Shown here: piece after piece, positions 1 to 64,000 of the stretch
Position numbering within the stretch: position 1 is the stretch's first letter
Layout of the letters: the number at the start of each line of letters is the position of its first letter
Origin: Stylophora pistillata
Lineage: Eukaryota
Assembly (NCBI RefSeq): GCF_002571385.2
Contig: NW_019218411.1
Location: 81,750-145,749 of the forward strand
Direction of reading: 5' to 3'
Length of the DNA stretch: 64,000 bases
The notes under the pieces: generated by a model
The model's input: the letters and a program-made list of their open reading frames with translations, nothing else
The model's database searches: none
What the model was told of the DNA's origin: nothing
Position numbers and translations under genes: made by a program

Positions 1-1020
1 AGCTGTGTCATCGCATCTCCTATAGTTCCAAGAGAGGTTAATATCATTGTACACTTTCTGACGTTCTTCACGTCTTTGACTGGAAACACCCTCCTCATCA
101 TTGCATATCTGAGAATGAACGAAGCGATACTGCTGCTCATTGCCAACATGGCTGCATCTGATCTTCTCTTAGCGCTGGTTCTTTTTCCTAGATGGATCAT
201 AATAGAAGTAACTGAGTCCTCCGAATTCCTCGTTCGCGGTAGTGGAGGCGCTTTTCTTTGTAAGATCTGCACTGTTCTAAGCGACGCATCATTGTCAGTG
301 TCAACCCAAAGTTTAATCTTGATCGCAGTCGAGCGGTTATTGGCACTGATAGCTCCTGTGCTGTATAGGAGGATAACCAATAAAAAAAGAAGAATTCTCG
401 TCATCTGCACTTGGATTGTGGCTATACTACTTCACTTGCCCTATTTCTATGTAATGCAACTGGTTTTAGTCCCTCACAAAGGTACCTTCATCCAAGTTTG
501 TGACCACGACTGGCAAACATTGTTTGAGGACAAAACAGCACATGTTCGTTATAGCATTTTTTTATTTACAACAGTTTTAGTTATACCTATTCTTATAATT
601 TGTGTCCTTTATGCTGTTATTATTATCACCCAACGAAATGACAAAATGGACACCAGTCGAAGTGAAAAGTCCGCAAGACGAAGGGAACAACGCGTCAAGA
701 AATTACAAAGGATGGCTGTAGCCACAGTAACTGCACTCTTTTTATGCTGGCCGCTTTACGTTATGATCGTTTTACACAGAATTGTCTCTCCGGAAACTGT
801 TCCTAAATGTAGTAAATTTTACAAGGTGGTGGATCACATTTCTCACATGATAGCGAGCTGTTATTGTGCAGTTAACCCTTGCCTTTGTTTCATTTTTATA
901 AAAAATTTTTCGCGTCAGCTTAGTTTTTTGTGTAAACGAAAATCTAATCGACAGCCGCTCGTAAAAAAAGTAATCGTACGAATGTCAGAAGGAGAGAATC
1001 TAGTTCTCTCAGCTTTCTGA
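1..1020 (+). CDS. Intronless class A (rhodopsin-family) GPCR, peptide-receptor-like; 5' end lies upstream of the window
   Basis: Frame is open from base 1 (SCVIASPIVPREVNIIVHFLTFFTSLTGNT...). Seven hydrophobic segments with TM1 GN, TM2 NMAASDLL, CKIC at the start of TM3, AVERL (DRY site), TM4 W, TM6 CWP and TM7 NPCLC. TGA at 1018-1020. Confidence 0.9.
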   Translation, partial: SCVIASPIVPREVNIIVHFLTFFTSLTGNTLLIIAYLRMNEAILLLIANMAASDLLLALVLFPRWIIIEVTESSEFLVRGSGGAFLCKICTVLSDASLSVSTQSLILIAVERLLALIAPVLYRRITNKKRRILVICTWIVAILLHLPYFYVMQLVLVPHKGTFIQVCDHDWQTLFEDKTAHVRYSIFLFTTVLVIPILIICVLYAVIIITQRNDKMDTSRSEKSARRREQRVKKLQRMAVATVTALFLCWPLYVMIVLHRIVSPETVPKCSKFYKVVDHISHMIASCYCAVNPCLCFIFIKNFSRQLSFLCKRKSNRQPLVKKVIVRMSEGENLVLSAF

Positions 1021-1513
1021 CGAGTTTCAGATTAAACAAGTAATCATTATTGACAGCTCTGTTAAAATAAACTGAGACGTGATATAAAAGAAGGAAAAAA
1101 AACAGAAGTTGAAACATAAATTTAATTATGCTTGAATTACGGATCACCTTAGGGTAAAGCGACTATTGTTTCTGAGTTGCCATTCAAACTCTCCCTTTGT
1201 TATCTTACTTGATGCAGCAAAACACTGGAACATGAAACTAATTTATTTGCAGAGGAAATGTTTCCCACAAAAAAGATCATGATATATCAATAAAATTCCA
1301 GTCAAAGAGGCCCCCTTGAATGCAGCAGTGTTAATAGAAAGATGTTTAGTCAACATTTAAGTCGGAGACATATATGGGGCGTTAATTTCCTAGCGGTTAT
1401 AGTCTTGATTCTGTTGCTTCAAAACGAGTACGTTAAAAGTACTCAGTGTCCTGTAGATATGAAATTAACTTCCGTTACCGGTCAGGTTTCAAACATTCTG
1501 TTTCAAACATTCT

Positions 1514-1554
1514 GATACAATGAAATATACGAACTTCATATATTTCATTGTATC
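1514..1554. repeat. Perfect 16-bp inverted repeat with 9-nt loop
   Basis: GATACAATGAAATATA (1514-1529) / TATATTTCATTGTATC (1539-1554), directly after a 14-bp tandem duplication GTTTCAAACATTCT x2. Confidence 0.85.
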
Positions 1555-2110
1555 TCATTCTCGTTTGAAGAGTGGCCTTTCGCTCAGCAGATGGTTACCA
1601 AGTTAATTCCTCTTATTCGAAATACGAGTGAGAAGATAAACTTCCGGCAAGGTGAGATAACCAGCGCAGCTTAGGCTTTTGATATCATTTAATTTCCTCC
1701 AGCCATTTGTCTGAGGTACACCCCTTAATTTGCATCCATGTACCGCGATAAAGTCCACTAGGATACTAGATTAAATAGCACAGATCATAAATGGCATAAC
1801 TTATCAAGTATGAAAATGGTTTTGGTCTTTGAACGTTGAATTCAGTGTTCCAGAAGCCAAGTTGCAAGGTTTTGTCATGTAAGATCTGATTGAGTCGATT
1901 TTGGAGCAAACGATTTCGAAATGTCTGACATAAATGCTTTCTGCTTGTATTTTTTGGCAGGATAGTTTCGTCCTTTATTACGTACGGAGTGGAATGGCTT
2001 TGTTTGCATAACATTTTGGCCTGAAACTCATTGTACATTAAACCAAAATTATATCATAACTAAAGTAAAGCGCGCGCTCTGATTGGTCAATTTAGCGTCC
2101 CCCATTTGCC

Positions 2111-2271
2111 NNNNNNNNNNNNNNNNNNNNNNNNNNNNNNNNNNNNNNNNNNNNNNNNNNNNNNNNNNNNNNNNNNNNNNNNNNNNNNNNNNNNNNNNNN
2201 NNNNNNNNNNNNNNNNNNNNNNNNNNNNNNNNNNNNNNNNNNNNNNNNNNNNNNNNNNNNNNNNNNNNNNN
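2111..2271. other. Assembly gap (N run)
   Basis: 161 Ns abutting the 5' side of the CR1 LINE. Confidence 0.99.
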
Positions 2272-3560
2272 NTTTAATGACTGGGCGAAATCACGAAATC
2301 TCTCCACTCCTACCGACGTCATCTTTCTCGATCTTGCTAAAGCCTTTGACAGTGTCCCTCACGAGCGGCTGCTTTTAAAATTAAAAAGTAATGGCATCGA
2401 CGGTTGTCTGCTTAACTGGCTCAGACATTTTCTGGTTGGTCGCAAACAACGTGTAGTTATCAGGGGATCTTGTTCTGATTGGTCGTATGTAACCTCCGGC
2501 ACTCCACAGGGGACCATCCTTGGGCCTTTATTGTTTTTGCTGTATATTAATGACATAACAGAATGTGTATCGTCCACAATCAAATTATATGCAGACGATA
2601 CGAAGATCTATAGAGAGATAATTGACCCGATCACAGATTGTCAGCGTCTTCAGGAAGATCTTACCAATATTGGCGAATGGGCTTGTAAATGGCAATTACG
2701 TTTTAACGCGGATAAATGTCAATCTATGCGAATTACACATTCACGTGATAAGTCAGTGACCAATTATTTCTTTGGACAGCCCTTGAAAGACGTAGATAAA
2801 TTTAAAGATCTCGGTGTTATAATAACTAAGGACCTCTCATGGAGTAACCACATTGGTATAACTGTGAACAAAGCGAATAAAGTCCTAGGTTCTATTAAAC
2901 GCTCGATAGGCACCGCTAATGCAAATATTTTTTCTATGCTCTACAAATCTCTTGTACGGCCAATTTTGGAATATGTGGTACCTGTCTGGTGTCCTTACCT
3001 CGTCAAGGACATCCATGCTCTTGAGAATGTACAGCGAAGAGCTTCAAGACTTGCTTTAAATCAACGCAAAGGAGACATGTCCTACGAAGACCGATGCAAA
3101 TTGCTAAAATGGCCTACTCTTTCCGACCGTAGAACTTATCTATCTTTAATTGAGTGTTATAAAATTGTTTTTGGTTTTTACCATTTAGATTTTGGAACCT
3201 TTTTTGATTTTGCCACAACTAGATGTACGAGAGCAAATCATCAGTACAAACTTTACGTCAAACCAGCAAGACTTAATTGTTATAAACATTCGTTCTTCAT
3301 TAGGATTGTTAAATTATGGAATGAATTACCAAGAAACATAGTGGAAGCTGATAATCTTCAGCATTTTAAATCTCAGCTTAAATTGTATTTAAATATTTAA
3401 TTATAACTAAGTATTTTATTTTCATTTAGACTTATTTTTTAGGGAGTTTTCACATAGGGATAACCTCTTAACTTCCTTTTCTGGAAGCATATTTTCCATT
3501 TCCTCTTAGTGTATACATAGTCTGCTTCTGGAATAAATAAAGTATGTATGTATGTATGTA
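2272..3560 (+). mobile_element. CR1-clade non-LTR retrotransposon, 3' part (RT ORF 2273-3400 uninterrupted, 3' UTR, microsatellite tail)
   Basis: Open frame with FLDLAKAFDSVPH, GTPQGTILGPLLFLLYIND, YADD, KDLGV, LVRPILEY, LENVQRRA and FFIRIVKLWNELP; ends in AATAAATAAAG(TATG)n at ~3532-3560. Confidence 0.92.
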
Positions 3561-4021
3561 CCCGTTGCAACTAAGATCTTAATTATAATCAGTCTTGAAC
3601 TGAATATATAACGACCACTCTTTTGTCAAACTGCTACTTCCTGTCGACTTTTGAAAGGATCAGTGAGTATATTTCTGATCATAGCCTTTATGGGAGGGGG
3701 GCGGGAGATCGCGTAGATGTTATGGTGACACAGCCAAAATCATCAATTAATCCCCCCCCCTTAAATAATGACTGGACTCTTGTTCTTGCAAAGGCGCCTT
3801 CCTTTGTTGCCCATCCTACTTGTCGGAATGTATTAGATGATTCAAACTAAACACTTTTGATTAAATTACCAAATCCTTTGGCGTTGCAGTTTGGGCTGGA
3901 AAAGAACATTACTGTACATTCTTGATTGTATTACTTTTGCTCATCATTTATTTGATTTTCGAAGATTACACCCCCAATCTTTTTCTGATTTATATTCTCT
4001 GGCGTCATGTTAGATTCATTA

Positions 4022-4387
4022 GGGAGCTTTAGCAACGACGACGGCGACGGCAACGAAAACGTCGTGTCGAAATCTAACTTTTCGTTCTTGTAACTCTATC
4101 GAGGTTATTCCGATGTGTTTAACTTGGAAAATGCTGGCGAACTATTCAGGGACTATATCACTAAGAACAGCGTTAAAGTAAGGAGAAAGAAAGAAAAATT
4201 AACCGTCATGCACTCACGTTCTCGAGAAAACCTAAATTTTTTTTATTTCACGTTGTTGTTTTGCCGAGAACTGCAAAGAAATGTACCAAAATGTTAAACG
4301 CACGTGCAGGGCGATTGTTTTTGCTCATTAAGCCTATTGTTTTCTGCCGTTCTCGTTACCGTCGCCGTCGTCGTTGCTAAAGCTCTC
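4022..4387. mobile_element. MITE (non-autonomous DNA transposon) with ~40-bp TIRs, flanked by TA
   Basis: GGGAGCTTTAGCAACGACGACGGCGACGG... / ...CCGTCGCCGTCGTCGTTGCTAAAGCTCTC; TA at 4020-4021 and 4388-4389; related element at 60819-61183. Confidence 0.85.
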
Positions 4388-4783
4388 TATTGTTTTGACA
4401 GATTTTAAGTACAAAACAATTTCTCAGGACCACCAGTATATCAACAGTTGTTACCGATGCTCAACCGAAATTCGACTAGTGCTAAGTATCCCGCTTCGGT
4501 TATCAGTCAAGATCATAAAACCGTGATAGATTATGGAAAATCGACAACCCTCACTCACACTTCTGTGAGCGTGCCCACAACATCGGCTACCTTATACTTT
4601 AGAGTGAAGTAAAGTTTATTGATGGTGATACGTGTATCATTACAAGCAGTAGATGAACGAGGTAACTCTTAAGGAAGGAGAGCAGTTATGAAGTATACTT
4701 TTTCTTCATCTTAATGTTTCCTGTTTCTAAAAAAATTAAAATTGTAAGCTACCATAATTGAGATTACTGTGCTTCCTGTTCAT

Positions 4784-7002
4784 TTAAACATATGTTCCTC
4801 CCTTCTCACTCTCGGACTGCATCACCTTTAGTATTCGTTGGACTAACAGTCGTGCAATGTCGTTATGATCTGAATCCTTTGCTGGTTGGCCTTGCTCCGA
4901 CGCGGCAGCTCCTTCAGATTGGTCATCGTCAGGTGTTACACTAACTGCATCGTCAACTTCCTTTCCACCAGACTTCGGATCTTTAACTCTTTCTTTTCCC
5001 ACTGGTTTCTCCAGAGAGATTGAAATATTTTGGTCTTTTGTAGTACTCAATATGGCCTTACCATCAGGGAAATCGGATGGAAAATCTACAGCAAAATCAC
5101 GTTGTTTAAACTTTAGTGCAACGCAAAGATCGTGGGTGTCTTTGTCTCTACTTGTGCCAGTTATTTCAAACTTTTCCTGGAGAGCGCCATAGATCTTCCC
5201 AAAAAGTTCCATGCCTTCTTTCATTGAGTACCACTGTTCTCCCTTTGTTTCTGCTTGTTGCGATGAAGTTGAAGTCCAGTGTATCTCGCCTTTCACCGGT
5301 TCACTGTAATATTTCTTCTGATCCTTTTTATTGAAAGGATTACGAAGGCGGAAAGCACTGTCCCCCTTCAGTACCTCTGTAGAAATAAATTACGATGATT
5401 TTAGTACAATAAATGAAAGATATATGTGTTATTGACCAAGCGTGAGGTCAAAATGGCTGCGCGGATATTGGCCAGGTTCATTGTTGAAAGAACGAGGTTA
5501 ATATCCAGCCATCTGATACTGATTTAATATTTAATTTCTGTTTCTTGTATATGAATCTTTTGTTGAGCCGAATTTTATTTTAGATGTTTTAGCGTCCACA
5601 CACTACCCGCCGAGACTAGCTCTGCTATTTGTGGGTAGTGCGTCATTATGCTAAGTGTCATGTCATGTCTGATTACAATAAAATACAAAATACATCTCGC
5701 CCGAACAAGCTTGGTCAATAAAGTATTTATACGGCAAAAAAATTTCGCTTTAATATGAATCAAGACTTATTTATTTCGAGACCCGCCTTTGTAAACACCC
5801 ATGAAAAGGTTTATACGCAGCAAAACCTTCATTTGCGTTTAAAATTCTCACCATGATGATTTCATTTCTTTCTTCCCGATATGTACTCGTCTTTCAATCA
5901 TGGCTTTGACAGGGAAGAGAGTGTGTTGCGTGACGAGACCAAACAGCGGCTGTGAAGGAGATAATCTATTATCTTAACACACTACTCAGCAGTGTGTTGT
6001 AACCAATAATTTCTTCGACTGGCGAGTGGGCAGCTAATCTTGCAAAGTTTCCTATAACTCGGCAAGGTCCTAATCATTAAACGTCGTGATAACGACGACG
6101 CGTTTCTGCGTCGATACATGATAAAAATATTAGTGAATACTCTAACGGTGACTGCCTGGAAAAAAAAAATAGATATCTAAGGTTTTTACCGAGTATTCCC
6201 TTCAATGAGGTTTCCTTTTCGATGACACGAATTGGCTTCACGTCCAGTGTTTCATTGTCTAGACCAACCTTCATATAAACAAAGCAGGGCTTTTCTTTAT
6301 CCAGTTGATCCCCTAAAACAGAATATATGGATCATTAACCAAACAAAATGAGACCTAACAGTGAACTTTGCACTACCCGCAGAACAACATATGTGACTAT
6401 ACAGCTATTCCTCTAGGCTCATGGCTAACTCAGTGTGACGGACAAGACATCCTTTATTCTTATATTTCTAACATGAAATTTTTATTTTAAATAGAGGGAA
6501 GGGGTGAGTGAGAATTCTATTTCGTTTGCCCCTAAATCTGGGAAACTGATTCTATCAGCCTCACAACGTTTAGATTTCACGATCGTACGGTCAAAAATTC
6601 ATCTGCTTGTATAGGTTTTAAAAATATTCAGCATGGCGAATTACCCTCCCCAAAAATTGAATCAAAAGCGAAACAAACCGAACGGAAGTGGTACTTGTAA
6701 TTGTCTTTGGCGCTTAATGTACAGCGAACACTGTCAATCCCCCAATAAGAAACTGAATTTCGTTTCTTACCGCCAGATTCTTCTGTGCTCCAAATCCCAA
6801 CTCGTCGAAGAGCATGTTCTTCGAACAACTCTTCTATATCTTCACGTTTCAAGTCCTTAAGACTACCAGTGATATACTGCACGACTGGCTGATTGGAATG
6901 AGTCCACAGACCAAACATGTGTCCTCTTACAGACTTTTTATTCGCGATTTGTCGCTTAATCTGCTTCAGTTCACCCTCGTGGATTGTGACTGTCAGGCTC
7001 AT
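4784..7002 (-). CDS. 3-exon gene (~315 aa): degenerate prokaryote-type JAB/MPN domain fused to a truncated E2/UBC(RWD)-like domain. Exons 7002-6771, 6312-6190, 5376-4784
   Basis: ATG at 7002; GTAAG and GTAAA donors, TAG and CAG acceptors; both introns phase 1, joining three ORF-track fragments into one 948-nt frame. N-terminus LTVTIHEGEL...GHMFGLWTHSNQPVVQYITG...LRRVGIWS...EVLKGDSAFR matches the GGDLFGLWT...PVxxxxxGPG...HIGEWHSH...VLPGxSPFR pattern recalled for this JAB family. C-terminus has QWYS...LQEKF...FAVDFPSDFP. AATAAA on the minus strand at 4615-4620. Confidence 0.8.
5429..5721. repeat. Dispersed non-autonomous repeat with 13-bp inverted ends, in intron 2 of the JAB-E2 gene
   Basis: TTATTGACCAAGC (5429-5441) / GCTTGGTCAATAA (5709-5721). 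Confidence 0.6.
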
Positions 7003-7082
7003 CTTAACTCGTACTGTCAACCGAAAAAAGCAGTAAATAGACCGCAATAACTAAGCAGCGCGGGGAAAGCAGAGCAAAATGA

Positions 7083-8019
7083 TTTTCACTTTTATTATAA
7101 TAAACCTTTTCATGGGCCGTAAACAACAATTCTAAGAAACGGTTACGTCATGTGATCCGCTGAGCCTACCGGTTTTTCCCGGAAATGTTTACATGCTAGG
7201 ATATTCAGATTTTTGTTAAAGCGAATTTACGGAACGAGAGACAAAAGCTTGCATGACAAAGAAAAGTTACAGAAGAACTAGGATGAAAAACCGAAGCAAT
7301 CATTCACCGTGTCTAAATCCTATTTCTTTAGCCTGTCGAATCAAATCTTCGACGGAGCTTTATGAAAATCGCGAAAATTCGATCGGCTATTGCGAGGTTA
7401 AAAAATAAGACTGCGTCTAATTTATAGGAAAAGTGTGAGCTATTTCGGTTTCCAAATACAGTCACGACTGCAAGAAAAAAAAAAAAACTTTGATTTATGT
7501 AGAAAATAAAACCTAAAAACTTCGCTTTCTTTCGGATCAATCAGTTGATCCCGAAGTGTGTAGGATTATTCCATTATCTCGAAAGAAATTGTTATGGCGA
7601 ATCATGTTTTTGCCGATTTAAATTTTGCTGCACTCCTGTCTTTGTAACCCGCGTAAACGAAATGTTTTGGATTCTAGGAAAAAGGCCTGAAGAAGTACGC
7701 ATTTAACATGGCAGTCGTAATTACGAGCGACAAACACTCATCAATTCTGCCATACAACCAAATTTTTCGATGTGTCCTGTTGAAATTAAGGAGCAATAAA
7801 AATAACATAGATCCCATGATTTTTTTAAGCATGCAACATTTCTCTCGGCGCTATGAAGACATGACGTTTAAATTTTTGAATGGAAGAAAGGAATTAATTA
7901 ATAAATATAGTTTGCATACATGAAAAAAAACAAAGACAGACAAAATTATGTAACCTTATATGGCAATGCAGTCTTGCTTAAAGTGGGCATGACGTTATGA
8001 CTTTTCGTGGAAAATGAAA
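7083..8019. promoter_or_regulatory. Divergent promoter region with STAT (GAS) and IRF-like motifs at both ends
   Basis: Minus-strand AAAAGTGAAAA 7083-7093; TTCTAAGAA 7130-7138; TTACGTCA 7143-7150; TTTCCCGGAAA 7175-7185; TTCTAGGAA 7672-7680; TTCGTGGAA 8004-8012 overlapping GAAAATGAAA 8010-8019. Confidence 0.6.
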
Positions 8020-8200
8020 TAAAATTGCTGGTAGCATTCTATTCCCTCAAATTGATTCTTTGCGCATGTGCACGTCATCAATATTTCAAAACAATGTATC
8101 AATGTTAACAACTATAACTCTCCAGTCATTTAAACTGAAGGACCATTGCTGTGCACACCCTATCTCGAAAAAACAGCTAAAAAACAAACAGCTTTAAGTG

Positions 8201-8650
8201 ATGCCCTGGTCACAGGCCCAGAAACAGAGGCTCGGCTACGAGAAAACGGTTTTGGAGAACTATTTTCGCGACAGAGTGACATGGATTAGTCCCAGAGATC
8301 AAACGAAAGTGGAAGTTCGAGCCACATGCACCAACAATAGACAGTACACGTTGAGGATTTATCTGCCCTCTGATTTCCCCAATTCCTGTCCCAAAATGGT
8401 TGTCAAGGCATCGTCTCGACTGAGGGCGCGTAACGGAGATCTTTTAGAGCAGTATCCAGGTGACAACCATATCGGACAAACCGTAGAAGGCTACACAGGT
8501 ATCTGCCATTTTAGGCCAAATCGGTGGAGGAGCGAAAACACTTTGTACCAGGTGACCATGAAAGGTCTGATATGGCTGGAAGCTTATGAAGCGCATCTTC
8601 GCACAGGCCAACCCTTGAGCCAATTTTTGGTCACGATGCCAGATCGTTAA
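8201..8650 (+). CDS. Non-canonical E2/UBC-fold protein, copy 1 (149 aa, intronless)
   Basis: N-terminal helix QRLGYEK, YTLRIYLPSDFPNSCPKM (E2 beta3-PxxY/FPxxPP), NH...GICHF with putative catalytic Cys102 (8504-8506), W, TLYQV and C-terminal KGLIWLEAYEAHLRTG; conserved in two neighbouring paralogs. Confidence 0.85.
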   Translation: MPWSQAQKQRLGYEKTVLENYFRDRVTWISPRDQTKVEVRATCTNNRQYTLRIYLPSDFPNSCPKMVVKASSRLRARNGDLLEQYPGDNHIGQTVEGYTGICHFRPNRWRSENTLYQVTMKGLIWLEAYEAHLRTGQPLSQFLVTMPDR

Positions 8651-10380
8651 AAAACCAATTGTGGTTGGTGTTAGACAGAACGATTTGAGAGTTGTAAAAC
8701 CACACTGATTATAGAATTTATAGAGAAGCATAGCTTGCATTCATGCGATCGAGATTACTGAATTACAATTTTCCGATAGCGGGGTGTAGTATGAATGTAC
8801 GAGTGAGAATCCTGGTTATGGTTGTAAATAAATTACATAAATAAGGAGTTCCAGCGATGTCATTTGTTTTTCGTTCGATTATGAAAACAGTTAGGTATAC
8901 AAGGCTCTCTCTCAGTCCCAGGTAAATGAGCAGAAGAGCGATACAACCTCGTTCCCAGGGTCTCTCATCCTCCCGCCCCGAGGTCGAAGAGCGATGATAT
9001 TCAATTTAGAATTTACCAATGTTAGATGCTTATCTTAAAATCAGCATCCACTATACGAAACAACAAAAGCGACAACCAAATTGGCTTATAATTCAAAATT
9101 GTGTTTCTAGCTACGGTTTTTCTGTAAATTCATCCAGAAGTATTGAATAGCAAAATTCTTGGAAACCAGTGTAACTGATGGATGCAATACAATATTTCTG
9201 AGATAGAGTTTTTCTAAAAGTCTAATGCTGAACAGTGTTTATGTAAGTGCATTTGTCTGGTGTTGTGGTAGATCTTATTGGGAAATACCAATAACCACAT
9301 GGTGTAACTCCTTTCTTCTATGTGGCAGAAGCGATAAGAAAGCGTAACTAAATGGTTATGGCGTTCATTAGCAGCAAAAAATTCGGGAAGTTTGCACACA
9401 CGCATCTGTATTCCGCTTCGAAGAAATGATAAACTTATCTCCTCGGGTTACTTTGATTTTTCAGTCTTTTCTCAAAGAGTTATAATTTCTTAGGCGTAAA
9501 ATTCTCTAGGCTTCGAAGTCGCAAGTAAATAAAGGCAATTTGCAGCGAAAATTGGGCAACCAAGCTTTCCTTACACTCCACTGATGTAACGAGTTTTCAA
9601 GGTAAACTGAAATCTTGTTCGATTCTAAGAAAAACTCAAAAATTGTAAAATTAAATTTTGAGTCAAACTACCGGTATTTCCGAGAAACCTGTTTTTTTCA
9701 AGGGCATACGATATTTCTTTCACATTTTCAAGGATCTTTAATTTCCTTAAACTATTTCATACTTCCCTCTTTCTTTTAGTTACTGGCTAGTTTTACAAGA
9801 GTTCTGGGTCCAGTCCAGTATATACCATCTGCCCCAGCTCATTGCAAAGTCCTCATTTTCTCGCACTCCGACGTAGCTCTTGGGCATGAAAAACTTGTAG
9901 GTGAGACAAGGGTCTTGACCGCATAACAATTGATAGGTTAGAAACATTTTAGCTTAACTTCCGGAAGCCCGCTGTTGTTATTATCCTTTGTTTATCATAC
10001 CTTTGAGTTATGAGGCGCATTGTACATGTTCTCTTTAATCACCGTTCGATACAATGTAATTCTAAAATATGATAGATATTACGTTAGGAAAAAAAGTTGA
10101 AAAATTTTCTTTTCATATTCCTTATCCTTTCTTCTTTTAATATGGAGATGTTGCTCTTGTAGAAAGGCTCGACGAAGGGTCGGAATCAGCACGCGCAACT
10201 CAAGAACTGTTCATGGTCCAAATCAAGGCAGAATTCGTGCCCATATAATTTGTGCTTTAAAATTTTAAAATAGTCAGCTTTATTTTCCATTGAAATCAGA
10301 TGCAGAAAGAAAATAAATTACCTGCTGCAAAGAGTACCGGCCAGTCATGCATAAAAGGCTGTTGTGTTAAAAATAAAGTT

Positions 10381-10523
10381 TTCCACGAAAAACGCCTATC
10401 GGTTATTTACTTTTCATCTTCCTGAATTTCAAGGAACTAAGCAATGCTATCTGCGCATGCTCCAGTTTTCCGGGAAATCTGAAATGTGATGAGACAGTAG
10501 AAACAAAGCGGTTCGAATATAAA
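10381..10523 (+). promoter_or_regulatory. Promoter of E2-like copy 2: three GAS-type sites, ISRE-like site, TATA
   Basis: TTCCACGAA 10381-10389; TTCAAGGAA 10428-10436; TTCCGGGAA 10468-10476 overlapping GAAATCTGAAA 10474-10484; TATAAA 10518-10523. Confidence 0.6.
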
Positions 10524-10617
10524 GTTTCGCAACCGTTCACTGGCTCTGTATTCAGCGAGTGTTCCACGTTTGAAACTTCATGCAGGTAAACCGAAGTCGC
10601 CTTTTTTTTTCTTTAAA

Positions 10618-11061
10618 ATGCCATGGTCCGCAACTCAACGACAAAGGCTTGCATTTGAGAAAAATATTCTCGAGAAGTACTTCGGTACCAGAGTTTCATG
10701 GATTGATCCAACTCGCAATACAAGGGTTGAAGTAAGAGTGACAACCACCAGTGATAAACAGTATACACTCAGAGTGTATATTCCAACAGATTTTCCGAAT
10801 TCAGTTCCGCAGATGATTGTCAGTAACCCTTCGTCTTGTCTGAGAATGAAAAACGGTTCATCCATGAGCGGTAGGGATGGGCAAAACCACACTTTGAGCA
10901 GCATAGATGGCTGCACCCAGATCTGCCATTTTAACTCGTCCTTGTGGAAAGATAACAACACGTTGTACCAAGTGGTCATGAAAGGGCTTATATGGCTGGA
11001 AGGGTACGAAGCACATCATCGCACTGGGCAACCTCTGAGTAAATACTTGCAAGAGATGTAA
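10618..11061 (+). CDS. Non-canonical E2/UBC-fold protein, copy 2 (147 aa, intronless)
   Basis: ATG in AAAATG context aligns with the MPWS start of the paralogs; YTLRVYIPTDFPNSVP; NHTLSSIDGCTQICHF (Cys103 at 10924-10926); KGLIWLEGYEAH. Confidence 0.85.
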   Translation: MPWSATQRQRLAFEKNILEKYFGTRVSWIDPTRNTRVEVRVTTTSDKQYTLRVYIPTDFPNSVPQMIVSNPSSCLRMKNGSSMSGRDGQNHTLSSIDGCTQICHFNSSLWKDNNTLYQVVMKGLIWLEGYEAHHRTGQPLSKYLQEM

Positions 11062-11431
11062 ACAAATTGGCTGAGGACAGGAAAGGAATTGTTCATCAAG
11101 ACACACACGTATGTGTCAGTAACATTAATTCATACATTTATTTGATAAGATATTCAAAAAAAGCTAATTTAGCATTTCAGTCAAAATATATACTTCATCC
11201 AGTCCTAAATCTAAGTCATAATCAATAACCCAAACCGAAGGATCAAGGTTTAGGCACAAGTAAGAAGTCACATTGCTAAAACTTGACCTATTATACCTTT
11301 GAAACTCAGATTATTACTCGGGCTTTCCGAAGGAAAAGCCCGAAGTATAAATTCGGCTGTGTTTTTATTTAATTTTTGCGTTCAGTCACAAAACGTAGTT
11401 CCACTACAGCGCATGCGTACAATGTAAGCGC

Positions 11432-12700
11432 ATGCGTACAAGGAAGCCTAAAGCGCATGGTTTAAAGGAAGAAGGCAAATGGCTGACTTCCTGGACAATT
11501 CCTTGCTTGATGTATCCAAAAGAAATTCGATGGCTATTATGCCCAATGTATATACAAAGTCACACACCGCGGTCTGCACTAAAAGTTGTGGAGGGATTTG
11601 GGAACGGGTCGTTTCGCGAACTTTACGACAGATCAATTTACGAGGAATCCTTTATGAGTGAACGTTTTATCGAGAAATATCACGCGAAATCTGCTATATC
11701 AAATGAGTTATGTCATATTATGTTTACATGTAAACACAACCGTGTATTTAGACGTGATCGAGAACCCAGTAGAATACCAGAAGCTACTCTGAAACGTCTC
11801 AGAAGAAAGGGCGGAAAACTGAAGGAATTTGTTTATGTGCCGGTATTCGTCCAAGCATATGTACCGAAGTCCTCTTGGCTACGTCGTTATGTGAAGGTTA
11901 GAAGAGTTACAAAGAATGTTTGTAAGCTTGATACGAAGAGGGTAAGATTAAATAAAGGTACAAAACATGATAAGAAGTATTTGTTGAATTGTTCAGTGAG
12001 GGTGTATCAGAGGACAATGAAATTGAAGTATAGAGCAAGGTGGTATTTATCAATGTTTTCTTGTAATAGACCCTTGTGTCTTTACAAGAGTCAGACACAC
12101 GCGTCAAACTATTGAAAATTTCAACTGAGTTCAGATGTTGAGAAAAATCCTGGTCCCACTCCAATGTACATTGACCCTAGCAAATTAATAATGGCACCAT
12201 ATAGCCAAGCTAAGGAGTTGGTATTTGGACAAAATTCAGGACAACAATGTGTTGCATTGCGAGTTTATGCTCTTTGATTTACAATAACAAACAAGGAATC
12301 AATTCTGCTAATGCTCTCTTGTCAATGATGAGTATTTGCAATCAGTTGTATTCAAGTTTCTCTCAGTTAACCAAACAATAATTTTAATAATGCAGACAGA
12401 ATTACCCACACTTTTAAATGTGTGCAAGAATGAAGAACCTTTCAATCACTTTTATCCGAAAATTTCAACAATTTTGTCTTGACAACATGATGTACTGCAG
12501 TTGCTATCTATTGTAAAGGTAATGTGGGCTTAAAAATATTCGATTCTTGTGCAAAGGATATTTATTGTAGAAGCCATCCTCAAGGTACACGTGTGCTGCT
12601 TGAAGTATCATCACTGAATAGCTTAGTACATTATTTTCAGAGTATACATAACAATGACATATTTGAGTTGAAAGAGGTTAAAATTAACAAGAGTTCAAAA
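11432..12700 (+). pseudogene. Decayed Helentron ORF: basic N-terminal region, 2A-like peptide, herpes tegument-type (Herpes_teg_N/C76) deubiquitinase relic
   Basis: After the in-frame TGA at 12113-12115 the same frame reads KFQLSSDVEKNPGP (DVEKNPGP 12134-12157) then APYSQAKELVFGQNSGQQCVA. Frameshifted continuation reads SLCSLIY and KIFDSCAKD...HPQGTRVLLEV (FDSH degraded to FDSC at 12539-12550). Confidence 0.7.
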
Positions 12701-13223
12701 TAGTACCGTTTTTTAGAGTCATGCCTGTGAAACCAGAAAGTTCAATGTGAGTGGTGCTGTGCCTGTCTATTCACTCTGCTACTCCGTAATAAAATCATGT
12801 AGTTATTGGAATTCAAACACCTTATCTAATGTTATTCAGTATGGCAAAAGATTATATGAAAAGTCAATCCTTGAAAATCTTGTAAGAAATAATGGTGAAT
12901 GCACAGGGTTTTTGATGTGGTTTTCAGTTTTTTGTATGACGTATTTTTAAACCCACAAAAAGGTCAAAATATGTGTCTTAGTATTTAATGAAGGTCAAAT
13001 GCCTCTTATTGAATATACTAAAACTGTAAATAGCACTACTTCTCTTGTTGGGGCCATCAAAAATATTCAATATTCAGAGATTTTTCTGTTAAAAACAATA
13101 TGAACTACTGAACATTAATATTGCTTCAATATACTGATTTCTGACAACTCCCTTTGGGTGATCATTTAATTTGGCAACAAACTATGACTCGGTACCAATA
13201 ATAGATGAAAAATTCCCTTCTCC

Positions 13224-13425
13224 TTCCAGTTAAAGGCAAATACATAACCTACTCAAGGTTTGTAAGAGCCTTGAAAGTCCTTGAAGGTGCTTAAATTTTA
13301 AAATAAAGAATTCAATGAATTGAATTCAATGAATTCCAGTTAAAGGCAACCTACTCAAGGTTTGTAAGAGCCTTGAAAGTCCTTGAAGGTGCTTAAATTT
13401 TAAAATAAAGAATTCAATGAATTGA
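13224..13425. repeat. ~100-bp direct tandem duplication inside the Helentron
   Basis: TTCCAGTTAAAGGCAA...CCTACTCAAGGTTTGTAAGAGCCTTGAAAGTCCTTGAAGG...GAATTCAATGAATTGAA at 13224 and 13334. Confidence 0.85.
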
Positions 13426-14895
13426 AAGTACTTGAATTTGAGGACTAGGGCTTGATTTTTGCAATGCTTTTTCTAAGCAATTTTCAAGTTGAAAATAACA
13501 GAACTTTCATGGAAAAGCTGAGAAATAATATAAAATGATTTTAAAATTGCTTATGCAAACCTTTCCAAAAGTGGTCCTTCAATTCTCTAAAACTTGGCCT
13601 TCAAAGTCGTTGAAAAGTCCTTGAATTTGAACCCTTGGTATCTGTAGTAACCTACTCCTATATAGTAATCTATTATTTTGATTGATATCTAGTACCATAA
13701 CAACATTCATTACACTCCAGCAAACAAAAATAAACAGAAGTTGACTTATTCATGACCGGCAAAGACGGAATTGCGTGACGACAGTAATATGGCAGTCCCC
13801 TAAAAATAACTTCAGATGTGCGATATTGAAAGCCCGAGTTCACGCGGCTATGCGTCTAGTTAATTAAGAATAAGCATTTTTCTATGTTTCACTTTCATGT
13901 TTCATTCTATTCCTACCAACTCTTTGAGAGTTGGGCGAAGGATCTTATTTCAAGTGTTAAAGCAATTTCGTGAGGGACTCGATCACATCCAATGACCTCC
14001 GAAAATACATTTGTACGATTTCGAAGGAGTCTTTTAGGTTTGCTCGAAAGAAAGAATTATTTGCATTGGAAGTAGAATCTTGCGTGTGAAACTCTTATCA
14101 CTCGTACCGCGCACTGATTTGTTTCCATTTCAGTCGGTTCATTTTGGAAACAGTGTTTGAATAGCTGCGGTAGCTCAGACTAATACCAGTTAAGCTTAAG
14201 AAATTGGTCGGAAGGGGTCAGCTGGCGTGACTCTGACGTTGCTGATCCGTAAGAGTGGGAATCTTGTAAGAGTCGCAGGTAAGTAGCTTTTTAGAGAAAA
14301 AAAAAAAAAGGGATCCGTAAAGTGGCTTCATCTTCCAGCCCGTCCAATAAATTTGTGGTGCTTGCATAAGGTTCACAACGGACCATTCCGGAACCTTTCG
14401 GTTATTTCTATATACAGTAGACGAATTAGATCTTTCGCTCTCCAACTTTGAGTACTATTTCTCGAGGCAAAGCTTGTTAAAGACCAAAAAACATTGAGGA
14501 AGGCTATTTTTATGCCAATGATTCCCGACATTTCCTGCAAAATGATTGGAAGATTTAAGGGATTTAATCCGTTTATTGTTATTATGAACATTTTATTATG
14601 AACTGTAGTCAAAGATAAATGTAAATAATCTCAGTCAGCACTTGCTTAAATATTTAATACAATACATTCTAGGCGAAGCTTGAGCGTGAGCCCACATGGG
14701 GATGTATATAGGGATGCAAGGAAAGTGGAGAGAAGGGAGGAGAAGGGGGGTCCATAGGCATGCTGCCGCTAGAATATTTCGATTTTCATTAGACGAAGAT
14801 GACAACATAGTAGCCTCCAAAAATTAATTTTTTTTATCAAAAACTAAAACAACTATCCCCAGTGAGTTAAATTGAAAAATTACATAAGAAGTTGA

Positions 14896-15045
14896 TTAGC
14901 CCTTTAACTCCAATGAGTGACCAAGACAGAATTTCTCCTTACAATATCATTACAATATCAGGCAGAAAAGATATGACAACAAAGAAAAATATCACTCACG
15001 GGATTACCAGTTGATCCAATAACTAATTCTCCGAACTAATGAATT
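14896..15045 (+). repeat. MITE-like fragment (TTAA-CCCT start) at the end of duplication unit 1; second copy at ~17654-17800
   Basis: CCCTTTAACTCCARTGAGTGACCAAGACAGA...ATATCAATACAATATC...AAATTCTCCGAACTAA present in both units. Confidence 0.6.
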
Positions 15046-15334
15046 AAATTATACAATATTTCTTCATCTTTTCAACGATTTTTCCTCGGACGACTTTCAT
15101 ATTTCCTTCATTATTGGGTATTTTCATAACAGTTCTGGGTCCACTCCGGTACGGTCCTCTCCGCCCTGGCTCACTGCAAAGTTCTCATTCCGCCGAGCAT
15201 GGGCATGAATAAGTTTTAAATGAGACAAGGAACTTGAACCATGACAGCGAAACAATGGAAAGGTCAGTAACATGCTCCCCGAACTTGCGAAAGCTAATTG
15301 TTCACTATTCGATGCAGTAGTATTGAACAGTACT

Positions 15335-15475
15335 GGCCGAATTCTGTACAGGCCTGAATTTTTTCAGTTCTGATTTTCACTACTGCTTAAATAGTGCTCT
15401 TTATTGCGAGGATCGTGTACAAATACGTTTCTATAACCGCAGTTCAGATATATGAATTTCATATATTAGTACAGT
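15335..15475 (+). repeat. SINE-like dispersed repeat fragment present only in duplication unit 2
   Basis: GTACAGGCCTGAATTTTT...CACTACTGCTTAA...CCGCAGTTCAGATATATGAATTTCATATATT; missing from the aligned region of unit 1 (~10050-10075). Confidence 0.5.
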
Positions 15476-15735
15476 AGATATCATGTTAGAGTAAAAAAAG
15501 TTGTAACTCTTTCTTTTCATTTTTCCTTTTTCCCTTTCCTGAGTAATCTAATTGCGATTTTGCCGTTATAGCACAGCTCCGTCGACGAAGAGAAAATCAG
15601 CGCGTGCAATCTAAGAGTTAAATTTCACTTTTTTCAATTCAATTTTTCGTTAGATCAGAAAGAAAGTGAATTATATGAGCCGCAAAGAGCAGCAGCCAGT
15701 CAGGTATAAAAGACTGTTGCAATATAAACAAACTT

Positions 15736-15838
15736 TTCCACGAAAACGGCCACGCATCGTTTACCTCAAGTTCTTCCTGAATTTCTAAGAGCTGGGCAAT
15801 GCTATTTACGCATGCTCCAGTTTCCGGGAAAACTGAAA
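15736..15838 (+). promoter_or_regulatory. Promoter of E2-like copy 3: GAS sites plus overlapping IRF element
   Basis: TTCCACGAA 15736-15744; TTCCGGGAA 15822-15830 overlapping GAAAACTGAAA 15828-15838. Confidence 0.6.
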
Positions 15839-15968
15839 TGTGATGAGAACAAAAGCAAAGCGGTTCGGAAATAGCTCAGTTCGCAACATTCATTGGCTTT
15901 AAATTTAACGAGTGTTTCTCGTTGAAACTTCTACGGACAAACCGAAGTCGCCTTTTTCTTTCTTCAAA

Positions 15969-16412
15969 ATGCCGTGGTCAGCAGCTCAGCAGAAAAGACT
16001 TGGATTTGAGAAAAATATTCTCGAGAAGTACTTCGGTAACAGAGTTTCGTGGATTAATCCAACTGGTGCTACGAAGGTCGAAGTGAGAGTGACGACCACC
16101 AGTGATAAACAGTATACACTTAGAGTGTATCTTCCCGGAGATTTCCCGAATTCAGTCCCGAACATGATCGTCAGTAACCCTTCGTCCTGTCTGAGAAAGA
16201 GAGACGGTTCTTCGATGAGCGGTGGGAGCGGAAGTGATCATACATTGAGTAGCATAGATGGTTGTACTCAGATCTGCCATTTCAAAGCAGACTTATGGCG
16301 AGATAATAACACACTGTACCAAGTTGTCATGAAAGGGCTGATATGGCTGGAAGGTTACGAAGCACATCTTCGAACCGGGCAACCTCTGAGTAAATTCTTG
16401 CAAGAGATGTAA
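15969..16412 (+). CDS. Non-canonical E2/UBC-fold protein, copy 3 (147 aa, intronless)
   Basis: 25 differences from copy 2 over 147 aa (hand count); YLPGDFPNSVP; DHTLSSIDGCTQICHF (Cys103 at 16275-16277); KGLIWLEGYEAH. Confidence 0.85.
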   Translation: MPWSAAQQKRLGFEKNILEKYFGNRVSWINPTGATKVEVRVTTTSDKQYTLRVYLPGDFPNSVPNMIVSNPSSCLRKRDGSSMSGGSGSDHTLSSIDGCTQICHFKADLWRDNNTLYQVVMKGLIWLEGYEAHLRTGQPLSKFLQEM

Positions 16413-17804
16413 ACAAATTGGCTGAGGACAGGAAAAGAATTGTAAATCTGGACCAGTGACAAAAGTTTGTAAATTTATTTTCGAGCCTCAACCTTGATCC
16501 TTAGATTTGGGTAAAATCCTATTGATTATTGCTTAGAGTTAGTACTGGTTGAATTTTACATTTTTAGTACCAGATAAGTCACTTTGCTAAACCTTCACTT
16601 ACGAGCTGACACTTACGATACCTTCGGAGTAAAGATTGCTAATGTTATGAGCAGTTTATTTTACTTCAATTTCACGTTTTATTCAATTCCTGCCAACTCT
16701 TTTGGAGTCAGATAAAGGATCTTATTCTCCAAAGTGCGAACAGTTTCGTGAGAAACTTGATCACATCCAATGATCAGTCCCCGAAAATACATTCGTAAGA
16801 TTCCGAAGGCGTCTTAGAGGGTGGCTTAAAAGAAACCTATTTCGAGCGCTTTCGTTTCTGCAATCGAATTATTTGCGTTAGAAATAGGATCTTACGTATA
16901 AAACTCTTATCTCTCGTGCCGCGTATTGATTCATTTTTATTTCAGTCAGTCCCGTTTTCAAAACGATACCTTAATACCTGCATGCAGCAGCTCAAGCATT
17001 TCAGTAAATCGTAAAGGGTAGGTTGGAAGGGATCAGCTGGCGTGACACCGAATGTACAACAACTGTATTTGGAATTTGTTCTCTCTCAAAGTTATGTATT
17101 TCATTATAGTTAGTAAATCCCTTACATTTTTTTAGAAGTTAAAAATTAAGAACACTTGAGAACACTTTCAGGCTGATTTCACCTAAAATACGCGATATAT
17201 AAGAACGCAATCAGCCTTAACCCCGAAAATGGGTGTTCTTGTATGCGGGTTTTTACTGTAGGACCAATGTTTCCAGATACATTGTGCGCAGTTATCAGAA
17301 AATTGATTGCAATTCTGTGCTAATTGCTTTTATGGAAATTTTACTGTGAACTATAGTCAAAGGTAAATGAAAATAATCACAAACAGCACGTGTTTACTGT
17401 TTGGTACAATACTTTCCAGGCGAAGGCCTGGGCGCGAGTCCACATGGTGATGTGGGGATGCAAGGAAAGTGAAGAGAATGGAGAAGGAGAGGGGGTGGGG
17501 GGGGGGTAATCCACAGGTATGCTACTCCTTGGATATTTCGATTTTCATTACACTAAAATGATAAGATAGTGGCTTACAAAAATGAATGTTTTCATCAAAC
17601 ACTTGAAGAGCCATCTCCACTATGTTGAACTGACAAATTGAATTGGAAGTTGATTAACCCTTTAACTCCAGTGAGTGACCAAGACAGATTTCTCCTAATA
17701 ATATCAATACAATATCTAGCAGAAAAGAAATGATAACAAAGAAAAATATCAGTTACGGGGTTATCAGTTGATCTGATACTAAATTCTCCGAACTAATTGA
17801 TTAA

Positions 17805-18720
17805 ATCCTGATAAATGTACAGTCACTGTGATAAGTATTGATTTCAAGAAGCTTAAGCATTCTTTCAGTCCCCTTTTGATTGGGGGGCAAGAGCTTGAAG
17901 TTGTATATAGCGCAACGATTCTTAGTTTAGCGCTAACAAACAACTTAGCGTGGAAAAATCACACCACTGACTCTATAAAAGAGGTCAATAGGCGTCTATA
18001 CCTTTCTGTCAACCTGCATTTACGCAGGGCCGTTGTCCCGTCTGCTGTTCTCGCCAGCTTTCATAGCACTGCTATAAGACCTATCCTACAATGTTGCTAT
18101 CATGTGTTCCATCACTCTATGTCAGCTTATTTTGGTGATGACATCAAGAGAGTTCAGAAGAGAACTCTTTGATAGGTTGGAAAATATAGAATGGCGAAAT
18201 TTGGAACCGGAATACTTGGAATACGAGGTGAGACCACAACCATAAAGAAGTAACTGGAAAGAAACCTTACCATCTCCAGAGACAACCAAGGAGTGAGTTA
18301 ATTTTTTTAATTTTTAATTTTTAATCATCAGTATTCTTATTTATTTGTTAAGTTACTTTTNTTTTTTTTTTTTTTTTTTAATTGACTATTTTTCGGTCAT
18401 ACAGGGAATTCCGGGTATTCCGGGTATTCCGAGTATTCTGGTTCCGAATTCCAGCATTCCATACTTTCCAACCTATACCGAGCTCTTTGCATGTCATCGC
18501 CCATAGTTATCGTACGTGAACAGTCTCACCAGGCTTGGCCTTACTACTATATATGACAGGCGTACGGATCAGTGTTACAAGCTCGTTAGAGTTCTCACCA
18601 ATTCTAATTACAAACTCACACATTTGCTACCACCCAAGCACCAACCGAAGTACTGAGTAAGGAAAGCTCGAGCCTTTTAAATACCGCTCACATGCAAGAA
18701 CTGAAAGATACAGCCGTTCT
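17805..18720 (+). mobile_element. Degenerate non-LTR retrotransposon (CR1/L2-like) RT C-terminal fragment, interrupted by a TIR element
   Basis: ELEVVYSATILSLALTNNLAWKNH...IKEVNRRLY...IRPILQ...DDIKRVQKR; continues after 18480 with frame-broken GLTTIYDRR...LLPPK. Confidence 0.7.
18172..18480. mobile_element. Non-autonomous DNA transposon with ~50-bp imperfect TIRs and subterminal GGAATAC repeats
   Basis: ATAGGTTGGAAAATATAGAATG...GGAACCGGAATAC / GTATTCTGGTTCCGAATTCCAGCATTCCATACTTTCCAACCTAT; flanked by AACTCTTTG (18163-18171) and AGCTCTTTG (18481-18489), a probable 9-bp TSD. Confidence 0.7.
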
Positions 18721-21700
18721 TTTATACCTTCTAAATGTAGAACAACAAAATCCTTATCTTAACTTGTCATAAGCGAGATCAATGTTTTTAAATTTTCATT
18801 GAATAAATCAGTTTTAACATCAGTCATAAATAAATTTGATACTTATTAGCATATATTTTATGATGTAAATTTCATCGACTATGGTAGTTTTCAAGGACCA
18901 TGCATTTTTAAAAATTTTTTCTAAAACTTGTACGCAATTCAGCTCACTAGCTGCAATGTAAGATTGTTCCCTTATAAATCTCTCCAAGTCTAATTGCCTA
19001 AAGATATAAAAACTGTGCAAGAAGCTAAGCCGGTAAAGCCTATTAAAATATGAAAGTATAGAGTAGTTTCCAAAATTCATTACAAATTATATTCCGTTTA
19101 AGGAACTTAAATTTCTATTTCTATTAACTTTACGACGGAACAACTGTTTGTAATGTCAAGATCGGAGATCAAGTTGTCCGTCATTTTTGCTGCGCTTTTG
19201 AGCTGTACCCAGTCCCTGGCAACTCCTTCTGCTTGCGACTCCTGTTGGTCGACGCGCTCGAGCTCCTCAACCTGGGATATCTAAGTTTTTGAACATGCGC
19301 AGAGGTGGCCAATACGGGCCACTGAGTTTAAGAATCTATCTCTCTCTCTTTCAATTTTTACTCTGTTTTTGTAATTTCGTTTTTGGACTGCCTGTAAAAG
19401 CTGAAACATCTGTTGCGAGTTTTTCTCGACGCCTTGAGGATTTCGATAACAGTTTTAGTTTCTATTTGGATTTTGCATATCATTACGATAATTCTAACCA
19501 TTAGTATCATCATCACTGATTGTTGGTATAATTTTTACCATCACCAGAGTATCACTTGATGTTAAGGTTGTGAAGTTCATCGTCTTTCAAAGACTCTCCC
19601 GGCGGTCTGATGACTGACTCCCTTTTCTTCTTTGACTTTCTTCATTGACCCGCCGAAAGCTTACCCTTAGATGAGAAAATGGTGCAAACTCCTCAGTTTC
19701 GTTTTCTGGTCCCCATTGGCGTTTGATGAAAAGCTGATCTACTTCTTCTGGCCGAGAAGGCTGTATAAATAACCTTAATAGGGCTAAATAAGTTTTTGCA
19801 TTATGTGTAAAGGGTCAATTCAATTGTTTATTTGAAGAAGACTAGGTGTTCGATGTCTTTGTGGAATGTTATACGTAGAGACGAATTAAAAGAAAGTTGT
19901 AACTTGATATGTTATTGATAACACTCACGTGTATGGCTCCTTTACAATAAAGACAAATTTCCTTTAACATAGGCCACTTTTAACGCAGGTACGACTTTGT
20001 TCTTTCTCGACAAACGTTTCCTAATATCGTGATTAACTCACATTACCGCTTTTCTTTCTAAATGGAAGGTCTTCGCATTGTCCCTTTCCAGATCATCAGA
20101 CGTAGAAATGAGCCATATGTCTATATGTCGTGTGCATGTACGTTGTCAAAAGAAAAAAAAAATGCAATGAACCCAGAGGTGACAAGTATCCATACCAGAA
20201 ACACTATGAAAATACAAACGATAATTTTTAACCAATCCATTCAGCCACATCATCTATTTTTACCATTATTGATATTATAATTCAATTTGTTCTACAATCA
20301 TTATTTTGATTACCTTCATTTGATATCGGCTTCGGGATGTACACCATTTACGATATGCGCTAACTGGCTTGTCGCGGATAAAAGGGAAGTTTATCCGATA
20401 TAACAACACGATCAGACTTCCAAAACTGAATTTTGGCATAGTAACCGACATTATACCAGCTTAAGTCAAAGGATTTTTATTTTTAGCAGTTTTTTTCGTC
20501 ACTCGAAGACGCTGGGGTACCTATTGTAAGTGATAATCGTTTTGGCAGACACGATAATCCGATCAAGCCTAGCAGTGTTGAAGTGTTAATGGTTTCATTA
20601 CACCCTTTTTGGTCCTGACGGGTAATTTGTCGTTCGTTTGACTCCCTGCAATCCATATTTTTGTTTTGTATTTAATTTACGTTGACACACCAAATTCATT
20701 TCTATGGGGCTGATTCTTAACTCTCAGGCAACATCCTGCAAACAAACAAACAAACGAGCAAACAAAAACTTCAAATTCATTTTACCAAACGTATTTATAT
20801 TTTCAGTTTTCAATTTTTAACGATTTTGTACCAAGTAATTTGTCGAAAATTTACGGTTTGGATGCTACTGATCCTACAAGGCAAAAGGCGGGAACGTGGT
20901 AGAATAATAAATCGTAAACAGCTGCTTCTATGACGTATTTCACACATACATTGCAGGCTACCCATATGTTGTCTGCATTACTTCCAATCATCTTAACCAC
21001 ATAAAAGTATGTGTTAAGTTTGAGCATGAGCCCATTTGGGCATCCTAGTTTGCGTTATCGGTGAAAGAACAAAGTTCTGCATACCTCAAAATCTTTTGAA
21101 CTTTCACAAGCGTCTTAATCTCAGAGATGAGAACACTTCAACTCTTCTTACTCGTCTTACTCCTTATCCAATTTCTTGCAAAGGAACCAGTCGAAACCAA
21201 TTAGTTCGATGGATATCAAACAGAAGGACACACCTCGTTATGTAACTGTCATTCTTTTTTTTGACAAATTAACTGTAAGTTCGGAAGTTGTAGAAATATC
21301 GACACTCAAGAGCATTGCATTTAAGATCAACTTCCAAATATAATTCAATTTCCTTTTTTCTTTTTCCATGTCTCATTCCTACTGGATTAAAATGGTTTAA
21401 ATAGCGAGGAAAAGTTGTTTTAAGTCAATTGACGATGGAAATCGCATGTCTGCCAGCTTGTGGTTCAGTGATTCTTAATCCATTAAGAAAAGGCTACTCT
21501 GCCCAAGATGTAAAGACCTTGTGACAGTTATAATCTTTAGCTGTTTCCTGCAGAGCTCAGTGTTTGCCAATCTCTTCTTGGCGGACTAAAAGGATCGAAG
21601 GATTGTCAGTGTGAGTGGCGCGCTCGGTGTGAGCGTGCCCTATTGAACGTCAAAGTTTCGACAATATTAATGAAAATCCTCTGAATTCACGGAGTTATTA

Positions 21701-22570
21701 AGCTCTCGGCACCGCATTCTGGCTTAACACCCTCGGTAAGCTTAACCAAACTGGGAGTCACCAATAAAATCTTCTACCTAGGTAGTCATTATCGCTTTTG
21801 TATTTAGAGTTAAAACGAAAATAAAGAAGATCTACTATGCGCAGCGCCTTAAAGTGTAGAAGAGCCGAATCCAAACCAAAGCAGTTGTACTTGATTTGTT
21901 TTGCAAATTAATGCTCACTATCCAAACTTGGTTCCTACAATTATATTTTCCTTAAGCTCCATTCATCAATGGTAATTGATGAATGGAGCTTAAGCTCCAA
22001 ATTCAAACCACCAAAAGTATCAAGTCAAGCTTTTCTATGTCAAAGAAAACGTTCAACCGTGATAACGAAGGGATATGCCTACAGCAAATTAAGACAAAGT
22101 AATTTCTTTGAACTTGAAAATTGTGAGAGAAAATCATGCATTAAAGTTTTCCATTTTCTCATCTCTGTTATCCACCTTTGCCGCTCAACTAACCTCTTTT
22201 GACAACAGCAGATGGTTTCTTAAGTATCAAAGGTATTCCCGCCTCCTATTCCAAGGTCTTTTCTATTAATTATCATGACATCTGTCTAACTAAAGTGACT
22301 TCCTTTAATTATGCTCAGAGCAATTTTAAGAGGAAAATGTAAAATGAGATGTACACTCAGACAAACTCTTCAAAAAAAGGCCAGACCACCAAGATCTCGT
22401 GTTGATAATCGAAGAGTGTGGGCTTACGATAGCAGTGAAGATACATGGGCTCGGGGCTTGTATTTGTGTCGACACAAAGAGCAAACTGAAAGAGGTTTGT
22501 TGCGATGGGAGATTGCTCTAGTTATGATGAACCTTGAAACAGATTGATAACTAGCTAACCAATTGAGCGA

Positions 22571-23032
22571 ACCGCCTCCCGATTAGCTCAATTGGTTAGA
22601 ACGCTGGACTGTTGTGCGGGAGGTCGAGGTCGATGGTTCGAGTCCCGGCCGGACCAGCACTCAAGGTCTTAAAATAACTGAGGAGAATGCGCTACCTTTC
22701 TTTAATAAGAAATGGATAGACATTCTAGTATTCTCGGATAAGGACGAATAAACCGTAGGTCCCGTCTCCTGCATCTATTAATTAATTAATTTGGTTAGGC
22801 AGGGGGGACGTTAAAGAACCCACTCACGAGATTACTGTGAGGTGGTCTAGCCTGTTTACTGGGAATTGGGGGGAGGGGGCATCTTCAAATAAGTTTCCTT
22901 CGATTGTTTGTAAACTGCTGATGCAGTCTGGCCAAAGTCCCCCGAAAAGTGTTGTGATACGCATTTGATCATATCCACATGTTAATTTGCGCAATATAAA
23001 TATTAAATTATTATTAATTATTATTATTAGTA
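22571..23032 (+). mobile_element. tRNA-derived SINE, near full length
   Basis: A box TAGCTCAATTGG 22584-22595, B box GGTTCGAGTCC 22635-22645, body GGTCTTAAAATAACTGAGGAGAA, LINE-like 3' end and (ATT)n tail. Confidence 0.85.
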
Positions 23033-24589
23033 GTAAGGACTGAAGGCCTTCAATTAATAATGTTTTTAAGTGAACCTATCATGATGTTGCAGGCGTCCAA
23101 AGCAACAATTTTGAATTTTTAAAAGAAAGCGTATACGATACACCTGAATTTGATATCGCTGCAGTGTGGATTAGACTCTTCTGTCGCTTGCGTTAACTAG
23201 CTTGTCGCGGCTAAAGTGGCGCATATCCGATAAAATAATTACGGTCAGACTTTTAAGCCTGAAGTTTTATATTATCATAACATTATCTGTGGCGACAAAT
23301 CTTAAACATATTGAAGATTTGCCTCTTCTGGAGTAAGAGCATGTTCGTAAGCCACTCTAAACATTAATTCTTATATGTTTATGCAGGACCGCAACAAAAG
23401 ACGCCATCTTTGATGAGGTATTAAGTCAGAGAATTTCAACCGATATGCACTCATAGGCCTAGAGTTGGTCTAAAAAATTGTTCTTACGACAAGGCAAAGT
23501 TTCCTTAAAACGGTGCGTTGGCCATATCATTACAATCTTCGTTTGATACTCCAACCCTTGTCTATGATTGCTGAAAAATAAAAATCGGAATAAAATGAAA
23601 AGAACGTATTGCACTAAAATGAAAGTATAAGTTAGTGCATTCGACCTCAAACGTGGGCCATAACTATAATCCTTATGTGAAACAAGAGGACGGCAAAGCT
23701 GGCTTCAGCAAACGCTTGTTCGTGCCATCGCCGGGATGGGAGTTCAGTACGAGGGTCAAAAGGATTGATAGGAAAAGAAATTAATGAGACCTCATTTTCT
23801 TTTGGTAGGAAGGCAGAGTTACCTCTTTAATCAAACATCTCTTCCTTTTTTCTTCCAGAAAAAGGGTAAGTGTAGCCCTATTTGGACTCCTCCACTCACC
23901 AGCCTATTCAGAATTTATTCATATGAATCATCTGAAGGGTTTCATTGAAAAGCCTACATGGTGGTAGACTATTTTACATATCTGAATACGATAGTTTAAA
24001 GTAAAAGAATTGTGTCGCAGAATATTTATGGACTCCGCACTCATCGGTTAACTGATTTAACTCAGGGCTGTATGCTGTCTTCGTTTCCGAGAGTTTTCTT
24101 TTTAAACTACGATCACCACGATTTCCACATATTAACTCCTGGTACAGTACGAATAACATATAGCATCCAGATTTCTTAAAAATTTGGCACCCTCTTACTT
24201 TCTAACGACTTCCCCACTCTTACAGGTCTAAACAGTTCTATATTCTGTAACAGTTTTTTCCTCGCTAGCCTTGTGTAACAAGCGCGGCTTTCCCCACAAT
24301 TATGAGTACCGCTAAATATCAGCCCCGTTCCATTGTTATATACCTGTTTCACGATATCACGCTTTCTTCCTTAATTTACAAAACTGCGCAGCTCGACTGG
24401 TGACTAGAGCTCGAAGCATATAACATATACTGAAACTCTTTATTCGCACTATTTCAAGAGGTTACTACAGATTATAAAAGTCAAAATATATAAGAAACAG
24501 TAAATTACATCAATAATCAAAAGTAAAATGTGCACAGTGACCAAAGTAGCATAGCTTTCGAGTTGGCCACTGTAACACAAGTTCTTCGT

Positions 24590-25120
24590 AGACTACCACT
24601 AGCTACCAGTCAGACAACGAATTACGTTCAAAATACTATTTCTTAGGTACAAAGCACTAAATGGCATGGCGCCAAAATATATAGCAGATCTCCTTCAGCC
24701 CCATACTCCGACGGGGCAATTACGATCTTCTTCAAAAAATCTCCTTGAAACACCAAAGTCTAATCTCAAGTTTTACGGTGACAGATCTTTTCTCTGGAAC
24801 TCCCTAATCGATGACATAAGATCAATCCTGAACCTTGATGTTTTTAAAATAAGATTAAAACACTACGTTTCAGAGAGGCTTTTATTAGTTCGTTGACTAC
24901 CCTTCCTTTCTTTTTATTGTGTATATTTTCCTTAGTTAATCTTAGCAAGTCAATCCGGTGTCCTATTTTAGAAAGTAACTTCTACGACTGTTATATACTT
25001 TCTTTAATAACTTGAATGTTTTTATTTTTAGAATTACGATTATTGTAAAGCGCCATGTTGTTCTCACGGAAATGGCGCTATATATATTCTTGCATTGTTA
25101 TTCTTGTATTATCATTATTA
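24590..25120 (+). mobile_element. L2-clade LINE 3' fragment
   Basis: LH*LPVRQRITFKILFLRYKALNGMAPKYIADLL...LRSSS...YGDRSF; 3' stem TGTAAAGCGCC...GGCGCTATATA with ATT-rich tail. Confidence 0.8.
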
Positions 25121-28100
25121 ATTTAGCGAGTTGTATATGTGAAGATAAATCATGATCAGTTGAAACAGAAACTCGACGTACCTGGTCAAATACGCCTGAG
25201 AGAGACTCACGATGTCTTATCATCATGAAGAGCGTTAATGGCGGCAACGCGGAGTCTCGATTCCTTGTTTTTAGGAACTTTTCATGCTCTTTCATTTGTA
25301 ATTCTCACACGAGACCTACTCAAAATAAACCTCATTCTCTGCCGTAGACGAAGATATCACCCAAATCCTTGTATTTCTTAAGTTGCTCTTGGCCTATTAT
25401 ATCTGTAACTGTTAAACCAGGAATCTTTCCATCCGTTGAAAGACCAAAGAAGCATCGATGTTTGGTCATATAATCCTGTTTCGACTATTAGTCAGGTTCT
25501 GTTTGATTCACAGATCCAAGAGCTACTTGTTCTCCGAAAATATTGTTTACCAGACCCACAAACACTGTTTAGGTGCCCAGATATACAAATCTTACATTTA
25601 TTTAAATCTATGCAAGTTTATTCGTGAAAGTTAACACTATTAGTATGTAACAAGGACTCTCAAGTAATCTAGCAATGATATGTCTTACGAAAAAATGTAA
25701 CAATATGAACACTCTCAATACTGTGGTAGTAATGGTACCAAAGTCAATCTCTTTCGTGGCGTCAATGGTGTTGGTTAAAACTTCATCAATAGACGCCGGA
25801 GTAAGAATGAAGCTTACATAGTTCACCCATCGTCTCCTCTGACCCAGAACACCCCCCCCCACCCCGACTGAACTGCTAAAATTGGGTCAAGATCCGAAAG
25901 CATAGTGTGAAGCCTAAATGGAGTGCTATGATCGACAAAAAGTTAGCTACAGCTAGCATGGGAATGGCAAGACAAGGCACACAGCTCGTTTACCTGACCT
26001 CGACGTCTAATAATTCAATTTTTCGGGAACAGTTCCCCTAAAACTTTATAGGACTCGATATTTTACTAACTCACTTTGTTCTCCCTATAGATGCGGTAAA
26101 GTTCACCCTATTTAAGTTGGAAATGTTGCGACGTCTAGAGGTTCAACAGCAAGGAATCTTAGCCTGCAAGCCGACACAATCCCGCTTGTGAAAGTTTGGG
26201 CGTAAGTACCTCATGAAGATGAAATTGTTTCTGGGAATTCGTTATACAGCCAGAACTCGCTATGACACAATCGCCTGCAGCTGATTAGAATTAGCAACAT
26301 CTTGAACCTCTACCTCAAGTTGCATAATAAAGTTTTCACAAAGCCTGAAATAAATATATTTTTTCATGTTTTCGTAAGTTTCAGACAAAACTCAGCTTCA
26401 ATCCTTGTCCTCCCGCAAACACGTACCATAACAAATCTACCGCGGTGGACTAAAAAGATAACACAGAACAAGCCTGCTCGTCTGGAAGAAGCTGATTTTC
26501 GAATTCCGTGTCTTCTTTCTAAAACCTAGTGCACTAGGTGAACCAATTCAAACTTCCCCTCTGCATAGAAGAAGCGGGTAACCTTCAATTTTTACAACGT
26601 ATTTTGATGAAGTTTTACAAGTCATGTATTTTAAAGAATTTCATGCAATGTGTATTGGTGGTTGTGTCATTTATTCTGACAGTCTTGCAAGGCTATCGTA
26701 AGTAATTGTAAGAAATCGCACCATTGACGCATTGAAAGTAAACTATCGAAACGTGAGAAATGATAGACTTTATTAGCAGTTAACCTTGCCTTCTTCCAGA
26801 TGGTCGTAAGCAATCGTCAGCTGTCGATGAGTTAAATGTGTATAGTCTGTATAATAAAGAAAATAATAATTATAAATAACACCATTTGAAGATTTACTGT
26901 ATTAGTAGAGTTATGGGGAATTTGAAGAGAAGAAAATTCTTCCTTTTAGGGTTACCGATTGCAGCCAAGTTATCAAATCGCGAAATCAGCAGGTGCAGGA
27001 GATATGGCCTCAAGTCCATTTAGACAGCTAGGGTTACGTTTCTTCCAGAAATCTGCTTTCTCTCGATGGAAGTTGAATTACTAGGAGGCACCCCAGAAAC
27101 AGATAGGCCATCTGGGGTGTGACGCATTAGTCCTCTTTATGAGTGATGATTGATTGTTAAGACTTAATTCTTTGGTGGCCGGAAATTTTTACATAAATAA
27201 ATCGACTGCAATCATAAAAACCTTTGAATCACTGGTTTTAATTTTCTTTTTTCAATTCTATGCTGGTTAATGTTCCTTTCTTGTACCTCATCTTGTTCAA
27301 AGCAAAACGATAGGGCCAATACGATACAAGGATAAGTATTATCAAGTCCATACAGATGTTTGCAGTTGTCAAACTTTTTAATGAGATTAATACTGCCGTG
27401 ACAAACCTGTAACAGCCGCATTTTCTTACAAAATAAAAATCGCTAAATTTCATCCGCTGCAGCATGAAAACTTTGCTACACGACATATGTTAATCCTTTC
27501 ATGAGATAAAATAACATAGTTCCTTTTACCTTGGCCGACGACAGGACGGAAGCCATTATTCATTTCATATTTTCTTTCCTATAATCTGAAGTCTGTATAT
27601 CCTTATTTAAAGATAAAGTTGTGCTAATTGTCAAACGATTGTTAAAACCTTATTGGAAAGCAGCCGTGGGGTGGAAAGGGCGGTGAGAAATCAAGATCAA
27701 GCGATTAACTCAAATGTAAACGTGATAAAGAAAGCAGTTGTAGACATCTTCGACCCCCGACAGAGCAGAGATAAATACTATTCACGTGAGACCCATTATT
27801 TTATATTTCAGACGTACAAATGAACTCTCATCGTAGATATCAGCAAAGTGATTATTTGAAAAAATCTTACGGGCACGCACCGTTGCTTAAAGCGGGGTTT
27901 AAAATAGTTCACCTCGTGCGTAGTTGGCTATGATATTACATACCTCAAATCCTACAAACTATGCTTATAAATAGGAAGTAGATCGGTTAAAAAAAGTGCA
28001 TACTGCCAATACAAGTTATTCTAAGCTCCTGTGGTTAGCAAAGCTCGCAAGGAAATTTCTTCACTCTATCAACTTAGTGACCAGAGAAACCACAAAGACC

Positions 28101-31100
28101 GAAGCATCCCATTCTAGCTTAACAACCCGATCAAGCGAAGGTTAGTATTCGGCGATTTTAGTCACAGCCATGCCAGAACAGCGTCTTCTAAAGCAGTTAA
28201 GTCCTTTAGACTTGAGAGAACGATACATTATCTCAAATGAAACACGCATTTTAAAGGCAGCCATCTGACCATATAGACAACGTCATGATTTTGTAACCAA
28301 TCTGCCTCACTGACTGCAGCGGAAACTAGTAAACCACGATAATCGTTTTGGCCGACACTATAGTCATAAGTTTCTTATCTCAAATTGGAATACTGAGAAA
28401 CAAAAACCTGGTGACACCCACTTGTGAACGATTTTGCACCCTAAGGTGGCAAAACCTTTTGAGAGCTGGGTTCAAAATCCTGTATGCCTTGCATGATGAC
28501 CGTTGCTAGAAAAAATCTCGCGTAGGAGTTGTGTCGGGACCGGAACGCCCGGGTCGCCACCCGCACTGTTTAGTCCTAGATACGTTTCAGATAATTATTT
28601 AATGTTCAGACATAAAAATATTTTGTATGTGGATAAAAAAGCCACCTATTAACTTAAACAAAATCGTTCCGGTACAAAAATCTTTGAATAGGAATTTTAA
28701 GCTTCCACGGTATTCTCGGCGAAACGTTATTCCAAGACTTCGCATTGCTAACATCTCAAACTACCGTGGGAAAATAATACTTTCCGTGCAAGGCTATCCC
28801 CGACGATCCGGTGACATGTTTTACGTTGGTTAACAGGGCTTATCCTTCGAGAAAAATGATACAAAAGCCACCTTATTTAATTATCAGACATCCATCGGAA
28901 ACGAGACTATCATACACCAGGGAGGCTGCAACTGTAGCAGAACTGTACCCTTCATGCCGTTTATTAGTTTTTCTATCCTATCTCTTTTGTCTTTTTTTGT
29001 TTTCTCCTGTCGATATTTTTAGTCTATTTGTTTTTTTTTTTTTTAATCTATCGTTTGGCTTGTTGGTTGTTTATTTATTTTTCGTTGTCTGTTGCATGAT
29101 TTGGTTTTGTCTTTAAACTGCCTATCCGCTTGATCACTTGTCGCTCTGGAGAGTGCGGAGGAATTTTCAGTCTTTCTATGTAATTCTTGCATCTCTGTTC
29201 GTCTGAAATGCAAATATTCACTACTAACACAAGAATCTCTCTTCATTTACCAAATATGGTCATAAACGTTAGCTAATTCCACTTCTCGTGCGGAAACACC
29301 AAAATACGTTACAACACCATAAAGATATGTTCAGGAAAGAGCCAGAATATTTTCATCTGAAAAGTTCCAAATACAATTGACACTCTGATGACTACTGTCT
29401 GATGAACCAGGTACACAACCTATGGAAAAGGATGATTCAATCTGCCGATAACCAGTCTTCCAAGACTGTATCCATGTTTGCCATGAACTAAATCTCGGCA
29501 TGAAAACTACCGTTGCATAGGATCAGAAAGTCGCATAACTTTCTATCCAATTTATCAGATTGAAACGCAGCAAGGTTTGTTGATGTGGTGCTTATCAAGA
29601 ACATCAAGAACAGAAAAACGAGTGATTGACTTGTATATGCCATCCCTCTTGGAATGCTCGAAACTTTTGGGTCGTGTGTTTGAGTGACATATCATTTGAA
29701 ACTTTTCCTGAGACATGGCCTTCCCGCAATTAACAAACTTTACTATTTCAGTGAAGAGAGACTGTTCCCAAGGTGTTCCCCTGCAGAATGCGATGATCGG
29801 CCGTGCATATAACCTCATGCACCTTTACTCTCCAAATTGCAGTCTGCACCGCTAGATAACCCTATACGGAGGAATTTTCGGTAAATTAACTTACATTTCT
29901 GAAGTAAAAGGCCTCACCGAAATTCTGAACACGCGTTTGAATGAACATTCATCGGATTTACATTGTTCAGCGTAAAAGGTTAAATATCTCTTTCTGTCAA
30001 AATTCAATCGATTTACTATATTTTCTTCAATCAGATAGTCGGCTGTCCTACAAGTAATCATAAATTTTCCTTCTTACCATACATTTTGGCCGTCATTACT
30101 CGATCGGAACTAAAAAAGTTTACCGAAACAACGGGGTCCTGTTAAGGAGTGGTGCAATCGCTTTGCGAGAATCATTATAAAATGTAGTTTTGTGTTTTCA
30201 TCAGTTTGTGATTCACAGATTCGTGGGGAAAAAATCGCACCGTTAGAAGTAGGAATAGTATTTAAACCCAGTCCATTTAACCAGGCGGATTTTGTGTTAT
30301 CTCCGTCTGAATCTGTAGGATTTAGTAAGAGACAAAGCTTTCGAAAGTGAGTTAGACGACGTACAGGTAGAGTGTTTGGATTTCATGTTCACAGATTATT
30401 GCTCCTGGAGAACCACAGTAATGTACTCGCATAACCGTGCGTTGTTAACCAGATAAAAAATTGTGAAAAGAGTTTGCAAGCGTGCACTTTGTTCCTTAAA
30501 AATCAAGTTGCTTATTTATTCATCTATTTACTAACTGATGACTGAATCTCGTTCATTAAACATTTGAGAGCTCTTCATTTTTGTCTTGGCGATTTCAAAT
30601 ACATTTCCGACTGATACCTAACGTTGTGTCTGTTGGGAACTATTCAGGTAGAAAACTGAGGAGGAAGCCCTCTGCTAAAGCACCGTCGGAATGTCGATCG
30701 GCCAAAGAGTCAGTTCATGTCTACTGAGCCTTAAAGAATGAGGAATGTATTTGCCATCAACGGTTGAAGAAGAGTATGAAGGACATTCAAACTTGAGCTC
30801 TAAATTTTGCAGTCCTCAAGAAGCTGCTCTGGGGACAATTTCAGAAGCGCATGGTTAGCTTAGATATTTATTTGAAAAAGAGTACACTATGCAGATGGAA
30901 AGATAATTAAAATGTCTCGAATGCTTCTCTGCCCTTAATGTAAAATTGAAAAAAGAATGTATTACACTCTTATTGTTAAGATATAATTGAATTAGGACGG
31001 GTTTTCACAATTCAATAAGTGAATTGTTCACGGCTTTACACATAGGCCTGTATTTAAAACTAATCATAACAATTCCGAGAAAATGGGATTTATCTGTTTC

Positions 31101-33928
31101 ACGCGGAACTGCTCTCTTGCGGGAGTAGGTTGCTTAAGTAAGACGGCCGCAGAATTCTTTATGAGTTTCTGTGTTCAGCGCTGTTTTTGTTTTCAAAGTT
31201 GGCACCCATATTGTAGAACAATCTAGCAACGAATATTTCCGCAATTCAGTTTTGGTACATTAGGCGAAAAGCTTACCACGGGGTAATTTTAGTCAAGCGT
31301 ACGGGAAAAGGTTGTCATCAACTAGAAATCAGTAGAATTATCTGTTATCTTTGTAGCACGTCATGCAAATCGTTTCGTTTTTATTGTTGATTACGCCATG
31401 GTACTTTGAAGATACAAATGAAGATGTCCTATCAGAAAACAAAATTCTTGTCGTTACCAGTCAAATTCCGTCAACAGATCAACACATGTTCATAACACTT
31501 AAACAGCTAAAATAACAGAAATCATGCTGCCAAGTACAGATCACCTTATAGTGTTTTTATTCGTTTTGCGTACTTATTTTGACCTATTGTTGTCCGTATA
31601 TCACTTAATGCTTCCGCTGCTTCACTCTATTCCTTGGGGCATTCTCTTCACGTAATCTATTTTATTTTATCATAATTTTTTCGGAATATTATAATGTTCC
31701 AAAATGTTTATATAGGTGTCATATCGGTTTCTTAAAGATCAGGGTATAGAGAACCATAAAATGTTGAAACGAACTTGTTCGATACATGATACTGTTGAAA
31801 TAACACCGACCTATCTCTACTTGCAACCGTCTACTTATATTTCTTTAATAGTGTAACAAGCTCATGTTGAGTAACACTGTGGCCTCTTCACGGGCGGTTC
31901 ACAACCCACGTCTTTGAAAAACATGGTACGATTGATAAATAAACAGCTTAATTGAGCGATGAAAGACAACGGATAGGTGTCCATCCTTTCGAACGCATAT
32001 GGCAATAGTTTACAGGATGGGTGCTTTAGGCGAAGATAGCAATTTTTAAAACACATCAATGTTGAACGCTTGCGGTAGTGACCACACTGGGCCATTTTAC
32101 CGTACAAAGTTTGGTGTTTAGGGTCTCGGAAGAAGTTCTTTAGTTGTCGTTTCAATCAGTTTATCTCAACTTGAGTAACTCCTCAGCCACCAGACTTGAT
32201 AAACGCAAGGATTTACTTCATTTTCATGTGCATGTCGTGAGCGCACAAAAGCTAGACTGAAATGTAATACCCATTGAAATAATGAGTTCCTATTCATGTT
32301 AATGCGACACTTATCTAGATTCTTATCAGTATATTAAGCTAATTAAGTGAACGGTGTGAATGGTGTTTGGTTTCATGTAGGACTAGATTGGTTTAACACA
32401 GGTCAAGAGGGACGTGTGACTTTACCAGCGTGGGGATTATTCACCCTTTCTACAGAGCTAAACAGATCTTAGGAAATATGTCAAGAATGTGATGTTCAAG
32501 AAGCGCATTTCCAGAAAAGCAAAGTTTGACAAAGACCATCGATGTGAATGAACAATGTCACCTCAGGAAGTTGAGTAATTTCAGGCCTACCCACAAATCC
32601 AGATGTGTCGAGTTGCTGTTGCTATCGGATGAAGATCTTAGTTCTCATCACGAAATAAATGAAATGTTTCTTTGTCTTAAGCAGCTAACCTAATCAAAAG
32701 CTTTTCAGTGCTTTGAATAGATTTCGTCGGCACCTCTGTGCTTTCTTCAGCTCTGATAGGGAATACTCATCAGCGTGGGAAAATAATTTCGCCTTGTCAA
32801 CAGCCTTTCTTCTCTCAATCGATAACATGCACTTTTGTTTGTTACAACGTAAAATGATTATATTTAAGAAAGACTGCCAGAGATGAGAAGTAAATAAAAC
32901 TGCTTAAGAGGTTTTTTTTTTGGTGAATCTGAGCAGCAAAGTCTTAATAAATTTCGTTTCACTTTGATTGTACGTATTGTTGAATGGAAAAGACAACTTG
33001 AGTTAACTCTTCCTGTTCGAGGCTATTGTTGGAATGCACGCAGCGTTGGGAAAATTAAATCCACCATAAAGCTGTCTGATTTGCGCCGACCGATCTTGTA
33101 CTATCCTAAAACAAATAAACCGATCAGGGGGTGCAACCGATTTCCGTCAACCTTCGTAGCAAACAAACAGTTTAAACAGTGTAAAGTTGTTATCTTTATG
33201 AGGGTCATCACCATTGGAATGAGTCCCATTCTTCAAAATTCACCTAATAAAAATCCTAAAATTTCCAAGAAAGTACAGATACTGATTCCTGGAGACCTTC
33301 TTTGCAAACTTTCGTTTTATTTCAGGGAAGTTAATAGTCCATAGATTTGATTGCTTGCTTTCATATTGGGTGCCATTATCTTTCATCAGGTGAGGAGAGG
33401 CCTAATCTTGCCTCTCGACTCCGCTTAACACAAACCTTCACTGAACGAGCGTACGACATCTATTTCGCCTTGTGGGGCTGCGAGAAAGCCTCATACTGCT
33501 ACCTCTGAGAAGTGTTAATATTCCGAGTCAAGTAAAATAATAACCTCGTATACTCTAGAAAGGTCAATTCACTTCCTGCGACATCAAAACAAATAAACAC
33601 GGTAATGTTCCCTGATAAGTCAATCTACCATCTTTCCTGCAAGAACAACTTGCTGTCATTAGAATCAGAGTTTCGTAGCTCATGTTTATCTGAACCAACC
33701 TGTTAAATGAGTTCCGTATGTGACGTGTCGAGTATCAGTGTGAGTGGCATATGACTGCTCTATTCTGGGATGCGGTCTCGTCCCAGTGCTTTTCCCAACA
33801 GACAAAATACAAAGGCTGTCATCAAAGTATTAATTGCTGTTTATTGCCTGTTTGCCAAAGAACTTAGCAGCTAGCGTGAAAAGGGTGCGACAAACAAATA
33901 CAGTGTCTGAAGTATACAACGAATCTAA

Positions 33929-36900
33929 ATGGATTCTTCACCGTCTCTTTCAATGAAGGCAAATGCTTTCTCTATAGCCTCTCTGATGTCCTCTAGAGAT
34001 GATCGAGGCGATTTTGGTAAGAGCATAAAACCGACACAAGTATTTTGACGCACTTATCAGCTAAGTCATCCGTTTTGAGATTCTGACAAAGTGGCGTAAA
34101 TTTTGAGTGTTTTAGAGAGTTGGTTCGAAGCATTACTTAAAGGTCACAGCTAAATATGTGTTTTTTAAATCATTTAATTCTCTAGATCCAAAATCGTCTC
34201 CAAAAGAAAGAGCAGACAGTGTTTCTGAAGAAGAAACTACTCAACCGCCGCCGGCAAAGAGGATGAAGTCTTCGTCAAGCGAGGAGACCATCGAAGACAA
34301 AGAAAGTGGGAAAGAGTTAGAAAACTCTTATAAGGACGAACTTAGGAACATAACCGTTGAATTGGAAGGAAAAGAGTTATGGGAGAGATTTAGTGAACTT
34401 GGAACTGAAATGATCATTACCAAGGCTGGAAGGTGAGGTGCATTGAAAGTCGTCTGTGGCGCACTAACCTGGAAAAGCCTTTGCGTTTTGTGTAGTGCCA
34501 CCAACTGATCTCTTCCCTAACCGCTTGTAAATCGGTGTCGGAAATCAAAGTTGTTAAAAAGATAACAAGCTGTTTTATAAACAGCATCTACAGGTTTGGA
34601 TAAACATAAATACGGCTCGTTATTGATGCTTCCTACCGGGTAAATTATCACATTCACGCACACAAACCACTGGACTGAAAGTTTTGATTTCTTATCTGAT
34701 AAGCGATGTTAAGGTGCTATGTCGATGATTTAATTTGCCAGACCCATAACAGAAATAACCACATATTTTGAGCGCGCCCATGACTTCTTCTTTCCAAACA
34801 ATCCTTGACAGAATTTTTCTCTTTTTAGGCGCATGTTTCCCACACTAAGAATATCTGTGAACGGTGTTAACCCTAAAGCAAATTATATGGTCTTGATGGA
34901 TATAGTGCCAGTTGATGACAAACGCTACAGATACGCCTACCACCGTTCGACTTGGCTTGTGGCAGGTAAAGCTGATCCACCAGCGCCTGTAAGACTCTAC
35001 ATGCACCCAGATTCCCCTTTTACTGGCGAGCAGTTGTTAAAACAGATCATATCATTTGAAAAAGTTAAACTGACCAACAACGATGGCGACCGTAATGGAC
35101 ATGTAAGTAAACCGTATTTTATATTCAGTATTACAGATAGAACTTTAATGATCTACCCTGGTCTTAAGGATAATTTTATGTACCTTCATTCTACCTTAAA
35201 TTCTCACCCCTTGCGATATAATTTGTCTCCCTCCAGGGGCACATACAGTCTAACAACAGTTGACAAAGAGCTGTTCTGTTCAAAATATCAGATATTGGAA
35301 AATCAAGGTGCTTTGGCAACGAAGAACAGTGCTAAAACTTTAAGAAATTTAATATCCAATCGAAAAATAATCATCTTTTTCGGCCATAAGAGGCCCGAAT
35401 CCTGCACAATTGGGGACACTATTCAAGTTTACAAGCTGTTTCCCTCAGGTCAAACTATCATACCACATCAAATTATTTTCTATTGGGCAGGGTTATTGAT
35501 TAGCCTTGTTTTTTGACATTACAGCTCATTCTAAATTCCATGCATAAATACCAGCCTCGAGTGCATATTATTCGTAAACGTGACCACACAGCTTCTGTAA
35601 TTAATCTCAAGTCCGAGGAGATGAAAACCTTCACCTTTCCAGAAACGAATTTCATTGGGGTGACAGCGTACCAAAATCAACTGGTGAGTAATTTTCCACG
35701 GGTTAGGTGCTTCGTGAAATATCACATTTTTAACCCAGGCGCTATTGGTAGCATTTGTAAACTTATGTAGCACTGACTGATATAACAGACAAATTGTGGG
35801 GAACCAAAACGTTATTCCCTTGTTTCACGCTATAATTAAATTATCATTTAATTAGGACAAACGCATGCAACCTCAAGAATTCATCTCAAGGATGTTCATC
35901 TCCCTAACCATCTAGCGACAAATTATGGCTTTTCTGTTACTTGACACACTGTTTATAGGGTGCAGCTCAAACTACTATGTAAAAGAGTTTGTTCAGAAAT
36001 AAAAAGGATGTTTTACGGCGACAAACACAGCCGGATTGATATTGTAATCGATGACCTATAATTATCAATTGTAATTTAAAAAAAAGAACTTATAGGAACG
36101 GTCGATCGTGATCGAAATATATTTCAATATATCTAGAATTCACAAAGACGGATGTGGGTAAAAAAAAAAAATAACACACACACACACACGCACACACTAG
36201 CTTTCCTATTAACATCTTTGTCGGTTTCAATGCGCGAGATCCTTTCTTAATAACATATTTTAAAACCACCAATGTCCGTCTTTATTTTTCCGTTTTGTAG
36301 ATCACACGATTAAAAATAGATAGCAATCCATTTGCCAAAGGTTTCCGGGACTCATCACGTCTTATTCCAGTAGAAAGGTAGGAGTTAGAACTCCGGAAAA
36401 TAAATACTCTTTTCAAGAGTTGAACTTGCCAAAGAAAAAATTATACATCGACAATATCTCAAAGCAATTAATGGTTAAAGAAGTACAGCTCTTTGTTTTT
36501 TCACAGTAGGTTTTCTTGTAGTTAACACCTTCGTTCACGTCTTTCTCTTTATTTAACTTTTTGCTTTTATACTTTATAAATTAACGCATCGACTCTTCTT
36601 TGTCACGGTTGAGTGAGAATTCACCTGAGTGAAATTAACTCTTGCTGCTCTTCGCTGATTTGAAAAACAAAAGCTAAAATGATTACAAATGCTTGTGCAT
36701 AGGATCCCTGTGAAACTCTTACACGTATGTGTTCATAAACCATTATTCAATTTAATTCTATCTTCACCTTTTATTTTAATTTCAGAGACTGTTTTCATGA
36801 AAGTCACCCACCTACAATGGTTACAGACCCGTTGTATCCTTCCCTTCCCTTTCCGCTGATACCACAGCTAGGGGTTAACAGCAGATACCAACTTCCCAAG

Positions 36901-38358
36901 ATCGGCTGTAGATCCCATGACAAGGCGACTTTCTTCCAAACAGGTGATTTAAATTAAACGTCAAGCGATTAGTGTCGAAGAAAATTGAGAAACCTGACAA
37001 TCTGTGTCGCCGACATGAACCAAGTAAAGATCGCAAAAAAACTTGCTATTTTATCATTCCCAACTATGCGATTTCTCCCAGCTATTTTTTAAAAAAAATA
37101 TGCAATTACAACGATTCACCGATATGGGTGGCGTGAATTGATTGGTGAATTAATCGAAGTGAAATCGATTATCTGAGTTTTACTTTCTCGCCACAAGCTA
37201 CTTAAATTGGGCGTCTTCTAGGAACTCAGTGACAGATATAAACTAGCCCTACAGGCACATAGTCTAAAAAGCGACCACTTTTTTCTTTCATTGTGCGTTT
37301 GTCACGACATTCCTCTTTTTAGTTTTTGTGGATTTTTTCTCCAATGTTTTGAAGTTTGCAAAATATTACGGAGTGCACTTTCTGCAACTGATGATGGATT
37401 TCGCCTTTTAATAGATGCTACTGTTAAAATTGCCACGGAAATAGTGGACTTGTTTTCTGGGCAGTTTTGCGTGAGAAATTCAAGTTTTTATATTTCACTT
37501 TGCAAGGTTATAAAAATGCTTAAAGAAGTGTTTCATGACCTCTTCTTGCCCTCGTTTTCTTCTTTACTGGCTATTTTCTTGCATTTTACGGGTGCCAAGT
37601 CCTCAAATTATGCAAAAACAAAAACAAAGAAACAAAAAAACAGAGCGACCTTGTGATAAATGTTTATCAGTCCTCTCATACTTAACTATATCTGTAAAGG
37701 CTTTAAACCGAAAAAAAGTGTCTGCCCCACGAAATTGTTCACAAAATCAAAGTGATACTTTAAATCATATTAAATTTTCAAAATGCTACCAGAAGAAGGG
37801 AACACCCGTCTGATTTACCAAAGCGATATAGTAGCTGTCTCTCCCTTTAGGGATGGAAAGTTCTAAGGTGAATTAAAAAGAACTGCAGTCGCCTTCTAAA
37901 AGGAAACTTGTAATCTTTTTTCAATTTTGAATAACTCGCAAATGACGTGGATGCTGTATACTTGTCCTGTTCGAGTCATGCATTTATCTGTAATATCACG
38001 TTGTGCATGCTTCCAAGTAGGCTTACGGTTACTTTTGAGACCCGAGGTTTAACGAGATGTCTGAGTCATTTTGTTCTTTCCTTTCGTCCTTAACCCTTAA
38101 TTTGTCCTAAGAGATTCATCTAACTCTCTCTCTCTCTCTCTCTCTCTCTTACTTTTTTTTTAAGGGTGTCCACCGCCATCTCCTGCTATTCCAAGAGTAC
38201 CTTTCACAGGAGTCCTTAGTCCCTTTCACCAGCAAGGTCTGCCCAACTTATTGTCGTCTATTTCTTCACCAAAGCCCGTGGGAACGATGGAAGTACCTCC
38301 ACTGCCACCCTACAGTGTTCACAGGGACTATACTGGCTCAACAATACCCTTCTTTTAA
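33929..38358 (+). CDS. TBX20: T-box transcription factor Tbx20-like, paralog A (~398 aa). Exons 33929-34016, 34186-34432, 34829-35102, 35525-35683, 36301-36377, 36786-36943, 38165-38358
   Basis: N-terminal eh1 motif [11 protein letters not shown]; T-box [23 protein letters not shown]...[20 protein letters not shown]...[12 protein letters not shown]...[15 protein letters not shown]...[28 protein letters not shown] (Tbx20-type residues); all junctions GT-AG and phase-consistent; last two exons less certain. Confidence 0.92.
38124..38148. repeat. (CT)n microsatellite in the polypyrimidine tract of the last intron of Tbx20-A
   Basis: CTCTCT... run just upstream of the acceptor at 38164. Confidence 0.9.
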
Positions 38359-41300
38359 ACTAGACGTGTATTACCTGCATTTCTTTTTTGGTTAACAAAG
38401 TATCCTCATCATGATCATGGTCTGTGAACACATTCTGGACCCTATCCTGCGCCGAGCCAGAAAGGTGTCTTAGTAATACCAAATATTTATCATACTCATT
38501 TCGCCGCTTGCTTTTGAAGAATTACAACATATTTTGTACAATATCGAGAGGCTAAAATGGCCTTTAAAAACTCGCTATCTTTAAGATCAAGAGATCATTT
38601 TTGTTGCTTGCTCTCAAGCTACTATGGTCATATTCCACCATTTTAAATTAGTATGTATTCAAGGTTGAACATATCCATTTAAGACATTTATATACCTTTC
38701 CTTTGGACATTGCATCCTCGAGCTCGCACCAATATATCTTCCCAGTAAACTATGTTACTTAGTGACGAAATTACTAGTTCACCCGTTTGTTTAAAGATGC
38801 TGGCAAACACAATTATTACTCAAAAACAATTTCATAGTATATAGCGTTATGTTCCTGAAGTTAAGTAAACCAAAGATGTTATATCGTCATAATAGCATTT
38901 ATTACACAGATATAGAATTCCTCCTTTTGAGCAGGTTGCGGTAGGTCTCATAGACCCTTTTACCTTAGAAATAATTTCAAGTTCGGTTGTAATCTAATGA
39001 TTTTTTGTCCTAATTTTGTACCAGATCAGACGAAATCCTATTTAATAAGGCCAACGATCTAATAAGTGTGAAAAGGCTGTCATTCCTTTTTGTTTTAATT
39101 AATTTTGCATTTGGAGAAACTTTATATGTGGCCTATTTATTGTTTTCATTTGGAATATCCCAGAAAAAGAAATGTGAACAAATGGAATTGTAAAAATTAA
39201 ACTATCGCCAATTAATTTTGATAATGCATCTTCATTAAAGCGTTTTTTTTGTATGATATCGATGCCCTTAATGTTTCTTCAGTATGTTTCAGTTTAGATC
39301 AACTTTAAAAGTTGAAAAGCAGAAACGACTAACATTCCCTCTCTCTATACCATAAGAGATCATAGCCAATGAACCAATTTTCTAGAGTTTACCGGGATGA
39401 GCTAACTTAATATTTATTCTGTGACTCTTGCCATTTGAAAAAAGACAGCAATTTTTTAAGGGGAATTAATGGGAAAAGCTAGCAGATCGGAGAGATTTCG
39501 GCCGCCATAGAGCTAATTCGCTTTGAGAAAAGTGCAAGCATAAGCCGTACAGCGTCTGTTGACTTTGCTGCTTAAAGGGTTAAGGGTTCCTTCGGGGAAA
39601 ACAGTAGAAGTTCTCAGGTTTACACTTTTGTATTAGCAATAAGATCTTCATTTCAGTTACGATAGTCATGCCAGCGTCCGATCAGAAAAGAGTCCATCTG
39701 CAACTTACTTAGTATGGTTTTGCCATTTAACAATGGAATACTGTCAACACCTCTACATCAACTCAGTTTTTTTTTTATCACGTGTTGAGAGTTGAAGAGT
39801 CAGCAAAAGGCAAAAGAGCTGTTAGTCGATTGGCTTCACATTATCCCAAGTGCATTACGTTATGGCCTAAGAGAGTTCCTGAGCCTCGAAGTTTACATCA
39901 GTATCATAGTTATAGAGCCACTGTGTCACCAACTACAAAAAAATCCGCAGAATATTCGGACAGATTATCCCTTCAATTAATCTGGTAAATTGATCTTAAT
40001 ATAAGCTGTGAACAGAAGCCGTGAAGATACGTAGATAACCCCGTGTCACGGGAATTGGCGGCATTGAACTGTCGAAGATGTTACCGACGGTTGGAAGCGG
40101 CTGAGATGTCCTGATAAGAGAAAATATGAGGCCATCAATACGGATCAACTAACAACAGATGGTCAGGTATGGAATTACCTCGGTCTCTTTTTCAGTGCCT
40201 GTGGACTCACTATTTAGTGAAAAGATGCTTACCTTTCTTTAAACTTTCATCATGAAAGTTGCAAGCCCTAAGTACTGCACTAGGTAACAATGATTTTGTT
40301 TCCACCGTGACAAGAATTCATGGTGGTTCCTATTTCCAAAGCAAATCGCTCGATAAAAATCATCGATTTGTTTATTCAATCATCACTTTATGTGCTTGTT
40401 TAAATATCTACATATTTTCATTCAGTTTTGAAAAAAAAGGCACAAAACGGCGAATGTAAAATTTATTCCTTTGATAACTCAGACGAACATCGTTACTTTT
40501 TTTAAATCTGTTGATCGAGCTTTAAAGGTTATTGAAACGGAGATAGCGTAAGTCCAACGTTCAAAAAGCAAGCATAGTGGTGATAAATCATTAGTTGCAC
40601 CATTGCATTTTTTTGTTTTGTTTTGTTTTAGTAGATTTACGCCATTTCTTTTGTTACAGTCGAAATCAAACAAATAATGTATTAATTTGCAATTTAAGAC
40701 CCCCAAGAAACTAATACGTTAAGCCGATTTTCATAAGTGGAACAGCTTACGTTCGGAGCATCAAAAATAAATGGTTTTTTTTCTTTGTGCAATTTATCTT
40801 TCAAAGTGAATCTTCGATGAAGGTTCCGCCAGTCGACGGACAGTCAGTCGATGGTATCAAAATTGACACCGAGATCGGAAAAGAGTTTGATCCGTCAATA
40901 AGGTAGCGTTTGACCCTTTATGGAAATAGCCATGGGAAGAACATCTTACCGATAATTTAAGGACACAAGATAGCGCTATTTAGTACATGTGTTTGTCATT
41001 CCTCTATCCCAAAAAGCATAGATAAATCTATATCAGGAGATTTCTTGAGGAAAAGCATTTAGAAAATGTCACCACCCAGCGCCTTATCAACCTCTAACCA
41101 GTGGCTTAGTATAGAGTAGCTTGCCTTAAAAGGCCCATTGTGGAAACCCTCTTGCTTTTTCACCCGATAAGTTCTCTTGTATCTCTCATTTCTATGAATC
41201 AACAAAAATTGAAAAAACCCTTCATTATTTCTCAAGAAAACGTTCTCGAACAATCTTTATGTCGGAATGGTGATTGAATAGCCACAACAACGATAACATT

Positions 41301-42717
41301 CCCTTCCTTAATATTGCGCATTAATTACTCAAATTGATGGTCGATCACCAAACTACACTCCAGATAAAAACAAACATGAACTCTGCCTTTTCATTATCCC
41401 CATTACGTTCCTATCATATATTAAAGGCTACGATCACAATTTCAATAGAACATTTAGTAGAGTCTGGCAGCGTTCAGTTAAAATGTGAATCGGAAGTGCT
41501 ATTAAGTTATCAGCTTTTTGATAACTGGAATACCAGATGTACGTAAACAAACTACGCATCATGTTGTCAGCACTTCACCTCATTCATTTTCATTAACCTT
41601 GTAAAAAATTATTTCCCCTGGTGCTAAATACGACTCACTTTGTTAAAGACAACAGCCTGGTGGTTCCTTCTGTCTTCTCCATGATTAGTTTTCACTCAAA
41701 CTCCCGATAAGTTTGAGAAAGTCAGCCGGCTTAAACTGGAAAATAGGGGAAGATAAGAGCACTATTTGAGTATGATTATGTTTGTATTTTCAATATATGT
41801 TGATAAAGGCGTATACCATATTGGGCCCAGCGAATCCTATTGCCTGAATGAGCCTCGGAAATTTCCTTCCAGGACTGTTTGAGGTGAGTGATTGAAAAGC
41901 TAGATTTTGGGCTCCAGACATCTTTGGCGTAGGCATTTTTGCAGCAGAGGCGATCCTTTTACTCTAAATTCAGTGCAATTGTTGTACCATTGGAGTGAAA
42001 GTTCAATAAATGCATACCATTGAAGGAATCTCTTATTGAACCCTTCTTTGTTCAATGTTGAACATCGTTCTCTTTGCAAGTCCTAGTAAAAGTATATAAC
42101 ACACTAATGTTTTATAACCAACTGGACATTCAAGAAGACAAGGTGCACTAGACAGGAAATATCTAGATCTTTATGGAAAATTCCAGGTCGTGTGTTATCT
42201 TTTCAATAATAGAAAAATATTCCCTCTTGCTTTTCAGATACTAAATTCTCCAGTGCGATATATCCATTTCTCATGCGAAAATAGCGGTAAAATCGTAGCT
42301 TATCCGTTTATTGTTACATTCTTTTTCCAGCAGTGCAGGTCACCAGAGGTTATGGCAGAGTAAGATAACAAATAGCTTGTCACCTTGTCCATACCCTATT
42401 TGGAATGCGCGTGATTTTTGCCCTCTGCGTCACACCAACTTTGAATTCATTCGTTCATAGGATTATTTTATTCACAGTCTTCTTTTAAATACAATTCTCG
42501 CCACCAACCGCAAATTGCTATTCCCCGGAATAGTATAAAGTTTGGTTTGTCTAAATCTGACGAGTGTTTTAACATCACCGCGTTAGTTTTGATTGGCTTA
42601 TGTAAGGCATAAGCCGAGATCCAATCAACAGTTACTTTAATAGCTGTTTATGACTTGTTTGTATGAATCAGTGGTAATATGAAGGGGTTTACGGCTCTGT
42701 GAATAGACCAGGACGTT

Positions 42718-45700
42718 ATGGCAGAGTGCTACGATCCAAGCAATGCACAATCAAATCTCTCTTCTAAGGCCACAGCATTTTCGATCGCGTCTTTGATGGC
42801 TTCGGATGAAACCGGTATTGCATCTCTCCTGCATTATTCTTGTTTCCTTGCTTATTGGCCTCAACGTAAACCATTAGTTTAGAGGCACATCTGGAAGCAA
42901 AATACAATGATGTAGTGACCCGCTCTTTTCTGAACTAGATATATTCATATAATAGGATCTATGGTGTCAAGCCCTTGAAACTGTTTCAGTTTTCAAATGA
43001 AGATCTCAAACGAATAATCGATACTAACCTGGCCCTCTTCGCACGGCGATGATATGTTTTCATAACTATCACGAATGCGACGAGAGGATGTCATTGCCCT
43101 ATCAACGAAAATGAAGCTACTTCCAGGCTGGTTTTTTACCTCTTAAACACATTACTATTTATTGTTTTTAGGAGCAGATGAGGCGAAGAGGAAGAAGCCT
43201 TGCGCTAATGAAGAGGTTCACGTGCAAGGCTCTGCATCTTCAAAGAGGCCCAGGTCCTGCGGAGGAATCAATATAGATAGCGTCTCAGATGCAACAACTT
43301 CTCTTAATTCAGGAGCCGTTGGAGATGTGGAGACTATTACTGCTACCTTGGAGAGTCGCGATCTATGGGATCGTTTCAACGAACTGGGTACAGAAATGAT
43401 AATAACGAAGTCCGGAAGGTAGGATTAAAATGTTGTGTCGTCTTAATACTGCTGAGAAGTCTTTTTCTGTTACAATGCTGCTTCTACTACTGGACTGTCT
43501 AGTTATAGAGAACTGTTTCATATCGATCAATGTTGCTGTTATGTACTGAAAAATTATCAAAACACAGTCGCGAGCATGTGTGAGAGATCCGCCACTTGAA
43601 TGACCGCAGACAACATAACAGTGAAGACAATTGTTTATGCTACCGACTGTAAGGTTAAGTGATCTCGGAAAATTTATAATGGGGAGAATTACCTTCATTG
43701 TAATATACAGAATTTGTAATTAAATTCGAGTATTCCGGGCGCGATAATGTGCTCTAAATGACTCCTTTCTTTCGAAAAGGCGACCGCAGAGGCGCAGATA
43801 CTTCACACCATGTTCTGTCTATTGCCTTACTGACAGGTATTGTAGATAGCATCCGAAACTGCTCACGAACGAACTTGCTAGTAGCAGTTTTAATCAAGGA
43901 AGAAAAGGGAAAATGGAGAAAATCCGTTTGACTTAGAGCTCAAGTTGCTTTTTGCGTTTAAAGTTTGAGACGATACTAAAAATCCTTCTTTTGGTTTGTC
44001 ATGAACCATGGACGGCTCGCACGTACGTGTTAAGAAACATTCCAAAGTGTTAGTTAAAACGACGGCCATGATGCAGAAGACTTCACTAAAAAACCCAAAG
44101 GATAATATTATAAATATTGTTCATAATGTAGAATATCACCATGATTGTGAAAATCGATTTGTCCGGAATAAGCTCTTACACTTAAGGTTATTATGCAATG
44201 TATTCATGGTGTCCAATATGGCACTTCGTTTCTTTCTCTGATTTTCGCTCATCATTGAAATAATTTAGGTATATCCTAAAACTATAAACATTTGATTGCA
44301 AAAATTGGCAAGATAGGAAGCAATAAAATCAGTTAAAGTGCCTTGAAATTAAAAAAACTTCCATCGCCTTTGCATTAAGGCGTTTCCGTGCTTTTCAGGA
44401 AATCCTATCCATTGTGCTTCTGTGTTCTTTCCTAGAGCTATTCCGGTGTTTGAAATCATTGCTTTGGTATTTCATGACTTTTCGTTTCATCCATGGAAAG
44501 TCACTTTCAACCAATGATCAGATGATCACTAAGAAAATATACTTTTGGGCAGTCCTACATTGAAAAACATTTCTACAGTGTGAGAGTGAACGGCAGACCT
44601 ATTGTACTTTTCCACTAAAACTTCGTACTTATTTCCCAATTCATGCAAAACGTATGATTGATCCATAACTAGTATTGTTTGACTGGGGAAGGATAATTAT
44701 GATTTTTAAGATTAACACTACGAACTTTATGGTTTGCTGACTTGATTTGCTAACTTCTCGGTAGCTTCTTGTAGGTGACATTTGGTATTTTGTTCCATCT
44801 ATTCAACTAAGTTGTAAACATGTTTGCCCTTCAGTTCTTGGTTATTTTGTTATGAATATTTTGCTCCACTTCCTATCATAGTGACTCTATATCGGATAAG
44901 TTTATTTTCAAACGTAGATGGTGCTATGCATTGCCCTTCTCTTAAAAGAGGCCATCTATGAATTTTGCAGAAGTGAGAGATCAGCTTGCAAGAGAAAGTT
45001 AGAAAAAAAAAAAACTATGGCAATCATTAAACTCATTAAAAAAAGGAGACACTGCACAAGAGTGTTATTACTGAGTTGATGTTTTTGCCTTTTAATCAAA
45101 AAGGAGAATGTTTCCAACCCTGAGAATATCGCTGAACGGTGTTAGCCTTGGGGCAAATTATATGGTTTTGATGGATATAGTGCCTGTCGATGACAAACGC
45201 TACAGATACGCCTACCACCGTTCGACTTGGCTTGTGGCGGGAAAAGCTGACCCACCAGCGCCTGTAAGACTCTACATGCACCCAGATTCCCCTTTTACTG
45301 GCGAGCAGTTGTTAAAACAGATCATATCGTTTGAAAAAGTGAAATTAACCAACAACACAACAGACCAGAATGGACATGTGAGTAAGAGAATACTTTATTT
45401 ATATTCTGCAGTATTCATCAAACGATACAACAAGCCGTTTGGGATGAAAGCGATTGTATGAAAACGAGAACAAGTATATATTTTTGCATGCTTTTCTTCA
45501 TATATAAACGATTTCGTGCAGACAAAAGCAGAACAAAGTCGCCGCAACTGGTTGGTGGGGCCTCTATCTCCGCCGGCTTCCACAGCAGATAACGGGCGGC
45601 GTTCCAAAAGCGGATAAGATTGGGTGGATAAATTGTTGGATTCTCCGGAGACTTTTTAACCATTTACAAACAGAAACACAAATCCATCACCCTATAGAGT

Positions 45701-48700
45701 TTTATAAAAGAGATTTACACCGTAGAATTTATATCAAATTCTTTTATAAGCTACTTTCATACCATACATTGCATCAAACTTCAACATGCCGAAGCTTGGA
45801 GATTCATAATCTATCTACTTGTAAACCAAGATAAACGTTTGCTTAGATTTGTTCGAGCTCACGAATTCCTCTTGAAAAATGGTACTATTTTAGCGTCTTG
45901 ACAAGAAGGTTTTGGCCAAGTAAGGTGATTGTATTCTAATCGAAGACCTTCGAAATTAAATTCTTTCCAGCAGCATCTTTGCAGAAACCTTCAATGTACA
46001 CGATAATCGCGATCACTGGCTGTTTATTGACAGGATTAAACTTAAGTTAGTTGTATTATGTCCTAAACACTGTCTATCCTTCAACAGATTGTTCTGAACT
46101 CCATGCACAAATATCAACCTCGAGTACACATTGTTAGAAAACGAGACCACACTGCTTCGGTAGTCGATCTTCACTCCAAAGAGGCGAAAACCTTCGATTT
46201 TCCTGAAACAAGCTTCATTGCTGTAACAGCATATCAAAACCAGCTGGTAAGAAGGCAATATTATCTTAACTAATCTTTACTAATTTACTAAAATGCCGAC
46301 TTGACAAAGACGACCCCCACTGTTTGAGAATAAGACGTCAACAAGCATTTATAAAAATAGACAAAAACTGTTGCTGGGTCACTTTGACTTCCAGAGTGCT
46401 TTTTGTATTCAAGGGGGGAGCTTTTCGATTTCATTCCAGACCAAAGTAAGAAAAGCTGTTTTCCTTTAATAGATTCGCTATAATTCGTCGTAAAAATAAG
46501 GCCACTAGAAACATCGCTAGGATCACGGTAGATGCCAAAGCTTAAAATAGTTTCAAAAATCCACACTTAAAATCGTCATTATGAGAATATCTCGGTGGGG
46601 GTGAGGGATTTTTCTCTTTTTTTTTAACCGTTCTATCCACTCCTGGCACACCCTCTCCTAATCTTATTTCGGTTGTGGCTAACAGCTTAACAGCAGGTCT
46701 GGGTCGATCTTGAGGTCCTATCTTTGTCACATTCCCCACCAGATCAATTAAAAGTGCATTTCTACACCATAAATTGCAGATTACACGTCTCAAAATTGAC
46801 AGCAACCCCTTTGCCAAGGGTTTTAGGGACTCAATAAGGATTTTGCCAATGCAAAGGTATGTTGCTACATTTTACATTGTAGAATGAACCATTCTTTTCC
46901 TCTAGGAGGAAAAATAATTTTTAATACTACAAAATATCTTAGACCTAGGAATTCGGACGTGCTTTCGTAAGTAGTTTAGCACGTCGGCAGCCTTTAACCT
47001 GAAGGAAACAGGTCCACAATATAAAGTAACCTAAATAAAAATACAATTAGTGTATGTCAGAGAGTCTTATTTATAGTGATTTGAAGGAATCGGGATATAA
47101 TACTATTAACGAGCTGGAGGAGGAAGGCTAATCAAATTGAACAAGATTTGTACTACCGAAAACAGGCTTATGGTAGTTAATATGAGAGTCACTAATACTT
47201 CCTACAGTATCCATTGTGTGGTAATACTTTTATTGTCTTTTTGTTTGTGTTTGTGGTCGTTATTGAAAGAAAATTAAAGCAGCCGCCCTCTTTATCGTGA
47301 CCTAGGCCCAGATATTTATTTCAAATGATACTTTGCACTTCAGTGATACTGACAATGTCTAGAGTGATCTATAAGTTTCAACTTCTTAGATGACACAAAT
47401 AACGGATTCCCCGGAGCAAATTTGGAAAAAAGAAATTACTATAATGAAAAATCAGTAAAACAATACTAATAAAATAATGGGTAAAACAAAACGCACCCAC
47501 TTAATTGATTATATATTCAATCGGGAAAATACCCAGTGATAGCAAATGAAGAGCTGAAATTCCTTTAGTATTTATATCTATATTAAAAACCAATCAAAAG
47601 CATGCATATCATGGTCTCGCTCTTTGTGCATCCTATCCCTAAAAGGGTATTTCTACTGAAAGGCCGTTGTCTGTTAACCCTTGCATACGGACATGTCGTT
47701 TTAATACAACATATTGAAAAAGAGGGAGCTTATAACAATAGGGTTTTTCCTCCAATTGTAAAGCATGATCAGTGTGGGATGATACTAGTTTCGGTCTTTA
47801 AAGCAGCTATGTGCTAATGAATTTATTACACCGGATGCAAATTGATCAAAAAGGTTCCAAAGAAATGTAAACAAAGTTACTTCAATAGAAATGCACAGGC
47901 AGAGCCCGCTAGTGTGCTCATCTTACGAGTTTAATTTCCCGTCCTGGCGTTTATACCAATTACGAACCATCTTACTTATTCATTTTTAGGGAGTGCCCCC
48001 ACAGAGCGGCGTACCGACAAGGTCATATAAACTCATTATCTGTCCCTGGTACTTATCTACCGAGTCATTTCTTACCTTCGGCTATTCTACAAAGTCATCA
48101 AATGGAGCAAAAAGACGTGCATTGCACAGGGTGCATGGCTAGTCTCAGCGAAGGTCAGTGTTTTTGTCTGGACGGTAGGAAATACTCGGTTATCTTCAAC
48201 TAAACGAACTTTTGGCGATTGATCCTGGATTAGTTAAGGTCTCTGTAATCACTGTCGCCAATGATACAATGTTTAAAGCCAAGTAAACAAACACAAAGAC
48301 AGACCGACAACAGACGGACAAGTGTTATAGCTGTGATAGCACAGTTTTACCATAATTAGCCTTTTATTTGGAGCTTATGGTATAAAGGTTACTCGATTGG
48401 ACCAATTGAACACAAATCATTTTAAAAAAATTTTATTTTGAACCTATTAGGAGAAAAGGAGCCAGAAAACAATTTGAGACTCTAGGAAAAGTAGATGCAC
48501 ATATGAATCAATAAATAAAGTAATGTAACAAAAAATAGACGTAAAAGCACAACAAAATGATAAAATTAAAGTCTTGTTTACAGTTTAATAACAGTACATT
48601 TTTCAAATCGCTACCAAGTTCAGTAACACCTACTGAATTTCAGGGTTTTGTAAGATGTAAACAGAAGACTTAAAAACTCAAAATTACCAGAAAGATATTG

Positions 48701-49581
48701 GTCTGCTATGGCCTGATTCTTGAATCTTTTCCAAACTTTCCTCGATACACACTGAAATACGATACCGAGCCCTCCGACATCAGAAAAACATAGGACTAAT
48801 ATTTCCAATCAGGAAATAACTAAAAGCGAAACAATGAGAAATTCCTTCCAGTTTAAAAGGTATGCAAGTCAATTTTAAGATGTCTTGTTGAAATCATTTC
48901 TGATATGTGTAACATTCATGTACTTATCGGGGAGCAAGGGAGGGATACACGTGGTTGTTAAAGATCGGTCAAGCAGGGAAGGGGGAAGGGATGGCCTTTC
49001 ACGCCATGAAAGTGAACGCCACTAGTGATTTAAAATTAAGTGTTCAACGTGCGTCGTTAATAACCTTTAAAAGGTATTAAACAGCAATTTCACCTCTCTA
49101 AACTTGAAAACATCCCAAAAATGTGCGGAATAATTAAAGGAAAGATTCAGGGGCAAATTCCAACCTTTGAGCATCTTAACTTCAACCACGAATTACAGAT
49201 AATTCTTTTTCTTTCCCGAAAATAATAATGCAATTTTCTCATGTCAAGACATCGCATTCACACTACCCAGGGGTTGCCCTTTTTAAATTATCAAAAGCTT
49301 CTCTAGAAAGAGGATTTTTAGCTTAAGGACCACACTCTCTTGCAAATTGACTTAGGAGCAGCAGCTCTTCGAAAATCCACAACAACAACCTCGGCCGCGA
49401 TTGTTTTGTTGTTTCTAAGGTATTCTTATAGAGTCATTTCTTTAAGCCACTGAGCTTCTCTCACTATTCGAGTTTGTTTTCTTTTTCATTATTAACAGTT
49501 TCAACTTTCAGTAACTACCAATGGTCGCCTTATCTCGCGGGAAAGAATGAACAACTTCTCCTGCTGAGACACCTTCAATGA
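42718..49581 (+). CDS. TBX20: T-box transcription factor Tbx20-like, paralog B (~366 aa). Exons 42718-42814, 43172-43418, 45104-45377, 46088-46246, 46780-46856, 47990-48153, 49499-49581
   Basis: eh1 motif [14 protein letters not shown]; complete T-box; exons 2-5 have the same lengths (247/274/159/77 nt) and phases as paralog A; terminal exon is a prediction. Confidence 0.9.
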
Positions 49582-51229
49582 GCTCTTGGATAGCCTATCA
49601 ATGTTGCTTGCATTTCTTATTCAAAGTAGATGAATCTTAATCACTTTATTTGCCTCGCATCCTCATGCATTGGGATAAATTCCACTAGTTTTGCATGCGG
49701 TTTCTTTCTGGTATAAAGTAGGGAAGTTGTAATTAAATAATAAGATTTATAAGTTTTAATCTTGGGTTGAAATGGGATTTAGATTAATATATTATCGAGC
49801 CAGGTGCCTGTTTTTATAATTATTCTGTGAAAAAGGTTTTTTTTTTTATAAAATTACAGCTTATATCTCATTAGATAGCGTCTTCTGGGACGTGTTAATT
49901 CAGACTCAGAAGGTTTACTAGTTCGTTGGTATAACCCGGAACGTAACACCTCAATTACAACATCATAGACGCCCTAGTTATGCTCACTCTTAAGTGTCTT
50001 TAACACTTGGTGGGCATTTTACGAAATGAGACGCTGAATGTTTTTTTTTATTATTATTACTATTTTTTTATTTTAAAGAAAACTGAGAAAGTAAGCAATG
50101 TGCAGATCATATGATAATCCGTATGAAAAAAAATCGGTAGGGTTTATGGAAGATTGTAACGGATTAAAAAAAGGGGATCATGGAGTAAAGCTAGTTTAAT
50201 TACATTAAAGGCTGGGGGAGAAATTAGATCACAGATATGCAAAAAATGCGTTGTTTGCTTATACGAACACCCTTCAAATACACCGATAGTTGGAAGCCAG
50301 AGGCATTGATTTCGTAATCAATCAGTTTTGGAGAAACTCCGTGGTATTTCCAATGTTAGGAAGCAAGAGTCGTCACAAGGGATTGTGTGAATGTTAGTTC
50401 AACCTTAAATTTCTTATTTCGATGTGAAAATTGGTTATAGCAATCTAATTCCACCTACCTGGAACAAAAAAATCATCATATTATTGTCAGAATAAGCAGA
50501 ACTTTTTGGTCATGAGAAATGCTTAAGCCTTGTATAGATCTGGGGTGACATACTCGAGAATAAATCCTCCCGACAAATTTTCTCGTTCACTGATTACTTG
50601 CTGAACCACTTTCTTCGTACTGGTCGATTGGTACCTGTCTCCTTAAAGGTAGTGGCTGTCTTTTCATAGCACTTTTTTTTTTCGATAGTTTTCATGCTCG
50701 ATTATCAAAAAAATTGATCCATAAGCTAATTAAAAAAATCCTTCTCCTAAAGAAGCTTCTGATAATTTGAAAAGGGCAGCTCCTGGGTAGTGTGAATGTG
50801 ATGTCTTGACAAGAGAAAATTGCATTATGACATTCTGGAAATTGTAAATGTCATCTATAATTCTTGATTGAAGTGGCGTTGTAAATATGCGATGAGTTTC
50901 ATGTCTTGTTATCATAAAAACAAACAAAAGCATACAGGCCAGCTAAAGGGAAAATAATCAGTGAGAATTGGAAAATGAAAGCTGGCCTCCTTGGCGATAT
51001 ATCATGAAACATGTCTAACTTACGTAAAAATATAAACAATCTCTGATTATAATAACATAACCAAAGTAGAGCGCGCGCTCTGATTGGTCAACTCAGTGTA
51101 CTGTCCGTGGGTGTACGCTGCTGACGTGAGCAAATGCAGAGGCTATTTTCCGCGTGCTTGTTTCTTCTGGTCACGTACGATTTCAGTGTTAGATCTCTTT
51201 TGCTATAATGTATTAATGTTATGTTATAG

Positions 51230-51418
51230 AACAAATGGTAAACACCACGGCGTACACTACTGAGTTATGGATGCACTTGATAGGTTTCCGAAGTACTCAA
51301 GAAGCTAGAGTCGCTCTCGGCTATCGCCTCGCGCGACTCTTATGCTTCTTTCGTGCTTAGCAACCTCCCGTGTGCATCCATAACTCAATGGTGTACGCTG
51401 TGGTGTTTACCATTTGTT
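51230..51418. repeat. Palindromic (fold-back) non-autonomous element
   Basis: AACAAATGGTAAACACCACGGCGTACAC...GAGTTATGGATGCAC / GTGCATCCATAACTC...GTGTACGCTGTGGTGTTTACCATTTGTT around the core CTCGGCTATCGCCTCG. Its upstream flank (GCGCGCGCTCTGATTGGTCAA, ~51070) also occurs at ~2070. Confidence 0.75.
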
Positions 51419-53218
51419 AATTTGACTTGGAGACATATAAAAATCCACTTTTTATAACGAATAACCACATTTATGTCAATTTATTTTCTAAGGCGAGAAA
51501 CTTCTCACTTTTTATGGTTTGTATGTCACTTGGTTACTACTGAGGTGTTTGTAAATCTCAAATTTTCCCGCATTTCTTAGATATGATGGGAATGGTCAGT
51601 CACCAATGTTTTGCAAACCACAGTCCTGTGGCAGATGGTCAACTCGCTGTCGCAAGTATACCAGTTACATCTGGTCCTTACGTTATGGAGTCCCCCCTTA
51701 GACATGTTTCCCCTTGCGTCTCCCCATACTTCAGTAACGCTCCACAGTAGACACTGGTAAACACTAAGGTCACAGCCTATCGTCGACGTCATCTTCATTG
51801 AATAAAATAAGAAAAAAAAAGCACTAAGTAAACGCAGAAACCACCGTGCACTGAGATTTGCCGACAAAATTGCTGCAAGAGTTCTTACCGAGTAGATGAA
51901 GAATGTTACGATTTAACATCTTACACGTGTAAGTACATTTTAATAAAAGAAAAACAAAATGCATTTGTGTGTTTCATACAGAGGTAACTATAACGACTGA
52001 ATTGTGTTCAGTAAGTATTTCACTTCTACAGTGGGGAATCATGTGACGTCACAACCCCCGTATTCGTGAATTTTAACAATCTTTTAAGTTCAAACGCTCA
52101 CTTTTTTCTTGACGGTTGGCTTGAATGCTCGGATACTTTCAAATTTTAATACCGAAATATATTTTTTGAGGTATCACATTTCATTGGAAAACTCTCGAGA
52201 CACTAGCATCTCGTTTCTCTTTGCTTGCTTCTTATGATCGTGAATCAACGTAGTATAACTGTTTTACTTTTGTGTTTTATTTTCGAACACGATCTATTGC
52301 TGAGTTTAAGTTTTTGCCCTTTACTACACGTTCACGGGTTTCCTTGGTGTTTAAATATCAAGATACTCACAGTGACACGGGCTAGCATACAAAAAGCACG
52401 ATTTGCATTGTGATCACTGAGCAGTGGTGAGAAGATAGTTTTTTTTCAATTAATTTTTTTTCAATTAATCGCTTGTGGGTCATGGAGATTTCTTTGTGCA
52501 GCCTGCGTCTACTACATAACCTACTGTCCAAAAACTTCAAAGAAAACCTTAACACAACTACCTTGAACTCGCCTTACTTTCATACCCTTTCATCGATCAA
52601 TTAAAAATTCCCCTAGCTTTTCACATGGACATAGTGACGAGTCGACTATCTTTTTCAGACCAAGACAATCCAATAAGGGAGGTGCCATTTGATTATTAAA
52701 TCTTCACTCATCTCATTGCTCTCTTCAAGAACATGATTTGATATGTGCGGTAATTCCAGTTATGCTCAATCCTTACATGAAGATTTTTCGGAAACATGCT
52801 TCAGAATTTTCAGCAGCACTGCTATTTTTCCAACAATTTTTCTTGACGTTTTTTTGTGACTTGTCTTTTCGACTTTTTCTTAGCCTATTTTCTTTATTTT
52901 CCCCTTTTTTTCCAAATATTTTCCCGACTTTTCCTCCACCTTATTTCTCAAAATTTAACCTGACTTTTATCCAGGCTTGTTTTCCCTAATTTTTCCTTGC
53001 CTTTTTTCTTTCACTTTTTTTCTGGAGATTTCCCCAGCTTTTCTGCCAATTCTCTTATCTCTTTTGGGTACCCTCTATTTTGGCCCCCCGTTTCTCGACA
53101 AAGGGACCCCATAAAATTAAAAGTCAGTTTCTGAAATGAACCATTCTAAGTAGTATTCTCCTCCACATAATTTTTCAGGAGTGTATTACTCACACATTAA
53201 TCTACATAGTTTATTTAA

Positions 53219-53803
53219 TGCAATAAATATAAGATCAATTGCTCCGACTGCCAAGCCTCCTGCATCGGAGAGACTGGCAGAAACCTCACAACAAGACCGA
53301 CTGAACACAGACGGGCGACGAGGAAAGGTGATGTCAACAATCACATTGCTGATAGACTTACGAACCACAATATTGACTGAGGCTCTGCGCAATGCCTAAC
53401 CTACTTCACTGACTACTTTCAACGACTGACTCTGGAAAGCTGGTTTACTAACTTAGAACAGACTTCTCTAAACCGGTGTCAACTACTACCGACTCCATAC
53501 AAACGACTTATTCACGACATAGACATTACAAACGAACCGAACAGAATGACCTAACTTTACCGACGGATCGAAACAGACCAATCGCGACCGCCCTACGCCA
53601 CTTGAGTCTTTCAGCCAATAACATCACGGCAAAACTGACCAATCATTTTACACGAACTGAAATACTAAGAACGTTCTACTGACAACAACTATTCACTTGA
53701 CTCTGATGATGACTTCCGCACGGGTTGTCGAAACGTCAGTCACTACCACCGACAACAGTCCTTCTCAGGACTACCCTCACCCGGACGATCACACCACACT
53801 TTC
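53219..53803 (+). mobile_element. 5'-truncated Penelope-like retroelement (GIY-YIG endonuclease end plus pLTR/3' UTR)
   Basis: CSDCQASCIGETGRNLTTRPTEHRRATRKGDVNNHIA; flanked by the 15-bp direct repeat ACATAGTTTATTTAA (53204-53218 and 53804-53818). Confidence 0.88.
53698..53742 (+). ncRNA. Minimal type I hammerhead ribozyme motif of the Penelope element
   Basis: Stem I TGACT/AGTCA; core CTGATGA (53703-53709); stem II GAC...GTC; GAAA (53730-53733); palindromic ACGT in place of stem III; predicted GUC cleavage after 53737. Confidence 0.75.
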
Positions 53804-54613
53804 ACATAGTTTATTTAAGCCACACTTTTTTCCTGTTCCTCTAAACAATGGTCGCGCAGGACATGCCAACCTAATTGAAACATTTTCGATCTAGGGATGG
53901 GTTGCAGCGATATCTTCATGCACTTGATTTTGTACGTGACTACTTAATTACATTCATTTGATAATTATATTACAGACGCAAACAACGACGTTTAATGTTA
54001 CTTAAATGGTTTAATAAAGCTGCTTAAACACAACCTTTTGTTCATTTTCTCTACTTTTTTTCTGTTTCAGTTGAATTGAACATCTTACGAAATCTCAGAA
54101 CAAACTAACCTTAAATCATAGCTTTTGAATATGTGGAAAGTGCAACCAGTAAGGTTTCAATTAGAAATACTAAAAAGACCATATGCATATAATTATCAGT
54201 GTTTACATAGCGATTGGTTCTTGCTCAAATTGTTTAATAGAGGATAGACGCTTATATGAAGTCACCATAAAAAACCTTGTGTTTGTTTATCATATACAAC
54301 AAATAGATTCCATATTGTCGAGGGTATTTTCAGGAATGTGCCACAGAAAATGTAAAAGTTGATAAGAAAATCTGTCATACCCTCGGCTACCCTCACGTGC
54401 CCCTTCTTTTCGTTTTTGCCATCTTTTGACGACATCTGGGATCTATTGCAAAATAAACATACGGTGAATTACAATATTTTTCTTAAATGGTTTATATACC
54501 ATATTTAAACAGTCATGCATGGTCTTGAGTCCCAAAAAGAATCGTGTCCTCTTCGACTCTCGCGTTCTTCCGGCCTTTTCAAAATTTTAGCTTTGGCTGC
54601 TCTGCTTATCGAG

Positions 54614-55786
54614 TCATGATAGAATGTCCACAGAAATAACTGCGCAGGATGTTTTTGCTGGTTCTTCATATGAAGATTTTAATGGGAACTGCTTTCTGCG
54701 AAGCGGGACATTGCTTGTATCACAGTCTTGCAACCTTTTCAGTTTTCTACCCTTTGCTATGGAAGTTTTAATATTTCTTTTACCCGTCATAACTTTTAAT
54801 TCACGAAAAAATCTTGGAATGAATGAAAAGCAAAGCCATGGATTAATTGCACAATAACAACTTGCCAATAGCCACGCGATGTAAGACACAGTCTCGAAGC
54901 TTTTGTTACACATAGGAACCGCCCAAGGTGGAAAAAGGCTTATAAAACTTATCACGATATGTAGCGTCCAACAAATAAAAAAGGAAGCAACCGTAGCGAT
55001 GGCCATCCTAAGAAGATTTCGGGTGCATTCCCGTCTCTGTTTCGTTCCCTTTTCACTTCGACATGACAACATTTTGTCATCCCGAGCGTGAAAAGCGATG
55101 ACAGTGTACAAAGCGGAAATAAGAAGCAATGGCAGAATCAACACGGTAGTAAATAGAAATATGCTGTAGCGACGACGTGCTAATCTGTCATCGAAAGCTG
55201 GTTCCCAATTTTGTTGACATACTTGTATATAATGACCCTGATTGTCAACAACTTTGGCCAGTCGACAAGTGTAAAAATACGGCGAGTGAAACGCTGCAGC
55301 TAAGATCCAAGTTGAAGCGACAAGAATGGGGCATCTTTTGGAGGAGGTCGACCTATAGAGAAGAGGACATGCAACTGCAAGGAATCGCTCAACGGCGATC
55401 ATGACTAAGCTCAAGGTTGAGACAGACAACGACATATCGCTAACGAAACTACAAATTTTGCAAAGAACTGTGCCTCCAATTCCGTGGACGAGGAAAGCAT
55501 TGGACTTGGTGATTTCTTCTGTGATAAGGCGAGGAAGTAGAAAAATCGCTACAAGTAGGTCGGATGCAGCCATGTTAGTAATTAATAGCAGCCATTTTTC
55601 TTTTATCCTCACAGAGGCGACGATCAATAGGAGGTTTCCAACTAAAGATCCTAAAAACGAGAAAAAATGTATCGCGATAGAAACATGACTGTGACTTAAT
55701 CTATTACTGCACTGTTCAGTAGAGGTCGTCTCGTTGTTTGAACTTAATTCGAGGTGATTAAACGAAGCATTTTCAATGGCTGCCAT
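54614..55786 (-). CDS. Intronless class A GPCR (390 aa), paralog of the GPCR at 1-1020
   Basis: ATG at 55786 (MAAIENASF, N-glycosylation sequons); GN, NMAASDLL, CKIC, AVERF, YSIFLFTTVL, CWTL, ASCYCAINPWLC. Confidence 0.92.
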   Translation of the reverse strand: MAAIENASFNHLELSSNNETTSTEQCSNRLSHSHVSIAIHFFSFLGSLVGNLLLIVASVRIKEKWLLLITNMAASDLLVAIFLLPRLITEEITKSNAFLVHGIGGTVLCKICSFVSDMSLSVSTLSLVMIAVERFLAVACPLLYRSTSSKRCPILVASTWILAAAFHSPYFYTCRLAKVVDNQGHYIQVCQQNWEPAFDDRLARRRYSIFLFTTVLILPLLLISALYTVIAFHARDDKMLSCRSEKGTKQRRECTRNLLRMAIATVASFFICWTLHIVISFISLFPPWAVPMCNKSFETVSYIAWLLASCYCAINPWLCFSFIPRFFRELKVMTGKRNIKTSIAKGRKLKRLQDCDTSNVPLRRKQFPLKSSYEEPAKTSCAVISVDILS

Positions 55787-56304
55787 AACTTCGCGTTGTA
55801 ACAAGCTGTGTCAAAAAACTCTCTCAAGGGTAAGGCCAACTAAGAAGCCCCTTTCAATTATCGCACGCAACAGTGATTTGTTAGCGATATCTGGTTTGGC
55901 TTCCCTTGGCAGAAATCTAAACTGTTTTGGTGAACACAGCCTTCTACGACAATACACATCCGCCCAATGCTTCCTGCGTAAATGATAAATTCGCTCATTT
56001 ACCGTTGGAATAAAGATGAACTTTATCACGCAATACGTTAGAAAATTTGCCGCACCAACTAGAAAATATCACAAAAAAAACAATGTCGATAGCTTTGACT
56101 GCCTTTTTCTCACTGTGCAAACAATGAGTGGGAAGATGATTGCGGTATAATGGACGGTGCATGATTCACAAACTGTCGAATGAAGACAAACGTCGCCATC
56201 AAAATGATTTCTGTATCCTTCAAATCCGACAGTTTACTCAATTATTGAATTTCAAACCACTCAAACTTCATTTGAAAACTGTCCTTTAACACCTTCTTTA
56301 GACA

Positions 56305-56648
56305 TTGGTTGAACAGATGGATATTTACTTGATTCTCTACTTTAATATTTGAAACTGACTTTAAAAAAATTTGTTTGAACAGAAAAATTACAAAAATCCA
56401 AGCCGCGCTTAATATTTGAAAAGAAGCAGCTGCTTCGAAAATATACCCATGAATATTTTCATCAATGGCTTGATCAGAAATTGGTTGAACAGATGGATAT
56501 TTACTTGCTTCTCTACTTTAATATTTGAAAACTTAAAAAAAAATTTGTTCGAACAGAAAAATGACAAAAATCCTAGCCGCGCTTAATATTTGAAGAGGCA
56601 GCTGCTTCGAAAATATACCCGTGAATATTTGCATTAATGGTTTGATCA
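56305..56648. repeat. ~172-bp direct tandem duplication upstream of the GPCR
   Basis: ATTGGTTGAACAGATGGATATTTACTTG...GCAGCTGCTTCGAAAATATACCC...TGATCA at 56305 and 56480. Confidence 0.9.
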
Positions 56649-56709
56649 ACTTTTATAACCTAAATATATTACTAGCTTTCGTCGAGAATCAGACCCAAAC
56701 TGCAAAATA

Positions 56710-56710
<1 letters not shown>

Positions 56711-56756
<46 letters not shown>
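56711..56756. repeat. Compound (TA)5(TG)18 microsatellite
   Basis: Direct reading. Confidence 0.95.
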
Positions 56757-56759
<3 letters not shown>

Positions 56760-57709
56760 CCCTTCTATTTAATGCACAGTACAAGACTGAATAAGTCGGT
56801 TCAGTGTTTAAAAAATTAACTAGTGCTCTTGATGATACTTTCTTTTTCGTTAATGGCTTTCTTCAAAGCAGAGCATTGTTTCAAGTGGCTCGATGTGAAG
56901 TAATCAAAATAATTCCATTTTTTTTCTTCTGGAAGCGCATTTCACAGGTGGTTTCGGCTTGCTAAGAGAGAAATAAGCGTCCTTAAAAAAAATTGAAGAT
57001 ACGGGGACTCACGCACGCAGCCTTTGCTTGATGATATTATGCCAAACAAGTAGATAGTGCTTTTCGCGCAGGTTGATTGGCTAGTTGAAAGTTGATCATT
57101 ACTAGCATTTACTATTTATCTTCACCTCGGCGAATAATTGTTATTTATTCGGATTGTTCACAATCACAACTACCTCTAGATCAAAATAGTCTTCATTCAT
57201 TCATTCATTCTCTGAGAGGCAACTTAACTTAGCGCTCTGTGTACACAAATAGGAGAAAAAGTTGACTTTCCGATATCAGCTAGTACCTGAACATATAAAG
57301 CTTTAGCTTTGGAGCTACTCTAGGTGGGTTGCAAGTAAACCCCGTAGACCAAACTATATATCTTTAAGTGGGATGAGTGAAATATTAGAAGAGCGTTCAC
57401 AAAGTGCTTAAAATCTAATGATACTGTTAATAGGATTTTTCCATTTGAATCCTTTCTGAAAGAACACTTAGATAGGACAAATATGGTTTAGTGATGCAAC
57501 CCTTTGTTTTTCACATAGCTGTGTGCAAATCAGAACAAGTAAGCGAGCATCTATCAATATCCATCAGGTATCCCAGCTGAAACTTGACTAGTTCGTGGAG
57601 ATAGATTTTCCTGTCGCTATCAAATGGGCTAACTACCAGAAAAAAGACCTAGAAAGGGGAATTAGTGATAAAACAGAGTTAGTTCATGGTTAGACGTCAT
57701 AGTCCTCTT

Positions 57710-57960
57710 GATCGAATAAGGGCCATAAACCCTTTGTTCCTGTCTGCTGCATCTTCTCCCACATAGTTCTCAAGAAGCGTAGGGAACGTAGCTCCCGGTG
57801 CAGTGGTCTGGTCTCAATTCCAAAATAAGGAGTATCTACCAAAATCTCCTTCAAAAATTGTAAGTTGCCTAATGCCGTCTAGCCAAAGTCCCCGGAAAAG
57901 TGTTGTAAGACGCAATGAGTGAATGGATATGGCGCTATTGAAATCCTTCTTTATAAATAT
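57710..57960 (+). mobile_element. 3' half of a SINE related to the element at 22571-23032
   Basis: Shares GCCAAAGTCCCC(G/C)GAAAAGTGTTGT and GTGGTCT segments; ends GGATATGGCGCTAT like the L2 tail. Confidence 0.65.
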
Positions 57961-59084
57961 TACTAAATTATTTTTCTTATTATCTACAATATCACCGTTA
58001 GCGGGGAATCTTTGGTGAAGTCAAACGTTGAAAAAACTTGAAAAAAAAAAAATTAGCGACTGGGACCTCACCGAAGGTACTCTGATGGTCAAGGACTAAA
58101 ATCAAGCCGTCAATTTCTCTGGACCATAGTTGGAGTACATCTGCTTTTATTCTTAAAATCTCAGGCCAATCGGGCAATATTCTCCCAACGAGGTCGTTGT
58201 ACAGCTTGTTTCGTAATGGTATTAAGAATAAGAGGAGTCCAATTCGGTCTGTAATCAGACGAGTGAAAACATTTGTTTATCACAAGTATTTTTATCACGA
58301 GTATGACTACAGACCAAATTAGACTCCACTCAATCTTATTACTAATTAATCATAAAAGTTACAATTACCGAGAAATGTAAAATAGCCACGTTACGAAAGG
58401 AAGGGAATTTTGCAGTAAAAGAAACCAAGTTTGTGATTGGTTGATTTAAACTAGAACTTTGCATGTGCACGTGATTGGCTTATTGTACGGTCTGATAATA
58501 ACTTGGCATTTGAATTAGTGGAAAATAAGAGTTTTTTAAACCAATCACAATCAAGGCAATTGTAATTTTTAAGATTAATAGGATTATACATATCACGCAT
58601 GACTAACGGCCCACTTTGATAGCTGGTGCCCATTCAGTTCCCAGCTCTGGTAAACTCTATTGAATTCTTACCTATCATGTCATGTTACGGCAGCATAACA
58701 TAGATGAAGTGGAACAGGGATACGGACATTGACGCGATCCGGAGAGGCATGGTGTCTGGTTGGGATAAAAAGTCGCCACAGGAATATCTTCACATTCTAC
58801 CACTGACATAAAAAATTGAAGGTTTTTTTTTTTCCTTTGGTCAGTTGGTAGAACAACGCATTAACCTTTGCCCTTATATGGTGAACATTCACTCAGGCGC
58901 ATTGATGTTAATAATATTAGATTAAATTTCCAAAATAGCGAAAAAGGACCGCTGTAAGCTGTCAAGTTATCGACCATGAAGAGCTTAACAAAACATAAAG
59001 TTGTCGCACAGGAATATGTACATATATCCACACAAAGCCAGTTAGTCGTGGTGCTTCAAAGTAGTAAGAATTACAGGACATACG

Positions 59085-59450
59085 TAACTGTTCTGACCAA
59101 GATTGTCAACCTCTCTATTAACACCGCTGTGATGCCTGACTGTTTCAAGTTGGCTATGCTTAATCCATTGCTGAAAAAGACGGGTCTGGATTTTGAGGTT
59201 CTTGCTAATTTTAGACAAATCTCTAATTTAGTTTTTATGTCAAAGCTTACCAGCAGAGCTATCGTTCTGCAGCTGATTGATTATATCACGATAAATAACC
59301 TTGATGAAGCTTTCCAATCTGCTTACAAATAACTGCATAGTGCTGAGACGGCTCTTCTCAGAGTCCAAAATGATATTTTGATAGCTTTAGATAATCATCA
59401 GTCAGTCATTTTACTACTTTTAGATTTGTCCGCTGGGTTCGACACGGCTA
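59085..59450 (+). mobile_element. L2/CR1 LINE reverse-transcriptase fragment (pseudogenised)
   Basis: LTKIVNLS...PLLKK...[14 protein letters not shown]...[22 protein letters not shown]...[12 protein letters not shown]. Confidence 0.85.
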
Positions 59451-60818
59451 TTTATTACTCGTGGCCAGCTTCCTGGCCATTAGTAATAATAACTATTATA
59501 ATCTGATGCCAAACGGTGGCACATGAAACCCGATTAAACAAAACAACATTAATAACAACCCTCGGTCGTTTGGGCTTCACCGGCTCAGGAAAATTCTTAA
59601 ATGAAATGTTGTTTTAATTGTTTTGATCAAAAACTAAAGGCCTAGCCAAACGAGAACACATATCTCTAAACTATGTCTCCATGTCTCGCGGAAACACGAA
59701 ATGTAAAAATTCTTCTCGAAAGACACCCGCGAAGGTAGAAAGTAATCTTGAGAAATACTACTATTACCAGTATTATTTGACCTTCGGAGCTACTACCAGA
59801 GCCTGTGTCAGATCTGTACGGCTGTAACTGGTTAGATTCTAGAAGCCTCCAAATAGACAAAGCTTCATTGCGTTAAATCATTTTCAGTCAATCAGCGGGA
59901 AGCCAGTTTGCTGATCTACGGCTTCGCAAATGATAACAGCAGGACCGCAAACGATCCCGGACCGCAAATGATTCCCAAAGTGGACCGGAAATGATACCGG
60001 ACCGGAAATGATCCCTGATGGGGACCGCAAATGATCCCGACTAAAAAATAAGGATTGGGGTGGATGTCGGAGTGGTGAGGATAGGGAATTGGGATGAATA
60101 GCAATTATTTTTATTAAAAGCATCTTAAATTATGGCTTACAACTGGCTTCTTTCTGTTACTTTTTTCATACTACGATGCTATGAATGGCACCTTCATAAA
60201 CGGACTTAGAATTCTCTCTACTATATATCTTCAAATTATAACCGAGATTCTTTTCGACAACACAATAAACGCGACATATTCTTCCTTAACTAGTTACACA
60301 TTGGTATGCCGGCGTGGTGTACCGTTCTATCTTTAAATCAAATCGTATCAGTCCATTGACGTCGCCCGGCTGGCAACAACAGCAACAATGTCAGTAAAAA
60401 CAACAAGAACATGGTGTTTTAGACTAATAAGTTTCCACCCAACGTGCGGCTTGTTTTTGTTGTACCTAATTCCAAACTAAAATTCATCCATTAAGCACCA
60501 TTACAGAAGATGCTGTCATCTGAGTAGTACTGCAACGCTCCATCGCTCCACCGCTCTCAAAAACCCCTTGTGAGTAGCACTGGAATTTTCTTCCACATTT
60601 TGGACAAATTTCTTCTGTGATTTTTCCGTGGCCATACTTTTGCTTTAATTCAACGGCAATGGCTAATTGGGAGTGCTGAGAAGCCATTGGTTCCAGGCTC
60701 TGTGAATGAAGCTCAGCTTCATGGCCAAGTAAGGCCATATCTCCAGTGGCTTGCGCTTCGTTTTGAAAATCAGCGGGATAGATAACTTTCAATCCCGTCT
60801 CTTCTTAGCTTGATACTA

Positions 60819-61183
60819 GGGACTTTAAGAAACCACGACGGCGACGCCAAGGAAGACTTCGATTAAAAAATGAATTTCTACTCTTAGTTAGAATTTCAAA
60901 AATGGCTGCAGGAGCTTACTGTCTCATACAGCGCCACTGCTCAACTTCAGCATGACGTATAAAGTAGCCGTTGAGTTCCAAATGGAAATTAAAATAATTT
61001 GCCGTCGCGGTTTCGGTTCGCAGACGACGCAAATTTTGGCGATTTCACGTTGTTGTTTTGCATAGGACGGCTAAGAAATGTACAAAGTTTCAAAACGCAC
61101 GTGCTGAGCTATTGTTCTGCCAATTAGATCTCTTGTTTTTCCACGTCCTCGTTGCCGTCGCCGTCGTGGTTTCTTAAGGTCCC
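60819..61183. mobile_element. MITE with TA duplication nested in the OTU-coding region
   Basis: TA-GGGACTTTAAGAAACCACGACGGCGACG... / ...CGTCGCCGTCGTGGTTTCTTAAGGTCCC-TA; same family as 4022-4387. Confidence 0.88.
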
Positions 61184-61250
61184 TAATATCGCCACCGGGA
61201 TTTGGAGCATGTTGATGAGGCTCCATTCCATAGACCTTCTATAGCCATTC

Positions 61251-61322
61251 TTCCATTCACCTTCCATTCACCTTCCATTCACCTTCCATTCACCTTCCAT
61301 TCACCTTCCATTCACCTTCCAT
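61251..61322. repeat. 11-bp minisatellite (TTCCATTCACC) x6.5
   Basis: Direct reading; expanded from the MEGEW codons of the OTU relic. Confidence 0.95.
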
Positions 61323-64000
61323 AGCCATTCTTCGTAGATAAGTGTTCCATGCCCCGAGAATGATAAATTCACTGAGATGAGTTCCATCTGGGGTGGCTGC
61401 ATTACTTCTGAAATAAATCACCAGGTCAGAGCGTAGTTTTGTGGCACTCTGAGATGCTCTTCCATAGCGAAGTAGCTGGCCATGCATTGCATGAAACAAA
61501 TAGTTTACACCTTTGGGGGTTGAAAGCTGGCGATAAACAAGTCCTGCATTTCCCAATTCTTTGTCCAACCAGTTAATTAGAGATTCTCTGTTGTCAGAAA
61601 CTTGCTGGCAGTCTGCCATCCACTGAAAAACTTTGGGTAAATCGTTTTCAGCGCGCAAAGCTGATGCAAGATTTTTAAATCTTTAAAAATTGCAAACATT
61701 TTAAAATTTAAAATTTTTAAATTTTAAATATTTAAAATTCTCACTCACCATTTCATCTCGAGGCTCTCCGTTGAGAGTAAGGCCGGAGTGGTTGCCTCTC
61801 GACAACAATAACTGTTTTGCAAAAAGACATGTGAATACACCACAGTCGGTATCATTCTTTTGCTTGAAACATTGAGGTGTGGAATCGTCCCTATTATTTT
61901 CCTGGAAGAGAGTTCTATCCTCATCAGAAAACCACTGAAGTTCGTTTCTAATAAATCCTTCTTTGACGGTATCAAAAATTGTTCGGTACGTTGCTGTAGT
62001 GCATCTAGCGGAATCGTAAATGTAAGGGCATAAATTAAGAACACTTATGAGACCTTATAAGGTCCAGCAGCCAGTGGTTCTCAGTAGGAAGGTGTACTGG
62101 AACAAATACTTGTTCATACTCCGACAGAGTATTGTTGCCTATATGTTTGGAGTATGTAGATGTTTCGACCGGTCGATGCAATGAAAGATAAAAGTGGGAA
62201 CTTGCAAATACCCAGTTCCCTCCTCCGAATCCCAGATTATTTCTCAACACGTCGAAATACAAGTTAACTGTGTTGCCATTAAGCTTTTCCGAGGAGAATA
62301 TCTGATCGATGCAGGCTTCTAACAAACTGGTGTTGTCTGTTCTTGCTCGCTTCACTGGTTGGCCTGGGGAATCGGCTTCATGGCTCGTGCAAGTATCATT
62401 TCGTCTCCCACTGCCACTCTTTGCCTTTTGCTGTTGGTCATTTTCTTCTTCTTTTGTTACTGAGGTAACATCATCTACTTTAAACCACCTCGTTTTGCTC
62501 TTAAGTGTCACGGGATCACTGTAGCTGATAAAGTACTTGTGTATAGAATGATTAGCCTAAAGGATCAACCCTTCACAGGTGTTCTTTAGCGAGTTTTGCT
62601 TTCCCTTAACTAATATTTCTTTGAGACAGGGACTCGAATCAAAACGGTTTCTCCCTTGTAATAGAGTGAGGTGGATTTCGCCTAACTTCCGCTTTACCAT
62701 ATACTGCGAAGCCTTATTAGACGCATCCACAGCTTTCCGCGTGATAGAATTGCGTTGTTACTAGCTCTGTTATTTCTTCCGTCTTGCATTCATCCATTTC
62801 GATACCGTTGCTGTTTCCTTCTGGAACTTCGTATTCCCTTTTTCCCCCAAGAAACAGTTTATTCCAATAACTAGTGGGCTTTCTACCGAGGTACACTTCA
62901 AATGGAGAAATCTGTCCAAGAGAACGATGTGGTGATTCATTGTAGAGCTGCTGGTACTGTTGCGGATACTCCACCCAATTGAGATCGCCATTGTTGTTGT
63001 TCATGAAATCAAAATTTACTTTTTTTTTCCACGTTGTGTGAGCGCTCGTCTTTTCCTTGGGTCTGGGGACTGGCGCAGCTTTTAACTGTGCGAACGCTTA
63101 GCTTTTCACAAACAGTCTTTACTACTCCCTTAAATTCTGGACCTTGGTCGCTTTGCTTAATTTCTGGAGGGCTGCGTTCGATGTAAATGTATAAAAGGTG
63201 TTCCACCACTTCACGAGTCTCTTTTGTTTGAAGATGGTGTAAGAAGAGAAATCTACTGAAAATTTCAATAACAGACATTATGTATTTATTAGTATCACTG
63301 TCTATCGTAGACAGCATGCTACCCGCGCTTACAAGATCCCCTTGATGTCTTTCTTGTACTTTTGATGCCCTGATTGGCCGGAGAGGCGCCTTATTTTGAA
63401 AAAGGGGTCTAACATTTAGCTGCTGCTTTATTGAATTTAGACTGTGTTGGATGACTCCACGTGACAACCCACGGTAAAATTGAGACATTTGTTTGCTCAT
63501 CCCCTTTCGTTTCGTCATCTGAGAAACTTCTGACTTTTTCACCACATTGCAGTTCGTTGCCTTTTCGACTAGTTGTTTCTTCGGCTGTCCAACTGTCCGA
63601 TTATGGATTTCTTTCACGACATAGATGTCGCTTTTTAACTTCCGATAAACCCGTTGCCTTACCCCTTTGTCTACCTTTCTTAGGCCAATCGTGCAGTGAT
63701 TTCTCACCAATTAAGATGCTGTGTAGTGCATCGTAGATGTCATCGTCCAAAGGCTGATTTTTTCTTTGAGGCTAAGGGTTGGGAAAGTTTAGTCTTTTAA
63801 ATTCGCAATTTATTTTTCCTTTAAAAAAATCCACCCTTCTAGGATAATTGACGAATAGTTAGACTCTAAAGGATAACTATCCTTGGGCGGCTAGCTGAAC
63901 TCGAGGTGCAAGCCGGGTTTTACAACCCGGCGCCCATGATCGGTCCATAAATGATCTGCTGGAGTTTAAAAACTGTAACGCGGTTAAAAGTTGCGTGACC

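Follow-up and report, generated by a model that had tools for sequence, protein, structure and literature searches.

Why would a coral keep a gene that joins a JAB domain without its zinc site to a second domain without the catalytic Cys of the E2s encoded beside it? An earlier note on this DNA, made from the letters alone, described a spliced 315-aa gene and read it as a maintained pseudo-enzyme in which both halves had decayed, the second being half a copy of its E2 neighbours. We examined this gene in the window (the whole 64-kb stretch of Stylophora pistillata DNA that was analysed), together with its relatives on other contigs of the coral genome, in other corals and in bacteria.

Gene model, transcripts and conservation

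Splicing the three minus-strand exons (Table 1) gives a product 100% identical to NCBI protein P0013, which is annotated as an uncharacterized protein of Stylophora pistillata. The two joints are crossed by 3 and 5 raw RNA reads (run X24), on a strand that agrees with a minus-strand gene, and both also occur in RNA contigs from runs X6, X8 and X14. RNA thus bears out the spliced gene with an intact frame that had been read from the letters, at both of the junctions where the earlier note had advised looking. Ten Logan-derived 315-aa variants (among the 15 of 18 cluster members listed) carry 2-7 residue differences and no indels. The other splice models among the 18 candidates listed were set aside, one candidate being the major RNA form. 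A minor alternative joint within intron 2 appears in one RNA contig (window 5376-5852), and the Montipora isoform P0010 lacks the stretch corresponding to exon 2. Bacterial contamination is ruled out by the spliceosomal introns, the T-box and GPCR neighbours and the poly(A) ends. The 315-aa protein has no match in Pfam, PADLOC or NCBIfam.

Table 1. Features of the pseudo-JAB gene and the adjoining E2 array, in window coordinates.
Feature	Position	Strand	Residues	Remarks
Exon 1	6771..7002	-	1-78	N-terminal half of JAB/MPN domain
Site positions in exon 1			24, 72, 74	Ser24 in place of the catalytic Glu; Ser72 and Glu74 in place of the two HxH His
Intron 1	6313..6770	-		GT-AG, phase 1; equal phase and matching position in orthologue L065
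Exon 2	6190..6312	-	78-119	C-terminal strands of JAB domain; without SxxD segment
Intron 2	5377..6189	-		GT-AG, phase 1; position common to orthologue L065
Exon 3	4784..5376	-	119-315 + stop
RWD/UEV-like core	5012..5251	-	161-240	homologous to bacterial JAB fusion tails; omega 0.20
Disordered linker	4871..5011	-	241-287	at the place of the E2 Cys loop; omega 0.79, indistinguishable from neutral
Terminal helix	4814..4870	-	288-306	closes the RWD-like domain; conserved
Divergent intergenic region	7003..8200	.		separates the gene from E2 copy 1; inferred candidate for a common promoter
E2 copy 1	8201..8650	+		intronless; bacterial-type UBC fold; Cys-His motif kept; in RNA
E2 copy 2	10618..11061	+		in RNA
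E2 copy 3	15969..16412	+		85% DNA identity to copy 2

The gene is conserved between families of corals, its orthologues including named proteins from Porites, Oculina and Montipora. HxH and SxxD are missing from all eight full-length rows of the orthologue group, the Porites and Montipora proteins among them, and also from all 24 short N-terminal matches examined; the Oculina orthologue is likewise dead. Codon models covered the window gene and five coral loci, with six sequences for the JAB part and four for the RWD core. Omega is 0.29 in the JAB part (doubled log-likelihood gain relative to omega = 1, 49.8) and 0.20 in the RWD core (49.2), well below 1 in both folded domains, as a maintained gene compared with its orthologues was expected to show; in the linker it is 0.79, which is indistinguishable from neutral (0.25). 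The closest pairs give 0.5-1.0 from few changes, the nearest having an omega near 1 in the JAB part (7 non-synonymous and 2 synonymous changes), and the distant pairs are near saturation. Spliced RNA, purifying selection and the prediction of both folds (below) uphold the maintained pseudo-enzyme; taken on its own, the 315-aa gene is a conserved pseudo-enzyme.

The orthologue is also present in ten of the 58 coral E2 loci fetched (about five sequence types). It stands head-to-head with an E2 in nine of these ten other loci and in tandem in L071; the Oculina orthologue and its E2 have consecutive locus tags. Intronless orthologues adjoin E2s in L062, L076 and L092, and the near-identical L065 has both introns; the intronless forms may reflect intron loss or transcript-derived assembly. 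In Stylophora, RNA contigs extend to 7098 on one side of the divergent intergenic region and begin at 8109 on the other.

The rest of the window holds an open frame of 238 codons that lies between E2 copies 2 and 3 (11399-12115, without a Pfam match), two tandem T-box genes with matching exons (34116-35824 and 43147-45461) and single-exon GPCR-like frames at 1-1020 and 54614-55810, the latter confirmed by Pfam; three similar frames lie upstream of the window. There is also a reverse-transcriptase fragment behind an assembly gap (2273-3400) and an integrase-like fragment (63009-63710).

The two domains and their descent

The AlphaFold2 model of the protein, built from 33 sequences (mean pLDDT 78.9), has two domains, so that both folds anticipated by the earlier note, MPN and UBC/RWD-type, are predicted. 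The first is an MPN/JAB fold, with Z 12.7 and an rmsd of 2.9 over 134 residues against archaeal Rpn11 and a Foldseek match at E 1.5e-5; its top fold matches include Rpn8/Rpn11 and BRCC36/Abraxas-type pairs. On this scaffold the JAMM catalytic residues are gone, just as had been claimed. The Glu, His, His, Ser and Asp positions align with S, S, E, gap and gap, and the protein lacks the zinc site E...HxH-x7-S-x2-D of JAMM/MPN+ enzymes; all five residues are present in each of the seven intact reference sequences aligned with it, six from bacterial loci plus P0226.

Catalytically intact HxH..D paralogues, which were worth seeking, are present elsewhere in the genome. Exon 1 alone as query found zero paralogues in the genome, and they emerged with an intact-JAB query; the gene itself is single-copy by the searches run. 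Dead JAB domains make up 37 of the 60 sampled, a sample biased by a query that is itself dead, and the JAB tree (quick method, long branches) is unable to count the losses of catalysis. The protein is like the MPN-minus pseudo-DUBs (Rpn8/PSMD7, CSN6, Abraxas/KIAA0157) in having an MPN fold without a JAMM site in an organism with intact paralogues. It differs from them in its bacterial-type JAB family and its RWD-like tail, and its partner complex is only hypothetical.

The second domain (about residues 165-315) resembles RWD/UEV structures, with Z 7.2 against FANCL, 6.9 against TSG101 and Vps37A and 6.3 against RWDD3; these values are middling, lying within the range of common arrangements where unrelated folds score alike, and come from the model of the whole protein. 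Like UEV/RWD proteins generally (Mms2 is a further example), it may have a UBC-like fold, and it is Cys-less in their sense: Cys occurs only at residues 87 and 203, and there is no E2-type catalytic Cys. The earlier note was right about the missing Cys but not about where the protein ends. It does not stop in an acidic linker; a conserved and confidently modelled helix follows (residues ~286-310), and the linker's acidity is no more than moderate, with 12 D/E against 7 K/R in 47 residues. With this helix the RWD/UEV-like domain is complete, wanting only the Cys-bearing segment of an E2.

The neighbouring E2 was modelled with pLDDT 92 and has a UBC fold, with Z 8-10 against many E2s. Its top fold matches are nearly tied (BubB Z 10.3, CBASS E2 10.1, TSG101 10.1), and Foldseek gave no match to the model at E <= 0.001. 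The E2 Cys is retained in 115 of 120 homologues. None of 135 pattern matches to E2 relatives in viral contigs was confirmed.

Was the second half copied from these E2s? The RWD-like domain shares only 16% identity with the neighbouring E2 profile over 70 columns, with an HH probability of 9.5%. A profile of the animal tails was scored on nine intact-JAB tails (seven bacterial loci, P0226 and P0233) and on 120 E2 homologues. The intact-JAB tails reached 9.5-31 bits, eight of the nine exceeding the best E2 homologue (9.8), and the three neighbouring E2s reached 6.4-9.5 bits. On these results we reject the tail as a derivative of the adjacent E2s, and the half-copy gives way to a closer kinship with JAB tails. 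An Atlas structure search agrees: the nearest models are bacterial clusters (TM 0.72-0.76, at least two labelled JAB) and not the RWD/UBC cluster (0.60), which argues that the domain was not born from a decayed coral E2. A feature comparison in the Atlas (score 0.90, 151 features in common) is a lead only, and a feature search with residues 160-245 gave no usable match.

Of 1.84 billion representatives searched, 85 proteins matched, including a JAB-plus-tail family, some members intact and many dead, as well as proteins of three to four tail repeats; the sponge Corticium is the named source of one dead member, and the intact members P0226 and P0233 cluster with bacterial sequences in the quick JAB tree. 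Intact JAB and RWD occur together in five animal-type database proteins, and the same architecture is found in the first gene of a bacterial operon (next section). Since eight of the nine intact-JAB tails outscore the E2 homologues, the Cys-less RWD-like tail is, judged by sequence, ancestral, and in animals just the protease site decayed. The proposed decay of both halves therefore falls, because the Cys-less tail was already present on intact bacterial JABs.

The bacterial operon and its coral counterparts

All nine bacterial loci share the gene order JAB-RWD, E2, a peptide of ~55-100 residues and a ThiF-type E1; eight were found with P0226 and one with the E2 profile, and of the nine, six are closely related to one another. 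ClpB comes next in at least seven of the eight P0226-found loci, and an ATPase-like gene in the ninth locus. The peptides share a hairpin-like F-x-P-x-T-G motif and G-F-(A/F) at or near the end: G-F-A lies at the end or within two residues of it in six of nine, and G-F-F is followed by one residue in a seventh. The coral peptides and two bacterial ones extend beyond this motif, so that a JAB cut would be needed. PADLOC's CBASS-type JAB, E2 and E1-E2 models match the operon genes; no CD-NTase was found among the L008 operon genes scanned, and the six genes of L008 have no Pfam match to Ubl or DUF6527. The E2 profile matches 3 of 401 genomes sampled in the phylum of L008 (the centre genome and two others, of which one is a new strong match and one a weak match). 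On an Acaryochloris plasmid, JAB-RWD and E2 are followed by insertion sequences. Two genes downstream of the operon (L008:11473 and L014:7035) start with a motif like the peptide hairpin, which may be a docking signal marking targets.

The Stylophora pistillata genome has all four gene types, clustered on contigs C112, C332, C293 and C2626. It holds six E2s, two E1s that both adjoin E2s, as well as nine or more intact JAB domains (the JAB tree includes nine). Within the 64-kb window there is no E1, peptide or intact JAB gene, and the hairpin motif is absent. Against the bacterial E1, the two coral E1s show 44% and 41% identity and the next E1-like match 28%. Three of the clusters, 122 kb in all, contain 6 copies of the hairpin motif, where 60 shuffles averaged 0.25 and never exceeded 2. 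A profile of 13 peptides, four of them coral, recovered three further coral ORFs that were unused in building it (E 1e-8 to 1e-9). The C112 peptide gene has plus-strand reads (depth ~96 vs 2) and a poly(A) end and the C112 E1 is transcribed on the minus strand, both as predicted; two JAB frames on this contig are joined by splicing in RNA.

How the domains are combined differs between corals and bacteria. In bacteria the RWD-like domain sits on the intact protease, whereas in the scanned coral regions its carriers are two dead JABs and two repeat genes, with none of the intact JABs among them. Dead and intact JAB domains share one chain in three coral open frames (C112:294186, C112:296629 and C2626:3258). 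The other dead JAB-RWD gene of the genome adjoins a peptide gene, and a divergent JAB/E2 layout like that of the window recurs on C112, there with an intact JAB.

The clusters themselves are varied. C112:290045-312950 (L043-L045) carries an E1 (303773-305062, with its Tyr at residue 315), an E2, four JAB genes (two of them tandem dead plus intact) and at least three peptide ORFs, a peptide precursor lying at 302519-302758, with one ORF that has two hairpin motifs and no G-F-F end. At C332:83346-87102 (L048) there is a compact E2, peptide and E1 trio in the bacterial order, with an ankyrin-repeat gene nearby. C293:141144-173778 (L050-L053) consists of repeated units with a peptide gene, an intact JAB, a dead JAB-RWD and four-repeat RWD genes; its JAB copy at 169294-169934 is broken, and a kinase frame (160100-161497) has RWD repeats in frame after one stop, a possible spliced kinase-reader fusion. 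A lone E2 of the same family lies at C53:449929-452242 (L055-L056) beside an apolipoprotein L-like gene (Pfam E 1e-20).

A Tyr is retained in 125 of 126 E1s, and the stretch from the zinc-site CxxC to the following helix holds no conserved Cys; we infer from the position of this Tyr that it is the counterpart of BubCD Y370. The best 120 of 1,274 E1 matches run from stony corals, an anemone, a soft coral and the sponge Oscarella on to cyanobacteria. We built a quick, unrooted E1 tree of 59 rows (the named matches, every third other match and six loci; sequences below 380 aa dropped). The named animal E1s, from sponge and cnidarians, form one clade beside bacterial ones (SH-aLRT 99) and follow the species order, which in this unrooted tree, drawn with canonical eukaryotic E1s excluded, fits one early transfer. 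By descent, the 315-aa gene very probably belongs to this predicted bacterial-type peptide-tagging system.

Several known systems come close. Bub likewise has a ThiF-type E1 whose crossover loop keeps a Tyr and lacks a Cys, according to the accessible part of its description (10.1101/2024.11.21.623953), and the neighbouring E2 finds its best fold match in BubB, about tied with CBASS E2 and TSG101. The present system differs from Bub in that the loci seen have no beta-grasp Ubl or BubE, the JAB is not fused to the E1, the E2 uses Cys and not Ser, and it occurs in animals. Type II CBASS (Cap2/Cap3) and E2-CBASS also apply E1, E2 and JAB chemistry to a substrate without the ubiquitin fold, for which Cap2 is the precedent in the available portion of that study (10.1101/2022.03.31.486616); here there is no CD-NTase among the L008 operon genes scanned, E1 and E2 are separate genes, and a ~60-residue peptide takes the substrate position. 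Bil and classes 6a-6e share the four-part set of modifier, E2, JAB and E1, and 6e has an inactive RWD-like E2 (PMC1779556). However, the accessible text of PMC1779556 gives no class that combines a JAB and RWD-like tail fusion with a peptide modifier, and compared with BilABCD, the ~60-aa peptide replaces a beta-grasp BilA and the E1 lacks the Cys.

An anthozoan 'thif family protein' of bacterial origin stands in Table 1, row 35, of PMC4878875 and may be the E1 of the coral system, going by its family label, lineage and bacterial source; in the part of that paper available, this E1-type gene stands alone, with no E2, JAB, peptide or pathway given. A literature search, with supplements outside its scope, did not turn up any paper on the operon or on its animal form, and the accessible portions of PMC8195603 and PMC11354881 do not mention either. 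The bacteria-like peptide-conjugation set of corals and sponges is apparently undescribed.

Possible roles of the protein

Our preferred reading, a tentative one held at a little short of even confidence, is that the protein is a non-cutting reader or adaptor of a predicted peptide-tagging pathway likely acquired by corals from bacteria. In this pathway an intact JAB would trim the precursor peptide after G-F-(F/A); the ThiF-type E1 would adenylate the trimmed end and carry the tag on its crossover-loop Tyr, as in Bub; and the E2 Cys would then take over the tag and deliver it to targets with no E3 involved. The RWD-like domain and dead JAB groove of the 315-aa protein would then bind the E2-tag intermediate or tagged proteins, steering or shielding the tag rather than removing it. 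The recognising and cutting jobs of the ancestral protein would thus have been split, with the 315-aa protein keeping the former. The putative ligand is likely the system's own short peptide and not ubiquitin. A binding module fits the restriction of RWD, in the scanned regions, to dead JABs and stand-alone repeats. Against the reading stands that the tag could be reached only in trans, the window being devoid of E1, peptide and intact JAB genes. As the earlier note suggested, the protein may heterodimerise with the E2s. A complex prediction for the protein, E2 copy 1 and a coral peptide, with alignments unused, gave a score of 0.13 (mark 0.34), which speaks neither for nor against such contacts.

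The protein could instead be an MPN-minus subunit, its dead JAB pairing with an intact JAB paralogue that it activates or stabilises and supplies with an RWD targeting domain, which would rebuild in trans the single-chain bacterial protein. Rpn8/Rpn11 and BRCC36/Abraxas-type MPN proteins are active/inactive pairs, and the appearance of such pairs among the top folds speaks for this role, as do the three coral frames that join dead and intact JABs and the want of RWD on any intact JAB in the scanned regions. We nevertheless consider it unlikely, though the best of the alternatives: the gene is linked to E2s and not to an intact JAB, five animal-type database proteins retain an intact JAB with RWD, and deletion of the SxxD helix region may cost part of the putative dimer face.

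Less likely still is a role elsewhere in the cell, decoupled from tagging. The head-to-head layout on C112 with an intact JAB means that the layout in the window may be a remnant of a duplicated JAB/E2 unit, and the conserved surfaces specific to the orthologues are not assigned to any partner. Against this, the linkage endures in corals whose synonymous sites are near-saturated relative to the window gene, and the other dead JAB-RWD gene adjoins a peptide gene.

It is also quite improbable that the protein is a decoy in host-microbe conflict, absorbing inhibitors or proteases that microbes direct against the intact JAB or E2. The family has many, varied members, among them the dead domains of the query-biased sample, and related bacterial E1/E2/JAB systems function in antiphage immunity according to the accessible part of 10.1101/2024.11.21.623953; however, the gene is single-copy by the searches run, and selection on it is purifying, not diversifying. 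The idea that the gene is a pseudogene in decay, or that a JAB remnant happened to fuse with a piece of an adjacent E2, could draw on the omega near 1 of the closest pair but is very improbable and largely refuted already by the spliced RNA, the intact frames of all full-length orthologues, the significant purifying selection and the same JAB-RWD architecture in bacteria.

If the protein is a reader or adaptor, it would illustrate how such a pathway gained readers after transfer. To our knowledge, all described animal E1-E2 pathways use ubiquitin-fold modifiers. We see about an even chance that corals, sea anemones, soft corals and some sponges have an extra conjugation pathway taken whole from bacteria early in animal evolution, with a short-peptide tag, a Tyr-type E1 and dedicated readers (dead JAB-RWD proteins, this gene's among them, and RWD repeats), probably serving innate immunity. 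Its parts are small and mostly single-exon, so the peptide-tagging claim is testable in vitro. The value of this gene is as a pointer to the bacteria-like peptide-conjugation set in corals and sponges, which, if true, would be a new post-translational modification for animals, a whole multi-gene pathway crossing domains and a candidate immune module in ecologically critical reef corals.

What the first reader, a model, noticed from the sequence alone, without database searches (positions are those of the whole stretch)
4784..16412. Candidate undescribed system: clustered prokaryote-style JAB and E2 ubiquitin-like conjugation module in an animal genome
Seen: a JAB/MPN-E2 fusion gene head-to-head (1.2 kb) with three intact, intronless ~147-aa E2-fold genes. 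These keep PxDFP and a Cys in ICHF but lack the canonical HPN motif, carrying a lone His 12 residues before the Cys and a WLExYExHxxTG C-terminal helix. Established: JAB peptidases and divergent E2s are co-encoded in bacterial Ubl operons, including antiphage Bil (BilB E2, BilC JAB) and type II CBASS (Cap2/Cap3), whereas eukaryotic E2 and JAMM genes are normally unlinked. Inference: the motifs resemble bacterial Prok-E2/Prok-JAB families more than any canonical animal UBE2 or MPN protein. This may be a horizontally acquired or anciently retained, operon-like conjugation/deconjugation module domesticated for innate immunity. Introns in the JAB gene and animal TEs throughout show it is host DNA. 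No E1 or Ubl is visible here, so it would need host UBA1/ubiquitin or unlinked partners.
Basis: partly seen in the sequence, partly recalled or inferred. Interest (0 to 1): 0.92.

Follow-up and report, generated by a model that had tools for sequence, protein, structure and literature searches.

The report
Bacterial-type peptide-tagging gene cluster in coral
This stretch of stony-coral DNA holds three working-looking E2 enzymes and a disabled JAB protease gene, which are one branch of a complete protein-tagging system (E1, E2, JAB and a small peptide) that sponges and anthozoans inherited from bacteria and still keep in gene clusters.

Summary
The window (Stylophora pistillata) holds three intronless, expressed 147-149 aa UBC-fold genes with a conserved His-x11-Cys-His site. 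They lie head-to-head with a spliced, expressed three-exon gene made of a JAB/MPN-like domain plus an RWD/UBC-like C-terminal domain.

- Both gene families have bacterial homologues that are neighbours in conserved operons of JAB-CTD, E2, a small peptide and a ThiF-type E1. These occur in Caldisericota, cyanobacteria and Proteobacteria.
There are two intronless copies, 47-51% identical to the bacterial E1, each 2-6 kb from another E2 copy.
- One cluster (contig C112) also has catalytically intact JAB genes and an 80-aa homologue of the bacterial peptide (…LVFDPxTGxL…GFF…).
- The same four-part cluster occurs in an octocoral and a sponge.
- Animal E1s form one clade whose branching broadly follows the species tree. 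It is sister to cyanobacterial E1s, which points to one ancient transfer.

Its "half-E2" is the C-terminal domain that bacterial JAB proteins already carry. No β-grasp Ubl is involved. Function is untested. I found no paper on the system beyond a 2016 table listing the ThiF gene as a transfer candidate.

The parts
6771..7002 (-). JAB-like gene, coding exon 1. It encodes most of the degenerate JAB/MPN domain (MSLTVTIHEGEL...VGIWSTEESG). The 5' UTR runs to about 7116.
   Evidence: ATG at 7002 and GT donor at 6770-6769. RNA contigs end at 7058-7116, and the joint 6311|6770 is seen in 4 RNA runs. BLASTP to the bacterial JAB L001:6823-7953 gives E=6e-11. Loss of the catalytic residues is shown.
6190..6312 (-). 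JAB-like gene, exon 2. It encodes the end of the JAB-like domain.
   Evidence: AG acceptor at 6314-6313 and GT donor at 6189-6188. Both joints are seen in RNA. The translation matches P0097 residues 78-118.
4784..5376 (-). JAB-like gene, exon 3. It encodes the LxGxSxFR motif, a linker, the RWD/UBC-like C-terminal domain (QWYS...DFPSDFP), a disordered acidic tail, a terminal helix and the stop codon.
   Evidence: ORF and acceptor site. RNA depth is 59-129 in contigs, and raw reads are strand-consistent. The C-terminal domain aligns with that of bacterial JAB proteins. AF2 pLDDT is 73-86 for residues 170-240. VIA hits to FANCL, Ubc9 and UEV structures have Z of 6.5-7.4.
7117..8121 (.). Roughly 1-kb divergent intergenic region between the JAB-like gene and E2a. 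It is presumably a bidirectional promoter.
   Evidence: There is no RNA coverage at 7300-8099, while transcripts start on either side in opposite directions. The same head-to-head layout is seen at contig C112, in Oculina and in L020.
8201..8650 (+). E2a, an intronless UBC-fold gene of 149 aa from the ATG. It has His-x11-Cys-His (ICHF) and WLEAYEAH..TG. The transcript spans about 8122-8973.
   Evidence: ORF. RNA contigs cover 8122-8973 and 8144-8824, and raw reads lie on the matching strand. The Oculina orthologue is 80% identical with dN/dS of 0.09.
10618..11061 (+). E2b, an intronless UBC-fold gene of 147 aa.
   Evidence: ORF. The AF2 model has pLDDT 89.7. Foldseek's top hits are UBC E2s, and VIA gives Z 10.8 to the Tsg101 UEV domain, 10.2 to the CBASS CdnG-E2 and 10.2 to BubB. 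RNA covers its 5' end.
15969..16412 (+). E2c, an intronless UBC-fold gene of 147 aa and a recent paralogue of E2b.
   Evidence: ORF. It is 83% identical to E2b, with dN 0.099, dS 0.63 and dN/dS 0.16.

Best explanation
The window holds one satellite cluster of a four-component conjugation system of bacterial origin, which is encoded in the nuclear genome of Stylophora pistillata.

In bacteria the ancestral operon encodes four proteins:
- a JAMM/JAB peptidase with an RWD/UBC-like C-terminal domain;
- a minimal E2 with a His-x11-Cys-His site;
- a 60-140 aa non-globular protein carrying one or two copies of the module ELVFDPxTGxLxV...MAxxGFF followed by a short variable tail;
- a single-domain ThiF/MoeB-type E1 with CxxC...CxxC zinc motifs.

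An early animal acquired the whole set. Anthozoans and at least one sponge still keep the genes clustered. Corals then duplicated the parts.

The core cluster on contig C112 has the peptide, E1, intact JABs and one E2. The window cluster keeps three E2 paralogues plus a JAB+CTD gene whose metal site is lost.

Inferred mechanism (not shown):
1. A JAB trims the tail after GFF.
2. The E1 adenylates the new peptide C-terminus.
3. The peptide passes as a thioester to the E2 cysteine (Cys103 in E2b).
4. It is then ligated to targets, and intact JABs reverse the step.

The three window E2s would give different target specificities. The pseudo-JAB would act as a non-catalytic partner or reader, as MPN-minus subunits do in Rpn11/Rpn8 or BRCC36/Abraxas pairs. 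A defence or conflict role is plausible but untested. It is suggested by the STAND NTPase genes next to the two cyanobacterial operons examined and by the lineage-specific gene expansion.
For: Fold and active site:
- The AF2 model has pLDDT 89.7 with a UBC topology.
- Foldseek and VIA hits are E2, UEV and bacterial E2 structures.
- The His and Cys are invariant and 12 residues apart across bacterial and coral members.

Bacterial kinship and operon:
- The profile search finds 476 clusters at 50% identity, among them a named Caldisericota cluster.
- The operon JAB-E2-peptide-E1 is seen in L001, L023 and L024, and E1-JAB-E2-peptide in L015-L017.
- The bacterial JAB, E2 and E1 hit PADLOC's CBASS JAB, E2 and E1-E2 models.
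- The window JAB-like protein aligns with bacterial JAB proteins in both of its domains.

Complete system in the coral:
- 6 E2 copies.
- 2 intronless E1s, 47-51% identical to the bacterial E1 and each beside an E2.
- At least 10 JAB copies, with intact E/HxH/S/D motifs in the three read.
- A whole-genome profile search for the peptide gives a single hit, 1.1 kb from the E1.
- Further peptide copies lie in the other clusters.
- The 80-aa peptide is annotated in Pocillopora damicornis and recurs on many assembled contigs.

Other animals:
- Oscarella and Dendronephthya loci contain E1, E2, JAB and peptide genes together.
- In the E1 tree, animal sequences form one clade (SH-aLRT 100) sister to cyanobacteria (94).
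- In the weaker E2 tree, all known animal copies but one divergent octocoral copy fall in one clade (90).

Host genes in use:
- Spliced polyA RNA.
- dN/dS of 0.09-0.16.
- Synteny with a GPCR in three corals.
Against: - No biochemical step has been tested. The peptide has no beta-grasp fold and no C-terminal Gly-Gly, so its role as the modifier is inferred from position alone.
- The E1s themselves end in FFG or FFS tails. This could mean the conjugated C-terminus is the E1's own tail or another protein's, as with the CD-NTase in CBASS.
- The window itself has no E1 and no peptide gene. The best peptide-profile hit in the window has E=1.9.
- The fold of the JAB-like protein is poorly predicted (pLDDT 56).
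- Both trees are unrooted and were built with a quick search, and the E2 tree is weakly resolved.
- The evidence for a defence role is only neighbourhood in two cyanobacterial loci.
Confidence: 0.6

Rival explanations
1. The genes are of bacterial origin as described, but the small peptide is not the modifier. As in type II CBASS, the E1 and E2 would conjugate the C-terminus of a larger protein. That could be the E1's own FFG/FFS tail or an unlinked effector. The peptide would be a docking adaptor, inhibitor or decoy substrate that shares the FF motif.
For: - E1 proteins end exactly in FFG in cyanobacteria and in FFG plus 1-2 residues in the octocoral and sponge.
- The peptide module is sometimes fused to the N-terminus of the E1 or the E2. 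That is odd for a free modifier, since its GFF end is then internal.
- The nearest families by sequence models are CBASS JAB, E2 and E1-E2, and ESM Atlas leads point to Pfam E2-CBASS.
Against: - No CD-NTase or other conserved fifth gene was seen in the seven bacterial loci examined.
- The peptide is the only other component conserved from bacteria to animals.
- Fusion of a modifier to its E2 followed by JAB release has a precedent in Bub operons (paper 10.1101/2024.11.21.623953).
Confidence: 0.22
2. The window cluster has left the bacterial-type pathway. The three E2s would now be charged by host UBA1 or UBA6 with ubiquitin or a host Ubl, or would act as non-catalytic UEV-like binding proteins. 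This is.
For: - No E1 or peptide gene lies in the window.
- The window E2s form a coral-specific clade separate from the E2s that sit beside the E1 genes.
- Two database homologues have lost the Cys.
Against: - The Cys-His pair and the upstream His are kept in all three window copies and are nearly invariant in the family.
- dN/dS is 0.09-0.16.
- Cognate E1s and peptides are retained and conserved in the same genome.
- The canonical HPN motif is absent, and UQ_con scores are far below threshold.
Confidence: 0.1
3. The E2-like genes are a divergent but vertically inherited branch of a canonical eukaryotic UBC/UEV/RWD family, and their resemblance to bacterial proteins is convergent or reflects transfer from eukaryotes to bacteria.
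For: - The best Pfam matches are the eukaryote-rich RWD, UQ_con and UEV families, and the top VIA hit is the Tsg101 UEV domain.
- The trees are unrooted.
Against: - All Pfam scores are below threshold.
- The strongest sequence relatives outside animals are bacterial and sit in four-gene operons whose other three members also have coral homologues.
- Named hits come only from Anthozoa and one sponge, none from bilaterians, fungi or plants. One EukProt record is of unknown species.
- Bacterial diversity spans at least Caldisericota, Cyanobacteria and Proteobacteria, with the animal E1 clade nested beside cyanobacteria.
Confidence: 0.04
4. Assembly contamination: the genes lie on bacterial DNA mis-assembled into the coral genome.
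For: The E2, E1 and intact JAB genes are intronless, and the E1 is up to 51% identical to bacterial proteins.
Against: - The JAB-like gene has two GT-AG introns that are removed in polyA RNA.
- GC content is about 0.38-0.40, like the rest of the window.
- A rhodopsin-type GPCR, a T-box exon and retroelement fragments lie in the same window.
- The contigs are 0.37-1.0 Mb long.
- The same arrangement occurs in chromosome-scale assemblies of Oculina, Oscarella and Dendronephthya.
Confidence: 0.01

Closest known systems
Type II CBASS Cap2 (E1-E2) and Cap3 (JAB), and the stand-alone E2 of short type II CBASS (CdnG-E2, PDB 8hsb; Pfam PF26395 E2-CBASS)
   Same: - It uses the same three enzyme families (ThiF-type E1, minimal E2, JAB) and has no beta-grasp Ubl.
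- The bacterial homologues hit PADLOC's CBASS JAB, E2 and E1-E2 models.
- The E2 model aligns to CdnG-E2 over 129 of 147 residues with Z 10.2.
- Precomputed faint PF26395 hits and ESM Atlas leads point the same way.
   Different: - E1, E2 and JAB are separate proteins.
- The JAB carries an extra RWD/UBC-like C-terminal domain.
- No CD-NTase or cyclic-nucleotide effector gene is seen in the bacterial or animal loci examined.
- A conserved ...FDPxTGxL...GFF peptide gene is present instead.
- Scores to the CBASS models are weak (E of 1e-5 to 1e-10 for JAB and E2).
Bil (bacterial ISG15-like; operon type 6d of Iyer et al. 2006, PMC1779556)
   Same: It has separate E1, E2 and JAB genes plus a small conjugated protein. 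Its E2 lacks the canonical HPN motif and keeps a conserved His besides the Cys.
   Different: - The Bil modifier is a beta-grasp Ubl ending in Gly.
[quoted passage not shown]
- The Bil JAB has an N-terminal alpha+beta domain.
- Here the small protein is a short peptide module that does not look like a beta-grasp domain.
- Here the E1 has one ThiF domain with CxxC zinc motifs and a different N-terminal domain.
- Here the JAB's extra domain is C-terminal.
Bub (6E/DUF6527) operons (Ye et al. 2024, 10.1101/2024.11.21.623953)
   Same: It is a bacterial E1, E2 and JAB conjugation system in which the modifier can be fused to the E2 and released by the JAB. The BubB structure is among the top fold matches (Z 10.2).
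   Different: Bub works through serine oxyesters and carries DUF6527 serine proteases and beta-grasp Ubls. Here the E2 cysteine is invariant, and no DUF6527-type gene was seen.
MPN-plus/MPN-minus pairs and UEV/E2 pairs of eukaryotes (Rpn11-Rpn8, BRCC36-Abraxas, Ubc13-Mms2)
   Same: A catalytically dead JAB/MPN domain and a Cys-less UBC-like domain coexist with active paralogues. This is the proposed working analogy for the window's pseudo-JAB gene. MPN structures are the fold matches for residues 1-126 (Z 6-7.3).
   Different: There is no sequence kinship to those eukaryotic families beyond the fold. The domain pair is inherited from a bacterial JAB-CTD protein. No interaction has been shown.
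The 'thif family protein' horizontal-transfer candidate in corals (Bhattacharya et al. 2016, PMC4878875)
   Same: That paper's table lists an anthozoan ThiF-family gene (Seriatopora_20479) as acquired from bacteria. It is probably the E1 described here.
   Different: I did not compare the sequences, so identity with this E1 is unverified. The paper gives only a table entry. It mentions no E2, JAB, peptide, clustering or sponge copy.

Membership tests
UBC/E2 fold superfamily (E2, UEV, RWD) | An alpha1 helix, a four-stranded beta-meander, an active-site loop and a crossover helix | tested here: met
   The AF2 model has pLDDT 89.7 with H5-25, four strands, a hairpin and H116-136. All top 50 Foldseek hits are E2s at probability 1.0 and TM of about 0.5. 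VIA gives Z 8-10.8 to UEV, E2 and RWD chains.
Catalytic E2 (any lineage) | A conserved active-site cysteine in the loop after the beta-meander, with a nearby His or Asn | tested here: met
   Cys103 and His104 are invariant or nearly so in 20 coral homologues. The Cys, and a His 12 residues upstream, are invariant in 35 bacterial and coral sequences.
Catalytic E2 (any lineage) | Cysteine-dependent thioester with an activated modifier | not testable with these tools
   This needs an in vitro charging assay.
Canonical eukaryotic ubiquitin-conjugating enzymes (Pfam UQ_con, PF00179) | An HPN motif and a score above the Pfam gathering threshold (27 bits) | tested here: not met
   The scores are 13.8-16.7 bits and the matches are partial. 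The motif reads H-T/I-L/G rather than HPN.
Pfam E2-CBASS (PF26395) | A significant match to the family model | tested here: inconclusive
   There are only precomputed or faint hits on homologues (P0038, the Oculina gene). 24 of the 30 nearest ESM Atlas clusters carry the family. The local Pfam scan listed no PF26395 hit for the window proteins.
JAMM/JAB metallopeptidase (Pfam Prok-JAB, PF14464) | The catalytic Glu and the His-x-His...Ser...Asp zinc site | tested here: not met
   For the window gene, ETGGD has become SVRGH and WHSHH has become WSTEE, and there is no Pfam hit. The feature is met by paralogues on C112 and C293 (24.8 and 29.2 bits against a cutoff of 25).
JAMM/JAB metallopeptidase (Pfam Prok-JAB, PF14464) | Homology of the domain to bona fide JAB proteins | tested here: met
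   BLASTP to the Caldisericota JAB gives 6e-11, and tblastn to four proteobacterial JABs gives 4e-9 to 2e-5. VIA matches residues 1-126 to MPN structures at Z 6-7.3 on a low-confidence model.
Type II CBASS | A CD-NTase gene and a nucleotide-activated effector in the operon, with a fused E1-E2 (Cap2) | tested here: not met
   No such genes appear among the called genes or conserved ORFs of L001, L015-L018, L023 and L024, and E1 and E2 are separate genes there.
Bil system | A beta-grasp Ubl with a C-terminal Gly, and an E1 with inactive, active and Cys domains | tested here: not met
   The small proteins are repeats of a roughly 40-aa module ending in GFF plus a tail, and Pfam finds no family in the one scanned (L001). 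The E1 has a single ThiF domain. The fold of the peptide was not predicted.
Bub system | Ser-based oxyester E1 and E2, and a DUF6527 protease | tested here: not met
   The E2 Cys is invariant. No further conserved gene was found in the operons.
Horizontally acquired, domesticated host gene | It lies in host chromatin, is transcribed and processed as a host gene, is conserved in related hosts, and nests among donor-domain sequences | tested here: met
   Spliced polyA RNA. Synteny in Oculina and another coral. Clusters in an octocoral and a sponge. Animal E1 clade at SH-aLRT 100 beside cyanobacteria. Rooting was not tested.

The most novel reading that the evidence does not exclude
Early-branching animals (a homoscleromorph sponge and anthozoans) retain, as gene clusters, a complete bacterial conjugation pathway whose tag is a short, probably disordered peptide (…LVFDPxTGxL…GFF) rather than a beta-grasp ubiquitin-like protein. 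The peptide would be activated by a MoeB-like E1, carried on a minimal Cys-His E2, and trimmed or removed by JAB peptidases. This would be a second, ubiquitin-independent E1/E2 tagging system in animals. In corals it has expanded into families of E2s, JABs, pseudo-JABs and peptides, as expected for an immune or conflict system.
Probability: 0.4. Interest if true: 0.93.

Novelty: new variant of a known kind. Interest (0 to 1): 0.86.

Why it matters
Bacterial E1/E2/JAB operons (CBASS type II, Bil, Bub) have recently been shown to be antiviral conjugation systems. They are discussed as relatives of eukaryotic ubiquitination.

Here a further operon type, which I could not find described, turns up complete in animal genomes. 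All four genes are present, still clustered, expressed and under purifying selection. That gives three things.

- **A rare kind of transfer.** It looks like a whole bacterial multi-gene pathway moved into animals and kept for what must be hundreds of millions of years.
- **A candidate tagging pathway.** It may be a ubiquitin-independent protein-tagging pathway in corals and sponges, which can be tested directly with recombinant proteins.
- **A possible new chemistry.** E1/E2 enzymes may be able to handle a short non-ubiquitin-fold peptide, which would widen the known scope of this chemistry.

Corals are under heavy disease and bleaching pressure. A lineage-expanded system that looks like a defence system is therefore of practical interest too.

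Tried and rejected
- **Complex prediction.** Complex prediction on the JAB-like protein (residues 1-245) with E2b returned no answer, with score 0.00 in both runs. This is evidence neither for nor against binding.
- **C-terminal domain against E2.** The profile-profile comparison of the E2 family with the JAB-like family's C-terminal domain gave probability 1% and E=0.054.
- **First peptide searches.** A strict regular expression for ...GFF in the coral loci found nothing. A single-protein search of the genome with a proteobacterial peptide also found nothing. Only the profile of ten peptide modules worked.
- **Locus search.** The first related-loci run failed because the alignment was too diverse. 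The second used one narrow pattern and returned only 4 bacterial loci, so that number says nothing about prevalence.
- **Structure of P0097.** AF2 with a 12-row alignment was poor (pLDDT 56). Its fold matches (Z below 8) are only suggestive.
- **Database look-ups.** The look-up of the Montipora protein P0106 found no contig. Cluster look-ups gave almost no organism names for the E2 relatives, so many eukaryotic homologues remain unplaced. These include E2s with long proline-rich tails (P0114-P0119) and double-E2 proteins (P0109, P0124, P0126).
- **Literature.** Six full-text searches found no description of this operon type or of the animal clusters. Subscription-only papers are not covered.
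- The full-length protein was taken from the database entry P0097 instead.
- **Wrong frame.** L015:4964-5842 in alignment A5 was the wrong reading frame, and that row should be ignored.

Full report
**What is in the window**

The region holds three intronless ORFs on the + strand: 8198/8201-8650, 10618-11061 and 15969-16412. They encode 147-149 aa proteins that are 57-83% identical to each other.

On the - strand, 1.2 kb upstream of the first ORF and divergent from it, lies a three-exon gene with coding parts at 7002-6771, 6312-6190 and 5376-4784. A 315-aa database protein, P0097, is 97% identical and has exactly this structure.

RNA confirms both parts of the locus.
- Two polyA RNA-seq assemblies from different studies and two raw-read RNA runs show the joints 5376|6190 and 6311|6770, which are GT-AG on the minus strand.
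- Read orientation is opposite for the JAB-like gene and for E2a.
- Continuous transcripts cover E2a (8122-8973) and the start of E2b.
- E2c was outside the 6-kb stretch allowed.

The window is ordinary host DNA. GC is about 0.38-0.40 throughout. It also holds two rhodopsin-type GPCR genes, a T-box exon and retroelement fragments. Earlier notes name the genome as Stylophora pistillata. An exact match of a neighbouring-contig protein to XP_022797922.1 agrees with that.

**The E2-like genes**

Pfam gives only sub-threshold matches to RWD, UQ_con, UEV, FANCL_d2 and Prok-E2_E. An AF2 model of E2b is confident (pLDDT 89.7) and has the UBC topology.
- All top Foldseek hits are E2 enzymes, at probability 1.0 and TM of about 0.5.
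- An all-against-representatives structural search gives Tsg101 UEV (Z 10.8), the CBASS CdnG-E2 from Serratia (Z 10.2, 129 residues aligned) and Citrobacter BubB (Z 10.2) as tied best matches.

PxDFPxxxP, a His 12 residues before the Cys, Cys-His (ICH[FY]) and WLE.YE.H..TG are conserved in 20 coral homologues. The His, the Cys and the helix Trp are invariant in an alignment that adds 33 more distant sequences, one of which is a named bacterial protein.

The genes are constrained. dN/dS is 0.16 between E2b and E2c (dS 0.63), and 0.09 between E2a and its Oculina orthologue.

**The JAB-like gene**

Pfam, NCBIfam and PADLOC find nothing in P0097. Its N-terminal 80 residues nevertheless align to a bacterial protein that does match Prok-JAB and PADLOC JAB models (BLASTP E=6e-11).

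In that alignment the catalytic positions are changed.
- Bacterial 'ETGGDLFGFW' and 'VGTWHSHHRLGL..PS..D' correspond to coral 'SVRGHMFGLW' and 'VGIWSTEESGG'.
- The JAMM Glu and both His ligands are therefore gone.
- The same loss is seen in the homologues aligned from other corals, P0098 and P0106 and P0105.

The C-terminal part (QWYS...G..LF.KI......F.ITGTSRD..THD......F.V.FP..FP) is modelled at pLDDT 73-86 as a helix plus beta-meander. Its structural matches include FANCL, Ubc9, UEV and BRE domains, but also unrelated folds, all at Z below 8. Profile comparison with the neighbouring E2 family is not significant.

This C-terminal domain and a preceding 'LPGxSPFR' motif are also present in the bacterial JAB proteins. 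The two-domain architecture was therefore inherited, not assembled in the coral.

**The bacterial relatives form an operon**

A profile of the E2 family, searched against 1.84 billion representative proteins, finds 476 clusters at E of 1e-3 or better. One of them, at E=4.6e-20, is a Caldisericota cluster (Candidatus Cryosericum hinesii, WP_119087992.1).

On four metagenomic contigs of that organism the gene order is as follows:
1. a JAB protein of 355-376 aa;
2. the E2 (136 aa);
3. a 66-aa protein;
4. a ThiF E1 (419 aa).

Four proteobacterial genome loci and two cyanobacterial loci, Nostoc and Halomicronema, carry the same genes. The order is either JAB-E2-small-E1 or E1-JAB-E2-small. In both cyanobacteria a STAND-type NTPase gene lies next to the operon.

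The small proteins share one or two copies of a roughly 40-aa module, 'ELVFDPxTGxLxV...(PD)xVxAxxMAxEGFF', followed by a short variable tail. The module is sometimes fused to the N-terminus of the E1, as in several cyanobacteria. In other hits it is fused to the N-terminus of the E2.

None of the five operon types of Iyer et al. 2006 (PMC1779556) has this composition. Neither do Bil or Bub as summarised by Ye et al. 2024.

**The rest of the system is in the same coral genome**

The assembly has six E2 copies: three in the window and one each on contigs C53, C112 and C332. The main components found elsewhere are as follows.
- **E1.** Searching with the bacterial E1 finds two intronless ORFs of 429 and 432 aa that are 47-51% identical to it. 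They are at C112:303774-305063(-) and C332:85804-87102(+), each 2-6 kb from an E2 copy. They have one ThiF domain and CxxC...CxxC motifs.
- **JAB.** Searching with an intact coral JAB finds at least ten further copies on C112, C293 and C2626. The three that I read have complete E/HSH/S..D motifs, and they score at or near the Prok-JAB threshold.
- **Peptide.** A profile of the ten bacterial peptide modules, searched against all six frames of the 398-Mb assembly, gives a single hit (E=0.014) at C112:302576-302674, 1.1 kb from the E1. The ORF there encodes 80 aa: MSSNPQRIQQHLENRGSGSEALVFDPATGKLMVKPQQEAQSSDRTVMLDMNKSGSGGFFNYIVYADDW.... It matches the bacterial proteins in its N-terminal part as well.
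- **Peptide in a relative.** A near-identical 80-aa protein in the same 90%-identity cluster is annotated as a hypothetical protein in Pocillopora damicornis (RMX52539.1). It recurs on dozens of assembled contigs.
- **More peptide copies.** Local profile searches find them in the C332, C112 and C293 clusters.

C112 therefore carries the peptide (+), E1 (-), two JABs (-) and an E2 (+) within 9 kb. Its JAB-E2 head-to-head arrangement is the same as in the window.

C293 adds another pseudo-JAB+CTD gene and a protein made of four CTD repeats.

**Other animals and phylogeny**

The window's arrangement recurs in two other places.
- In Oculina patagonica (CM126639.1), five E2 genes lie head-to-head with the JAB-like gene, and a GPCR follows.
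- In an unnamed coral contig, L020, the order is GPCR, JAB-like, E2, E2.

Clusters containing E1, JAB, E2 and peptide genes together occur in the octocoral Dendronephthya gigantea and the sponge Oscarella lobularis. Peptide-profile E-values there are 4e-13, 5e-11 and 3e-7.

Named E1 relatives are Scleractinia, Actiniaria, Octocorallia, Oscarella and one EukProt transcript, followed by cyanobacteria and Caldisericota.

In a maximum-likelihood tree of 118 E1 sequences, all animal sequences form one clade (SH-aLRT 100).
- Its internal order is sponge group, then octocorals, then Actiniaria and Scleractinia.
- Two paralogous scleractinian subclades correspond to the C112 and C332 genes.
- The clade is sister to cyanobacterial E1s (94). 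Caldisericota lie outside that pair, and Proteobacteria are the most distant.
- The tree is midpoint-drawn and was built with a quick search, so the root is not established.

The E2 tree is weakly resolved. It still places all named animal copies except one divergent octocoral copy in one clade (90), apart from the named bacterial ones. The window E2s sit in a coral-specific subclade derived relative to the E1-linked E2s.

Bhattacharya et al. 2016 list a 'thif family protein' as an anthozoan transfer candidate from bacteria. I did not compare its sequence with this E1. I found nothing else on the system in six full-text searches.

**Interpretation**

Shown:
- the fold, the conserved Cys-His site, expression and purifying selection of the E2 genes;
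- the loss of the catalytic site in the window's JAB;
- homology of E2, JAB-CTD, E1 and peptide to the four genes of a bacterial operon;
- clustering of these genes in coral, octocoral and sponge genomes;
- a single animal clade for the E1.

Inferred:
- a single ancient bacteria-to-animal transfer of the whole operon;
- the peptide as the moiety that is activated and conjugated, with a JAB trimming it after GFF;
- the three window E2s as specificity variants;
- the pseudo-JAB as a non-catalytic partner;
- a role in defence or conflict.

The main open alternative is that the peptide only docks or regulates, and that the conjugated C-terminus belongs to another protein. The E1s themselves end in FFG, FFG plus 1-2 residues, or FFSS.

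The complex prediction gave no verdict.

**Verdict**

Three corrections apply:
- The JAB is a pseudo-enzyme.
- The cognate E1 exists elsewhere in the genome.
- The parent system is neither Bil nor CBASS, but an operon type I could not find described.

I rate it a new variant of a known kind (bacterial E1/E2/JAB conjugation systems and their transfer to eukaryotes). It has a substantial chance of being more than that if the peptide proves to be the tag.

Noticed in passing
G000 contig C112:294900-313000 (loci L014, L006, L011): This is the 'core' cluster of the system. It holds JAB copies at 294939-295364 and 296821-297330, the peptide ORF at 302519-302761(+) and the E1 at 303774-305063(-). JABs lie at 306797-307420(-) and 308692-309543(-), and an E2 at 310575-311021(+). 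A 202-aa open frame (no stop, start not set) with two FDPxTGxL modules lies at about 312345-312950(-). Two longer peptide-module ORFs lie at about 290046-290420 and 292667-293080.
   Followed up: partly
G000 contig C293:141000-173000 (loci L007, L012, L008): A second expansion cluster. It has several intact JABs with long disordered acidic or lysine-rich tails (for example L007:6486-8348, 620 aa), a pseudo-JAB+CTD gene (L012:5944-6834, XP_022797922.1) and a protein of four tandem CTD repeats (L007:1699-2973). A peptide-module ORF lies at L007:5404-5628(-). NCBI models in the same 90% cluster merge some of these into 812-1114 aa proteins called 'putative serine/threonine-protein kinase'.
   Followed up: partly
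E1 proteins (P0366, P0370, P0371, P0387; P0347, P0362, P0377; L005:7805-9103, L006:6774-8063): The E1 C-termini end in FFG in cyanobacteria, where FFG is the exact end of the protein. They end in FFG plus 1-2 residues in the octocoral, the sponge and the EukProt sequence, and in FFSS... in Stylophora. This echoes the GFF motif of the small peptide. Some cyanobacterial E1s also carry the whole peptide module at their N-terminus.
   Followed up: partly
window:76-1020(+) and window:54614-55804(-): Two intronless rhodopsin-family GPCR genes (7tm_1, E of 1e-33 to 1e-37). A homologous GPCR flanks the JAB-like/E2 cluster in Oculina patagonica and in contig L020, so the GPCR-JAB-E2 neighbourhood is conserved among corals.
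   Followed up: partly
L023:8646-12221(-) and L024:8456-15302(+): In Nostoc, a 1191-aa NB-ARC plus WD40 STAND NTPase lies immediately beside the bacterial operon. In Halomicronema, a 1537-aa protein and an AAA_16 protein do. This hints at a conflict or defence context for the parent system.
   Followed up: no
proteins P0109, P0124, P0126, P0138 and P0114-P0119: Some relatives have two tandem E2-like domains (308-320 aa). Others have one E2-like domain followed by a long proline- and lysine-rich tail ending ...PPPVKPKPRRP (247-520 aa). They sit on large contigs that look eukaryotic, and their organisms are unknown.
   Followed up: no
window:34833-35516(+): An exon encoding the central part of a T-box DNA-binding domain (Pfam T-box, E=1e-28).
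   Followed up: no
window:2531-3400(+), 63009-63710(-), 62035-62511(-): Transposon remnants: a reverse-transcriptase fragment (RVT_1) and an integrase core (rve). An adjacent 158-aa ORF has no Pfam family.
   Followed up: no
window:11432-12115(+): A 227-aa basic ORF between E2b and E2c with no Pfam family. It may be a chance ORF or a degraded mobile element.
   Followed up: no
window:8943-8980 and 5459-5552: RNA depth spikes there, with many loose ends and opposite-strand joints in all four runs. This is typical of short interspersed repeats shared with many other transcripts, not a feature of the genes themselves.
   Followed up: no

What the first reader, a model, noticed from the sequence alone, without database searches (positions are those of the whole stretch)
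7083..15838. All four cluster genes have proximal STAT (GAS) plus IRF (ISRE-like) motifs, an interferon-stimulated-gene-like promoter grammar
Seen within ~85-240 bp of each ATG. JAB gene: TTTCCCGGAAA, TTCTAAGAA, AAAAGTGAAAA. E2-1: TTCGTGGAA overlapping GAAAATGAAA. E2-2: TTCCACGAA, TTCAAGGAA, and TTCCGGGAA overlapping GAAATCTGAAA. E2-3: TTCCACGAA, and TTCCGGGAA overlapping GAAAACTGAAA. The overlapping GAS/IRF design recurs in E2-1, whose promoter is otherwise barely alignable. I noticed the optimal TTCC(C/G)GGAA only at these promoters; a rough base-composition estimate gives well under one per 64 kb, though two of the three hits are paralogous. Established: TTCN3GAA binds STATs, GAAANNGAAA/AANNGAAA binds IRFs, and cnidarians have both factors but no interferons. 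Inference: the cluster is co-induced by antiviral signalling, analogous to vertebrate ISG15/UBE2L6/USP18.
Basis: partly seen in the sequence, partly recalled or inferred. Interest (0 to 1): 0.8.

Follow-up and report, generated by a model that had tools for sequence, protein, structure and literature searches.

The report
STAT-type sites at coral E2-like promoters
A small coral-specific family of ubiquitin-conjugating-enzyme-like genes, and the MPN/JAB-like gene beside three of them, all keep a STAT-type DNA palindrome (TTCNNNGAA) in their promoters across several coral species, which gives testable candidate STAT targets in an animal without interferon; whether they respond to infection was not tested.

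Summary
TTCC(C/G)GGAA occurs 3 times in 64 kb, all at these promoters. Expectation is 0.30, and the genome holds 1,857 sites in 398 Mb.

The signal holds beyond the window.
- All six E2-like paralogs in the genome have TTCN3GAA 144-211 bp upstream of the ATG, and so do most copies in other coral assemblies.
- In an unbiased scan of 6,240 gapped patterns over 16 mutually unalignable promoters, TTC-N3-GAA ranked first: 13/16 against 6.5% of background tiles.
- It occurs in 4/60 control promoters of the same genome. Spacings N2 and N4, kB and ETS motifs are not enriched.
- The ISRE-type GAAANNGAAA is moderately enriched (9/16 against 6/60).

Caveats:
- RNA data put the E2-2 site at the transcript 5' end, inside a conserved core-promoter block.
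- The E2-1 composite is missing in the Pocillopora ortholog.
- The JAB "IRF" motif lies at the 5'UTR/TATA zone.
- All three genes laid with reads are transcribed in samples of unknown state.
- The "JAB" protein has an MPN fold but no JAMM residues.

STAT binding and antiviral induction remain inference. Other notes of this scan report similar STAT-type promoters elsewhere in this genome.

The parts
6771..7002 (-). Coding part of exon 1 of the MPN/JAB-like gene (LOC111343318, 315-aa model P0097). Transcript contigs extend 5' to 7058 and 7116.
   Evidence: The splice donor at 6771/6770 is confirmed by RNA contigs that join to 6311.
7176..7184 (.). Optimal STAT-type palindrome TTCCCGGAA in the JAB-like promoter, about 60-120 bp upstream of the transcript 5' ends.
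   Evidence: It lies in a 36-bp block identical in the Pocillopora-type ortholog L023.
7130..7138 (.). Second STAT-type palindrome TTCTAAGAA in the JAB-like promoter, 14-22 bp upstream of the longest transcript contig end (7116).
   Evidence: Kept in L023 at the same distance from the ATG.
7143..7150 (.). CRE/ATF-like TTACGTCA between the two palindromes, conserved in the ortholog.
   Evidence: TGACGT is not enriched across the family.
7084..7094 (-). It abuts a TATA-like run and lies at or inside the 5'UTR.
   Evidence: Zero depth from 7135 upward; contig ends at 7058 and 7116.
8004..8019 (+). E2-1 composite: TTCGTGGAA overlapping the canonical ISRE core GAAAATGAAA, about 105-140 bp upstream of the transcript contig starts (8122, 8144).
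   Evidence: A 22-bp gap replaces it in the Pocillopora-type ortholog.
8201..8650 (+). E2-1, an intronless 149-aa UBC-fold gene.
10381..10389 (.). Distal STAT-type palindrome of E2-2 (TTCCACGAA), about 95 bp upstream of the transcript 5' end. It is kept 85-87 bp from the proximal site in E2-3 and in the Pocillopora-type copies, with changes in the spacer only.
10428..10436 (.). TTCAAGGAA in E2-2. Not kept in E2-3 or the Pocillopora-type copies, so probably incidental.
10453..10484 (+). Conserved core-promoter block of E2-2: GCGCATGC (10453-10460), Inr-like CCAGTTT, optimal palindrome TTCCGGGAA (10468-10476) and GAAATCTGAAA (10474-10484). The RNA 5' end is at about 10478.
10618..11061 (+). E2-2, an intronless 147-aa UBC-fold gene.
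15736..15744 (.). Distal STAT-type palindrome of E2-3 (TTCCACGAA).
15808..15838 (+). Conserved core-promoter block of E2-3: ACGCATGC, CCAGTT, TTCCGGGAA (15822-15830) and GAAAACTGAAA (15828-15838).
   Evidence: The promoter is 78% identical to that of E2-2 and has no other copy in the genome.
15969..16412 (+). E2-3, an intronless 147-aa UBC-fold gene, 83% identical to E2-2.

Best explanation
The TTCN3GAA palindromes are real, selectively maintained cis-regulatory elements. They are shared by a scleractinian-specific family of small UBC-fold (E2-like) genes and, independently, by the neighbouring MPN/JAB-like gene. The most likely reader is a dimer of the coral STAT, because both half-sites and the exact 3-nt spacing are what is conserved, and the optimal TTCC(C/G)GGAA form occurs three times. 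In about half of the promoters a tandem-GAAA (IRF-type) site lies within 60 bp. The cluster is therefore probably co-regulated by one STAT (plus IRF) input. In the E2-2/E2-3 clade the proximal site is part of a roughly 32-bp conserved core-promoter block (CGCATG, CCA, TTTCCnnGAAA) at the transcription start, and a second conserved palindrome lies about 86 bp upstream. Shown here: motif presence, enrichment, spacing specificity, cross-species and cross-paralog retention, transcription and approximate 5' ends, and protein folds. Inferred: that STAT and IRF proteins bind the sites, and that the input is immune or antiviral.
For: All six S. pistillata paralogs carry TTCN3GAA at -144 to -211 from the ATG. 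So do 17 of 19 copies in four other coral assemblies, at about -110 to -240, and a further species at -147. Outside short blocks the promoters align no better than shuffled sequence. TTC-N3-GAA ranks first of 6,240 gapped patterns: 13/16 against 6.5% of tiles, p=1.8e-13. In 60 Ras-superfamily upstream regions of the same genome the rate is 4/60, Fisher p=7e-9. N2 and N4 spacings, kB and CCGGAA are not enriched; GAAANNGAAA is found in 9/16 against 6/60; a palindrome within 60 bp of GAAANNGAAA is found in 7/16 against 0/60, p=5e-6. In the site logo T-TTC and GAA-A are invariant while the spacer varies. The block is conserved between unalignable flanks. Both JAB-like promoter sites are kept at the same positions in the Pocillopora-type ortholog. 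The genome holds five IRF DNA-binding-domain genes and collinear exon-level STAT_bind hits. The genes are transcribed on the expected strands. The half-site orientation TTCC...GGAA is the STAT type, opposite to Rel/NFAT kB-type sites (established knowledge).
Against: No binding or induction data exist for these sites. The E2-2 optimal site lies at -11 to -3 of the observed RNA 5' end, or just downstream of an Inr-like CCAGTTT. That position is unusual for an activator and fits a core-promoter or repressor role. The overlapping GAAA repeats of E2-2 and E2-3 have 3-nt spacing and, in E2-2, would be transcribed. The E2-1 composite is absent in the sister-genus ortholog. The genes are expressed in samples whose state is unknown, so they may be constitutive. 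STAT or single-IRF knock-down had no measurable effect on 2'3'-cGAMP-induced genes in Nematostella (PMC8713801). Pfam STAT domains gave only weak exon-level hits. The control promoters come from one gene superfamily, and their start sites were inferred from the ATG only.
Confidence: 0.5

Rival explanations
1. The conserved TTTCnnnGAAA is a core-promoter or start-site-positioning element read by some other factor, working with the adjacent CGCATGC (NRF1-like palindrome) and an Inr-like CCA(G/A)TTT. It drives constitutive or cell-type-specific expression with no STAT and no immune input.
For: The E2-2 RNA 5' end is at about 10478, directly after the palindrome, with zero depth upstream in all runs. 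A JAB-like transcript contig ends 14 bp downstream of TTCTAAGAA. The CGCATG-CCA-TTTCC block has fixed spacing. GCGCATG is enriched, 6/16 against 1/60. The genes are expressed in four RNA runs of unknown condition.
Against: Paralogs C53, C112 and C332, E2-1 and the JAB-like gene keep the palindrome without the CGCATG block. E2-1's site is about 110-140 bp upstream of its transcript start. A second palindrome is conserved about 95 bp upstream in the E2-2 clade. I know of no described core-promoter element with this palindrome (my own knowledge). Both half-sites being invariant with strict 3-nt spacing points to a dimeric factor.
Confidence: 0.3
2. The start-site-overlapping palindrome is a repressor site, for a STAT-site competitor or unphosphorylated STAT. 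It keeps the genes low until a signal displaces the repressor.
For: The site overlaps the E2-2/E2-3 start site. In vertebrates repressors compete for STAT-like sites (established knowledge for BCL6; I do not know of a cnidarian equivalent).
Against: The genes are readily detected in RNA runs. No candidate repressor was identified. Most other family members were not mapped for their start sites.
Confidence: 0.1
3. The motif pattern is chance plus shared ancestry of duplicated promoters, or it is carried by a dispersed repeat.
For: TTCN3GAA is frequent, about 0.6 per kb. E2-2 and E2-3 are recent duplicates with 78-80% identical promoters. Many family promoters share one ancestral block.
Against: The pattern ranks first of 6,240 and is absent from controls. 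The flanks are saturated while the block is kept. The unrelated JAB-like gene has two sites, conserved in its ortholog. The promoter is not repeated elsewhere in the genome. The genome-wide density of the optimal site equals that of its reversed control.
Confidence: 0.03

Closest known systems
GAS (gamma-activated sequence) elements of vertebrate STAT target genes such as the IRF1 promoter, and Drosophila STAT92E sites (TTCNNNGAA, optimum TTCCCGGAA)
   Same: The same palindrome, the same strict 3-nt spacing and the same optimal core. Two sites per promoter in several genes. Promoter-proximal location.
   Different: No binding or induction has been shown. In E2-2 and E2-3 the optimal site overlaps the transcription start. 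The animal has no known interferon. Whether cnidarians have a JAK is unclear to me (my own knowledge, not tested here).
ISRE / IRF-E elements (GAAANNGAAA) of interferon-stimulated genes
   Same: The canonical core occurs near the palindrome in 7 of 16 independent family promoters (0 of 60 controls), including E2-1, C53 and C112.
   Different: In E2-2 and E2-3 the spacing is 3 nt. In the JAB-like gene the motif is degenerate and sits in the 5'UTR/TATA zone. The E2-1 copy is not conserved in Pocillopora.
Vertebrate ISG15 / UBE2L6 / USP18 module (co-induced ubiquitin-like conjugation genes)
   Same: UBC-fold genes next to a gene with a deubiquitinase-type (MPN) fold, all sharing STAT/IRF-type promoter motifs.
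   Different: No ubiquitin-like modifier or E1 was identified here. The MPN-like protein lacks JAMM catalytic residues, and USP18 is in any case a USP-type cysteine protease. The E2-like proteins fall below Pfam UQ_con thresholds. Induction is untested.
NRF1-type palindrome (GCGCATGCGC) in TATA-less promoters
   Same: (GC)GCATGC lies at a fixed 12-nt distance upstream of the palindrome in the E2-2-like clade, about 20-26 bp upstream of the RNA 5' end.
   Different: Only a partial match to the NRF1 consensus. It is absent from the other paralogs and from the JAB-like gene.

Membership tests
STAT-responsive GAS element | Palindrome TTC-N3-GAA with both half-sites required | tested here: met
   T-TTC and GAA-A are invariant and the spacer is variable across about 14 effective independent sites. 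N2 and N4 spacings are not enriched.
STAT-responsive GAS element | Non-random, conserved occurrence in promoters of the gene set | tested here: met
   13/16 against 6.5% of tiles, ranked first of 6,240 patterns. 4/60 control promoters. Kept in orthologs and paralogs.
STAT-responsive GAS element | A STAT protein is encoded by the genome | tested here: inconclusive
   STAT_bind and STAT_alpha gave nothing at E<=0.001. Two collinear weak exon hits (model positions 1-19 and 84-123) lie at C116:131141-133022, and again at a duplicate locus on C122.
STAT-responsive GAS element | STAT binds the site and the gene responds to STAT activation | not testable with these tools
   This needs EMSA, DAP-seq or ChIP plus perturbation experiments.
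ISRE / IRF-E | Tandem GAAA with 2-nt spacing (GAAANNGAAA) | tested here: inconclusive
   Enriched across the family, 9/16 against 6/60, and 7/16 against 0/60 within 60 bp of a palindrome. In the window it is met only by E2-1. E2-2 and E2-3 have 3-nt spacing and the JAB-like gene has AAAANNGAAA.
ISRE / IRF-E | IRF proteins are encoded by the genome | tested here: met
   Five IRF DNA-binding-domain exons above the Pfam cut-off.
Interferon-stimulated-gene-like (immune-inducible) promoter | Transcription induced by viral or nucleic-acid stimuli | not tested
   The genes are expressed in four RNA runs of unknown condition. No paper in the library names these genes.
UBC / E2 fold (the 'E2' genes) | UBC fold with a conserved cysteine in the active-site region | tested here: met
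   AlphaFold2 model with pLDDT 92. All top PDB matches are E2 enzymes, TM about 0.55. Cys103 is nearly invariant and His104 invariant. Pfam UQ_con and RWD hits are only below threshold.
JAMM/MPN+ deubiquitinase (the 'JAB' gene) | MPN fold | tested here: met
   The N-terminal 130 residues, pLDDT about 80, match BRCC36, Rpn8/Rpn11 and CSN6. There is no Pfam hit on the protein itself.
JAMM/MPN+ deubiquitinase (the 'JAB' gene) | E...HxHx7Sx2D metal-binding motif | tested here: not met
   No conserved His, Asp or Glu among the invariant columns. The position of HxH reads GIWSTEESG or GNWST in the homologs.

The most novel reading that the evidence does not exclude
These promoters are part of a genuine STAT(+IRF) regulon in stony corals. 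It would switch on a coral-specific ubiquitin-like conjugation module (UBC-fold genes plus an MPN-like partner) in response to infection. That would be an interferon-independent counterpart of the vertebrate ISG programme, with a cis-regulatory code older than interferon itself.
Probability: 0.3. Interest if true: 0.75.

Novelty: new member of a known kind. Interest (0 to 1): 0.55.

Why it matters
Cnidarians have STAT and IRF genes and induce many ISG homologues, but they have no interferon. In Nematostella, knock-down of STAT or of single IRFs has not shown a role in that response (PMC8713801). I found no paper in the library that links TTCNNNGAA to a cnidarian promoter. A small set of compact, intronless genes would therefore be a practical reagent. 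Their promoters keep a textbook STAT palindrome through tens of copies and several genera, while everything around it has decayed. Useful experiments include reporter constructs, EMSA or DAP-seq probes, and marker genes for challenge experiments. The result also shows that the motif is not a general feature of promoters in this genome.

Tried and rejected
- Chance: rejected.
- Paralogy alone: rejected, because the flanks align at the level of shuffled sequence while the block persists, and the unrelated JAB-like gene has its own conserved sites.
- Dispersed repeat or transposon-borne site: rejected. The E2-2 promoter matches only itself and E2-3.
- Heat-shock element (TTCN2GAA), STAT6-type N4, kB (GGGRNNYYCC), ETS CCGGAA and CRE TGACGT: none enriched.
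- Global MAFFT alignment of the six promoters was uninformative, and one input coordinate was wrong; I redid it by anchoring on the site.
- Regulon survey from genome-wide TTTCCSGGAAA sites. Of five sampled loci, one site lies about 610 bp upstream of an IRF gene, two lie inside coding repeats, and the others have no obvious gene. The result is inconclusive.
- SOCS-gene positive control.
- STAT detection by Pfam gave only weak exon hits.
- NCBI-sourced homologs (Oculina, Acropora) and P0109 had no contig on record.
- The longer JAB-like homologs came only as transcript contigs without promoters.
- Gene identifiers are not mentioned in any held paper.
Exon 1 of the JAB-like gene was searched by reference, and the 315-aa product used for folding is the database's own model returned by that search.
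- No complex prediction was run.


Full report
**What is in the window**

The window is G000:C626:81750-145749 of Stylophora pistillata. The species follows from the accession names of the encoded proteins. The region 4.7-16.5 kb holds four genes.
- E2-1 (8201-8650), E2-2 (10618-11061) and E2-3 (15969-16412) are three intronless plus-strand genes for 147-149-aa proteins.
- A three-exon minus-strand gene starts at 7002. Its product is the annotated 315-aa protein LOC111343318.

The small proteins score only below threshold against RWD and UQ_con. An AlphaFold2 model built on 30 homologs (pLDDT 92) has a UBC fold, and every top PDB match is an E2 enzyme. Cys103 is nearly invariant and His104 is invariant.

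The "JAB" protein has no Pfam hit. Its N-terminal 130 residues are predicted, at moderate confidence, to adopt an MPN fold matching BRCC36, Rpn8/Rpn11 and CSN6. The JAMM metal-binding motif is not there: GIWSTEESG stands where HxH would be, and no His, Asp or Glu column is conserved. So the "E2" label holds at fold level, while "JAB" means an MPN-like, probably non-catalytic, domain.

Exon 1 was searched by reference, and the full-length model is the one the database returned.

**The observation**

- TTCCSGGAA occurs three times in 64 kb, at 7176, 10468 and 15822, against 0.30 expected. None of 100 shuffles reached 3.
- Genome-wide there are 1,857 such sites in 397.6 Mb. That is again 0.30 per 64 kb, and no more than the reversed control pattern at 1,899.
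- The extended TTTCCSGGAAA has 411 sites.
- Three sites in 8.7 kb has Poisson P of about 1e-5. With the E2-2/E2-3 duplicates counted once, P is 8e-4.

**Beyond the window**

The genome has six paralogs of the E2-like gene, three here and one each on C53, C112 and C332. Every one carries TTCN3GAA between -144 and -211 from its ATG. Five of the six have the extended form TTTCnnnGAAA; C332 has TTTCCTGGAAT.

The family has at least 96 homologs. The two that carry a source name are from stony corals, Oculina patagonica and Acropora cervicornis.

In contigs from four other coral assemblies, 17 of 19 full-length copies have the palindrome at about -110 to -240. Most sit in tandem arrays. Another species has it at -147.

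Pairwise global identity of the 300-bp promoters equals that of shuffled sequence (0.60), except within five recent duplicate groups. This leaves about 16 mutually unalignable promoters.

**Statistical tests on those 16 promoters**
- I counted all 6,240 patterns of the form 3 letters, 2-4 Ns, 3 letters in the -250 to -100 window. TTC-N3-GAA came first: 13/16 against 6.5% of background tiles, p=1.8e-13. The next ranks are shifted versions of the same site.
- As a promoter control I took 60 upstream regions of Ras-superfamily genes from the same genome. Only 4/60 have the motif in that window, at a density of 0.54 per kb, which is about the genomic background. Fisher p is 7e-9.
- The enrichment is specific to the 3-nt spacing. 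TTCN2GAA (4/16 against 6/60), TTCN4GAA (3/16 against 7/60), kB, CCGGAA and TGACGT are not enriched.
- The E2-2 promoter is not a dispersed repeat.

**Anatomy of the site**

In the weighted logo, T-TTC and GAA-A are invariant. The first spacer letter is mostly C or T, the last is A or G, and the middle one is free. This is the STAT-type arrangement of half-sites (TTCC...GGAA). It is the reverse of Rel/NFAT kB-type sites.

In the E2-2-like clade the site sits in a conserved footprint of about 32 bp, consensus cATct.CGCATG..CCA..TTTCCgaGAAA, between flanks that cannot be aligned. That clade includes Stylophora E2-2 and E2-3, the Pocillopora-type copies and most copies in the other assemblies.

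GCGCATG is itself enriched, 6/16 against 1/60. The same clade keeps a second palindrome 85-87 bp upstream, read as TTCCACGAA, TTCCATGAA or TTCCGTGAA. The changes fall only in the spacer.

Paralogs C53, C112 and C332, E2-1 and the JAB-like gene keep the palindrome without the CGCATG block.

**The IRF part**

The canonical GAAANNGAAA is moderately enriched, 9/16 against 6/60, p=2e-4. It lies within 60 bp of a palindrome in 7/16 promoters against 0/60 controls, p=5e-6.

Within this window the picture is weaker.
- Only E2-1 has the canonical spacing.
- E2-2 and E2-3 have GAAA-N3-GAAA. Only that of E2-3 can be read as the looser IRF-E form G(A)AAA-SY-GAAA.
- The JAB motif is AAAANNGAAA next to a TATA-like run.

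**Orthologous intergenic region**

A TARA Pacific scaffold, L023, carries the JAB-like and E2-1 orthologs head to head. E2-1's 90%-identity cluster includes a Pocillopora verrucosa protein.

The JAB-like promoter is about 85-90% identical overall, and both palindromes are kept at the same distances. The optimal one lies in a 36-bp identical block. In the E2-1 promoter the GAS/IRF composite is replaced by a 22-bp gap, and no other TTCN3GAA occurs within 400 bp. That site is therefore lineage-specific.

**Transcription**

Two raw stranded RNA runs and two poly(A) contig sets were laid on 6300-11300. The JAB-like gene, E2-1 and E2-2 are transcribed on the expected strands. E2-3 lies outside the stretch. 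The sample conditions are not known to me.
- JAB-like gene: exon 1 runs from 6770/6771 to 7058 or 7116, and depth is zero from 7135 upward. TTCCCGGAA is therefore about 60-120 bp upstream of the start and TTCTAAGAA about 14-70 bp upstream. AAAAGTGAAAA lies at or inside the 5'UTR.
- E2-1: contigs start at 8122 and 8144, so its composite is about 105-140 bp upstream.
- E2-2: depth is zero in 10308-10474 in three of the four runs; in X10 a low-depth contig (10042-10376) gives 2.4. One contig starts at 10478 directly after adapter sequence. The optimal palindrome (10468-10476) therefore abuts the RNA 5' end, just downstream of an Inr-like CCAGTTT. In that case the GAAATCTGAAA is transcribed.

Contig ends are imprecise and only one reads call was allowed, so these are estimates.

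**Trans-factors and literature**
- Five IRF DNA-binding-domain exons are present.
- STAT Pfam models gave nothing significant exon by exon. Two collinear weak STAT_bind hits at one locus, repeated on a second contig, fit a multi-exon STAT gene.
- In S. pistillata, two immune cell types express NFAT and IRF1/2, and one of them also expresses IRF3/9 (PMC8162421).
- In Nematostella, poly(I:C)-activated cells up-regulate homologs of IRF2 and STAT5A (PMC13319465).
- Knock-down of the single STAT or of each IRF did not measurably change the 2'3'-cGAMP response (PMC8713801).
- No held paper connects TTCNNNGAA with a cnidarian or names these genes.
- Other notes of this scan report STAT-type sites at further S. 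pistillata promoters, and two follow-ups found them conserved across corals. I treat these as leads only.

**Interpretation**

That the palindrome is a functional, selected promoter element is about 90% likely. I rate STAT as its reader at about 50%. The main rival, at about 30%, is a different factor acting at the core promoter, because of the start-site position in E2-2/E2-3 and the fixed CGCATG-CCA-TTTCC block.

The ISG15/UBE2L6/USP18 analogy holds only loosely. UBC-fold genes lie beside an MPN-fold gene with shared promoter motifs. No modifier or E1 was identified, and the MPN-like protein lacks catalytic residues.

**Limits**
- Control promoters come from one superfamily, with starts inferred from the ATG.
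- Species names of the ENA assemblies are unknown.
- Start sites rest on one reads call.

Noticed in passing
window 8805-8979: A short high-copy element in the E2-1 3' region. RNA depth is 10-20 times that of the flanks on both strands, many reads have loose ends at 8943-8945 and 8978-8980, and there are 'opposite strands' joints. It looks like a dispersed inverted-repeat element transcribed from many loci.
   Followed up: no
L014 (G000:C13:1076500-1082500), site at 3319-3327: An optimal TTTCCCGGAAA, flanked by GAAGCAGAAA, lies about 610 bp upstream of the ATG of one of the five IRF genes (DNA-binding-domain exon at C13:1078874-1079185, minus strand). It may be a STAT-to-IRF link, but no start site is known.
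   Followed up: partly
L111 (G000:C3:491000-500999), sites at 3632, 5512, 7197: Three TTCCSGGAA sites lie within 3.6 kb in what looks like a tandem repeat array, judging from the repeating open frames. Each is preceded by ACGCATGCCACT, which resembles the CGCATGC...TTTCC arrangement of the E2-2 core block but with wider spacing.
   Followed up: no
L015 (G000:C13:764000-772500), sites at 3842 and 4639: Two TTTCCCGGAAA sites lie inside repeated open reading frames that encode ...KYFPGNT.... They are coding sequence of a repeated gene or element, which shows that many genomic matches are not regulatory.
   Followed up: no
window 4787-5378 (minus strand), last exon of LOC111343318: The C-terminal half of the MPN-like protein contains DFAVDFPSDFPDGKA in a predicted helix plus four-strand unit. 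This recalls the Y-x-P-x-DFPNS-x-P strand-loop of the neighbouring E2-like proteins, so it may be a second UBC/RWD-like domain.
   Followed up: no
window 11400-12115: Just downstream of E2-2 lies a pair of GCGCATGCGTACAA repeats (11410-11445), followed by a 227-aa open frame (11432-12115) with no Pfam match. It may be a remnant of another promoter or gene between E2-2 and E2-3.
   Followed up: no
window 8950-9760: One poly(A) contig set continues from the E2-1 transcript region to about 9760 on the same strand at lower depth. This is either a long alternative 3'UTR or a separate transcript.
   Followed up: no
window 76-1020 and 2531-3400: A 314-aa open frame with a seven-transmembrane-receptor look lies at 76-1020. 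A 289-aa reverse-transcriptase-like open frame, probably from a retroelement, lies at 2531-3400, beside an N-masked stretch at about 2110-2270.
   Followed up: no
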